A stretch of DNA of 64,000 nucleotides, taken from Octopus vulgaris. Lineage: Eukaryota. The DNA is taken from NCBI GenBank assembly GCA_951406725.2, contig OX597814.1:120156001-120220000 (forward strand), read 5' to 3'. This document shows positions 1-64,000 of this stretch, in pieces. How positions within the stretch are numbered: the stretch's first letter is position 1; every line of letters begins with the position of its first letter. The notes under the pieces are model-generated. The model did no database searches, was not told where the DNA came from, and saw only the letters and a list, made by a program, of their open reading frames with translations. A program made the position numbers and the translations under genes.

Positions 1-76
1 CTCCGGGCATGACAGACCCTGTAACTCACATATGCAAAACAGAAGGAATAGATAACGAATACGAAGTCTGGCGGTT

Positions 77-191
77 ATCTGTGAACATCATGTTTCTGGA
101 TTATAAACATATTGAATATATATTCCATATATTTTTGATATATATTTAATATATATTGCATATATATTTCACATCCTTCTTCAGCACAGAT
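77..191 (-). ncRNA. Type I hammerhead ribozyme fold, unit 1 (intact core, 7-bp stem I)
   Basis: Minus strand reads AUCUGUG-CUGAAGA-A-GGAU(~70-nt AU-rich loop)AUCC-A-GAAA-CAUGAUG-UU-CACAGAU. Stem I is AUCUGUG/CACAGAU, stem II GGAU/AUCC, stem III ACA-UGA-UGU. Predicted GUU cleavage falls between + strand positions 84 and 83. Activity is untested. Confidence 0.8.
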
Positions 192-692
192 TTCCATTGA
201 AAAAGATTTATCATAGATTTATCAAATGCTACGTACCTCAAACCTTCTGACCATGCGATATCAAAATATTTGAAGAAAGTGAGCAAAGGCTAAACCTACA
301 TAGACGTTTGAATTCATAAATCTTCCCTCCAAAATTTTGCCATGCGCATTACAGTTAGGTTGTCAAAGGGAGTGAAAAATCCAAATAGTAATATAATGAT
401 AAGAGTAAATAATTTCTATAAAGGCCTTTAAAAAAACCCCAATTATTTACTGGTAGAATTCGGTATGTAAATATAGCCGATTACCGGCAGGAACTTCTGT
501 AAAGTTCAGTATATATATTGTATATAAGAAAAAGGGACAGGCAAAACAGGTTGCTTGACCGCATACCGAAAAAATAGAAATAGCAGTCAAGAATGCTTAT
601 TTCTATCAAAGTTGGACTCCGGGCATGACAGACCCTGTAACTCACATATGCAAAACAGAAGGAATAGATAACGAATACGAAGTCTGGCGGTT

Positions 693-807
693 ATCTGTGA
701 ACATCATGTTTCTGGATTATAAACATATTGAATATATATTCCATATATTTTTGATATATATTTAATATATATTGCATATATATTTCACATCCTTCTTTAG
801 CACAGCT
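693..807 (-). ncRNA. Hammerhead fold, unit 2, core mutant CUAAAGA (G5A)
   Basis: + strand TCTTTAG instead of TCTTCAG (T at 798); the rest of the fold is retained. Confidence 0.7.
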
Positions 808-1309
808 TTCCATTGAAAAAGATTTATCATAGATTTATCAAATGCTACGTACCTCAAACCTTCTGACCATGCGACATCAAAATATTTGAAGAAAGTGAGC
901 AAAGGCTAAACCTACATAGACGTTTGAATTCATAAATCTTCCCTCCAAAATTTTGCCATGCGCATTACAGTTAGGTTGTCAAAGGGAGTGAAAAATCCAA
1001 ATAATAATATAATGATAAGAGTAAATAATTTCTATAAAGGCCTTTAAAAAAAACCCCAATTATTTACTGGTAGAATTCGGTATGTAAATATTGCCGATTA
1101 CCGGCAGGAACTTCTGTAAAGTTCAGTATATATATTGTATATAAGAAAAAGGGACAGGCAAAACAGGTTGCTTGACCGCATACCGAAAAAATAGAAATAG
1201 CAGTCAAGAATGCTTATTTCTATCAAAGTTGGACTCCGGGCATGACAGACCCTGTAACTCACATATGCAAAACAGAAGGAATAGATAACGAATACGAAGT
1301 CTGGCGGTT

Positions 1310-1424
1310 ATCTGTGAACATCATGTTTCTGGATTATAAACATATTGAATATATATTCCATATATTTTTGATATATATTTAATATATATTGCATATATAT
1401 TTCACATCCTTCTTCAGCACAGCT
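1310..1424 (-). ncRNA. Hammerhead fold, unit 3 (intact core, 5-bp stem I)
   Basis: + strand TCTTCAGCACAGCT gives core CUGAAGA and stem I CUGUG/CACAG. Confidence 0.75.
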
Positions 1425-1925
1425 TTCCATTGAAAAAGATTTATCATAGATTTATCAAATGCTACGTACCTCAAACCTTCTGACCATGCGACATCAAAAT
1501 ATTTGAAGAAAGTGAGCAAAGGCTAAACCTACATAGACGTTTGAATTCATAAATCTTCCCTCCAAAATTTTGCCATGCGCATTACAGTTAGGTTGTCAAA
1601 GGGAGTGAAAAATCCAAATAGTAATATAATGATAAGAGTAAATAATTTCTATAAAGGCCTTTAAAAAAACCCCAATTATTTACTGGTAGAATTCGGTATG
1701 TAAATATTGCCGATTACCGGCAGGAACTTCTGTAAAGTTCAGTATATATATTGTATATAAGAAAAAGGGACAGGCAAAACAGGTTGCTTGACCGCATACC
1801 GAAAAAATAGAAATAGCAGTCAAGAATGCTTATTGCTATCAAAGTTGGACTCCGGGCATGACAGACCCTGTAACTCACATATGCAAAACAGAAGGAATAG
1901 ATAACGAATACGAAGTCTGGCGGTT

Positions 1926-2040
1926 ATCTGTGAACATCATGTTTCTGGATTATAAACATATTGAATATATATTCCATATATTTTTGATATATATTTAATA
2001 TATATTGCATATATATTTCACATCCTTCTTCAGCACAGAT
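1926..2040 (-). ncRNA. Hammerhead fold, unit 4 (intact core, 7-bp stem I)
   Basis: Same as unit 1 (TCTTCAGCACAGAT). Confidence 0.8.
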
Positions 2041-2541
2041 TTCCATTGAAAAAGATTTATCATAGATTTATCAAATGCTACGTACCTCAAACCTTCTGAC
2101 CATGCGATATCAAAATATTTGAAGAAAGTGAGCAAAGGCTAAACCTACATAGACGTTTGAATTCATAAATCTTCCCTCCAAAATTTTGCCATGCGCATTA
2201 CAGTTAGGTTGTCAAAGGGAGTGAAAAATCCAAATAGTAATATAATGATAAGAGTAAATAATTTCTATAAAGGCCTTTAAAAAAACCCCAATTATTTACT
2301 GGTAGAATTCGGTATGTAAATATAGCCGATTACCGGCAGGAACTTCTGTAAAGTTCAGTATATATATTGTATATAAGAAAAAGGGACAGGCAAAACAGGT
2401 TGCTTGACCGCATACCGAAAAAATAGAAATAGCAGTCAAGAATGCTTATTTCTATCAAAGTTGGACTCCGGGCATGACAGACCCTGTAACTCACATATGC
2501 AAAACAGAAGGAATAGATAACGAATACGAAGTCTGGCGGTT

Positions 2542-2656
2542 ATCTGTGAACATCATGTTTCTGGATTATAAACATATTGAATATATATTCCATATATTTT
2601 TGATATATATTTAATATATATTGCATATATATTTCACATCCTTCTTTAGCACAGCT
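2542..2656 (-). ncRNA. Hammerhead fold, unit 5, G5A core mutant
   Basis: TCTTTAG (T at 2647). Confidence 0.7.
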
Positions 2657-3157
2657 TTCCATTGAAAAAGATTTATCATAGATTTATCAAATGCTACGTA
2701 CCTCAAACCTTCTGACCATGCGACATCAAAATATTTGAAGAAAGTGAGCAAAGGCTAAACCTACATAGACGTTTGAATTCATAAATCTTCCCTCCAAAAT
2801 TTTGCCATGCGCATTACAGTTAGGTTGTCAAAGGGAGTGAAAAATCCAAATAGTAATATAATGATAAGAGTAAATAATTTCTATAAAGGCCTTTAAAAAA
2901 ACCCCAATTATTTACTGGTAGAATTCGGTATGTAAATATTGCCGATTACCGGCAGGAACTTCTGTAAAGTTCAGTATATATATTGTATATAAGAAAAAGG
3001 GACAGGCAAAACAGGTTGCTTGACCGCATACCGAAAAAATAGAAATAGCAGTCAAGAATGCTTATTGCTATCAAAGTTGGACTCCGGGCATGACAGACCC
3101 TGTAACTCACATATGCAAAACAGAAGGAATAGATAACGAATACGAAGTCTGGCGGTT

Positions 3158-3272
3158 ATCTGTGAACATCATGTTTCTGGATTATAAACATATTGAATAT
3201 ATATTCCATATATTTTTGATATATATTTAATATATATTGCATATATATTTCACATCCTTCTTCAGCACAGAT
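3158..3272 (-). ncRNA. Hammerhead fold, unit 6 (intact core, 7-bp stem I)
   Basis: Same as unit 1. Confidence 0.8.
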
Positions 3273-3773
3273 TTCCATTGAAAAAGATTTATCATAGATT
3301 TATCAAATGCTACGTACCTCAAACCTTCTGACCATGCGATATCAAAATATTTGAAGAAAGTGAGCAAAGGCTAAACCTACATAGACGTTTGAATTCATAA
3401 ATCTTCCCTCCAAAATTTTGCCATGCGCATTACAGTTAGGTTGTCAAAGGGAGTGAAAAATCCAAATAGTAATATAATGATAAGAGTAAATAATTTCTAT
3501 AAAGGCCTTTAAAAAAACCCCAATTATTTACTGGTAGAATTCGGTATGTAAATATAGCCGATTACCGGCAGGAACTTCTGTAAAGTTCAGTATATATATT
3601 GTATATAAGAAAAAGGGACAGGCAAAACAGGTTGCTTGACCGCATACCGAAAAAATAGAAATAGCAGTCAAGAATGCTTATTTCTATCAAAGTTGGACTC
3701 CGGGCATGACAGACCCTGTAACTCACATATGCAAAACAGAAGGAATAGATAACGAATACGAAGTCTGGCGGTT

Positions 3774-3888
3774 ATCTGTGAACATCATGTTTCTGGATTA
3801 TAAACATATTGAATATATATTCCATATATTTTTGATATATATTTAATATATATTGCATATATATTTCACATCCTTCTTTAGCACAGCT
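3774..3888 (-). ncRNA. Hammerhead fold, unit 7, G5A core mutant
   Basis: TCTTTAG (T at 3879). Confidence 0.7.
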
Positions 3889-4389
3889 TTCCATTGAAAA
3901 AGATTTATCATAGATTTATCAAATGCTACGTACCTCAAACCTTCTGACCATGCGACATCAAAATATTTGAAGAAAGTGAGCAAAGGCTAAACCTACATAG
4001 ACGTTTGAATTCATAAATCTTCCCTCCAAAATTTTGCCATGCGCATTACAGTTAGGTTGTCAAAGGGAGTGAAAAATCCAAATAGTAATATAATGATAAG
4101 AGTAAATAATTTCTATAAAGGCCTTTAAAAAAACCCCAATTATTTACTGGTAGAATTCGGTATGTAAATATTGCCGATTACCGGCAGGAACTTCTGTAAA
4201 GTTCAGTATATATATTGTATATAAGAAAAAGGGACAGGCAAAACAGGTTGCTTGACCGCATACCGAAAAAATAGAAATAGCAGTCAAGAATGCTTATTTC
4301 TATCAAAGTTGGACTCCGGGCATGACAGACCCTGTAACTCACATATGCAAAACAGAAGGAATAGATAACGAATACGAAGTCTGGCGGTT

Positions 4390-4504
4390 ATCTGTGAACA
4401 TCATGTTTCTGGATTATAAACATATTGAATATATATTCCATATATTTTTGATATATATTTAATATATATTGCATATATATTTCACATCCTTCTTCAGCAC
4501 AGCT
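4390..4504 (-). ncRNA. Hammerhead fold, unit 8 (intact core)
   Basis: TCTTCAGCACAGCT. Confidence 0.75.
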
Positions 4505-5005
4505 TTCCATTGAAAAAGATTTATCATAGATTTATCAAATGCTACGTACCTCAAACCTTCTGACCATGCGACATCAAAATATTTGAAGAAAGTGAGCAAA
4601 GGCTAAACCTACATAGACGTTTGAATTCATAAATCTTCCCTCCAAAATTTTGCCATGCGCATTACAGTTAGGTTGTCAAAGGGAGTGAAAAATCCAAATA
4701 GTAATATAATGATAAGAGTAAATAATTTCTATAAAGGCCTTTAAAAAAACCCCAATTATTTACTGGTAGAATTCGGTATGTAAATATTGCCGATTACCGG
4801 CAGGAACTTCTGTAAAGTTCAGTATATATATTGTATATAAGAAAAAGGGACAGGCAAAACAGGTTGCTTGACCGCATACCGAAAAAATAGAAATAGCAGT
4901 CAAGAATGCTTATTGCTATCAAAGTTGGACTCCGGGCATGACAGACCCTGTAACTCACATATGCAAAACAGAAGGAATAGATAACGAATACGAAGTCTGG
5001 CGGTT

Positions 5006-5120
5006 ATCTGTGAACATCATGTTTCTGGATTATAAACATATTGAATATATATTCCATATATATTTTATATATATTTAATATATATTGCATATATATTTCA
5101 TATCCTTCTTCAGCACAGCT
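5006..5120 (-). ncRNA. Hammerhead fold, unit 9 (intact core)
   Basis: TCTTCAGCACAGCT; a few substitutions in loop II. Confidence 0.75.
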
Positions 5121-5620
5121 TTCCATTGAAAAAGATTTATCATAGATTTATCAAATGCTACGTACCTCAAACCTTCTGACCATGCGACATCAAAATATTT
5201 GAAGAAAGTGAGCAAAGGCTAAACCTACATAGACGTTTGAATTCATAAATCTTCCCTCCAAAATTTTGCCATGCGCATTACAGTTAGGTTGTCAAAGGGA
5301 GTGAAAAATCCAAATAGTAATATAATGATAAGAGTAAATAATTTCTATAAAGGCTTTAAAAAAACCCCAATTATTTACTGGTAGAATTCGGTATGTAAAT
5401 ATAGCCGATTACCGGCAGGAACTTCTGTAAAGTTCAGTATATATATTGTATATAAGAAAAAGGGACAGGCAAAACAGGTTGCTTGACCGCATACCGAAAA
5501 AATAGAAATAGCAGTCAAGAATGCTTATTTCTATCAAAGTTGGACTCCGGGCATGACAGACCCTGTAACTCACATATGCATAACAGAAGGAATAGATAAT
5601 GAATACGAAGTCTGGCGGTT

Positions 5621-5735
5621 ATCTGTGAACATCATGTTTCTGGATTATAAACATATTGAATATATATTCCATATATTTTTGATATATATTTAATATATTT
5701 TGCATATATATTTCACATCCTTCTTCAGCACAGCT
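5621..5735 (-). ncRNA. Hammerhead fold, unit 10 (intact core)
   Basis: TCTTCAGCACAGCT. Confidence 0.75.
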
Positions 5736-6235
5736 TTCCATTGAAAAAGATTTATCATAGATTTATCAAATGCTACGTACCTCAAACCTTCTGACCATGC
5801 GACATCAAAATATTTGAAGAAAGTGAGCAAAGGCTAAACCTACATAGACGTTTGAATTCATAAATCTTCCCTCCAAAAATTTGCCATGCGCATTACAGTT
5901 AGGTTGTCAAAGGGAGTGAAAAATCCAAATAGTAATATAATGATAAGAGTAAATAATTTCTATAAAGGCTTTAAAAAAACCCCAATTATTTACTGGTAGA
6001 ATTCGGTATGTAAATATAGCCGATTACCGGCAGGAACTTCTGTAAAGTTCAGTATATATATTGTATATAAGAAAAAGGGACAGGCAAAACAGGTTGCTTG
6101 ACCGCATACCGAAAAAATAGAAATAGCAGTCAAGAATGCTTATTTCTATCAAAGTTGGACTCCGGGCATGACAGACCCTGTAACTCACATATGCAAAACA
6201 GAAGGAATAGATAACGAATACGAAGTCTGGCGGTT

Positions 6236-6350
6236 ATCTGTGAACATCATGTTTCTGGATTATAAACATATTGAATATATATTCCATATATTTTTGATAT
6301 ATATTTAATATATATTGCATATATATTTCACATCCTTCTTCAGCACAGCT
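6236..6350 (-). ncRNA. Hammerhead fold, unit 11 (intact core)
   Basis: TCTTCAGCACAGCT. Confidence 0.75.
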
Positions 6351-6851
6351 TTCCATTGAAAAAGATTTATCATAGATTTATCAAATGCTACGTACCTCAA
6401 ACCTTCTGACCATGCGACATCAAAATATTTGAAGAAAGTGAGCAAAGGCTAAACCTACATAGGCGTTTGAATTCATAAATCTTCCCTCCAAAATTTTGCC
6501 ATGCGCATTACAGTTAGGTTGTCAAAGGGAGTGAAAAATCCAAATAGTAATATAATGATAAGAGTAAATAATTTCTATAAAGGCCTTTAAAAAAACCCCA
6601 ATTATTTACTGGTAGAATTCGGTATGTAAATATAGCCGATTACCGGCAGGAACTTCTGTAAAGTTCAGTATATATATTGTATATAAGAAAAAGGGACAGG
6701 CAAAACAGGTTGCTTGACCGCATACCGAAAAAATAGAAATAGCAGTCAAGAATGCTTATTTCTATCAAAGTTGGACTCCGGGCATGACAGACCCTGTAAC
6801 TCACATATGCATAACAGAAGGAATAGATAATGAATACGAAGTCTGGCGGTT

Positions 6852-6966
6852 ATCTGTGAACATCATGTTTCTGGATTATAAACATATTGACTATATATTC
6901 CATATATTTTTGATATATATTTAATATATATTGCATATATATTTCACATCCTTCTTTAGCACAGCT
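6852..6966 (-). ncRNA. Hammerhead fold, unit 12, G5A core mutant
   Basis: TCTTTAG (T at 6957). Confidence 0.7.
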
Positions 6967-7275
6967 TTCCATTGAAAAAGATTTATCATAGATTTATCAA
7001 ATGCTACGTACCTCAAACCTTCTGACCATGCGACATCAAAATATTTGAAGAAAGTGAGCAAAGGCTAAACCTACATAGACGTTTGAATTCATAAATCTTC
7101 CCTCCAAAATTTTGCCATGCGCATTACAGTTAGGTTGTCAAAGGGAGTGAAAAATCCAAATAGTAATATAATGATAAGAGTAAATAATTTCTATAAAGGC
7201 CTTTAAAAAACCCCCAATTATTTACTGGTAGAATTCGGTATGTAAATATAGCCGATTACCGGCAGGAACTTCTGT

Positions 7276-7468
7276 TTGACTGCTATTTCTATTTTTTCGG
7301 TATGCGGTCAAGCAACCTGTTTTGCCTGTCCCTTTTTCTTATATACAATATATATACTGAACTTTACAGAAGTTCCTGCCGGTAATCGGCTATATTTACA
7401 TACCGAATTCTACCAGTAAATAATTGGGGTTTTTTTAAAGGCCTTTATAGAAATTATTTACTCTTATC

Positions 7469-7475
<7 letters not shown>
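7276..7475 (-). repeat. Inverted 200-bp partial copy of the array unit terminating the array
   Basis: Reverse complement of unit segment ATATAATGATAAGAG...ATAGCAGTCAA. Positions 7366-7475 pair with 7166-7275, and the copy merges into (TA)n. Confidence 0.97.
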
Positions 7476-7507
<32 letters not shown>

Positions 7508-7615
7508 ATGTATGTATGTATGTATGTATGTATGTATGTATGTATGTATGTATGTATGTATGTATGCATGTATGTATATATGTATGTATATGTGTATGTA
7601 TGTGTGTGTGTGTGT
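7471..7615. repeat. Compound microsatellite (TA)n-(TATG)n-(TG)n
   Basis: Direct reading. Confidence 0.97.
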
Positions 7616-7921
7616 GGAGGCACAATGGCCCAGGGGTTAGGGCAGTGGTCTCGCGATCGTTGGATCGTGGTTTCGATTCCCAGAGCGGGCGTTGTGAGTG
7701 TTTATTGAGCGAAAACACCTAAAGCTCCACGAGGCTACGACAAGGGGTGGTGGCGATCCCTGCTGTATTCTTTCGCAACAACCTTCTCTCACTCTTTCTT
7801 CTGTTGGCCTGCTTGCTTAGCCAGCGGGATGGCGTCATCTGAAGACTAAAACAATGCAAAGCGCAATGTGACCAGCGATGTGTAACGACATCTGATAGCC
7901 TGGTCGGTCACGGTGATCACG

Positions 7922-7925
<4 letters not shown>
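7616..7925 (+). mobile_element. tRNA-derived SINE (octopus OR-like family)
   Basis: Pol III A box TGGCCCAGGGG and B box GTTTCGATTCC. Head and body are homologous to 38593-38765. Ends in (TCACGGTGA)2 followed by (TA)n. Family name is from recall. Confidence 0.8.
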
Positions 7926-7989
<64 letters not shown>

Positions 7990-8211
7990 TACATAGGGCG
8001 AGAGTGTAAAACTAGGTAAACACTAAGTATCACACCCATGTTATAAATTCATTAAAATTATTAGCACATTAAGGGTCATTAATCATAATAATACGTTTAT
8101 CATGACCTCTAATATACTTTTATCGTGACTATTAATTCTTTTGATAAAAATAAAAGACTACTGTACGTGTTTTCTTTTTTCATAACTGTATCCCAGCTTT
8201 ATATATATATC

Positions 8212-8243
<32 letters not shown>

Positions 8244-11200
8244 GACAGACAGGCAGACAGCTAGATAGACAAACAGAAAGAAGTATATACGTGTGTGTGT
8301 GTGCATGCATTTACGTGTGTATCTATGTATGAACTTTTGGATTTATATATGTCCGTTTGCAACTTTAACTATTTCTTTTAGATGTACATTTTTATCATAC
8401 AATCTGCTATATCATAAAATTCCGACTAAAATATTTTTTTTACTATAGAATTAGTGGGAAACTGCACACAGTTTATCTAAACGATTGTATAAGAGTTCAA
8501 AAATATAACAAAACTTTTCCACGTGTAACTTCACAAATCGCAATAGATGTATGAACAGTATAATCAGGCAATATACATCAGTATTTCTGATAAGGATATT
8601 CCTGAATCCATATGAGGTGTATTCAATATTGTGTCCTTTATTGCTTCTACATGTAACACTGTAAACACTCAGCGTTAAGAAAACAAATACCATTTGCAAC
8701 GAATACACTACAATAGGAATATCATCGTACTAAATATATTACATCAGAAAATTTAACTTTTGGCCATAATTATTTAAAATATCCATATGTCGCAATCAGT
8801 AAAGTGGAATTCGATACTAAATCGAAGAATTTCAGTTTCAGACACAACTGTTGTAAAAATTAATGGATGACCAAGTTGTTGGGGCTTGGGTGTCTTCTAA
8901 TAAAGGTGAGATACAAGTGAATATAATACAGTTAGTTTCTTCACTAAGCTTTTGATGCAGGATAATTTAACAAATGCAATTTGCAGAACCATACTTAGTG
9001 TAAATGGTAGAGAAATATCCATGTATGCGATAGACATTATATTGAATATAGTGAATTAATACTAAGTGGCTCTTTTATATATGTAATTATTGATTTCAAT
9101 GTATATTCTCTGAATATTACTATCTGAAACGTGAACCGAATATCAGCATAGATATTCACTACTCTTGTAAATAGTGCATTAAACAAGTCATACAATTGGA
9201 AAGTATATTACCTATACTTTCCAAAATTAAAGTGACTATAATGTTACTTTAATTTTGTAACAAAACCAATCTTCCTATATTGTTTTCATCTCAGTTTTTC
9301 AGGATTAGTTAATCTAATTCAAAAGGCAAGAAATGAGTCAAAATGAGACCACAGGAAACTTTACATTAAAACCGGAACTTTCAATACAGGGGATTGTTAA
9401 CTGAGGATAATTTAGCTGTTATTTCAAACTGGTTAAGTGACCACGATGATCTGTTAGTTTTTCATGGAAGTGATATTTGTAAAATTGCATAAAAATCTAT
9501 TTTCAGTAACTCTACATAATGTTTATGAAACTTTCAGAACTCCGTTTCTTGCTGGTAATATTTAATGATGTATTTAAGATAATTTATTGTATTAATGTCA
9601 TTGTATCATCTTGGTACAGTGATGATTAATTACATTATCTTCCAGATATAACCAGCGAGACAACATTTCTCTTTGCATTACTTGTTTAATGCCCTCCATT
9701 ATTACGTATAACGGAATTTATTTTCTAACGATTTCTAGTTTATGGATAACTAAGATGTAAAATTCAGAACGCGATATGATGAATTGCATAATGATATTGT
9801 GAGATAACGCGTACATACTAGCATAATTATACCACCTTCTAGAGGATAATACATTTCATTGTTTCTATTATTATTCGGCGTTTTAGTTTCTCTCAAATTC
9901 TGATAAGAGGAATGTCGTTAACTTTGAAATATATTAATCTATAATTTCTATACCATTCTATGCATAGTCATTACACAGTTACTCTCTTTATATCAGTTTA
10001 TTATACATCGTCAGATGTTGCCGTCTTTATATAGGTATATTATCTGCGTGCTTAAATATTTTATTTAAACATATATTTGGATTTATAAGCTTATTCCAAA
10101 TTTTCGCGTCAAACATTTTTATAAAGTTTCTATTTTATATTTTATTATACGATCATATTATAACATGATAATCATAATTTTCCAGTGAAACATTACTTAA
10201 TATAAACTCTCTGTAAGTAGAGTAGTGTCTATAAAACATTCAAGGCTATGTATTACATGACGCGAACGAAATAGGGAAGGTATTATGAACATTTTCAATT
10301 TAAGAATAATAATTACGTCTCTTGTTAACAAAGCACAAACATTTGCATTCTGTTTCAGGAAATTGATTTGCAGCTTAACAGGCATTAAAGATGTAATGTG
10401 TGAAATGCCGAATTACAAATGGAATTGGAACAACAGATTTTAATCGCAGAATGATTGACCACACAATATAATTTCTGAACGTTGTCAATGGAATATGGTG
10501 CGCAACAGTGCCGTATCAATCTCTTGGACATTTTCGTAATTATCATTATGTGAGTGAAATTTAAATTCAAGCCAGACTTACTAAAGAGCATCTGCTGGAC
10601 ACTTTTCATGTATTTAGAATATTTGGCTTCTAGAGATGTCTGCGCAAAATTTCCACAAATAAGAATGTCTGCAAAAAATTTCCACAAACACTAACGAGAG
10701 CTAGACAATGCACGCAATTTGTAATTTCAATACACAAAACACGAAACTTCCGACATTAACTCCAACAAACATGCACCTTCTCCTCTTCTTGATGGATTGT
10801 GTCCTGTCGCACGTTCGGGTGACCTCTACTCAACTCCACTCCGACTACTACTCAAATCTACTCACGTTCTCGACTTCTCGACTTCTTCCTCTATATCTAC
10901 ATATTGGAGTAGCCTACTTTATCGTCTGGGGGCGTCCACACAACAGATTGTATATTATGTAGGTAAATTAATATATCTAGAAAAGTTTATCAGCTAAATT
11001 ATGAACGAAAACTTATGAGTGTGTCTACAAAATCTTACAGGTTATTCGCTAACCTGAAGTTGATTTACAAGTTAAGGCAAAAATAATTTGTAACGAGAAT
11101 ATATTCCATAGGAAAATCGGTAGAGATTGCTGTCATGCGGGAGAAATTTACATGAATGAAAATACATGTATTCCACAATGGTTCGCTGAAGAGTTCCGGA

Positions 11201-12854
11201 ATCTGTTTCCCGATACAAAAAGCTTTAAATTCGGTGCTGTACTGCAAAACGATTTCCAGTGTTGTGCCCAATCGAATGAGAGATATGACGCAGAGTGATA
11301 AGCTCCGCACAACCACTAGGTCACACTGGAACGAACCAAGCACTAAAAGTGAACAATATCAAGGCAAATGTAATATTAAAACGGATACCAAATGGAAAGT
11401 GAAAACATTGATGAACAAATAGTAATGGATGTGGGTTATACAATAATGTATAGTAATGGATGGGTTTATGCATTACGTTATACAATAACGAGTATTAAAC
11501 GGTGTTACAGCTCGATATTTTTGAGATATGTTGTTATATATCTTTGAAATGTTACGGAAACCCGGACTCTCCATTTCAACAGTAAAAATACATGTAATCA
11601 CCCAACAGGTTCAGATTATCTATTAAGTATTGAATTTAGAGCAAGGACATGCTGTTTTAATAATCTGACATTCGGAGATCTCAAGGGATCAACGAAATTA
11701 GTAACAGAAATGTGATCTTAAAAGGTAGGTCAAGTAAGATCAGCTAAGAAGAATAGTTCATAAATTACTAATCGTAATAAAGTCAAAATAAAGTCAAAAG
11801 GAAGTTGAATATAGTGCCCCAAATGACTACATTACAACGTCTGAAACAAAAGAGAAAAAGAGGAATATGACATGTAATTGTATTTACAAACAGATTTGGC
11901 ATTTGTCAACAAAAACACTCGCAGTTTGAAATATTTGCTCTGCGAAATTTTGCTGATATTCACTAACTTCACTTCTGCTGCCTTTGAACGTAGTCTTGTA
12001 TTATATAGGTAGATTTGTGTGCACATTCCATACATTACTTCTTGTTAAATAAATGAACAGTCGTTCAGCTCACACATGAATATGTAGATATTTAGAAGTA
12101 TACATTTTCTCACCCACTCACACACATTTTCATGAATGAGAGTATGCATATATAATCTAGCACGAGTTAGTCACTGAAGCCCCTTTACTGTAAAATGAAG
12201 ATTTTACAAAATGTTAAAAACTGCTAAGGTAATAGTATTGATAGTTGTGATTTTTAGTTACGAACAAAATTAATATATTTCTCAAATGTATTTCCTTCTC
12301 AAATACTCGTTCATAGCTAAAATTTCTTAGTTGACATAAATCGGAATATTTCAATAAAGCGTTCGATTTACACAGATAGCTAGAAATTAGCTTTGAACGG
12401 ATATTTCGAATGGTATCATTATGAACATGATATTTATGTTTTTCAGATATGATATTTCGAGTCTTTATTATTTCATTGTGTTTGGCGTATTCTAACGTTT
12501 TCCAAATGTTGGTAAATATTCTAACATTGTTATTTTTATACATCACTTAACTATTTAGAACAGGTCATGAGTTTCTGCAATATATATTTTATCGGATGAA
12601 AATCTAAATTCAATATATTATCAACCCATCCAGTGACATTTTAAAATTTGTAATTACGTTTCAAAAATAAAATATTGTTTTAGAAAGATATTCTTCGATA
12701 GATATTATTCGGCTTCAAAACATTGGTACGAACTGTAAATTTATTGTTCCCATCTGATTAAGAATTCAGATATAATACGCACTGTTCTTGCAGCAATATT
12801 TGAAATTTGAGTTAGCATTAATCGTAAATGTCTGTTGTATTATAGAATGATTAC

Positions 12855-13135
12855 AAATTTTGGTACAATGCCAGCAATATCAGTGCTAGTCAATTGAATG
12901 TAGTATTTAGAGGGACAACTAAATGTCGAGATTTCGTTGCTTTCCTAAGTACTACAAGACATACTTGTCTAGCTCTTGCCTTATATAATTATAGTCGTGC
13001 CAAACCAGTGTTCAACTGGGCGAACTAGTTATTTTATCGACCCCAAAAGGATGAGAGAATGTGAACTCAAAGCGTAAACACAGAACAAATGATGCTGCTC
13101 AGAAATTTGCTAAAGATTTTGCCATGTTACTGCCT
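12855..13135 (-). mobile_element. Degenerate Nin/Deu-domain-like SINE fragment
   Basis: TTTTATCGACCCCAAAAGGATGA and GAACTCAAAGCGTA resemble the copy at 55363-55569. Confidence 0.55.
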
Positions 13136-13151
13136 TTGTCAGAGTATAAAA

Positions 13152-13723
13152 TCCTTATAATAATCTGCTTGTTCGCTCACTCATTACACTTTAGTTCGTT
13201 AGAGAAATGCGTCACGTATTAAATTGAAGGGGAAAACGAAGAGCGAGAGAAAAGACAGTGATAAAAAGGGAGATTGAAGTGCTAACGACATGGTGTAGTG
13301 TGGGAGAGAAAGCGAAAGAGAAAGAGATATGTTTAGGATACAATGTTTAGTAGAGGGTAATATTCTGGTGATGAAGTTAAAAAAATGTCAGATAAAGAAA
13401 GATGAGCATGAGAGACAGTTACATTAATTGAGAAATAGAGAGAGAGAGAGGGAGTTAGTGGGTGTGAGGTGTGAGGGGGGAAGACAGGAATGTTAAAGAC
13501 AGGAAGACTGGAATTACACGGTTAAAATGTTATTTGAAGAGGTAGAAAGAAAGGCAGAAATAAAAGGTCCGTAGGAGATGGAAATTTTAAAATGTAATAT
13601 ATTATTGCGACGGGAAGTGAAATACTTTGCAAAATAAAAAATAAAATTAAAATTAATCCTTTCTTTCTTAAATGCCTTCTTTTAATATTTTTCGTCCTGT
13701 GGAATTTCAGCAGGTCCTGCTAG
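13152..13723 (+). mobile_element. Candidate non-autonomous Helitron
   Basis: Starts A|TCCTTATAATAAT. Ends with the imperfect hairpin CCTGTGGAATTTCAGCAGG followed by CTAG|T. Confidence 0.5.
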
Positions 13724-13984
13724 TACAATGAAATTTGCTTCAGTGTTAGTCTATTTTAAACTGTTTTTCTGTGTTCCATTGGTTTCCCTCCCTTTAGATT
13801 TACCAAAAGGGTGTTTTAAAAAGTTAATTTGGTATTGCAAGAAAGTATTCTCAATTCGGAATTCGAGTCTAATGATTACAACGGTTGGGAGAATATCACT
13901 TTAGTAAACATTTTAAAATAATCAACGTTGATTTCACAAAGATTTCTTGACTCAAGTTTCTCAAATTATTGATATCCTAAGTAT

Positions 13985-14160
13985 TGGTTTCAAATTTTGG
14001 TACCAAGCCAACAATTGCATTTGACTGGTAAGTCGATCCCATCGACACCATTACTCAAATGGTACATATGTTATCAATCCCAAAAAGATAAAAAAGCAAT
14101 GTGAACTCAATACGTAGGGGCATTTTGTCCGGTGTGCTAACGATATTTCCAACTCGCCGT
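13985..14160 (-). mobile_element. Degenerate Nin/Deu-domain-like SINE
   Basis: AAGTCGAT..ATCGAC..GGTAC..GTGCTAACGAT..CTCGCC is collinear with 55363-55569. Confidence 0.6.
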
Positions 14161-15708
14161 TACACGTTACAACTGGGACTTGGTTGTAATAATAGGGAGA
14201 AAATGGAAATATTCTTCCCGAATTTTATCTGAAATATTTGTCCTGAATTTTTGCCCAATTTTTGGAAACCTGGTGTAGAAAACCGGTTGCCTACTTCTTT
14301 TAAATCCTTCAACAAGTCTAAAGTATAAACTCTTTCTCACATTGAACTTATTTATTTTGTATATAAAAGGTTATTTTATTTCTATCCTTGTCCAGTTGGT
14401 GCAAAGCTTTGTTTAATTGTAATATATACATACACACACATATATATATACACATGCACATACATATATATATATATATATCGATGGATATCATTGTGTG
14501 TACATGTGCATGGTGATGTGTGTGTGTGTGCGAGTGTGTGCTTGTGTATATATTTGTGTGTGTGTGTGTGTGCAGGTGTCAGTGTGTGTATGCGTGATTG
14601 TGTATGTTCGCGTACGTATGTGTTTGCTTCCTGAAATGAAAATATCTTGTAGCCGGTCAAGTGAACGAGTATCTCTTTGCTTACAGCTAGAATTGTTTAT
14701 GAGAATTTTCTCTTCTTTGTTGACAGTCGTATTCTTAGCTGTTCACCAATATAATTTCCTACTTCACTCCTCACCCTAGACTGTTTCATTGCCGTATGTA
14801 TTTCCTCAATTTCTACACAACATCTGTCACAATATCCTGTTCAGTCGTTTTTCTTTCAGTTTTCTTATTTATTTTTCCTTTAATTATCTCTGACTCTTAC
14901 TCTCTTTCATTCCAATAATCTGTCTCTCTCTCTCCATCTCTAAATTTACAAAATATTCCTCTATTTCTTTGTATTCTTTCTGCTACTTTCTTTTTTATTT
15001 AGCCCCGTTATATATGTTTTCTTTCTCTCTTCATCTTCTAGGCCTTATTTCTCCTTCATCTTCTTGGCCTTATTTCTCCTTCATCTCCCTCATCTCCTGT
15101 TTATTTCCTTTTATTGCTAGAATCATACATCTTACTTTTACTGTTTCAGAAACAAAGGGTAAGCTAATGGATCCCATATATTGCTCCTATCACTTCTTAT
15201 CGTCTTTAAAGAAGTTTAGCAATTATTTCCAACTTTACACTGGAACTATAATCTGTAGGGTTTCGGGTGAAATGCATTTGATCATTGATTTATTCCACTA
15301 CAGTTAATTTGGAGTCAATCAGCAAAACAACGCATCAGAAGACATTTGAAATCTTCTCTCATAGTGAAAGCATTCACTTTAGAAATCCTGCGGCACATAT
15401 TGTTTTTAGTGTGTCTCGAAAGAATTATTATCGGTAAATACAGAAGCAAAAATTTGTACTGCAAGATGTGAACAATGACAAGAATCAATTTCTAGGAGAT
15501 TGCATTACAATTCCCATGAATCAATTTCTAGTACATTGCATATTTCCCGGTGAGAGTGAATACTTTCTTCATCTACCTGGTCGCAGAACGAAAACTTAAA
15601 GAGTCTGCATTTGTAAATCTCCATCGGCTTGGCTTTCTTGGTGAAGCGCATAGCTTTCATTTATATACAATATTGAATGGCAAGCACACACAATATTAAA
15701 TATGCTCT

Positions 15709-16154
15709 CTTTTACTCTTTTACTCTTTGACATGTTTCTGTCATGTGAGTGTGGCCATGCCTGAGCACCGCCTTTAGTCGAGCAAATCCACTTATTCTTT
15801 GCAAGCCTACTACTTATTCTATCCGTCTCTTTTGCCGAACCGCTTAGTTACGGGTACCTAAACACACCAGCATCGGTTGTCAAGCGATGTTGGGGAGGGG
15901 GACAAACACAAACACATAAGCACACACTCACACACACACACACACACACACGCACGCACGCACACACACACACACATACACTCACATATATATATATATA
16001 TATATACAGGACTGGCTTCTTTGAGCTTCTGTTTACCAAATCCATTCACAAGGCTATAGTAGAAGACACTTGCCCAAGGTGCCACACAGTGGGACTGAAC
16101 CCGGAACCATGTGGTTGGTAAGCAAGCTACTTACCACACAGTCAGTCCTACGCC
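15709..16154 (-). mobile_element. tRNA-derived SINE with CORE-like segment and internal (CA)n(TA)n
   Basis: Minus-strand head GGCGTAGGA..TGGTAAG..GGTTCAGTCCC, then ACCTTGGGCAAGT and an (AGAGTAAA)n tail. 8-bp TSD TATGCTCT at 15701-15708 and 16155-16162. Homologous to 17395-17821. Confidence 0.88.
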
Positions 16155-17394
16155 TATGCTCTACAAATATTTTACTATGGTCATTCGAGATGCATCATGC
16201 AAACCAAGGAAACGGAAGAAAACATTTTAGGCATATGCTTTGCAATGGAATCCGACGCAGAAAAATATGACTGCGAAGTGGGATCTCAAACATTGAAACA
16301 AACAAATGTATTCCCAAAGTTGTATTTCTCTGTTTGTTCCGATTTGATTTATACTCTGCAATTCATCAATGTAAACCTATTTATTGCACATGCTATCTTT
16401 TCCGAACTGTGTGCAGCTGTCCCGTCAACTCACTGATCACTTTCCTCTCTATGAAACTGAATCGATCCTATTATTTCACCATTCAGGAAAACCCATAATA
16501 GTTGCATGAACACACTCAGCCATCAAGTGTCTTTAGGAGTTTATCAATATTTATCTCTTATGTTTTATTGTCAATTTTACTATAAGAAACTGTAGAAATA
16601 TATTTTGTTTCTATCCACCACAATAAACACCGCAATCGGGAAAAATCTGATGTAAAATTAAACATCAGAAAAAAGATCTATGTTTTGCAGTTACCATGAA
16701 TACTACGCCAGCATACCAATATATGTGGTAATTGTTTGGTGGATTGTACTAGGACATTTGTGATTTAATGAGGAACAAACGCTTGATCTGCCATAACACA
16801 TAGCCAAATATATCACAAATCTGTTTATCTAGTTGTGTAATAGACACTGTGTCTGTTGTAGTTGCTAATAAATGTTTCACAATGCAATTGGATTGGCACG
16901 ACTGGAACAATATAGATACGTTTACTTTGAGAAGGCATTCTGGGTGCTAGACAACATGTGTTGATATTTAGTTGTCACTTTAAATACTACATTCAAACGT
17001 TGCCTGGTTTCACATTGTCTACAGACATTTTAAACTAAATACAACACATTTCAGTAAATTACACCAATCGATTAAATCGAGTTTGTCTCAGTTCTACAGA
17101 TTTGTGACCTCAGGAAATTGTGAAAGAAAATATATTACACGAATATTCGCAAACTGATATTGTGGGTAGCTTCGTGTCAGATTCCTGAATATAAATTATT
17201 TATTTACACCGCGTCTTATCTAAAGTTAGGTCTCATAAATTTGAAGAGTTGTAATTTTAAAACTCGAATATGAAACATAGATTGTAAGGTAATTAATTAT
17301 TTCAACTAAACAGCACTTTTCTTATCTAGAAAAATTCACGGGCATTTATAGACACACGCACACATACACACACACACACTTCTATAAATATATA

Positions 17395-17603
17395 CTCTTT
17401 TACTCTTTTATTTGTTTCAGTCATTTGACTGTAGCCATGCTGGAGCACCACATTTAGTCGAGCAAACCGACCCCAGGACATATTATTTGTAAGCCTACTA
17501 CTTATTCTATCGATCTATTGCCGAACCGCTAAGTTACGGGGACGTAAAAACACCAGCATCGGTTGTTAAGCGATGTTGGGGACAAATACTGACACACAAA
17601 CAT

Positions 17604-17646
<43 letters not shown>

Positions 17647-17821
17647 CATACATATATACGACGGGCTTCTTTCAGTTTCCGTCTACCAAATCCACTCACA
17701 AGGCTTTGGCGGGCCCGAGGCTATAGTAGAAAACAATGCCCAAGGTACCACGCAGTGGGACTGAACCCGGAACCATGTGGTTGGTAAGCAGGCTACTTAT
17801 TACATAGCCACTCCTACGCCT
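17395..17821 (-). mobile_element. tRNA-derived SINE, same family as 15709-16154
   Basis: Collinear high similarity over its full length. Confidence 0.88.
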
Positions 17822-18017
17822 GCGAGCTGGCAGAAACGTTAGCGCGCCGGGCAAAATGCTTAGCAGTATTTCGTCTGTCGTTACGTTGAGTTCAAATTCC
17901 ACCGAGGTCGACTTTGCTTTTCATCCTTTCAGGGTCGATAAATAAAGTACCAGTTTTGCACTGTCTGTCCTTGTTCATCCCCTCTATGTTTAGCCCATTG
18001 TGGGTAGTAAAGAAATA
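17822..18017 (+). mobile_element. SINE with Nin/Deu-like central domain
   Basis: Head GCGAGCTGGCAGAAACGTTAG with B-box-like GAGTTCAAATTCC and core TTTCATCCTTTCAGGGTCGATAAATAAAGTACCAG. Reverse homolog at 55363-55569. Confidence 0.82.
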
Positions 18018-19145
18018 TATATATGTGTATGAAAGTGTGATCGTACACGCGGACATAAAAATATACATACATTCAAATATAAATGGGTTTACCGAGAGAT
18101 TCTTAGTGAAATAATAACACTTCAATGTTTGTATCCGACTTAATTTGCTGACCTCAACAGAAGTTTTGCAGGAAAATTTTAACCTCTATCATTTTGAAAA
18201 CATGATATCTAAGGAGATTCAGCGCGCAAGAGAATTTGTTTTTGTCGGTATGAACTGTCATATCCTTTCTGTTGCCACATATATGCTTCGAAATAAAAAT
18301 CAGCTTGCAAATATTTTATGATAACAGACCTGTTTCATTCCTGAATAATTGATGAATGCTTATCAAGCTTCATATCGTAATGAACTAGTGCTGCAGATTT
18401 AGAAACAGAAAAACGTTAAAAACCATCAGAAATTATCCATCTGATTAAGTTGCATACTTCCACATTTTAAATTAATCGAAATCCTAATAAGAAATAGCTT
18501 ACCACTACAATCGTTTCTTAAATTTCCTTATACAACGACCTCCCTACTTCCATTCGGCACTACATTCTATCTTTCACGACATTTTGCTGCTCCCGCAACA
18601 ACTGCTCTTAACTCCATGTTGAATATGTCACCCCCAAAATATAGCAATACCCCTTTTCCCCCATTACGGACTATTCCTCACAGCCTGCGATAAAATCGAA
18701 AATTCATGATTTGCATACCAACATCACTGATGCCTCTATAGAACAGCTTTGACAACTTAAATATTTCCAACTAAATATTTTGACGTACAATATAAGCTTA
18801 TTTAGCATTTGATAAAATAGAAAAATATGTATTTAAAACCGAATACCCTACTCTCAAAACGAAACTGTCTAACAATCTGTTATCCTCTCAGAGTATTCTA
18901 GTAACAAGAATGGCATTTCTTTTAAAGTTAATACATGCAGAAGTCCTAAAATACTCAAGACAAAAAATACTGTCTGTGAAAACCTTTTTGCCTTCTTTCT
19001 TAAACAACTTTACTCCAGGGTTGACTTTCTTAGTCGTCGACGACAATAAGTTGGAATACAATAAGATCAGCTGGGGACGGAAACACTTGGACAAGAGATG
19101 CAGTTGTCAATATGTATATACCTACGTATATGTGTGTGTATACAT

Positions 19146-19176
<31 letters not shown>

Positions 19177-19521
19177 GTTGGAATTTACAAAAAAAGATAA
19201 AAAATGAAGGCAGGTGTGTAGACAACAAACAGGTGTATTATTTTAACGCTCGGGAAAGTGAGAAGGTCTTTTACGTTTCGTGCCTACGCTCTTCAACAGA
19301 AAAGATCAAGAGAAAATAAACAGACATGGATAATAAGTGCTTTAGTGATTAACGGTAGATCGTATAACTATGTATGTACGTGTATATGTCTCTTCTATTT
19401 TTTTAATTGTTATAAATCTTCCAGTGAGGAGGGAGCCGAATTCCAAATATGATTCAAAGCTCCATCTTTGGGATGTATTTAACAGAGATAAATTCACATT
19501 TGGAAATTCAGAAAAGTTTGT

Positions 19522-19632
19522 GTATGTATGTATGCATGTATGTATGTATGTATGTATGTATGTATGTATGTATGTATGTATGTATGTATGTATGTATGTA
19601 TGTATGTATGTATGTATGCAGGTATGTATGTA
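19522..19632. repeat. (TATG)n microsatellite
   Basis: Direct reading. Confidence 0.95.
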
Positions 19633-21594
19633 CGGGTATGTTCGCATGCGTGATCTGAAATATTTGCTCAATCAGTGTTTATCTCAAATATACTTTTAAA
19701 CATGCAGATTTCATATGAATTATATGGACAGCATACTGTGATTCTTCAGAAATCTCTGAATATTGCACAAATATACAAAGGATCGAAGGAGGGAAATAAA
19801 TCTTCTATCTACATAACATATATCTGAGCACTTCCTTATCTCCACAGGAGAAAAACACGCTTTCTGTAATATCTTAAAATACAAATACCTTTCATTATTA
19901 TTTGTATGCACGTACGAATAACGTGAAATTCATCTCGACTCTTCATATATTCGTTATCTGTTATGTAGTTTTATAAATACTAGGGTCACAAAACAGAAGA
20001 ATATGTTTCGCTGGACAATAGAAGTGTTTGTTGGTGATACGTGAATTTTGATCGAATTCTAGCCCTTGACATGTTCCCTTCATTAGTAATTTCCAGGTGG
20101 ATTATTAATTGCAACATGAAATGATGTATTACTATATGTGACGTATGCTGAAGACAATATGCAACCTATCATTTAACGATGCAAATTGTTGTATAAAAAT
20201 GCAGCTGTAAAATTGCAAGCAAAAATATATTGTCCTGCATTTCTGAACTAAAGTAGGAAACTAGAGTTAGAACTGTGGCCATTACCATTCTTCTTACAGT
20301 AAAACGACTAAAAGATTTGACAAAACTTACCTGAAAATAGATCTCACTCATTCGACTATTTCTACGTGTGAATTTAGAAAAGCAGATAGAGTGCTTCTAA
20401 TGCTGTATAAGAAAAGTAATTTGATACGACACGGAAATGTAGGAACCATGATGGATGTAGATTCACAAGTTTAGATTATTTCTTTACACACAGCAAAACA
20501 AATAAGTAGATTATAACAAAATGTTTAGCATTGGCTAGTATGGTTTAGCTATCATGTAAGTTGAGCGATGATGCATTGCTCTAGTTCACCAACGAATGAA
20601 GTTACAAGCTGCATTCAGTTATAATGCAGTCAGTTATATGATCTTCATTTGAACACTAAATTTTGATATTTGCCAAAATGAAATAGTAAGGCTCTTATAA
20701 GCTATTTCGTTAGAATCATTCATAGTGACACACAAATGCTGAGATATCCGTTTACTTGAAAGACAGATCAAATAAATACCTCTGACATCTAGTCACACAG
20801 AAAGTTATTTTCAACTTTCCTTCAAACAGTGAATAATATTTTTCTTCTGTTTTAAACATGCTTTACTCCAAATAGAAATTTTTAGAAAGCTTCTTTTCCA
20901 GATAATTTCGTGAGAGTGAAAGTCTAAACACGCTTACTAAACTCCCTGATTTTAGTACATTCTGGTCGCATTACATAAGGAGGATCTGGCAACATTTCAG
21001 CTGAATAAGAATGAAAATTTAAGAAGTCGGTGTTCAAAATAGTGCTCATTTATGTACGCTTATACTGGAATATCACGAACGAAATACATATTTCAGGCAA
21101 CATTTAAACTTCTTTTTAAACACCTCTCTTAATTCAGTTATTCATCTGTTACCTATATATATAGTCAAACCAAGGAAGAAAAAGCATGAAAAAACAAAAA
21201 CGTGAGGACGTGGTACAAGTACTGTGTTATTGGACGCTCAGGAAAGGAAAGAACAGAAATAGAACATTACCTTTCGAGCGGAGCTCTTCATCAGAAATAT
21301 AGAAAAAGTCCAAAGAAGGGAAGACGGAAAAAGAAAATTGCTAACGATACTCACGCGGCCACATATTGAAATGACCGGAGAGGGTGTGAATGTCGATGTA
21401 GGTGTTATTAGTGGTGGCAAAAAGGAAAAGAGAAAGAGAAAACAAGAGGAAAGTGGAACTAGAACAGAAGATAGGTTGAAGAATGTCGAGATAAAGTGGA
21501 AGAGTGACGGACAAATTTTAATGATTTCCAATCAAAGTGTAGAGTGGCGAAAGAACAGGAACGGTAATCCGGAAGTACAAGAATTTTAAGAATT

Positions 21595-21648
<54 letters not shown>

Positions 21649-21651
<3 letters not shown>

Positions 21652-22024
21652 TTGCGTCAGAAATTAATTAGCACTTCTCAAATTTCTACATTAAATATGT
21701 TAAATCAATTAACCTATGAGCTGTTCAAAACGTCTTACGCGATGAGAAAACTTAGTATGGTGTGATTTCGGTCCTTGCGAGGCGCTACCTATATCTATTA
21801 AACAAAGGAAGTTTGTCTGCATCCGCACTCCAAGTTGTTGTTGCACTGCTATGTCAACATCATAAGGCTGTAGACTCTCAAACTGCTCTGCAAACAAAGT
21901 TACGTCATCGTTCTGCGCAACAGTGAACTCGCAACAAAGCAATAGTTCGAGATATGGCCACTAGGTGACAGCACATACCTTGAGTGAAGAGCAAATCAAG
22001 GGTGCTAATTAATTTCTGACGGTA

Positions 22025-22027
<3 letters not shown>
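21649..22027. mobile_element. Tc1/mariner-type MITE inserted in (TA)n
   Basis: TIRs CACTTGCGTCAGAAATTAATTAGCAC and GTGCTAATTAATTTCTGACGGTAGTG, with TA on both sides. Confidence 0.88.
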
Positions 22028-22120
<93 letters not shown>

Positions 22121-22638
22121 TAAGAATAGAAAGTAAAGACTTTAGAAGTACAGGTAGGGAAGAAGATGAGAAGAAATGAAATAAGAGAAAATAAAACAAA
22201 ATCGAATACGAATGAAGGTAGTAGAGCAGATGAAATAATAGTTTGGTGGATAGAAATATTTTTAAATGACCATGGATATAAAAGGGATAAAATCTCGCGC
22301 ATACTATGGTATGTGGGCTGAGAAATTCTCACCTAATTGTTGGTGTTGTAGGAAGACGGCACTGGGCAGAACGGCCTTGTACATATATTTTCCTACACCC
22401 TAAGGTGAATGTGTCCTGGCCGATCCTACATCCCGCACGAGCACGTTATCAGATTTACCGTGCTGGATTAAAACATAGCCGAGCGTTGCTCGTTGTTCGA
22501 GTTCTTCGGATTGGACATTAGTTTAGGTGGTAAAGTGTGTTGTTGTTTTATGCTTCAGCGCGTGGCGTTTCCCGCGATGCTGACAGGGAGGCCATATCTC
22601 ATGTTATTTTCTAACTGGTTACCTCCATTCTCCCTGTG

Positions 22639-22968
22639 AATCACAAAGAGGATAAGTAGATAGGACAAGTTTCATCAAAAATATCATAGTAGTAACTGAT
22701 ATTTTCCCACAGGAAGACACTGCTTATCATTGATTTATGACTCTGCCACTTAAACTGTCTTTTTTACTCTATCCATAAAAGATAAATTCTAGTTTGCATT
22801 ACACTTGATAAACTAGTCAATAAAATTAGAACTAAACCCCGTCCCAGTAATAAATCTAAATAACAAAGTGAAATCAATGATAAGCAATGTCCTCCTGTGA
22901 AACAATATCAGTTACTACTATGATATTGTTGATGAAACTTGTCCTATCTACTTATCCTCTTTGTGATT
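22639..22968. repeat. Inverted repeat, 98-bp arms, 134-bp spacer
   Basis: 22639-22736 is the reverse complement of 22871-22968 with about 6 mismatches. Confidence 0.93.
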
Positions 22969-23231
22969 TTGGTTAATAGAATAAATATACAAATGAATAC
23001 TTTGAATTTAACTAAATTCTATATTTTTATGCAGCTGAACATTGCTCTACATTTTAAAAATGATGTAATATTTGCATTGTTCAATTAAATGGAGTCGCAT
23101 GAAACGATCGTACTGCATTACCTCTGGATATCCTTGTTGCTTATTTTGATTGTAATCACCTCATTTTGAATTATATGGATAATACCATACTAAATTCTGA
23201 TGCCTTTAACTTAAGTACCATATTCAACTGA

Positions 23232-23640
<409 letters not shown>

Positions 23641-23644
23641 CACA

Positions 23645-23743
<99 letters not shown>

Positions 23744-24039
23744 TTATATATATATATATATATGCATATATAAGCAATTAAGATTCAAATGAGTTCTATT
23801 GAATTCACGAGAATATGGTACTTGACATGGATGCACCAGAATTCTATATGGTGTTAACCATACGATAAAGTGGGGTGATTGCAAATAGGAAAAAAGCAAC
23901 GAGAATGGAAATCTCGGATGTTTTTCGGCTGATCAGTACGAGCCATCTATACTTACTGCAATTTTTGTAGCCTTATTAAAGATGTCTTCGTACGAAACAA
24001 TTGTACCGATATTTTGATCCATTCTTGTTGCTTTTTTCC

Positions 24040-24100
<61 letters not shown>

Positions 24101-24276
24101 GATATGAGAGTTATTGGTGTTAAGAAGACCCAATGGTGTCAGGTAAGGCTCAGTAAGTGCTATGAAGGGATATCCAAAATATCTCGGAAACAGCTGTAAG
24201 AACTCTTTATTAATCTTCTATAAATTATTCACATCATTGGAGTTTTTATCTCATTCTGTTAATTCATATATGTATA

Positions 24277-24347
<71 letters not shown>

Positions 24348-27316
24348 ATTACTATGAAACCCAATCCTGTTTCTCTGCATTACTATCTACCTTTCAGCAT
24401 ATTGGTCCTCAATAATGACTTTGAGTTCATGTTCAAATTTTTCGAATACCACTTCCTGTCTTCTATACTGAGCATCTATTTATCTTGTCTGATGACTGTA
24501 TACATAACCTATCTATGTGTTTATGTATGTAGGTTTCTGCCTTTGTGGCGATATCTTTCATACGCGTACCCACCATAGTATACAATGAACAGTATTCTTG
24601 TAAAAAAAAAAGAATAGGTTTTTATTGATATTAGTATAGTTTAGCGTAACTATATGATATACTGTCGTATGTCCCCTGATTAATACAATGAAAATTTAAT
24701 CCTGATTTATTACTTGTAAATTATTAAGTAGTAAAGTAGAAAATGTGGAACATATTTCAACATCTATTCACTTTCTTCAAGGAATTGTGTCTAATCTGAT
24801 AATCTGAAATGTTTTCGTATTAACCCTTGTCCTTTAAACCTAACATCGTTCTCAATTCAGAATATCCAAGCAGACACAGAAACTATTGATTTTCTTTAAC
24901 ACTATTAAGATAGCACCTGAAAACATTTACTTAAAACTAATTCCCAGAGCTTTTCGCCAGTCCAACCCCCGGTTATTTTGTATTCCCTGATGTTAACATT
25001 TATCATATTAATGCGATAATGCTGAAAGGATCTCCCAATATGTTCAATACGTGAGAACCAGCTAATAAGAATAGAAAATAGAATAGTATTCAACACTCAC
25101 CTTCGCACTCAGAACCCTACTTCCGTACTCAAAATTATCTGTAAATACAACGCTTATCAACACATTAACGTATAAAGTATGAAGCATTTAACATCTTATA
25201 ACGTGTATATTATTCTATTACAGCTTTGCGTAATATTTAAGAAACATGAACTCTATCACGCTAAGTGCGTGCAGCCCGATTTAACGTCCACTAATTTACA
25301 ATTTAATCCACCTGAATGAACGTTCTCTTGACTGCAAATGTACTTTTAAACGGATTATTTATTGTGATAAGCAAACCTCAAACACTACTTCTGATTCATA
25401 GATCGGTTGAACTTAGATTTCATTCAAAATACGTTACAATCAATATTTTACAATTTTCGCCATTATCAGGAAAGCGTAGACAAGAATTTCTCTGTATTTA
25501 TCAGGAATATTAAATCTAATAACTTAAAATGTGTCATCAAATGGAGACTAATACGCTTTGCTAAAACCTATAGCCTATTGAACTGAACGTGTATGCTTTC
25601 CATTATGGAATTTTATATAATGTTATTTACCAATCTTTCTGGTTTGTATTAAGTGTTGTCGCCTTCTTGTGAGCTTAAATCACATAGAATTTTGAGATAT
25701 TTGTGATATTTGATCTTTAACAGACCAAATATCTGAAGATAATCAATGGGAATGCTTCTCCTTCTCAAACGACATATATTAGAATAAAATATATTGCTTA
25801 ATTGAACATTTTAGTCATACAATCAAACATCTAACTGATGCGTTTTTTAATACGACTGAAATATTTCTTGTCCGTTTAGAGACATGTATTGAGAATGTGT
25901 GTTCAAATGGAATCAGTTACAAAGTGGAATATCAGCTTCAGCCATTTAAAGGTACATTCACACACATAGATAAACAGACACAACACACCTACACGCGAAC
26001 ACTCACGCGCGCGAAAGAACACCCACTCAAAAGACATTTGAATTTTCTGTGAGAGTTGTTTGCGGAACATGTTACCCATGGAATAGGTTAAAATTGATTT
26101 CGAAATTTTTTTGTTTTCCTTTTGTGCATTTAAAATTGTATATAGTCTCTTGAGCTATGTATGTGTCTCGTAATAATCGTTTACTGAATAATTAAAGATA
26201 ATCTGTCGTTCTTCGTAATTTAAATGTGTCTACTCTGATCGCCCAACCTACTTTACGAATACCACATCTATACTTGCAATATTTTCTTCTTTCTCTCCTT
26301 CGTTATTTTTTCTATCATATAATGAAACTTTTTTTTCCCCTCCGCTGCTCTACGTACGACATTTCCACATCTCTAATTAACATTTTATGTGCAGTGTTAT
26401 ATAAAAATATTTCTCATTTTAATCTGTTGATTCTCTTTATGCATCAATGGGAGATTGTAATCACGAATTTCTTCAGTGTTGATCAGCATTCAAATTGCCG
26501 GGAACTGTGTACACATATACTTTAAGGTATGGCGGTGCGGTCAGTTAAGAAACTTGTTTTGCAACCACGTTCATTCTCACCGCGTGGCAACTTGGGTAGT
26601 TGGTTTCTGCTGTAACTCGTCGCCAACTAATGTGATATTATTAGGCGGAAACTACTTGGGAGCTTATATATGTGTGTGTGTGCATTTAAAATCCTGTATA
26701 CTGTCATCTGCTGCCACACGCCATCAGGCAGCAAAATTATTTGCTGAGCGGGATAAACATGTGGAATTCTGCTAATGTGGGGAAATTTATACAGAAATTA
26801 TTAAGACAACATTTCACATGTCAATAAAGTCCAGCATGTTATCACACGTCATCAATTATATTTAAAATAACATTTTACAGACTGTAATATATGTATATCA
26901 TTTTGAACATTGTATATTTTCCTAAATTCTAGAAGTAATCGATTGACTGAAGAAATCTTCAAATCATTAAAATTATTATAATTTTTACACCCTATATGTG
27001 AACGACAATATTAACTTACTATAATTCATCAGCTTATTGTAAATTACATTTTCCATATAATAAAATTATCGATATCGCTTGGAACCCTATATTTTCTTCT
27101 AATCTCTAAGTGCTTATTTTTACTTCAATTTCTAGAAAATAAATTATAACCGTCATTTTATTATCATTGACAAGTTCAGAGTATTATAACCGTCACCTAA
27201 ATGTCATTATAATCACGACATACATGCAAACAACGATATTAACTTGTTACGTGTCATCAACTTATTTTAAAGTACGATTTGAGAACATGAAAATGTGAAT
27301 ACCATACTGAATTTTC

Positions 27317-27319
<3 letters not shown>

Positions 27320-27363
<44 letters not shown>

Positions 27364-27407
27364 ATATATGTATATAAACATATATATATACACATATATA
27401 CACACAT

Positions 27408-27444
<37 letters not shown>

Positions 27445-27535
27445 CATATATATATACACAAACACACACTCTCATATACATATATATATATGTACGTATG
27501 TATGTATTGTGTATGTATGTATGTATGTGCGTATA
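27320..27535. repeat. Compound (TA)n/(CA)n/(TATG)n microsatellite
   Basis: Direct reading. Confidence 0.93.
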
Positions 27536-28199
27536 CACAGCAGAGTAAGCACATGAATGTGAAACAAGGTGGAGAATATGTTACTCGAATAACAGAGGTA
27601 GAGTAATATGCTTTATAGGTAAAGACGCAAAGACATCACAAAAAATGTTACTCAGAGTTTCCCGTTCGGACAGTCTTTCTGATGAATTAAATGTACATCA
27701 TGTATATATGAATGTGAATATTTGCTTGGTATCAAAACTCATGATATATAAGCTTTTCATATTACCGCGATTTTACACAATGTAGCTATGTATCTAATGA
27801 CTGATTACATTTAATAATATTTGTATCATATTAGAAGGATATTTCTTTCTGATCCCACTAATGTCTGGCTGCCCGCTGAGCTAAATACTTCGCATGATGC
27901 GTTGCAGCTGGCAGAGTGGCAGAATCGTTGGAGCGTCGACAGAAATGCATTGTAGTATATAATCTGCTTCTCTATTTTTTCATTTCAAATCTTAACTGCA
28001 TGGAGAAGGCAACAGGAAACCACTACAGGATTCATCTCATGTTTATCATGATCGTCTATCCTCAAGTAATTTAGTTAATTGTGAAGGGGGAAGATACGAG
28101 CCGTTCTATGCCGTGTTGAAAATTCTGGAGAAGATTCAACTGCACAGGACTTTCCCAAGATCAGACCATCACTAGACTAGATACATACATACAAACATA

Positions 28200-28264
<65 letters not shown>

Positions 28265-28314
28265 TCTTTGCTATATATATAATGTCTTTCGTTGCTTCTC
28301 GGTTTTATACTAAA

Positions 28315-28709
28315 CTAGCAGTATCGCCCGGCGTTGCTCGGGTTTGTAAGGGAAATAACTATATAAGCATTTTTAGAGATGTAAAGTATAGTAGCCATCT
28401 CACTATGGCTAACCACAAATGGGGTGTGTTACTGTAGCTTTTTACGTTCTGAGATTTACTAATAAATATTTAGAGAGTTACTTCCCATATATATGCCAAA
28501 AATGCATTCAAAATAGGAAAAATTGTTGGTAATTTTTTTTAAAATCGTACACTCATCGTAGACGCGCGCTAATGCCCAGAAGGGCTCGATATGAATCACG
28601 ACTATAAGATACCCGGCTTTGGTTAAACTGCACCGCAAAATGTGGGAGTAGTTAGGAATCTAAATCGTAGGAGACAGACAGCACACAACCTCACTTTTAT
28701 ATATAAAGA
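28315..28709 (-). mobile_element. Non-autonomous Helitron
   Basis: Minus strand begins A|TCTTTATATATAAAAG and ends with hairpin CCCGAGCAACGCCGGG then CTAG|T. No TSD. A second partial copy lies at 56665-56796. Confidence 0.85.
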
Positions 28710-29850
28710 TTAACACAATTTTAGCGGGACTGAAATCAAGGCCGGAATATATTATTTCCAGTTCATATCCTGCTGAGAGAGGGTTTATTTATTTCTGAGA
28801 TGGTAAAATTACTCCGAAACACTTTATCTGGTAGTCAGTTGACATTATTCGGTGTTCGATACCATATTACACGCAAAATCTATCGAAATTATTTATTTAC
28901 CGTGATGAAATTCCCCTATGAGTGCATTCGATGCCTCGTAACAGGAACGTAGCAAAATATGCAAAGACATTTACAGTGACGCACATACATATAGAGGAAC
29001 ATATTTATTTACATTAGATATACGTATGTGTATGCACATTCCTATATTTTTATACAAATTATTGAAGAAGACTTCACACGTAATAATTCATATGATCTTT
29101 CATGTGTGTAGGTGTGTCCTTGCACCCACGTTAATGTTATTTCCTAAACGCATTTCTCTTATAGTTGTTTCACCGCTGTCACTCTCATATCCTTGCACGC
29201 GCATTACTTATATCTTTATGCATGAAATTACAGGCTTTTTAAAATTTTCTTTCCAATTATATATCTAATTAGCAATTTGTCATATATTCATCTCTTCTTT
29301 TCTTTCTCTCTCTCTCCTAATTCTTTAACTTTAGTTATGTGAATTTTCACACTGCTTCCGTAGTGTTTTTGTTGCTGTACTTTCACTACGATTTCACATA
29401 ACTTAAATGTGCGCGTATACTACTCATTTGTTGTGGATTTGTCAGTATTATCTCTCTAAATATATGACTTCACTTCTTGGACTGAGACTATAAATATTTG
29501 TAAAACAGCAGTTTTTCTCATTGTAAACTATCTAAAGGTAATTTCAACGAAACTAATAATATTAATTCTGACGCTCATTGTGTCATTATCAGCTCTACTC
29601 TAATGAATATAATTATACCATTTGTATTTCTAATATTAATCTACAAATGTTTTAACAATATCTACACGGATACTTCCTACATCTAACATATAAAAAATTT
29701 TCATTGCGTAAATTGAGTTTTATAATATATAAAAACATTTAAAACTTTTATTGACAAACATCAGAATTTAATATCAGTGTATATTTAATTATATGCTCTC
29801 GAATCTATTTACAAATTTGAAACTACTTCATCAATTTCAACATTGATATC

Positions 29851-29910
<60 letters not shown>

Positions 29911-32900
29911 AATGCATTCGTTCATGTTCAAACCCATAACATGGCAATTTATGTGTTCAGTAATTACTTAGGTAAAAAACATTTCACGTCGTTCTATTAT
30001 TTTCAGAACTTACAACCCTTCCAGCTACCATTGTTCACCAGTTTATCAACTTAGTCTACGAATTCAAAATTCACATGTATAAATGACTGCAGCTATCTTA
30101 AAAAATTAATTGTGAACTAGAATAAATAGAAACATTTGTGAAGTGTCATGATAAATGCCAAATAATTTCTTAAATTTTATTCCCTCTGACAGATTATGTG
30201 GTCCTCATAGTGTAAATATTACGATTATTCATTTACTGCAGTAAATTTTATATTAAAACATTTTATGGATGTTAGAGAAGCTAAATCGCCATCGGAAACG
30301 TCCTTAAACAATTTACTAAATCACGTCGAGTATGACTTTTAAGGTGTCAATAAAATTTCAGAAAGTAAGGAATTATTAGAAAATATGCGCTTCAGTTCAT
30401 AAGTTAGAAATCTTGTATTATAGAACGTAAGATGGAATTTGAAATCGAGATTAATACGGAATCCATAAGTACAGTTTATCATATGTTTACATATCGTAAT
30501 TCTGCTTCATGATGAACTAGTCATTTGAATGTTTTTTTTTTCAAAGGACGCTAATTACTGATCAACGTTGTAATTATTTTGAAGAAAAATAATGTTACGC
30601 AACCGAAATATTAAATGTTTTTCAGAGACAAAAGAAACTGCGCCTTCAAATATTGATTATTTAAGTATTTTGTGGCAACATATACTTTAAATATTGTATA
30701 TCATATAACAAGATGAAAGCGTGTTGTTTGTTTATTGGGAGATTTAGCACTGGAAAGTATTTTAGTCGACACATATTTTCAAATTACTTTAGATTTGTTA
30801 GTTTGTATATCATTGTTATTGCACATATAATACACCTGAATTCCATATCAGTATTTTCCTCACGTAAACACGTCAAATGATGTAAATTTCATTATTTATC
30901 TTTAAATTAACATTCTTTTTTCTCCTTGTTTTTTTATACGTTCAAGTATATTTTGTCGGAAAGAATTCCGTAACGTAGAAAGAGTTTAACGACTTGTTAT
31001 TTTTCTCAATTTGAGTTTTCTGATCTATTTCTCTTTCAAAGTCTCATTGTACCCAACGAAGAGAATGAAGTATATCCATGCCTGAGGAATGGACACAGCG
31101 TATCAATATTTATGTTTATTGTGCTGAGTTTACTGGTTCATGTGGGAACAATATCTGCAGCAGTTTGCACTCTATTATTTCGCAACCAAACCTCCTTACG
31201 TTACAGAATCTGTCTCCAGTGGGTGAATAATGAAATAACTAAGAATTGATAAGTTTGGTAATTGCATATATATTACAGCGAAAGATCTGTTCTTAACATT
31301 CTTTGAATACTCTTGAATATAGTAATCAATGAAGACACTTCGTCCAGAAACCATTGAGAAATGCATGGGCAATCTCTTTTTGACTTTCACTTCTCTTTAT
31401 GATGAATTATGCATTTCTGTAAAACTGTTGGGGAAGGAGGAAATGACATGTATTACCAGATTCCAATCTTTGAATTCAATAAGTAGTCCAGAGTGTTTTG
31501 TGTTGTGATAGGAAAATGATCTCCAGGCCATATTTCGATTACATGCTTTCTCCATTTTGCATTCGTAATGCTTATATATATATTATATACATGTATACCA
31601 CAATCTAAGATTTTTATTCGTTGTTAAATCAACTGTAGCTAAGATAAACATCCTTTACCTTTAAATACATGATATAAACCATTAGATCATAAGTATAAAT
31701 GATTTACAGAAAATCATTTAGCTTTTGATATTCCTCCTCAGTGCCCTTCAGAAAAGTACAACAATCTTGAATATATACTTTATACATTAAAATACATGTT
31801 TTTGTCAGCTGAAAGTAAAAAATATTGAAATGGTAAATTGTATTGTGTAATCAATTTGTGTGGAAAGATATGAGGTGTTATTATCATTTGGCTCTTTGAG
31901 ACAGGTATGACGTCGCCATTGTGTCTCAACAATTTACAGAAATAGTAACATAAGGAAATTAACAGAAGTATTTGTGAAGTCAGAGTCTGTTTAACTAAAG
32001 TTTGCTGTTTTCTTTTAATTGTGAGTGTGTGTGTATGTGTGTGTGATTTCATCAAAGAATAATACTATATAAAATTATATACTGTCTTCTGAATTGTATC
32101 TTTTTTATTGCTTTTGGTGAATACCTTTAAAGCATTAAACTTATAGATTAGTTATTCTAAACTTTACTTAAGTGATCTTTGAAATATCAAAAGAAATATA
32201 GCTCCAAGTCCATTAAAAAAAGATCTAAAAGTGTTTATTGATCTAGAAACAACCCGACTAACTATTATTAAAGCAGCCATTCCTCCATATATTAGAAGGT
32301 AGTACACAACGTTTGCTGCAAAATTAATAGTTTTCGAGAATATGATGAGAATCTGCTATCTTTTCTTATATATCTTCAAAATATTTTGAATAACACACTC
32401 ATTTCAGTGTCTTCTAAAAGATAATCTTAAGCATGAAGAATAAAAATAAAATTATAAATATTATATACATGCCTTATTATATGTAAATACAGATGCACAC
32501 ATATGTGTACGAGCGTGTGCTTCTCTCTGTGTCTATGTAAATTTATTTATGTGTGAGTAAGCGAGTATTTTAGTGTGTGCAGCTATACAAATTCATGAAT
32601 AGGCAAATATCTTTTATATATTTATCAATGAAGAAACGTACATTAATATCGAAATAAATAATCTCCTAAAACTGACAAGATATATTTGCGAATAGTTAGC
32701 TACCATGTTGAAAACGTTATATTATCAAATTTTCTTGGGGATAGAACATAAAAATTCAAATTTACATTAAGTGAGAACATTTATAAAGTAAGTCGAACTG
32801 TACGTGATTACGATATTATATATGATAATATAAAAATAAACAGCAAGATCATATGAAAATATATAATACATACAAATACACAAACACGCACAAGCACACA

Positions 32901-33525
32901 CAAGAACACGGACACAGACACTTACACAAACACACACACATACACACACATATCTATATATATGTATATGTATATATGTATGTAAGTATGTATGTATAGT
33001 TTGTGTCTATGTATGTTCTTTGCTTAATTTATATTTCGTTCAGTGGCTTCGCCGAAGTAATGATGTACAGTAATGTGTATAGGTGGACTATAAATCTATC
33101 TATGAATATATCGTCTAGATTAAGAACTTGTTCTAATATGTGTGGCATATATTCTAATAAATATAAATATACGATATAATATTAAGAGTTGTCTGTAATT
33201 TTAGTAAATATATTAGAAGCAAATGTTGAATGAGTTATAGTGTCAACATTACATGATAATCATTTTTCTGCTAAATTCATCTTGTAATGTTCTCTCACGT
33301 TATATTTCCTCAATTACATTGAAAGATATTTACAACACGGAATCAATGAGAAATGACCGGTCGTGTCGGGCTGTTTCCAAATTTGGTCTTGCTTGTACAC
33401 GAGACAAATATATTTCATTGTTAATGTTGTGTTATTTAATTCCAGTATAGATGTACAGATGACATATTTCCATGCACATATAAGCAGAATCACATTCACA
33501 GATAATACATACACACACACATATG

Positions 33526-33566
<41 letters not shown>

Positions 33567-33572
<6 letters not shown>

Positions 33573-33670
33573 AACAAAGTATATGATGACTTCTAGTAAT
33601 GTTTATGATATATATATATATATATATATCATAAACATTACTAGAAGTCATCATATACTTTGTTCAATAT
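33567..33670. repeat. Perfect 104-bp palindrome with (AT)11 centre
   Basis: ATATTGAACAAAG...GTTTATG (AT)11 CATAAAC...CTTTGTTCAATAT, no mismatches. Confidence 0.95.
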
Positions 33671-36600
33671 GCCGCCTTTGCGAAAGTTTAAAGATTGTGT
33701 GATGTCAGAAGTGACACTTCATATTGTTTTCCTTGGCGCATTACTTAGCAGAGTGCACACATATAAACCATCACATGCACCATATCTATAACATAAGTAT
33801 GTAACGTAATTCTGTGAATTCATATATCATAATGTGTAGTAGAATTGTGATAAAATTCAATAAATAAAATTCATGTAATAATATTACTTATATTTCGAAA
33901 AATAAACCTTTCATATTTTCTAGATATACTTTAATAAAAAGTATATTATTTTACATAGATCATTTATTATATGCATTATATCTAGGTAATATATACATTA
34001 CGTAATTGTAAAACAAATCAATAAGTTTAGAAGTTGGTATCTGAAAATCGTGATTTCGAAATACATAAAAAAAAATACCATTTCGCAATATATTATTGAA
34101 AGTGTTTTTCATTATGTAATGGGCAGGGTAATTGTATTAGAATAATTTTCTTAACGGATTTAGAAAATACATGGTCATCACGTCGTTTAAGACTGACGCA
34201 ATTATTATCATATATGTTTTTGTTACAAAGTCTAGTGTGACTAAATTTGTATAAAGTTTTGGCACAGAGAACACTACCTATAGAGAAATATATCAGTCAA
34301 TGCATTGTCAGGATCACTAATTTTAAAAGGGACTTAAGTTCAAACATTCTACCTATAAATTATATGCACATTTGTACATTTTCCCCACTTTGCAACTAAT
34401 TTCTCCTTTCTTGCGGGAAAAGCGAGTGTTTATTGTTCTAATTCCCGATAAAGCGGAAGCAGATCAAGTCATGATCATCTCATATCTTTTTATATCTATG
34501 AATAAACTACTCAGTTTATCTTTCGTTCTGAAAATTTATAGGAGTGCGTTTAAGGAGATGTGTGTGCTATTTCTAATAGGTCTATCTCTCACGTAGAAGT
34601 CTCTTTATTTCTTCAGCACACTACTAGAACAAACACACAAATTACACTTCAGAAACGGGTTCCCAGAGTAACATAGCTGTTATTCTAGGAGAATAAGTTG
34701 GACCCAATAAAATCACTTAATATTCAGCTCAAATTGTTATTACAACCAAAAGTGGACAGGAATAGGAGAAAAGAGAAATGAAACGAAAGTACAAGACGTA
34801 ACAAGGAAAACAACTTAGATGGAAATGGGTCGATTAAATCCATTGTATAAAGCACATATATATTTGGTTTTCTGCCAAGATAAAGCAATCATGGTAAACA
34901 AATTTTATTCATTTTATACAGTTTGTAGATCATAACCTCTGCAAAAAAATGAACAGGAATTTTTCGTCAATGTCTGATGGTTAAAACGATGTTAAAATGA
35001 TTAACATTAAAAGCAAAACAAAAAGTACAACAAAGCATCGCGTATGAAATTACTCCGAAGGTAATATTTTATAAGTAGGCAAGAGAAAACTTCTGTAACA
35101 CCCAAACATCATAAAAATAGCTTGAAGGAAATTGATTGATTGTGAAAAAATAAAATATTGTCATCAATAATAATCATAAAATCATAAAATAGAAACGTAT
35201 GAGACAATGGGAGATCAAAAAATAAGTCCGAACATCAACAATACAGCGTATTCCCACAACTGTTATGTAGGAAAGTAAATAATACAGAAGCGAAGAAAAT
35301 AAAACATTAATTCATTCAAGGATTCGAAAGTTCAAAATGAATAATTCAAAATTGTAAATATAATCTAACAAAAGATATTATTCATAGCTATAATCAAATG
35401 ACTGGAAAACATATATTTATTTGGAGAAAGAGGGTCAGCTGAAATTAAAACATTTCAAAACAGTTATTCAAAAATAGTAATTCATTTCGTGTGATTAGCA
35501 TACTAAGTATTAGGTTTAATATATATTTGGACAGCAAAATAAATTTTGAAATGTTTTCTTTCTTTGAATAGGAACAAATTTAATTTCAAAAGAGAGGCGT
35601 GTATTTGTAAGTTGATTTAAAATGTTAAATCGAATATCATATCTATACTATCAGACGCAGAGAACTGAAATGAACTATCAAAATTACAAAACAATCAGCA
35701 TAAACCTCTATTAATTTAACTTGAGCATCTCTGTTAATTTTCGTTTATTTTTTCTCTCCTACCGTTATTTCTCCTCTGCCTTTTATCAGTTTTGTCAATC
35801 ATATATTGGCGCTTTCTGCATCCCTATCATACATTTAAAATGTGAGAAGGAAAATGTATGTATGTGTGCGTGTGAGTGATTGATTATGATTTTATATGTG
35901 TGGGTAACTTTAGCTTTTTGTGTCTATATGTAACAATGTGAGTATATGTATATATTTGTTTAAATAATAAGAGAAGACAAAATGTGCAACCGATTTGTTA
36001 CATACTTTTGTACATTATTTTATAAAGTGCAGATAATATTTAGGAAGCAAAAAGACCTTTCCAAATATTCAAATACCAAATCCGTGTCTATCATTAAAAA
36101 AATAGAGATATCCACATATTGCCATTCTACTAGTAAGAATGTGACCTGAATACATCGTTCACACGATCTGGCCAACATTCATGAAATAAAATCACTTGTC
36201 TCACAAAATGGAACTTATGTTTTACCAAACGACAACTTATTAGTTGGCATGTAGCAAATTCGCCGAGGTAATTAGCATGCGCAAAGAGCCTAAATACATA
36301 ACTCAATGTATTGTATTCTCCTCCCTAATGAAGACAACAAATCTCCACCTTATGGATGTGTATCATTTTTCTGTTTGATTGTGAGTGTATAAACAATATT
36401 CCGTAACTACTGAAGCCAGAATACATGCAGACTAGAAATGGCATTGGAAGAAATGAGTTATTTTTTGTAAATCCAGTATTTACTCCTTGTTTCCTGTCAT
36501 CCATTTGCAACGCATTAGGTATCTCTTCCATATAGGTGAAGAATATGAAAAATATAGATTGTTGCCCTATTGTCACACACATTTACTTTTTACCTCGTAG

Positions 36601-38592
36601 AGTAGTCGCTCTTAAGTAGCGGAAAACTCACTCTGCACTTTAGATGCCCCTAAAATATGTCCACTGAACTTACGAAGTCAATATGACTGATATTTGTTAT
36701 TGATTTTTGGGGGGGATAATTCAACTTTACTGCTTATTCATGAAGAAAACCATACAAATTGTTTGTAGCAGATTTTACATGGAGTCATATTAGGGCTTGG
36801 TAGAAATGAATCTTGAAGAATAAGAGGTAAAACTCATGTCTGCATGAGGAGAAGTAGCTAATATAAGAATAACAATGTGGCAGTATGCCACTTCCTCCTT
36901 TCGGTTTTCGATTAAATAGGGTAACTAGTGGGTGGAGTCTTTTAGATAATCTGTAACCGTTGTAATCGGTTGCAGCAACATCTAAATTATTTGAGCACTG
37001 CAAGTATTAAAAAGTTATGTAATATTTCTTACTAAACAGAATGTCATTCACTTATGATGCAGAATGAAGTATATCATATCTGTATGAATGATATGATGGA
37101 TTTCTTGACGTTGCTGAGACTTAAATTTATAATGTACATAGATATGAATGATACATAATTTTGTATTTGGGATTACATTACAAATCTTAATTAAAAATTC
37201 TAGAAAGTTAATATTCGAAAAGGTTGTTGCATCCCTGAGAACCGGTTCATTATTGAAAGTGAAATCATACAGAAAGCGTATGTCAGTTTTCAGGTGTTAA
37301 TTTCCAAGTTAGACAATCATTTGTTTTTTCTAGTATCAATTGGGAAGCTTCTGCTTTTCACCAGAATTAAAAATGAAGTAAATCTCTTGTGTTCCTGTCG
37401 CAATTTGTGCTATGGTCTCAAAGAAGCAAAACATATTGTCTATTTAATTTAAGTTGGTTCTGGACTTCAATACTATAGCCTAACATATCTTTCATATTTT
37501 AGTGGCCGGGCAGACTGTGGTTGTGAGATGGAACAAACTATATTTTAATCAATACGCTACTTTAAGATATAGAACACAATTCTATCGCAATAATTTGCAA
37601 GGGAAATATTTCTGGTGAGAATTTTAGCTAACAGGATATCCCGAGGTTTGGATGAAATTTTCCTTATCAAACTATGCTGGAATTTAGACTGAATATGGTT
37701 TCGCATGTTGTTTGCTATAAATGAATAGCAGTTTAAATTATATCTTGGAAACAAGAATTTTGTAAAATTCCAAGTAACCGTCTCAGGTAACTGGAGCATA
37801 AAAATTTATTCTTTTACAGTCTAGATCAGATGGATTTGTAGCAAGCTGCGTGATGAATGTGATGGGTAAGATATAAAAGGGCTTTTCGCGATGAATAAAA
37901 TAATTGCAACCGTGAGTATTTTCTTACGGATCCATATCCACGGCCAACATTTTATGACAAATTTCCTGCATAATTCACTTATAAAAATCAAAACTTTCTC
38001 ATACCTGCCATCATGTACCTGCAAAAATATGAAACTTAGGGTGCTATCTCGGCACTTCAGGACTGCATAGACACTATGATAATTATCCGAGACAATTCCA
38101 CCTACTTCTTCTGATTACTCTCTCTATCTCTCTCTCTCTCTCCCTCTCTCTCTTTCTCTGTCACAGACACACACACACATAGATATGAAACAGAAAAAGG
38201 ATTACAAATACAGGCGAATACTTTATACGCTCACCGTAGCGATCAACTTTGGCTAACTAAATTATTCAGTGAAAACCATTGAGATTTACATAGGCCGTAT
38301 AATTATATTCTGCTCCATGTCCATTTTGTACCATCGAAACATCGAATAAATTTAAGAAAGTCACAAAGCATAACTGCAAATACAAAATAATGGAGATTTT
38401 TAATCATCTTACGCGTCTCGAATTTATTGGCAAACACCAGAATTCTGTGAGGCAGTAATTATACATAATAATCTATTCCGTATTTGGTCGACTAGGTTTG
38501 ACATAAAGAACTTAATCTCCATATGGGCCTTGTCAAAGCTATACGTCCTTGTTTAGGATGGAGAACATTTTATGGCAGACAGATAGTAGTAC

Positions 38593-38896
38593 GTGGAGGA
38601 ACATGGCCTAGTGGTTAGAGCTGCGGACTCGCGGTCGAGGGATCGCGGGTTCGAATCTCAGACCGGGCGATGTATATGTTCATGAACGAAACACCTAAGA
38701 CCCACGCGGGTCCTGTAGAAAGTAATGGCGAACTTCTGCTGACTTTTCGCCACAACTTTCTCTCACTGTTTCATCTTACATCTTGCAGCTCACCTGCGAC
38801 GGACCGGCGTCCTGTCTAGGTGGGGAATCTATAATCCAAGGAAACTGGAAAACCGGTCATTATAAGCCAGGTGTGGCTCGAGAAGAAACAAACGGG
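38593..38896 (+). mobile_element. tRNA-derived SINE (OR-like head) with TSD
   Basis: A box TGGCCTAGTGG, B box GGTTCGAATC. 9-bp TSD TAGTAGTAC at 38584-38592 and 38897-38905. Confidence 0.88.
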
Positions 38897-39232
38897 TAGT
38901 AGTACCACTGACAGTATTTAACAAGTTTATAGGATAGGAATAAATTTCAGCAGGGCCACATCGGAATTGTATTTATCAGAAGAGGCTGGAATTGTATTTA
39001 TCAGGACAGCAGTTTGATAAAAATTGATATGAAATTTCACCTGTAAATTTGAAGATTGTTTATGGCAAAAGTTCTACCCTATTTAAACCCTTACTCTGTG
39101 TGGTGTGTGTGTGTGTCTGTTTGTGTGTATGCGCGTGTCTGTGTACACACACACTACACACATACACATATTTATATATATTTTTATACATACGTACATA
39201 TGACAGTAATAATACACACACACATATATGAT

Positions 39233-39233
39233 G

Positions 39234-39292
<59 letters not shown>
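39233..39292. repeat. (AAT)n microsatellite
   Basis: Direct reading. Confidence 0.95.
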
Positions 39293-39600
39293 TATAGGGA
39301 ATATAATTCCAACCTTATTACCATTACAGACCTGATGAGTGACTATATTTTTAAATAAAATTAATTTTAGATCGATTTAATTTTAAATCGAATTTATCTT
39401 ATTATTATTATCTTTTGAAAATATAGCCACGAAACTCGCGTAGTCAATTTACTACTATTTATTATTTATTGTTATGTACTTTATTGATTTTTAGAATAAG
39501 GTTTTTATAGTACATTTATTTTTCCTGTATAGTGTGAATAACGTCTTCCACTATTGAATTGCTTAAGAGAGGTTTTTCACTCAATCATATATGTATATAT

Positions 39601-39674
<74 letters not shown>

Positions 39675-42212
39675 GATTTCATATATCTACCTTAAACGTT
39701 ATTTCTATAAATGAAAATGTACAGAGGAATAATGTAATTTGCAACACTACAATTCATATTTGAAATAACATTTTGCATACAATTAACATATAACAGGAAA
39801 TGCGTAGCTGGTATAATGGAATAGAATCATTCCATTGTTAAATATTTTTTCCTGACAGGTGGATTTAATCAGTGCAAATTTTGATGATGCTCTCCGAGGA
39901 GGATCATTTACTCCGATGAATAAAGAGCGGAAAATTCCAAAAGCAAATAGATTCTTGTCTGCGAAACAAACTCAATAGTTTAGCTGTTGTGTACAAAGAT
40001 ATATCTTGACTATATATTTCAATAGTAACTAGGAAGTGTGACAAGGAAAGAGGTTGCTGTTGTTCATGGCACTTGTGTATCTACACCGACTGAAAATGAA
40101 TTAGTAAATGTAATTAAGATAACTGAGAATATTATAGTGCCGATTGCTTCATTCAGCTCTGAGGTGTTGGAATTTATGATCGATATGTCGACAGTTAGCA
40201 AGCAGACAAATTGTCGGTTGTCGGAATGAAATCACTATAAATTGGTGTCAATTATTAATTTACACCATTGTAGTAATAGAAATATCGTATACCATGGCGA
40301 AAATAGGGCATTACTCTGTACTAACGATCTGTTGTTAATGACAGGGGCATTCTGAGAAAATTAAGCCGTGTTAGCGTCTCCCTAATGGCGTGTATGTATA
40401 CGAGTTAACATGATCGGTTGACAGGAGGAAAGATGTTGTGGTGAAGGTTATGAAGTGAAGTTATTAATGAGGAGAATGCAACATGTCTTTAAACACATTA
40501 AAGTCTATTTAGTGAGAGATAATTATCATAGATATATTTCAGTTTATTTGATAAAATGAGGGTTTCGTTTTCGTTGAGAAAGAGCATTTTTGTAAAAGAC
40601 CAGATGATGAAAAAGCTGTTTGAGTGATGAGATATTTCGAAGTACCGAAACGTATTGCATTCCATTGCCGACAATTAGGCCGCGTCCATCATGAAACACA
40701 AAAGTTAACCCGATGCATTTCCGCAGCCGTAATTTTGAATGAATTCATGTTGTTGATCTCTAGAAGCGAGATATTTCGTAAACATACTTATGTGGATAGA
40801 ATGGTTTCTGACCTTTCATTAGCTGTCTAGTATGCGCCTGATTTTAGACACATTTCCGAAGTTCAAATGTGTTTAAATGATAGTGGAACACCGGTCACAC
40901 TCAAAGACGTCTATATATGTTCATGTTCGTGTATTCAAATGATAGTGGATCACCGGTCACAGCTGACATGATGTGCCCGATAGCTGTGCAGTGCAGATAT
41001 GTAGTATGTTAGCGTAATAAAAGAGCGATGAGAATAACCAATTCTCGCGAAACTTTGCGAAATGCAAGTTTTGGAGATAAAAAATTCTCTTTCTACATTT
41101 TGAGTGTATGTGTGAGGGCCAGGAATGCGAGGGAAGTTATTTGCAGTAAATCTGACAGTATTACTTCAATTATAGTTAGAAATAAATTCATTTATACGAA
41201 TGGCGTTGAAACCATAAATACACACATATAAGCGCACGCGCAAGCAACACAGACACATATATACTACGTGCGCGCGTGCACACTCATAATATTCATGTGA
41301 TTACAAATGAATGAGGAGAACAATGAGCATACGTTTGACATGGAGATAAATTAATCTCTAGTAAGAATTTGAATCATAATTTATTTATTTTGATTATAAT
41401 GTATTTGAATCATAATGTATTTATTTTGCATGAATGATATTTTAGTAAAGCAAATGTAAATGATACAATTAATAGAATTATAAACAAACAGACAACATAC
41501 ATAGACATGAAGAGGAGGAAACGGTTCGGAGGATATTCTTTATTTTATATCATCACAATTGTTTCCACACACCGTCACACGGTAGTACAATGGTGAGATT
41601 ATATTGTTAATATATCGTGTAATCCCTACCACCCATCAAAAGTGGAATATCTTTTCTGCAGCAGATCTATTTGTATCAGTTCTTCAGCAGATCAGACAGT
41701 TATTATACTCTGATCAAGAATGAAGACCCGAGACAGAGTGCTATTTTGCGTAATTTGCAGCGAAAACTACACCCACAGCCAAATGACAGTCTAAACAAAG
41801 TTTAATCAAAATACAAAACACAAGATAACAGGCACAGACACAAAGCGCTCCCATCTCTAGTTAAATATACAATGCAATTATATCTCCACGGTCAGAATAT
41901 CAGTAATAGTAATATTAGTATAAACAAAATTAATAGTGAAAATAAGCAGTTGGTGATAAAATAATAAAGTGGTCGGCACTGATCATCTCTACCATGTATT
42001 TGAAAGAACCCACCTCCGTACTAAAAGTAAGCATTTGGGGCCATTCTACATAAGAATCTGTCACTTTAAAATGTTTAATTATAATTGGCTAACATCTATA
42101 ATATTTTTAAAAGACACTTAGGAAAATAAGTTACTAGGTAAACTGCAGAAATATTCTTTCATATTTATAGAATGAACTGTATATAGTTTTAAGCATATAG
42201 TCTTAAATATTT

Positions 42213-43990
42213 GTACATGAATTTATGTTGCAAGATTCCTGATGTTAAGTCATGTGTTGAAACAAAATAGACAAAAAATATCCATCCCAATATATGACAA
42301 CACCTGTTTCAGCACACTGTTTCACATCAGGAATCTCACAGCACAAATTCATATACGTAATTGCCCCAGCATAATGGCAGCTTCAAACCAGAATTTCCAC
42401 GACGTTCTCGCTCCAACTGAACAACATAAACTTCACTCACTCTTTCATCCTGTCCCACCCGATGCCACTATACCACGCCTCACACTATCCTCCTCGATTG
42501 ACTAGTCCCCTCTTTCTCACTCCCACCCTTCAATTACTTTCCCCTCCCCCACACAACTTCCCTTCTCTCCCCTCCCAGCCTTCCACCTCCTCCAGCACAC
42601 TTCCAGCACCTAACTTCCCCTCCTCCCTATTTCAGTCTGTTGGTACCATTATTCCTAGTCTCTCCCTCAAATGGAGCGCTCTCTTCACAGTAGGGGGTCT
42701 GCGATTCATTTCCCTCATTCCGTCCGTTACGAGTTTCATATCCTTTGTGCGCCGTGTCGGGATACATACACTATTTCAAAACATCCCACCTGTATCTAAT
42801 GAGGAAGACTGCTTCTTAGAACTCACGGCTGACCACCCTACTAGACGACAGCTCCTGGCCAGACCCAAGCAGTTGATCTATTTGCAAACATCTGCCCAAG
42901 CGTTGTGGTCCGGCTCATCTTTTGCAGGCGTCCCCGATATTTCAACATCTTCTCAGCCGAAATCTCGGCCCTTCGATATCACATTTGTAGAGATGAGCTA
43001 CATTCGGAATAAAAATGCACTGTCTCCGCATTTTGTTCAAACATTCAATTTTGGTGAGAATTTTTTAATGAAATGCAGTTCCATTGCTTTTTCCAATAGC
43101 GAATCGTCCCGTGCACATTTGTAAAAGGGAAAATCTTTGAATTTTCCGTCGCTGCATATTTCCAGATGCTTATTTGCGTGATTTCTCTTGTCGGATATGT
43201 TTCCTATGGATTCTTTCACGTTGGCAGAGAGAATCATTTGTTTCGCCTATGTAATTTTTTTTTGCATTTTCGGCAAGTAATGCAGTATATGATGTTTTGC
43301 AGTTCATATCTACATTTATATTGAAAAGGGATCCGCTATTGAATTTTATGTGGGAACCACTTAACCATGTATTTGAATTTGTTGATGTTGTTGTATATTC
43401 CACATCTCCTATCTTCCCATTCTCTTACCAAGATTTCTGATTTATTCTCTGATTTGAATTCTGCCCTCGTGATGTGTTTTTTAAGAGTTTTTGGTTGTCG
43501 TCTGCTATTTCGTTTTCGGGCGTTATAGGAGTATAGGTAAGTTCGATTTTATGGCATGAAAGATGTTCATTATTTCAGGACTGTATGTGTTAACGAACGG
43601 AATCGTGTTTTCATTAACTTTTTCCTTAGGTGTCCGTAGTTGGGTGTTGTTCAGTTTCATGGTATTTTTAATTTCCTCATTAATTAAGACTGAGGGGTAT
43701 TTCTGCATGGTAAAGTAGCTTTGAGTTCGTTGAGTAGGATTTTACTTATTTTGGGGTCAGTCACTATAGCACATATATGTCTTGGCATGGTGTATGTGAT
43801 GTTTCTTTTGATGTGAGATAGATGGCAAGAGTAGAAATTTAAATATTAGTGTGTGTGACTTTTTCTCTAAAATATTCTGTTGTGACTGTGGAGTTCTGTA
43901 TTCTCATGTGGATATCCAGGAATGGTATTTCATTGCAACTCGATTCTCTAGTGAATTTGATGGATGGGTGAAGTGTGTTCAGTATATTGT
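42213..43990 (-). mobile_element. Decayed 5'-truncated Penelope-like retroelement (RT thumb, linker, GIY-YIG endonuclease, 3' region with inverted terminus)
   Basis: Frameshifted minus-strand peptides: LNTLHPSIKFTRE..IPFLDI (RT C-terminus), IPFVNTYSP (linker), NYIGETNDSLCQRERIH and ELHFIKKFSPKLN (GIY-YIG). Inverted arms at 42213-42264 and 42305-42356. The left boundary is uncertain. Confidence 0.88.
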
Positions 43991-44285
43991 TATATATATA
44001 TATATATATATATATATACAAAATATGGGGTTTTAGTTCACAGTTGATCTAAACGACTTGGTACGCTGGGTATATGTTGTAACTGATTACCAGGACACCA
44101 AGCTCATAGCCGAGACAGGGATTATGGAACCATTGTAGATTTCCGATACAGCAAATATATACACTACCGGAAATTTGAACAGTGAACTTTTATGTTTCTG
44201 CTTTTCTGTATTTCTGTATTTCTTTTTTCTCCTGGCCTTTATTTCATCGGTCACATAATCTATATCCTTCACATGTTCCCTATTT

Positions 44286-44341
44286 GTCTCCGATGACAGA
44301 ATATTCCGTATTCTTGAATATTCTAGAAACAGCTGTAAGAT
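44286..44341 (+). ncRNA. Minimal type I hammerhead ribozyme (U4C core variant) in a TA-flanked ~400-bp element (44019-44415)
   Basis: GUCU-CCGAUGA-C-AGAAUAUUC(9 nt)GAAUAUUCU-A-GAAA-CAGCUG-UA-AGAU. Perfect 9-bp stem II, palindromic stem III ACAGCUGU, GUA triplet. Confidence 0.72.
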
Positions 44342-44410
44342 TAAATTTTTCTAATAATGATAACGTATATGACTTGAAATGTTTGTATTGCTTTAGCGTT
44401 TGTTGTCCTC

Positions 44411-44467
<57 letters not shown>

Positions 44468-45829
44468 TGAGTGTATGTGTATGTGTGTGTGAGTGCGCAG
44501 ATTCGTGTATCTGTTCATGTATGAACGCATTTATACTTCTTACATACATGCTTACTATTTTTAATATTAATATTTATATTAATATATATTGAGTTCTATG
44601 TCTATGAACAACGAAAAGTTACTACAATACTGAAGCACTAGAATTTATTTACATACGTCTGCATAGTTTCATGTAATTATAGTTTTCAATTCACATGCAT
44701 CCAAGTAACTGTATCTATGTGATGCATGTAATAGTTCCATAAACATTTTTTCCTATCAGTCTTGCGAACAACTTAGTACAAGAGAGAAGCATACAACTGC
44801 ATAGTCACCAGAAGAAACACACGCTGTATGTTAATCAACTCACTAATGTGTATGAGGATTTGTGGGAACAAAATTGATATGAAATAAAAACTTTTGTTCA
44901 ATACATTTACTCTTAAACGGATGCGAACAAATGTACGAATGCTAATAATTTCAGATCAGTATCCAGTAATAGGAGTATCCGCACTGTATGATGATAGTAA
45001 GCCATACATGGTGACGACCTTTGTATAGCATGCTATTAAATTTTCTTCAAAATTTTATTCAAACACATGCTTATATCCACACATACATATACGCCTATAT
45101 GTCTGTGTATGTGTGTGTGTGTGCACATACATGTGTGTATTATGCATGTGGTATGCATGCGTATTTGTGTTGATTGCCTTCGACATAAATATCATCTGCG
45201 TAGTTTATCTTACTGCCGATATTAATCCACTATAGTTAATTGTCTGTGGCAGATATCCAGTAGTAATCATCTACGATATATAATTTCTTTAGTTTTGTGA
45301 AATGCAATTTTTAACATTGCATTTCATTTCTTTTCCCATTATGCTAATTTAGCGAATGTTACTGAAAAGAAATTCATTTAATTGCGTTGTAGACTAACAA
45401 TATCTAAAGAAGAAATTAGTAAAGAATATAAAGATCGAAATTTTACAGAATTACGTATCCTAAATTTAAGCATCAGAAACAAAATTTCAGCTTAAATAAC
45501 GAATACATTTAGACAAATATTTCTCTTATGTCATCATTGGGACCGATAGGCTACTTGAATATCATCTGCGGCGAATAAAATATACACCGTAAAATTCATT
45601 GCTTATACAACAACGATAGACGTGTACAATTACGTATATTACCATACATGATCATAAAACAGTCGATATGATTGTTTTCAAATATATAAAATCAAATCTT
45701 TTTCTCATATTCATGAGTATTAATGTGTAAAATTAAACGATAATCACGTGATAGTAAGATATTATGGTTTGCATATGGCACGAGCATTCATGGATATTGT
45801 ATACTAAGGTAATTATGATAACAAATAAA

Positions 45830-46580
45830 ACCAGAGCTCTTCGATCTTGAACCTCTAATATATGTATATAGATTGTTTCCATAAACAGTAATGGTCAATA
45901 CAAAGTAATGGGTGAAGCTGCAGCTCAGAATACACTGCAAAGAAGAACGGGTCATCTCGAAATGACACTTTGTTTTATGATTAATGGTGCTTCCTTGTTC
46001 ATTGCTAGTGTTTCTAGGATCCATGTGTTGGGAGTACTATCAAAAGCCTTTCAATAGTCGATCCAAGACATGCTTAGACATTTTTTCTTTCTCTTCAGCT
46101 CTCTTCCTTAATTGCTTTATTGATCGTTACAGCCGTACGAGCACTTGCAGCATCCTTTCTGCTCTTCTGCAAACAAGTTCTTTACTTCCAGATGTTTGCA
46201 GTAAAAGCTTTGTAAATTATACGGAGAAAAGTTATTGGTCTGTAGTTTTGTGGGTTTGGAATTGAACAATTCGTTTTCTTGAAAGACACGTTGGCATTTC
46301 TCATACTGGCAGATTCTTTGTTCTTTGGCGAAGATATCTTGCTTTACGTCTTGTATACCTTGTTCTAAAATTTTTATATTTCCGTTGTATTCTTCTTCTT
46401 TTCTTGTTGCTTAGTAGTGTTGCATGCCTACTAATTTTGTCAAGGATTGACAGATCCTTTGTATTATTTTCTTTTTTTTCTGGATATTATTTATCTACAA
46501 GGTTTGTTTGGTTGGCAGTAATCCTATTTGGATGGATTTGATGGAGTATCCAGCTTCTTTCGTGGCAACACAAGCTGCTG
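45830..46580 (-). mobile_element. Degenerate R4/Dong-type reverse transcriptase fragment
   Basis: Manual minus-strand translation gives PQNYRPITFL..YK, EEQKGC..SYGC and LSMSWIDY*KAFDS, with stops and frameshifts. Confidence 0.8.
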
Positions 46581-46599
46581 CATATATTATATAATTTAC

Positions 46600-46790
46600 C
46601 TTGTTTTTACCGACATTTGAGTCAGTGATTATTAGTTCTGTGATGCTCCAGCAAATCGACAATCAGCACTTATTCTTTGTAAGCCTAGTACTTATTCTAT
46701 CGGCCTCTTTTACCGAACCGCTAAGTTACGAGGACGTAAACACACCATCATCGGTTGACAAGCAATATTGGTGGGGGTACAAACACAGAC
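46600..46790 (-). mobile_element. 3' half of the SINE family at 15709-16154
   Basis: ACTTATTCTTTGTAAGCCTAGTACTTATTCTATCGG..CCGAACCGCTAAGTTACG shared. Confidence 0.8.
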
Positions 46791-46799
46791 TGCACCTTT

Positions 46800-47192
46800 C
46801 GAACATATAAATGATCAGCTTTAAAACCTTTAATATCCACAACTTCTGTGAATACCTATCCTTTCCTTTCTCCCAGAGTATTCGAAAATGTAAACATCGT
46901 CATTATTCCACGAACACGACAGTTTTGTCTGTTCGGATAGACAAACGAACATCTTCAGTAAATTTTTAAACCTTAATATCCAGAATTTTCTGTGAAAATT
47001 TTACCTTCCGTTTCCTTTCTCTCTGAGTATTCGATCATGTAAACATCCTTTTTATTGCAAAAACACTACAGTCCTTCCTAAACGCATATATTAACGAACA
47101 TCTCAAATAATTTAGCAACTTTAATATTTCCAATTTTGTGTGAACATTTCATCTTTCCTTTTTCTCTGACTACTCGAATAATTAAATATGCC

Positions 47193-47193
<1 letters not shown>
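46800..47193. repeat. Degenerate ~147-bp tandem repeat, about 2.7 copies
   Basis: CGAACAT..CTTTAATAT..TGTGAA..TTTCCTTT..TCGA..TAAA recurs near 46800, 46947 and 47096. Confidence 0.7.

Positions 47194-47286
<93 letters not shown>
47194..47286. repeat. (TTA)n microsatellite, target of adjacent LINEs
   Basis: Direct reading. Confidence 0.95.
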
Positions 47287-47289
<3 letters not shown>

Positions 47290-47328
47290 TAGTTTTATTT
47301 TTATAGCGTGCTTTTTATTATTATTATT

Positions 47329-48091
47329 CAGTAGTTTTATTTTTATTTTTATAGCGTGCTTTCACTTCACTACCGAGCGCAGCTCTGTGTGCCTTGGGTA
47401 TGTGCTGTGATTTGTTGTGATGCTCTGATGGTTATTGTATGGAAAGTGTTCTGCGTAGGATGTGTGCAGTGCCTAGTAGTGCAATTTTCTGTATGTTATA
47501 TGTGTTTGTAAGTCCTGGTGTTTTTGTTATGTATTTGTCTGAATATTTTTTTATCATGCCTAATGCACCTACTATGATAGGAATTGTTTCTGTTTTCAGA
47601 TTCCACATTCTAGTTACCTCTATTTCCAGGTCTTTGTATTTTGAGAGTTTCTCCATTTCTTTTAGAGACACGTTGTCATCTGCCGGTATTGATACATCAA
47701 TTAGAAAGCATTTTTTTTCTTCATGGTCTCTGACAACTATATCTGGTCTGTTGGCCTTAATTTCTCTATCTGTGTGTATCGGCATATCCCAGAGTATGGT
47801 TGCTTTCTCGTTTTCTGTGACCTTTTCTGGTGTGTGCCTATACCATCTTTTTTCTGTTGTTATTCCATAATGTTGGCATAGCTTCCAATGTATGTAAGTT
47901 CCAACTCTGTCATGTCTGTGAATATATTCCTTCTTAGCCAGGACTGGGCAGCTAGAGATAATATGATTTATTGTTTCTTGTCCATCTCCACATATTCTGC
48001 AGTTACTTGTAATATTTCTTTTCATTACATGTTTTTGGTAATTTCTGGTGGGGAGGCTTTGGTCTTGTGCTGCAATTAAAAATCCCTCTGT
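47329..48091 (-). mobile_element. 5'-truncated R4/Dong-clade non-LTR retrotransposon (CCHC knuckle + RLE endonuclease, ORF 47432-48025)
   Basis: CRICGDGQETINHIISSC, RHD, RPDIVV..IDV, KLSKY and IIVGALG motifs. Flanked by (TTA)n on both sides, the known Dong target. Confidence 0.93.
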
Positions 48092-48112
48092 TATTATTAT
48101 TATTATTATTAA

Positions 48113-48161
<49 letters not shown>

Positions 48162-48164
<3 letters not shown>

Positions 48165-49110
48165 TAGTTTTATTTTTATAGCGTGCTTTCACTTCACTAG
48201 CGAGCGCAGCTCTGTGTGCCTTGGGTATGTGCTGTGATTTGTTGTGATGCTCTGATGGTTATTGTATGGAAAGTGTTCTGCGTAGGATGTGTGCAGTGCC
48301 TAGTAGTGCAATTTTCTGTATGTTATATGTGTTTGTAAGTCCTGGTGTTTTTGTTATGTATTTGTCTGAATATTTTTTTATCATGCCTAATGCACCTACT
48401 ATGATAGAAATCGCTTCTGTTTTCAGATTCCACATTCTGGTTACCTCTATTTCCAGGTCTTTGTATTTTGAAAGTTTCTCCATTTCTTTTAGAGACACGT
48501 TGTCATTTGTCGATATTGATACATCAATTAGAAAGCATATTTTTTCTTCATGATCTTTGACAACTATATCTGGTCTGTTGGCCTTAATTTCTCTATCTGT
48601 GTGTATCGGCATATCCCAGAGTATGGTTGCTTTCTCGTTTTCTGTGACCTTTTCTGGTGTGTGCCTATACCATCTTTTTTCTGTTGCTATTCCATAATGT
48701 CGGCATAGCTTCCAGTGTATATTCTGCAGTTACTTGTTATATTTCTTTTCATTACATGTTTTTGGTAATTTCTGGTGGGGAGGCTTTGATCTTGTGCTGC
48801 AATTAAAAATCCCTCTGTCTCTGCTTTGAGTCCTGAGCTTCTCAACCATTGCTGGGATTTTTCTTTGTCTATTTCTTTTGCGTTTAGTTTAGTCCAGTAT
48901 TTACCATGAAGGGGCTTTTCTTGCCATCTTTTTATCATGGTTCGTTGCTCTTCTGTTTTTAGTTTGGATTTCATTTGTTTTATAGCTTTTGTTGTTTCTT
49001 CATCTTCTTCTTCTTCTTCATATTTATTAGGTGGTATGATTTCTTGTTTGTATTTGTCAGCTTCCTTAAATACTGAGAACAGTTTTTTGTTTTGCTCGTG
49101 TTTTGCCGCT
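48162..49110 (-). mobile_element. Second 5'-truncated R4/Dong copy with ~100-bp internal deletion
   Basis: Near-identical to 47329-48091 and extends further 5' (WQEKPLHG, KAETEGFLIAAQDQ). Lacks the knuckle/RHD segment near 48720. Confidence 0.92.
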
Positions 49111-49139
49111 TATTATTATTATATTATTATTATTATCAA

Positions 49140-49170
<31 letters not shown>

Positions 49171-49243
49171 ATTATTATTATTATTATTATTATTATTGCT
49201 GTTGTTGTTGTTGTTGCTGCTGCTGTTGTTGTTGTTGTTGTTG
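49110..49243. repeat. (TTA)n-(GTT)n microsatellite
   Basis: Direct reading. Confidence 0.95.
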
Positions 49244-49244
49244 T

Positions 49245-49773
49245 GTGAGAGAGAGCAGTGCATGCTATCAAAGTGTCACTGGGGTAAAATATACGAAGCC
49301 AAGGATAGCCATCGTGACTAACCGTCTGATAAGGGTACACTAGGCACATGCATCAAAACTATATGTGTGCAACACGGTGATCTCATATGACCTTGCAGGT
49401 GGAGCTCAGTTAGAATTTTCTTCAGATCGACTAGCCTATTCCGCTCAAAAGGTCCCTGAATAAAGGCTGTTTAAGGATGATGAACGAAACACCCATGTTT
49501 GGAGAGGTGAATTATTCAGTCCCTCTCAACACATGGCTATGATGCTCCCACACTACTTCTGCCCGTGATCAGAGATGCGCATATCCTCAGCCACTATGAG
49601 ACATGGTCAACTGGTTATGGTCCAACAACTGGCAAGCAAATATGTGGTATTGAGCAGAATATTTGCTGTAGGCCATCTTTTATACCAAGACAAAACAATA
49701 TGCATGATAACACTTCCAATCAGTTAAGATCAGAAACCACGAGAGCCACTGCCTGGTGCTTATTCAGGACATT
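49245..49773. mobile_element. Unclassified interspersed repeat between trinucleotide tracts
   Basis: Higher-GC ~530-bp block bounded by (GTT)n and (TTA)n. It resembles a recalled abundant octopus repeat, but there is only one copy in this window. Confidence 0.45.
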
Positions 49774-49790
49774 AATTATTATTATTATTA

Positions 49791-49821
<31 letters not shown>

Positions 49822-50319
49822 GTTTCATTATTTCTTTCTATTCATTGTTGGGATGCTATTTCCTTATTACTAAGTTGGTCACTGTGGCTGAACATGTAAA
49901 TATGTGGCTAGGAAGCACATAGACACTTCTGTGCCTACATGTTTGTGTGTCTGCGTATGTGTCCCTGCATGTGTGAGTGTGTGTTTGTGCATGTGCGTAC
50001 GTCGTTGCGTTTGTATTTGCATGCACACGTACACACACACATACAAATGACATGACTTAAACGTGTTGGATGAATTTTCACACATCATATGAGACGTTGT
50101 TTGTTAAAACACTTCTTTCATGAAACTAACACCTCATGTGTTTTAGTTATTTCAGTGGAATTATTTGACTCGTGATTGCTATAATATTTACATTCCTCAC
50201 GTTTTATAAATCAATATTGTTTCTTTATATATTTATATGTATGTCAACTGATACACAGCAATTAGATATGAACACCTGTATATCATAGTTTTTGTACAGT
50301 TTCCTTTCTCCATTTCTGT

Positions 50320-50341
50320 ATATATGTGTGTGTCTGTGTGT

Positions 50342-50388
<47 letters not shown>

Positions 50389-50700
50389 TGTATATATATA
50401 TACACACACACACATATATATATACCTATATAGATATAGATATAGATATATATATATATATATATATACATATATATATACGTATATATGTACATACATA
50501 TAAATATATATACATATGCATAAGCACCTATATATATCCAAAGAACACGACAGAGCGAGGGTGAGAGGATGACAGATAGTTGGACAGATATAGATATATA
50601 CTTATACATATACATGCATGGATATGTATATATCAATGAATATATATATGCATATGTGTGTGCGTATACGTGTATACATATATATGTTTGTGTGTGTATG
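50320..50700. repeat. Compound (TA)n/(CA)n low-complexity tract
   Basis: Direct reading. Confidence 0.9.
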
Positions 50701-51379
50701 TCTTAAAATAGACAGAGAAGGAAGTGCAGAGTTATGGAGATAGGGAGAGATGACAGGTTTAAGAAAGAGAGTGAAGTGAACACATGATTAATATAGAAGC
50801 AATTATATGAGTGTTCATTGTATTAGTAAATAGCTGTTGACAAGCATACAAGTATATCAACGAAAATCTAATATTGATTCACTTAGACATGAATGTAGGA
50901 AAATATAAATAGTATTGTATTTTTTCTTGTTATTTTCCTCATTATTATTTTCCTTATATTTTAGTGTGTCAATGCATCGTTTCTCTCTTTCAGGGCTTTG
51001 TCGTGTTTATGTAATCGGAAAGAATGAAATTGTTGAGGAGTTCTCAACAAACTCATAACATGTTTTTTTTTTTCTGCAGCAGGTTCATCTGTGTGCTTGT
51101 TTATGTTTTACATTCGTCGTTTAGCGAATGCTTTTTTCTGTAATTTATATGCTATGTCACCGAGAGGAAATCTACGCTGACCTTAAACCATTTTATTTTC
51201 TGATGTAGCATTGTCAATAAGATTCATTGTAAACATGTAGTTTCCATGAGAATCTTGCCTGCATTAGTGTATGTAGTACGCACTTCGTTTACAGACCAAT
51301 AAACTCTCGCAGACGTTGATATCAGCAGCAATAATTGAATTCTGGGAATATGGATTGGTCAGTGCAAAGTTAAAATATA

Positions 51380-51944
51380 TTGGCTTGTCCGGAAAGTTCA
51401 TGCCGACTTTTAAAGGAAAGGAAAAAGTCAATAAATACTTGCCATTATATTAGTAATCAACCAAATATGAACCATGTTTTGCACAAAGCGTCTCCTTCTT
51501 TCCTTTAACTTGAAAATACCCTCTTCCAAGAATTGAGGTGGTTACGTGGCAAAGAATTCATCAAGGTATCTTTGTACATGATCCAAGGAATTGAAACTTT
51601 TACCATTAAGACTATTCTGAAGAGACCTGTATAAGTGGAAATCCGAAGGAGCAATATCTGGTGAATATAGAGGGTGAGGTAACACATCCCAGGCGAACTG
51701 CAGCAAGTTTTGTCAGGTTCCCAAAGCATCAAGTGCCGATAATGAACTTTCTTATCTTCCATTTTAATGGGTTACAGAATGAACATAGGTTATAGGAACA
51801 TAAACCTTCTTCCAATAAAAGATAGCTTCACCTGTGCTCTAAAGGAACGTGTAGTCAAATCTTATTTTATGGACTCAACCATGTTCTAAAATAAGTCGAA
51901 ATATAAGCTACTATAAATCGGCTCGAACTTTCCGGACAACCCAA
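51380..51944 (-). mobile_element. Internally deleted mariner transposon
   Basis: TIRs TTGGCTTGTCCGGAAAGTTC and GAACTTTCCGGACAACCCAA with TA TSD. N-terminus MEDKKVHYRHLMLWE is fused out of frame to WDVLPHPLYSPDIAPSDFHLYRSL (mariner YSPDLAP motif). Confidence 0.93.
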
Positions 51945-54900
51945 TATTTTAAGTGAAAATTCATATACGTTTGTCATTATTCGTTCGCAACACCTGGGTA
52001 TGTTGCACATGCATTCATACATAACTCTTTGTGTTGAATGAGCCATGTAGATACAAATTCTGTAAAGATCTTTGGATAAGAATGAACGGTGAGATATGAA
52101 TAATTAATTTGGTCAACTCATATCTCTCTTTCAGGAAGTTTTCCAAAACTCATCTCTCTGTGCATTGTAAACGATTTTAGAATATAAATTGAAATTTTCC
52201 CCAACGATTATATTAATGTGTATTGACTTTGTCGATGGTAGCTGCTAGGCGCAATCACATGACCTGCAAAACACTGGTTATATACTCAGATTTTATCCAT
52301 AACCATTGGCTTTCTCTTAAAGGAATAACTTAGATTTACGTCCAAAGAGTGCAAGCTAATTTTTCTCTTTGGAATATTGATATTAATCATTGAAAATTCG
52401 TTGGTTGCCCCTTAGCCACAGAAGGTACATCTCCAAGATGACAGGCTTTAGAACTGAACACAAATCATGCATTGAGATTGAATCTTATTAAATAGTCAAT
52501 ATTTGCCCTTTTAGAGAAATAGAAAAGCAAATTTTATTGTTTTTCTATATTTCTAGGTTTATTACATTGCGCCAGAAAATCAAAAATAAAATTATTGCGT
52601 ATTTGGAATGAAATTCTCTGGTTCCCTGTTATTACATGAAAATATTATTAGTTTCGATAAGAAATTGATTAATTTCTAAAGAAATACAAGATAACTATAT
52701 TGATAGTGATTCGACATTGCACTTAAATTCTGAGTTCACAAAATGAAAACGCTGCAGCAAATAACAAACAATAGAATTAATATCGATTGTTAATTGTGTT
52801 TCCTAATTAACAACACACGTGTTTTATTCATGGCTTTATTTTAACTTTGAATATTCTATAATAAAATATATAATGATGATGAAATAAATATTCTAATAAT
52901 TAATTTGAGATTTTTTGTTGCAATTATGACGCTACTATACGTCGTCTGAAATCAAATGTTTTTTCAAAATTATATAGATACTAAATTTGTCATTGATATT
53001 GTCTACGATGTAACACATCCCTTTCTTCCCGCCATCCAACCCTCTCTCTCTCTCTCTCCCTCTCTGTATTTCTTTCTTCCGTCGTCTGGCTCAACAGTTT
53101 CATTTTCCCAGTATTTGAACATTAATTTTTTTTGGAATCGCATTCCTTTATCAGAATATAAATCTATTCACATATTTCCTGTCATAATTCATCTCATCTA
53201 TAGCATGTCTGCTGCTGGGAATTGTTGGATTATTGTTTTTGCTTGTAAAATTTATCTAAACACCACACCGATTTTCCTAAATTTTTGTTTTTCTGTAGTA
53301 AATAAAATAAAATTTTAGGAAATGTTGAATTTGCGAGAGTAAAATGGAAAATACTGCTAAAAGATCAGTTGATCATATATATTCTAATATTCAAAAAAGT
53401 TCACAGAAATAGGAAATAATAAACTTTCGGACTAAATGGTAAATAATAATATTGAGCAGAATTTTAGTCTTATCTGATGAAATATGATCTTAAGTGGAAA
53501 CAATTTAGCGACATTTCTTTTGAAGTAGTATCTAAAATAATCTATCATAGTTTGATTTTATTAAAGATAAGACTTATCGCGTGACAGTGTCTCATATATC
53601 TAAAGTTAATAAAACATACCTTAACAAAATGACATACAAATGTGTGGAGGTCATGTGAAATAGCCGAAACTGAAACTCATAATATTGTCTTTCATTGTCT
53701 ATAAGAAATGAGTACTTTATTGGACTGTTTCAAATTAATTATGCCTGAATATGTAACAAAGTTGAACTTGGATTAAAGATTTTCATGATCGATTCAATCT
53801 TCTGATGGTCATATGCCAGTTTTTTTTCTTAATTTGTAGCATACATAATTAACCTCTTCATAAATACCATCTCAATATTATTTTGTCGTTCATCGTTATG
53901 AAATTTAGAAAACGACACCAAATCTACCAAATGCAAGTTATATTTCTATAATATATTTAAGTCTCCTCAAATTTTACTCGAGTAAATTACTCAGGACAAG
54001 TTTCATGCATAAAAGAATTTGTCAAGAATGAATGTGATACTTAACGTCATTATTCTTACTCAATAACGATATTATTCTCACCCAATATTTTTTGAATTCT
54101 ACAGAGGATCAACTTACGTCCAAAATAGCTTTAAAATAGCCCATTGGCCAGGAGTAGTGTGCATGCATTCTATGAAACCCTTTAACCTTCAATATCGTAA
54201 TCAATCCATGAAGCTGTGTTAGTTAACTACAGGTCTAGCTGTACTAGATTGAAGGTATATTTAGTAAATTTAAAACATTTGGCATGGACAACTGGACCAA
54301 ATCGGTAGAGGAAGGTGCTTCTAAAATCAAAATGAAAAACAACTATTATGCGTGTTCTTCTGTTATGTTGGAACAAGCCCACGTTGAGGATACTTCTTCT
54401 GTACAAAAAGTCACGTGCAGTAACAGTAATTAAAATCGAGTAGAACATCTATGGAGAAGGATTCGTAATCTAAACGATAGATTTCATTGTAAAAGTGAAT
54501 GCCATAAATCGTGGCCTGAATCGTGAAAATAATAACTATCTGAAAGTAGGTATCATTTGATTACTAAACATAAATTAATGTTGTATTCTATTTTCGCGAA
54601 TTTTGTGATATGCCTACTTAGAAAAACATCTCAACCAAGGGAGATCTGGGGGTTTTAGCAGATTCCTAATGACAGTTCTTAAAAATATTATAACAGATAA
54701 TGAATGTGGATGTAAGGATTCAGAAATCTAATGATCACAGTACTGTGAACCAATAACCGGGAAACCAAAGATGTATTCCAAATGTGACGATTCAATTAAT
54801 AATAGATCAGATTCTATGAGCGTCGTTGATCATGAATGTATTTTTTGTGATCGAACGATTAATAAAAGATTTATTTGGATGGTCTGAAGTATTGAGGGGC

Positions 54901-55362
54901 AGTCGACAAAACGAGGCTGTCATCAGTGTTTAAGCAATCCTGGATGATCAATTACAACAATGCATCTCGTCCCGAGACAATTATCTCTGTAGCTTTGGCA
55001 ATGCACAAAACGTATATTGCATCATCGGTATTCCCTCATTTTGGCTTGTGTGGTAATTTGTAATTCCAAAGTTGAATATTAGTATCAAAGTTTGCTGATT
55101 TCAAATGACAGAAATGTTCAAAGAAAAACTCCCTACAGAGATTGTCTATAGCACTTGAGACATGCCTGCAAGACACGTTCCAGAAACTGAAAAAAAATAA
55201 TAAAAGCAGTCAAGGGCTAGGTATCGTTAAGGAAAACAAGGTGGAGGAGGCATATTTAGTTAACACGAAAGGAAAGGATTTATAGGTTTAGTATTTACTG
55301 AAGGCAAAGTTGACCTCGGCGGAATTTAAACTTAACATTTTGGCAGTCTAAATACATATTTC

Positions 55363-55569
55363 TATTTCTTTACTACCCACAAGGCGCTAAACAAAGAGGA
55401 GACAAACAAGGACATACAGACGGGTTAAGTCGATTATATCGACCCCAGTGCGTAAGTGGTACTTATTTAATCGACCCCGAAATGATGAAAGGCAAAGTCG
55501 ACCTCGGCGGAATTTGAACTCAGAACGAAGCGGCAGACTAAATACCGCTAACGATTCTGCCAGCTCGCC
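55363..55569 (-). mobile_element. SINE with Nin/Deu-like domain
   Basis: Reverse homolog of 17822-18017. An extra short fragment lies at ~55299-55335. Confidence 0.85.
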
Positions 55570-56664
55570 ACTTCTATATTTACTGGAACTAATATCGTAT
55601 TCTATTTGAAATATTCCAGGAAATTTCCATGAACTACCCCGATAATTTGACGTCCTATATGCCGTAATGTATTTGCTTCAAACCATATTTCTGTACGTAG
55701 AAATCGATGCTTATATAAATTTCGTTAGTTTTGTAACTATCGTTTCATTGCTTGGGAGTTTTTAAATGATGAATGTTTAATTAGATTTAAAATACAAGTG
55801 CTTCTCAATTTATTCTTTCTATGGTTGACTGACTACGAAACATCTTTAAAAATTGTTTATGCGCATAAATGACCGATAAATGCAGCGTATATGAATGCTA
55901 GAAGCTGCGTTATTATTCCACATTATTTACGACAATTAAAATCTTTCTTCATGTGAAGAGTTTTTTTTTTTCTGAAATCACAGAAAATCAATAACGTATA
56001 AAAGTTAATAGTATTTTAATTAAAACATATCTGATGTGAAAGAAAAAGCAAACAGCTCATCATTCTCTATGTAAACTAGTAAATATCTCTTATGTTTCCG
56101 TTTGCATGATATAGTTTCGGTCTGTAGCAATTTTGTTTAATCATCTGGTGTAGCATTATACTTTAACATATTTCTAGTTATTCGCTAAAACACACCTGGA
56201 TTCTGAATTCTTTCTTAAGGTAATGACGTTTTATATAGCCTTCCTTTTGTAAAGAAATATAAAAAGCTAATAAAGATTAAATGTTAGGAAGCCAAAACAA
56301 TACTTGGTTATCTAGTTGCTTTGATGATGGTGATGATGGTTTCTATTTCTAAACATTGAAGATATCGATTATTTAAAATTTTTCACAAATTCAGTTATTT
56401 GGAGTTTCGAAATTTTTCATTTTATAGAATTTTATTTCCCTCCTTGTAACCTTTTCACTTTTACTTTTCTTTTTGTGAATTTCGAAAATTTTCCGAAAAA
56501 TTAATCGAAAAAGAAAGATGAAAATAAAAAAAAATACTAATATTTGCTCTTTTTATTTGAAAAATCATGATATCAGATGGTTAAGAAAAATCTGCGAAAA
56601 TTTTCAAATAATTGAACACTACAGAAAATTAAGGGAGCAGCATGCTTCTTAGGACAGAGTTCTT

Positions 56665-56796
56665 ATCTATAAGATAAGATACCCGAACTATAAGATACCC
56701 GAATTTGGTTAAACTGCACCGCAAAATGTGGGAGTAGTTAGGAATCTAAATCGAAGGGGACAGACACTCACACAACTACAGTTTTATATATATAGA
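56665..56796 (-). mobile_element. Helitron 5' portion, family of 28315-28709
   Basis: Shares CTATAAGATACCCG..TTGGTTAAACTGCACCGCAAAATGTGGGAGTAGTTAGGAATCTAAATCG and the TC start. May extend further left. Confidence 0.8.
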
Positions 56797-57369
56797 TGTC
56801 AAATATGTGATTTTAAACGTACAATTCCATATTATACGTTATACCTTGTAAGATGATTGTATTTTTTTCTATAGAATTAAAGCTAGTACTGAGAATTATG
56901 ACGTTTCATATACGAATGCGTCTATGTAAACAAAGCGATTGAAGTTAGAAAAATAAGCAATATATATGCATATTTCAGGACTTATTGTTCTTTCCTCCGC
57001 ATCACATCGAACTAATTAACAATCCAAGGATACATAGCTTAACTAGCCTCTAAGTTTAATGGTATAACTCTATTGGATAAACCAGTTTACATATTAAGCA
57101 CATTCCTGTTACGAACATACTAATTGCTGGTAGGACACAGCATTTCGTTTTCCAATCATGATATACAACAAAGTATTCCTACTTTTGTGATAGTAATGTG
57201 TTGTTTTTGTTTTAATTTTATTTCTCCAGAATTTCTTTAGAATTTAAAGCCAGCACTGAAAGTTACGATGTCCATGCAAGCAATGCTATTGACATTGGAT
57301 ATGTCGGTATTATAGAATCAAATCTGCTGACAGCATCACTCTGAGGTCGTAACTTAAAGAGAACATATA

Positions 57370-57971
57370 ACGATTCTTTGGGAATTACCAGTATGTACAG
57401 ACAGGACCATCAAAACTAATGGTCCTGATATTGTTGTGATAGACCAATTCAATAAAGTATATTTATTGATTGAAATGAGCATACGTTGTGATCATAATAT
57501 CTAGGGGAAAGAATTTGATAAGCCCCAAAATATGAAGATTTACTGATCGAAATCCAAAAGATGTGGCATCTAAAAACAGTTACAATCCAAGTGATTGTAG
57601 TAGCACTTGGACAGATGAAAAAAAGAACTGAAAATTATTTGAGCATTATTCTTTGCTTACCTTTCATATAAGAAGTGCAAGAGATTGTTTTGACTGGTAT
57701 GTCACGCTTCTTGCGAAGAAGATTGTCGCTGTGAATTTTCTTTCCTTTTTTCTCTTTATTTTCATGGTTTACTTCTTTTCATTTATATTTTTTTTCGCTT
57801 TTCCTCTTTGTCTTTCTTCCCCCTTTTTCTCTATCAGATGACCTTGTAAATTAACAATCTGGTGTCTGGTGTGTTCGTCTAATGGCCTACCAATGTATTC
57901 AGTGAAGTTCTCTACCCTAAGTGTCACGAAGACACTCGGCAAGAAATGGAAACAAAATCGAAAAAGGGAGC
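57370..57971 (+). mobile_element. Degenerate R4/Dong 3' fragment (RLE + 3' UTR)
   Basis: Collinear with 58195-58730 (CCTGATATTGTTGTG, ATGTGGCATCT, AATGGCCTACCAATGTA, GAAGACACTCGGCAAGAAATGG). Confidence 0.85.
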
Positions 57972-57982
57972 TAATAATAATG

Positions 57983-58067
<85 letters not shown>
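57972..58067. repeat. (TAA)n microsatellite
   Basis: Direct reading. Confidence 0.96.
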
Positions 58068-58745
58068 GTGGAGTATAAATTAAGACATGACAGAGTTGGC
58101 CAATATCTACACTGGCTAATAAGTCGGCATTACAATATCAAAACTGTCGATAAGTGGTATAATCACCACCCTGAGGCTGTAACTGAAGGAGAAAATGTAA
58201 CCATTCTGTGGGACTTTCCAGTACATACAGACCGAACCATCAAGGCCAATAAACCAGATATTGTTGTGAAAAACCAAAACAATAAAGTTTGCTTATTGAT
58301 CGACATGAGCATCCCCTGTGATCATAATATCTCAGCGAAAGAGTTTGACAAGCTCATAAAATATAAAGACCTACTCATTGAAATTGAGAAAATGTGGCAT
58401 CTCAAGACGGTTACAATACCAGTGATCGTAGGAGCACTAGGAATGATCAAGAAGGGAACCGAAAATTATATGAGAATGATCCCTGGCTTACAATCCCTGC
58501 AAGAAGTTCAAAAGATTGTCTTAACTGGTACATCACACGTATTGAGAAGAGCATTGTCGATGTGAGAACTGTTGCTGCTCATGTATTTTAATTTAACTTA
58601 AAAAAAAATTTAAAAAATGAACGAACTATTGAGTTTGGTTTAATGGCCTACCAATGTATACTATGAGTTTCTTTGCCCTAGGAGTCGGGAAGACACTCGG
58701 CAAGAAATGGAAGCAAATTTGAAAGAAGAAAAAAAAAAAAATAAT
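58068..58745 (+). mobile_element. 5'-truncated R4/Dong copy, second subfamily (ORF 58068-58565, RLE)
   Basis: RHD, KPDIVV..ID, KYKDL and VIVGALG motifs. Starts right after (TAA)n and ends in A-run/TAA. Confidence 0.92.
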
Positions 58746-58759
58746 AAAGGTAGGAAAAA

Positions 58760-59240
58760 GACATGAAGAAATACGCAAGAGGGACTACATAATGAATTCC
58801 ATATAGCCACAACAGAAGTTGCTGGAAAATAGGTGGGATTGGTTGATGAAAGGAACACTAGAAAAAGAGAATAATAGCTCTATACTGACAGCGCAAGACC
58901 ACACAGTGGCCACGAGTTGGAGGGTGAAGATTAGGATTGTGCAAGTGTCTCTGTTGCGCTGCATCTGCAGTAGAGTTGATGATACAATTGTCCATATCAC
59001 GAACGAAGTCCCAAGACTTGCCCAAAACCAGTACAAGTTACGGCGACATGACAAGATAGCGAAAGTTCCATAATGGAATTTGTTTGAAAAGTGGGGGCTA
59101 GAGAGAGGCAAGACATGATACCAGCACAAATCGCAGAGAGAAGCGGAGTTGGAGACTAGCGAAATCGTCCGGAATTTCTCAATCAAAACGGATCAGGTGC
59201 CAGAGCATAACAGAGTGGCCCTAGGTGTGAACAAAGTGCA
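58760..59240 (+). mobile_element. Old degenerate R4/Dong fragment (pre-knuckle to RHD)
   Basis: WDWLMKGTLEKE..ILTAQD..LAQNQYKLRRHD. Confidence 0.78.
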
Positions 59241-60371
59241 CCACATATGAATATATATTTTAGGCTGCATTCACTTTTGACCCACGAAAGGTCAAGAATA
59301 AGATTGTTGAGCTGGAAGTGGTGGGGGTGGGCATAGTGGTGGTGGTGATTGTGGTGTTGGTGGTGGTGGTAGTGATAATGATGTTAACAATGTTATAATT
59401 CTTATGAAATATGCATATATGTGTATATACACACGCATATATATATATATACACACGTACACACATACATATATGTATATACATACATATATAAGACATA
59501 TATACATACGTATACGCGTGTGTGTGCGTGAGTGTGTGTGCGTGTGCGTGCGTGTACGTGTGTGTGCGTGTGTTTGTTCAACTAAGCAGTAAGCACATAT
59601 ACTACTGTTTGTACATATTACGTGAGCGCGTTCGAGTGGGGCGCCAAAAGAATACATCTCGCCATTTTGCGTTACAGAGTGTAATCTCCAATAATCTTTA
59701 ATGCTTCCTAGCAGTTCTTTTGGTGCAGAGAAACAAGTAGCTTCTACTTTTGAGGTCGCTTATTCACTTCTAAACTTCGGATTAATAATGGATCACAGTT
59801 AGAGATTCATAATATAGAAGAGAGTAGAAATTATCCTGAAGAGACATGAAACGAAGCGTGGAATGTGTTCTATATGATTTCAGTATTTATGTTGTTAGTT
59901 GTCTGCATGTTGCTGCTATTTTAGTAATGCTTTTACAATACTCTCTGTTGGATATGCCAATTTTAAAGTATGTGAAAGTTCTCAGGGACTTAGTCATTGA
60001 AGATTCTATTAAGAAAGAAAATGTCACAGAAATTATAACAATGAGTAATCGCCTCTGGAGTGTTCGCCGATAAAAATCATAGTTATTGATATTTTACACG
60101 AACAGGGTGATTTGAATTCTATCCCTTAAAAGCGATACATTTACTTCACTATCGTAGCGATTAGGGCCGTGTCATGTAGTTACTGTTATACGGTATAAGT
60201 GATACCGTCTAAAGCGTAGATATATCCAACATATGTAACAGTTGTTTTAACACGTGTTTATACAAAGCTAAGTGGAAAATGTATACACAGTACACACACT
60301 CAGATACACACAAATACACACTCACACACTGACATGAACGCACAACACATACGCATATATATACAACTATA

Positions 60372-60404
<33 letters not shown>

Positions 60405-60609
60405 ATGTATGTATGTATGTATGTATGTATATGTGTGAGGGTGTTTATGTAATATTTTACTTGTTTCAGTCATTTGACTGTGGCCATGCTAGAGTACAAT
60501 ACAAATATATTTATATTTTTTTATCAGTTTCAGCTCAAAGCTGTGGACATGCTGGGGCACTGCCATTTTGCTACACTGTTATTATTAAAAGCTTGCTCTG
60601 ATATGTGGT

Positions 60610-61300
60610 ATTTGGTTGCAGTAACTAGTCCTGAAGCGCGACGTCATTGCTGAAATCTTTGGTACCATGCAGGGGCGACATGTTCTGGTATTTTTGCAGC
60701 TTTCAATGCCAAAATTTGGCACAATCCCTACTAGCATATTTCAGATATGTATTAATGCATATTTCTCTCGCTTTCGTCCCGGGAAGTAAAGACTTAGCTG
60801 GTTCAGGATTTCCCAGTAGCAGAGCTATTGCAATGAGACAATCTTCTTCGTGAAGCTTCGCTGAGTTGCTTCAAGGTCCGCTGTTAATTTTACAATGTTG
60901 TGGTGACGATAGCTTGGAATAGTAGTCGAGGCGGCTGATGAGAAAAAGTCATCCAGAGGACCATCATGATGTCTTTCTCTCTGGTTCCGAAGGTTCTCGG
61001 TATCCATCTATTCAGCCATCTGCACTTTGTGTCTATCTTGCTAATGTGTACTTGGAAAGAGGTATCATCACTCATGTCGATACTCAGGTTCCGCACTGAT
61101 TTAGGTTCTAGAATAGTAATCCTCTGTAGGCCAGTGTACTCTGTAAGTTTCACGCTGTTTTGGGCACAGGTAGCGCAGGGTTTGGGATATATACAGCTGG
61201 TGCAGGCTTTCCCAGTAGCAAACCTGTTGGAATGAGACAATCTTCTTCGTGAAGCTTCGCTGAGTTACTTCAAGGTCTATATTGAGTTAGTCAGGCTCAT
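60610..61300 (-). mobile_element. Degenerate CR1/L2-group LINE, RT C-terminal fragment, rearranged
   Basis: VRNLSIDMSDDTSFQVHI..WIPRTFGTR and LEATQRSFTKKI motifs. 70-bp direct repeats at 60809-60878 and 61208-61277. Boundaries approximate. Confidence 0.78.
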
Positions 61301-61345
61301 TACTGAGAGTCCACATATCTTAAACCGAATCTAATTGGGTTCTTC

Positions 61346-61405
<60 letters not shown>

Positions 61406-61406
61406 A

Positions 61407-61437
<31 letters not shown>

Positions 61438-61457
61438 ATATGTATGTATATGTATGC

Positions 61458-61490
<33 letters not shown>

Positions 61491-61602
61491 CATATATGTA
61501 TATGTGTGTGCGTATGTGTGTAAGCTTAAACTAAACTAACCTAAAAAAAAGACAGACTCAAGAGCAACGATCTCTGATGGTAAGAATAACTGAGAAAAAC
61601 AG

Positions 61603-61634
<32 letters not shown>

Positions 61635-62724
61635 TGTAAAATGATTGTGTTTAAAGTGATAATTAGTAATGAAATACAATTTTACATACATGCTGATAAC
61701 TCAGTAATAACATCGTTAAAGCTTGTCCATTGCATTTGCAACATGTGAATGCACAAAGTCTACAATGATGAATGAAGCAAATACATTTCCTTGCATTTAT
61801 GTATTTGTGCATTTCAAATATCCATTTGTAAGTGAATGCAATGCATGTATTTCAGCGTAAATCTCTTGTGTTGTATCGATTGAATGTATTGAGAATAAAG
61901 CATATGTTCAGAGGCCTGTTTCTGTGTGCAACGTCAAATTATATATTGAGCCAGATTGAGAGATGTTTAACGCTTGTTTGATTTTTACAATATAATGGGA
62001 CGTCCTTCAGCATGCTGTATGCTTGGGATGAGAAATTTAATTGTTGCCATTACTTCCTACCAGAAGAAGCAACAAAGCGTAAAAGATTCCCATGTATCAC
62101 ACACAGATATTTCAGAGCATAAAAAAAAACTGCCGTTACTAGATTGATTTTCGTTCGTATTGTAGTAAGCTCAACGTACAATAAGAACAAGAAAAATAAC
62201 TACTAGTTAATCTACGCAAATTCACAGTGCAATAACATATATCTAAACACATCTTTTTGTATCGAAAACAGCGGTATATTTTCATTTTGCTTTTTTCTTA
62301 AATCACAGTATTCGAGTTTCTTAATATTATACAAATAAATAATGTTATAACTACATAAAATCTTTAGTGCGGCGAAGAAAATAGCTTACAGTATTTGCTC
62401 ATATTCCTTAAAGCAAAATTTCAAATGACGCTGAAATGAAGCTTGCCATTGGAATGGAAAAAAAGAAGATTTATTGAAAAATTCTGATCAATATAATTAC
62501 ATTAATGGCTGGTCTTCGGAGTATGTTAGAAAGCAGTTTTAAGCGACGAAAAATTGTGTTACTTAGAATTTGAGGATCATCATGATAAAACTTAGGAGTA
62601 TTTCTCTATGATTACTTCCACTATATTTTGAAATTTCAGTCACACCATACACATAAACACACACACACACACACTCACTAGCAGATATCATAAACACACA
62701 CACACACGTATAACCTGTATAAAT

Positions 62725-62791
<67 letters not shown>

Positions 62792-62934
62792 AAGATACTG
62801 CGAAATCTTCGTCGTTCCGCTAATAAACCACCCTTCTTCCTGAAAGCTGATTGTGTGTGCGTGTGTGTGAGTGAGTGAGTGTGTGAATGTGTGTGTGTGT
62901 GAGTGTCTGTATGTGAGGGTTCGTGTGGGAGTGT

Positions 62935-63140
62935 GTGTGTGTCTGTGTTGTCCCCCATTACCATTTGACAACGGTTTTCTTGAGTTTCAGACCCACCACG
63001 TAACTGAGTGACTCAGTGAGAGGGCTGATAGAATAAGTAAATAATTTTAGGGTTCATTCATTCGACTAATATTCTTCAAGGTGTTGCTCCAGCATGGCTG
63101 CAGTCTAAACAATCAAAGCAATAACAGAAAGAATAAAATA
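62935..63140 (+). mobile_element. Degenerate 3' half of the abundant tRNA-SINE family
   Basis: TGTCCCCC..TTGACAAC..GATAGAATAAGTA..TTCGACTAA..GCTCCAGCATGGCTGCAGTC is the reverse homolog of 17395-17590. Confidence 0.65.
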
Positions 63141-63204
63141 CATACAAACGCAGCGGCGTGCATACACACACCCAAAGTCACTCAAACTTATCTACATTTA
63201 TATA

Positions 63205-63254
<50 letters not shown>

Positions 63255-63425
63255 GGGATGACCACTAAGTAGACATCCATTTTGCTAGAGATAGACCCCA
63301 TATAGTCTGACCACTAACAAAAGATTGTTCTCAAGAAAATTCAGCAAACGCCAGAACGTAAGCAAGCAAAACAAATGAAAAGATACAGAATTTGCGTACA
63401 CATATACATAAATATGTATATAAAC

Positions 63426-63492
<67 letters not shown>

Positions 63493-63733
63493 TGTGTGTA
63501 CGTGTGTGTGTAACATACGGTACAATTATAAACCCTTTCTCTGCAGACTGAAAAAAATTACGAACATCGTTAATAGATATTCGAACCTTATTGCGTTTGC
63601 TTCATTCTGACAGGCTCCAGAGAAACAAGCAGCCAACAAATAAAGTAGTTACTCCACGAAGGAGTCACTATTAATACCAGCGTCCTGTCAACGGGGATCT
63701 TAGTCCACAAATATATGTTAGTGTCTGTGTGTG

Positions 63734-63816
<83 letters not shown>

Positions 63817-64000
63817 CAGTAGAAATATGTTACGAAAAGAAAATATAAGATGCACGTGGAATTGTAAGGGTAAAATATGAAAAATCAACGAAAAGGCATA
63901 TTGCAAATATAAAAAGGCTACTTATGACAAGTAGTGACAAATATATACATTTAGATTGACTGAGGTAGTAATACGAGTCATAAAGTTCATTATTATGAGG

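Follow-up and report, generated by a model that had tools for sequence, protein, structure and literature searches.

Non-LTR retrozymes of metazoans (coral, Mytilus, axolotl) are non-coding tandem units of low GC content with one type I hammerhead ribozyme (HHR) each, and strongly paired monomers and co-occurring Penelope-like elements (PLEs) are described for them in PMC7229834 and 10.64898/2026.07.22.740005. The octopus family studied here, designated F1, shares these features. The units here, 616–644 bp, exceed the 150–450 bp of PMC7229834 and lie inside the 51–972 bp given in 10.64898/2026.07.22.740005; the sequence-only reading, which called the monomer large for a metazoan retrozyme, is right by the first range and wrong by the second. 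F1 differs from these retrozymes in having a long hairpin for loop 2, a GUU cleavage site and no detectable similarity to the PLE termini examined. Its inverted arms, tails and (TA)n targets are not described for retrozymes in the accessible parts of the same two sources.

Neptune-type PLEs, represented in this genome by families N1 and N2, are similar to F1 in other respects. According to 10.1101/2021.04.23.441226, PMC11167929 and PMC4209133, they show head-to-head inverted 5′-truncated arms and partial tandems; they also have two alternative 3′ ends, the longer on one side only, (TA)n targets, and a type I HHR in which helix III is palindromic and A9 is followed by an additional base. In contrast, F1 contains no ORF, its alternative ends are ~119 nt apart instead of 30–40 nt, and its HHR and 3′ sequence are unrelated to the N1 and N2 termini.

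Newt satellite 2 and schistosome Sm-alpha resemble F1 in that their tandem repeats carry a type I HHR whose helix III is weak. In F1, helix III is 3 bp long and the unit is larger. Sm-alpha repeats are transcribed by Pol III. The F1 unit gave no match to Pol III A/B box patterns and has nine runs of at least four T on its sense strand; therefore, Pol III transcription as in Sm-alpha is unlikely for F1. A literature search found no report of a cephalopod retrozyme, with subscription papers and the supplements of PMC7229834 and the 2026 preprint being places where cases could be listed. F1 is a new family within the class of non-LTR retrozymes, a class itself already known.

Tandem array and inverted partial unit

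The window is a stretch of 64,000 nt from Octopus vulgaris (assembly GCA_951406725.2, contig OX597814.1, positions 120,156,001 to 120,220,000, forward strand). The following features were located in it.

1..7275, minus strand: tandem arm of the insertion, with 12 HHR-bearing units of 615–617 bp in the window
79..189, minus strand: unit 1 hammerhead of type I, with its stem I at 189–185/83–79, recurring every 615–617 bp
184–178, minus strand: core CUGAAGA of the unit 1 HHR
177 and 97, minus strand: extra A residues of the unit 1 HHR, one either side of the stem II base
176–173/101–98, minus strand: stem II of the unit 1 HHR, extended by a long A/U hairpin
96–93, minus strand: GAAA of the unit 1 HHR
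93–85, minus strand: helix III of the unit 1 HHR; U17 is position 84, and the cut is predicted to fall between 84 and 83
391..601, minus strand: conserved 3′ domain of the unit, common to sister families F2 and F3, recurring in each unit
794..800, minus strand: mutated core CUAAAGA (G5A), unit 2
2643..2649, minus strand: mutated core CUAAAGA, unit 5
3875..3881, minus strand: mutated core CUAAAGA, unit 7
6953..6959, minus strand: mutated core CUAAAGA, unit 12
7276..7475, plus strand: inverted 5′-truncated partial unit that meets the array head-to-head and has its end at site A
7471..7615, no strand: (TA)n/(TATG)n microsatellite, right boundary and putative target

The ~616-bp repeat proposed earlier for 1–7275 was borne out by the minus-strand units of 615–617 bp. 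Full units differ from one another at 0–9 positions, in keeping with the homogeneous array of at least 12 units claimed before; including a unit upstream of the window (L031:9384–10000), whose left end adjoins (TA)n, the array has 13 HHR copies. The array together with the inverted partial unit is adjoined by (TA)n at both ends. Units 1, 4 and 6 are identical, as are units 3 and 8. The longest stop-free frames of the unit span 69 codons (sense) and 68 codons (antisense), consistent with the absence of a long ORF noted previously.

Hammerhead ribozyme, sister families and 3′ domain

Stem I CUGUG/CACAG, CUGAAGA, GGAU/AUCC, GAAA, ACA-UGA-UGU and GUU are all found on the minus strand, and the ordered type I elements and cut site of the sequence-only reading agree with the sequence. 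The three-way junction appeared in the unconstrained minimum-energy fold of 70–200 (minus strand), with pair probabilities of 0.90–1.0 for stem I, 0.89–1.0 for stem II and 0.47–0.72 for stem III. The CUGAAGA core, and with it the type I core, is present in only 8 of the 12 window units. The other four, starting at 617, 2466, 3698 and 6776, have CUAAAGA, so that not every unit encodes a ribozyme as had been stated; the G5A core change would be inactivating. In the fold, the supposed ~70-nt loop II prolongs stem II as a long A/U hairpin. An A.A at 10.1/11.1, with a G-C pair one step out, had been overlooked. Neither a paired 10.1–11.1 beside the core nor the canonical loop 1–loop 2 contact is found in F1, in which the hairpin replaces loop 2. 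With A.A at the stem II base, a GUU site and no normal loop 2, a weak ribozyme is predicted. HHR variants tolerating a mismatch near the stem II base exist, and axolotl HHR_Amex2, with a U.U mismatch at that position, still shows weak cleavage.

The Rfam search, suggested earlier as a check, detected no hammerhead at E ≤ 1 in positions 1–8000, and none in six F2, F3 and PLE loci either. It also failed to pick up the compact HHR motif that PLE N2 carries in locus L216, so the search is insensitive here. Its matches to miRNA families were rejected, as they sit in simple repeats or far under gathering scores.

Of 135 complete F1 HHRs in the sampled loci, 118 fitted two anchor motifs in which one stem I position could be either G or T. 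F2 and F3 retain a covarying HHR and the conserved 3′ domain. Among 23 HHRs from the three families, 95% of cells pair, compared with 15–37% in slid controls, and 9 of 14 pairs, none in helix III, change on both sides; because the rows form three related clades, this covariation counts as few events and not as 23. Covariation of the stems had likewise been named as a check, and sequence, structure and covariation all uphold the retrozyme call. The HHR is very likely under selection in the lineage. The F1 HHR probably cleaves in vivo; the Xenopus result, in which 1 of 9 predicted retrozyme dimers cleaved in vitro, counts against the explanation preferred below.

The predicted helix III duplex of F1 is −8.2 kcal/mol and helix III is a perfect palindrome in the sister families; on these grounds the cleavage as a dimer between units suggested earlier is plausible. 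The 3-bp helix III of F1 could form within a monomer too. The 3′ domain folds as a long helix closing a multibranch, followed by a terminal A/U hairpin; its covariation is nearly absent (1/17 pairs), which also counts against the preferred explanation. When the monomer was folded as a circle, z was −7.5 for the sense strand compared with −3.2 for the antisense strand (40 shuffles each), and by this model it is highly self-paired, a trait of retrozymes.

Genome-wide dispersal and insertion footprint

Exact motif searches of the genome gave 450 copies of the HHR 3′ half and 482, 374 and 748 copies of other motifs, with none for the reversed controls. F1 is thus a dispersed multi-locus family without LTR structure, and the earlier label of satellite misses the main point: the unit is mobile, and its insertions are of Penelope type. 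In units 3–4 and 8–11, and in many other arrays, complete type I HHRs stand two or more in a row, as in non-LTR retrozymes.

Head-to-head inversions accounted for 46 of 62 sampled clusters, none being simply tail-to-tail, and (TA)n flanked both sides in 51 of the 62, compared with a background of 6.5%. Among 110 arms, 50 had their 3′ end at site A (391, the main 3′ end of insertions) and 25 at site B (~510), ~119 nt away. Exactly one arm ended at site A in 43 of the 46 inverted loci, and two arms did so in none. Simple twin priming of the L1 type was rejected, as by eye the end of the second arm did not follow the truncation point of the first.

Copy counts were flat across the cut site (482 to 450), and only 3 of 92 5′ ends fell at the cut (~3 expected, no pile-up), in loci chosen by full-unit or HHR match and so biased towards arms crossing the cut. 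A linear cut monomer as template was rejected on these counts; since the arms read through the cut site, the template would be a circle or an uncut multimer.

An inverted 5′-truncated arm, a tail at one end and a microsatellite target mark F1 insertions as PLE-mobilised, and their geometry agrees with the PLE description in 10.1101/2021.04.23.441226 and with two-site internal initiation in PMC11167929. N1 and N2 are young and leave the same footprint; young PLEs of the genome combine intact RT and GIY-YIG ORFs with (TA)n targets, and their tails measure ~30 and ~38 nt. The Neptune assignment was made by the CxxxCxxC linker, recognised against 10.1101/2021.04.23.441226, and not by a tree. PLE-type mobilisation of F1 is very likely. 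In the search for a partner by sequence, BLAST and profiles showed no homology between the F1 unit and the termini of N1, N2 or other GIY-YIG loci; profiles of the 3′ domain and HHR, run on 46 GIY-YIG/PLE loci, matched no terminus of N1 or N2.

Proposed life cycle and alternatives

F1 is best explained as a non-autonomous non-LTR retrozyme mobilised in trans by PLE proteins (probability roughly 0.6). Arrays would be transcribed from the minus strand, and HHR cleavage of the multimer, which is probably slow or takes place in dimers, would release 616-nt monomers; a host ligase may close these into highly paired circles, as in known retrozymes. A PLE RT/GIY-YIG protein would then bind the RNA, with the conserved 3′ domain as the probable site, and nick (TA)n DNA; cDNA would begin internally at one of two sites ~119 nt apart, one start site per target strand, as the observed footprint suggests. 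Copying past the cut site would yield the head-to-head 5′-truncated tandem arms observed, for which a circle is the simplest template, and duplication at the DNA level may later have enlarged the array, a pattern seen in the spread of G5A to four units. The odds lean slightly towards a circle as template. Of the variants confined to a single sampled locus, 19 are fixed throughout its copies (14 span both arms), compared with one arm-specific case, which favours the preferred explanation. Another 21 private variants are partially shared, indicating that arrays grow at the DNA level too and weakening the rolling-circle reading; locus L086 mixes two subfamilies.

More tentatively, and with the balance somewhat against it, F1–F3 may be a superfamily of ribozyme circles without sequence link to PLE termini that hijacks Neptune PLE proteins via its own conserved 3′ RNA domain. 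The insertions would then directly preserve a rolling-circle process in which reverse transcription of a single circular RNA starts from each strand of nicked (TA)n, with a ~119-nt tail. If true, this would provide direct evidence for the retrozyme life cycle proposed in the literature, in a system that could be reconstituted.

A PLE-mobilised F1 copied from an uncut multimeric transcript, with a weak or protein-assisted HHR serving another step and circles as by-products, is the strongest alternative, although an unlikely one. In the anole PLE, HHR cleavage is dispensable: HHR mutants show normal insertion, and RT begins internally on uncut RNA, which is the main substrate (PMC11167929). The insertion ends of F1 bear no trace of the cut site, and DNA-level duplication can account for long homogeneous arrays. 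Daughter arrays should, however, carry parental mosaics, whereas among variants common to a locus and at least two others, 74 cases were fixed within the locus, 2 were partial and 11 single; the strong self-pairing predicted for the circular monomer also argues against an uncut template.

It is improbable that the F1 HHR is an inactive remnant from an F3-like ancestor in which it was active, with F1 now spreading in SINE-like manner as a PLE parasite via the 3′ domain alone. The cleavage triplet (GUU in F1, GUA in F2, GUC in F3), enlarged stem II with A.A at its base and missing Rfam match would fit, but no variant common to at least two loci was found in the HHR core (68 monomers), the altered stem I is fully re-paired, and the youngest N1 PLE also has GUU.

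Even less probable is that the unit is a solo pseudo-LTR of an unsampled autonomous PLE family. Resemblance to known TEs was reported by Li et al. for 24 of 57 retrozyme families of Xenopus, 21 of the 22 TEs concerned being PLEs, and 150 of 6136 GIY-YIG candidates were scored here. Against this, tblastn detected PLE coding sequence in 5 of 90 F1/F2 loci, the two inspected (L044 and L135/L098) being separate insertions past the (TA)n run; F1 units adjoin each other without an ORF, and the profiles matched no terminus as described above. An ordinary satellite grown at the DNA level with a chance HHR-like motif has a negligible probability, since the local duplications it would explain (u1=u4=u6, u3=u8) stand against 0 descriptor matches in 20,000 dinucleotide shuffles of the unit, a covarying HHR and dispersed copies with polar ends.

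How retrozymes are copied into new sites has been addressed in the literature by proposing PLE helpers, from co-occurrence or terminal similarity, and circles, by analogy. Read as a retrozyme mobilised in trans, F1 is a good test case for the spread of such elements: one genome offers hundreds of young copies, a clear PLE footprint, two mapped start sites and a conserved candidate binding domain. The G5A units serve as natural controls and there are intact PLE ORFs of very young age, which makes the template and helper questions directly testable. F1 would also add a probable cephalopod source of abundant circular RNA.

Contigs from four of 24 sequencing runs, none of the runs being recorded as RNA, were examined, and three of the four contained short pieces only. 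The fourth, X5, gave a 651-nt contig that covers 1687–2332, carries 5 inserted bases and so amounts to a 621-nt period and 30 nt more, with the HHR core unchanged; with an assembly word presumably of 31, it would be closed-loop shaped. As a circle or a perfect tandem would both explain it, the contig was not counted as evidence. When the majority F1 sequence was folded as a circle, the HHR was absent from the minimum-energy structure, a point against the preferred explanation, whereas the unit 4 variant of the window formed it.

The array and its hammerhead motif

The window opens within a tandem array of 615-617-bp units that extends to position 7275, with mutual differences of 0-9 bases; the sequence-only reading was borne out on this repeat and on the lack of a long ORF, the longest stop-free frame in the unit being 69 codons. 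The whole insertion starts one unit upstream of the window, straight after a (TA)n run, and contains 13 hammerheads. Further elements in the window are:

7276-7475, inverted partial unit, joined 5' end to 5' end with the array and continuing into (TA)n
about 7612-7925, repeat that we take to be SINE-like with a tRNA-like head, directly after the flanking microsatellite
43043-43976, minus strand, decayed Penelope-like element (PLE) fragment, spanning the C-terminal portion of the RT through to GIY-YIG and preceded by a (TA)n run
47432-49109, minus strand, open frame, partly duplicated in appearance
58068-58565, plus strand, open frame

Both open frames look like the restriction-like endonuclease region towards the C terminus of non-LTR retrotransposon proteins. 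No tRNA was detected in the window by ARAGORN.

A hammerhead had been claimed for every unit. The type I layout was indeed present on the minus strand (the unit sense) in each, but 4 of 12 cores read CUAAAGA. This G5A change, which would inactivate the hammerhead core, was seen four times among 135 complete hammerheads of family F1 (the retrozyme family of the unit) in the sampled loci, the same number as in the window array. The predicted cut lies between 84 and 83 (window unit 1, minus strand). The hammerhead descriptor matched, with 0 of 20,000 shuffles doing so, and the three-way junction appeared in the local fold predicted without constraints, with one extra A on either side of the stem II base. 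The segment described as a ~70-nt loop II folds as a long hairpin, and the Rfam search gave no hammerhead match for F1 (window 1-8000, E ≤ 1).

The A.A junction and GUU site suggest that cleavage would be slow. According to the portions of the sources compared, GUU is among the listed cleavable sites (PMC3138052), PLE hammerheads typically have an unpaired base following A9 (PMC4209133), an axolotl hammerhead, with U.U at the stem II base where F1 has A.A, cleaves weakly and better as a dimer (PMC7229834), and only 1 of 9 Xenopus candidates cleaved (10.64898/2026.07.22.740005).

By sequence criteria, F1 is a non-LTR retrozyme, and its unit, earlier called large for a metazoan retrozyme, falls inside the published size range. 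No report of cephalopod retrozymes was listed in the literature searched, which covered main texts; a term search of an Octopus vulgaris repeat paper (PMC13282606) returned zero occurrences of "hammerhead" and "ribozyme", and the portions of PMC7761336 and PMC10886601 compared contained nothing contrary.

Dispersal and insertion footprint

A genome-wide search showed that the F1 unit is dispersed, with 1352 candidates; among the 40 that were scored, full-length copies of 95-100% identity were present on many contigs. Subfamilies of ~616 bp and ~644 bp were distinguished. Exact motif counts from 5' to 3' along the unit were 374, 450, 482, and 748 (reversed controls, 0), indicating a gradual enrichment towards the 3' end that shows no jump at the cut site.

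For the footprint, 60 loci forming 62 clusters were used, including the window locus; the other 59 comprised 19 from the best full-unit matches and 40 taken among the first 100 of 450 exact hammerhead matches, a selection that favours long copies. Head-to-head clusters, with arms (strand-oriented runs of unit sequence) joined 5' to 5', numbered 46, together with 14 single-stranded and 2 complex clusters; a simple tail-to-tail arrangement occurred in 0 of 62. Runs of (TA)n of at least 8 bases bordered both sides of 51/62 clusters, versus 6.5% of random 70-base windows.

Site A, the main 3' end (window 391 + n units), terminated 50 of 110 arms, and site B, 119 nt upstream, terminated 25. A looser B* class tolerates a mismatch and may overstate the number of site B ends. 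The 5' ends were scattered, lying near the cut in 3/92 cases versus about 3 expected by arithmetic. Exactly one arm ended at site A in 43 of the 46 inverted loci, and two arms did so in none, versus about 10 expected by arithmetic with independent arms. In the portions compared, Craig et al. describe the same layout in PLEs, one end carrying a tail (10.1101/2021.04.23.441226), and Frangieh et al. demonstrate that the PLE tail comes from two internal RT start sites, with cutting and extension on both target strands (PMC11167929). Relative to the literature compared, an insertion footprint that links a retrozyme with the PLE machinery although their termini lack homology is new, as are the two mapped 3' ends and the shared 3' domain.

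At the left end of the window array (L031:9375-9390), a short site B piece is followed by a jump upstream in the unit. Similar ends were observed in L057, L063, L075, and L090. The jumps across these ends, of 10-85 nt, suggest template jumps soon after priming.

Template of the insertions

Variants private to one locus (relative to the 60 sampled loci) were fixed in every copy of that locus in 19 cases, 14 of them spanning both arms, and 1 case was arm-specific; widely shared variants were fixed in 74 cases, partial in 2, and single in 11. Fixation across copies and arms argues that one haplotype seeds each insertion, as rolling-circle templates would predict. An uncut multimer is a possible template, and hammerhead cleavage is dispensable in an anole PLE, according to part of PMC11167929. 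DNA-level duplication can also homogenise arrays; 21 private variants, including those in the window array, were only partially shared, which points to such duplication at a later stage. A cut linear monomer is ruled out, since 87/110 arms cross the cut site, 33 of them more than once, in this sample biased to long copies.

One insertion, in L086, carries bases diagnostic for one F1 subfamily alongside those of another, which points to a switch from one RNA template to a second.

Sister families and Penelope-like elements

Two sister families were identified: F2 (~580 bp; 1802 and 979 candidates), found through a weak match, and F3 (~560-590 bp; 1711 candidates), traced from loose ends in the sequencing-run search. 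Each carries a distinct hammerhead whose stems differ in sequence yet remain paired, with a palindromic helix III and GUA (F2) or GUC (F3) as the cleavage triplet. Covariation was supported by an alignment of 23 hammerheads (1 F1, 15 F3, and 7 F2, omitting F2 copies with a longer helix III because they misaligned): 95% of cells pair, versus 15-37% in slid controls, and 9 of 14 pairs changed on both sides, although the three clades represent few independent events. Matches to F2 and F3 likewise concentrate at two 3' ends. A 3' domain of ~200 nt, common to all three families, is conserved mainly in sequence (1/17 pairs covaries) and is a candidate protein-binding signal.

Hammerhead motifs unrelated to F1-F3 were noted in L094, L095, L098, L099, L109, L124, L130, L134, and L158; as these were chance finds in loci fetched for other purposes, the number of families in the genome is probably much larger.

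Young PLE families encoding RT and GIY-YIG domains number at least two in this genome: the Neptune-type N1 and N2, to which the PLE fragment in the window shows about 29-30% identity over the longest matches. An open frame of 781 codons occurs in many N1 copies; all 111 scored N2 matches were ~100% identical to the query at the protein level, many in 775-codon frames, and N2 is an extremely young family, probably active now. In both families, copies terminate in (TA)n, occur as inverted pairs, carry tails (N1, ~38 nt; N2, ~30 nt), and have terminal hammerhead motifs. Sequence shared between the F1 unit and N1 or N2 was undetectable by BLAST or profile search.

N2 showed a tandem period of 4271 bp (L215, L216, and L132) and a hammerhead motif with U.U at the stem II base. 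In the N1 terminal motif, U3-A8 replaces C3-G8, and an additional ORF of ~350-480 codons lies upstream of the RT-EN ORF (L121:1945-2985 and 3293-5590). N1 copies end in a (TA)n run, and retrozyme copies were located inside or close to that run in L044:2152-2260, L117, and L098, consistent with a shared target.
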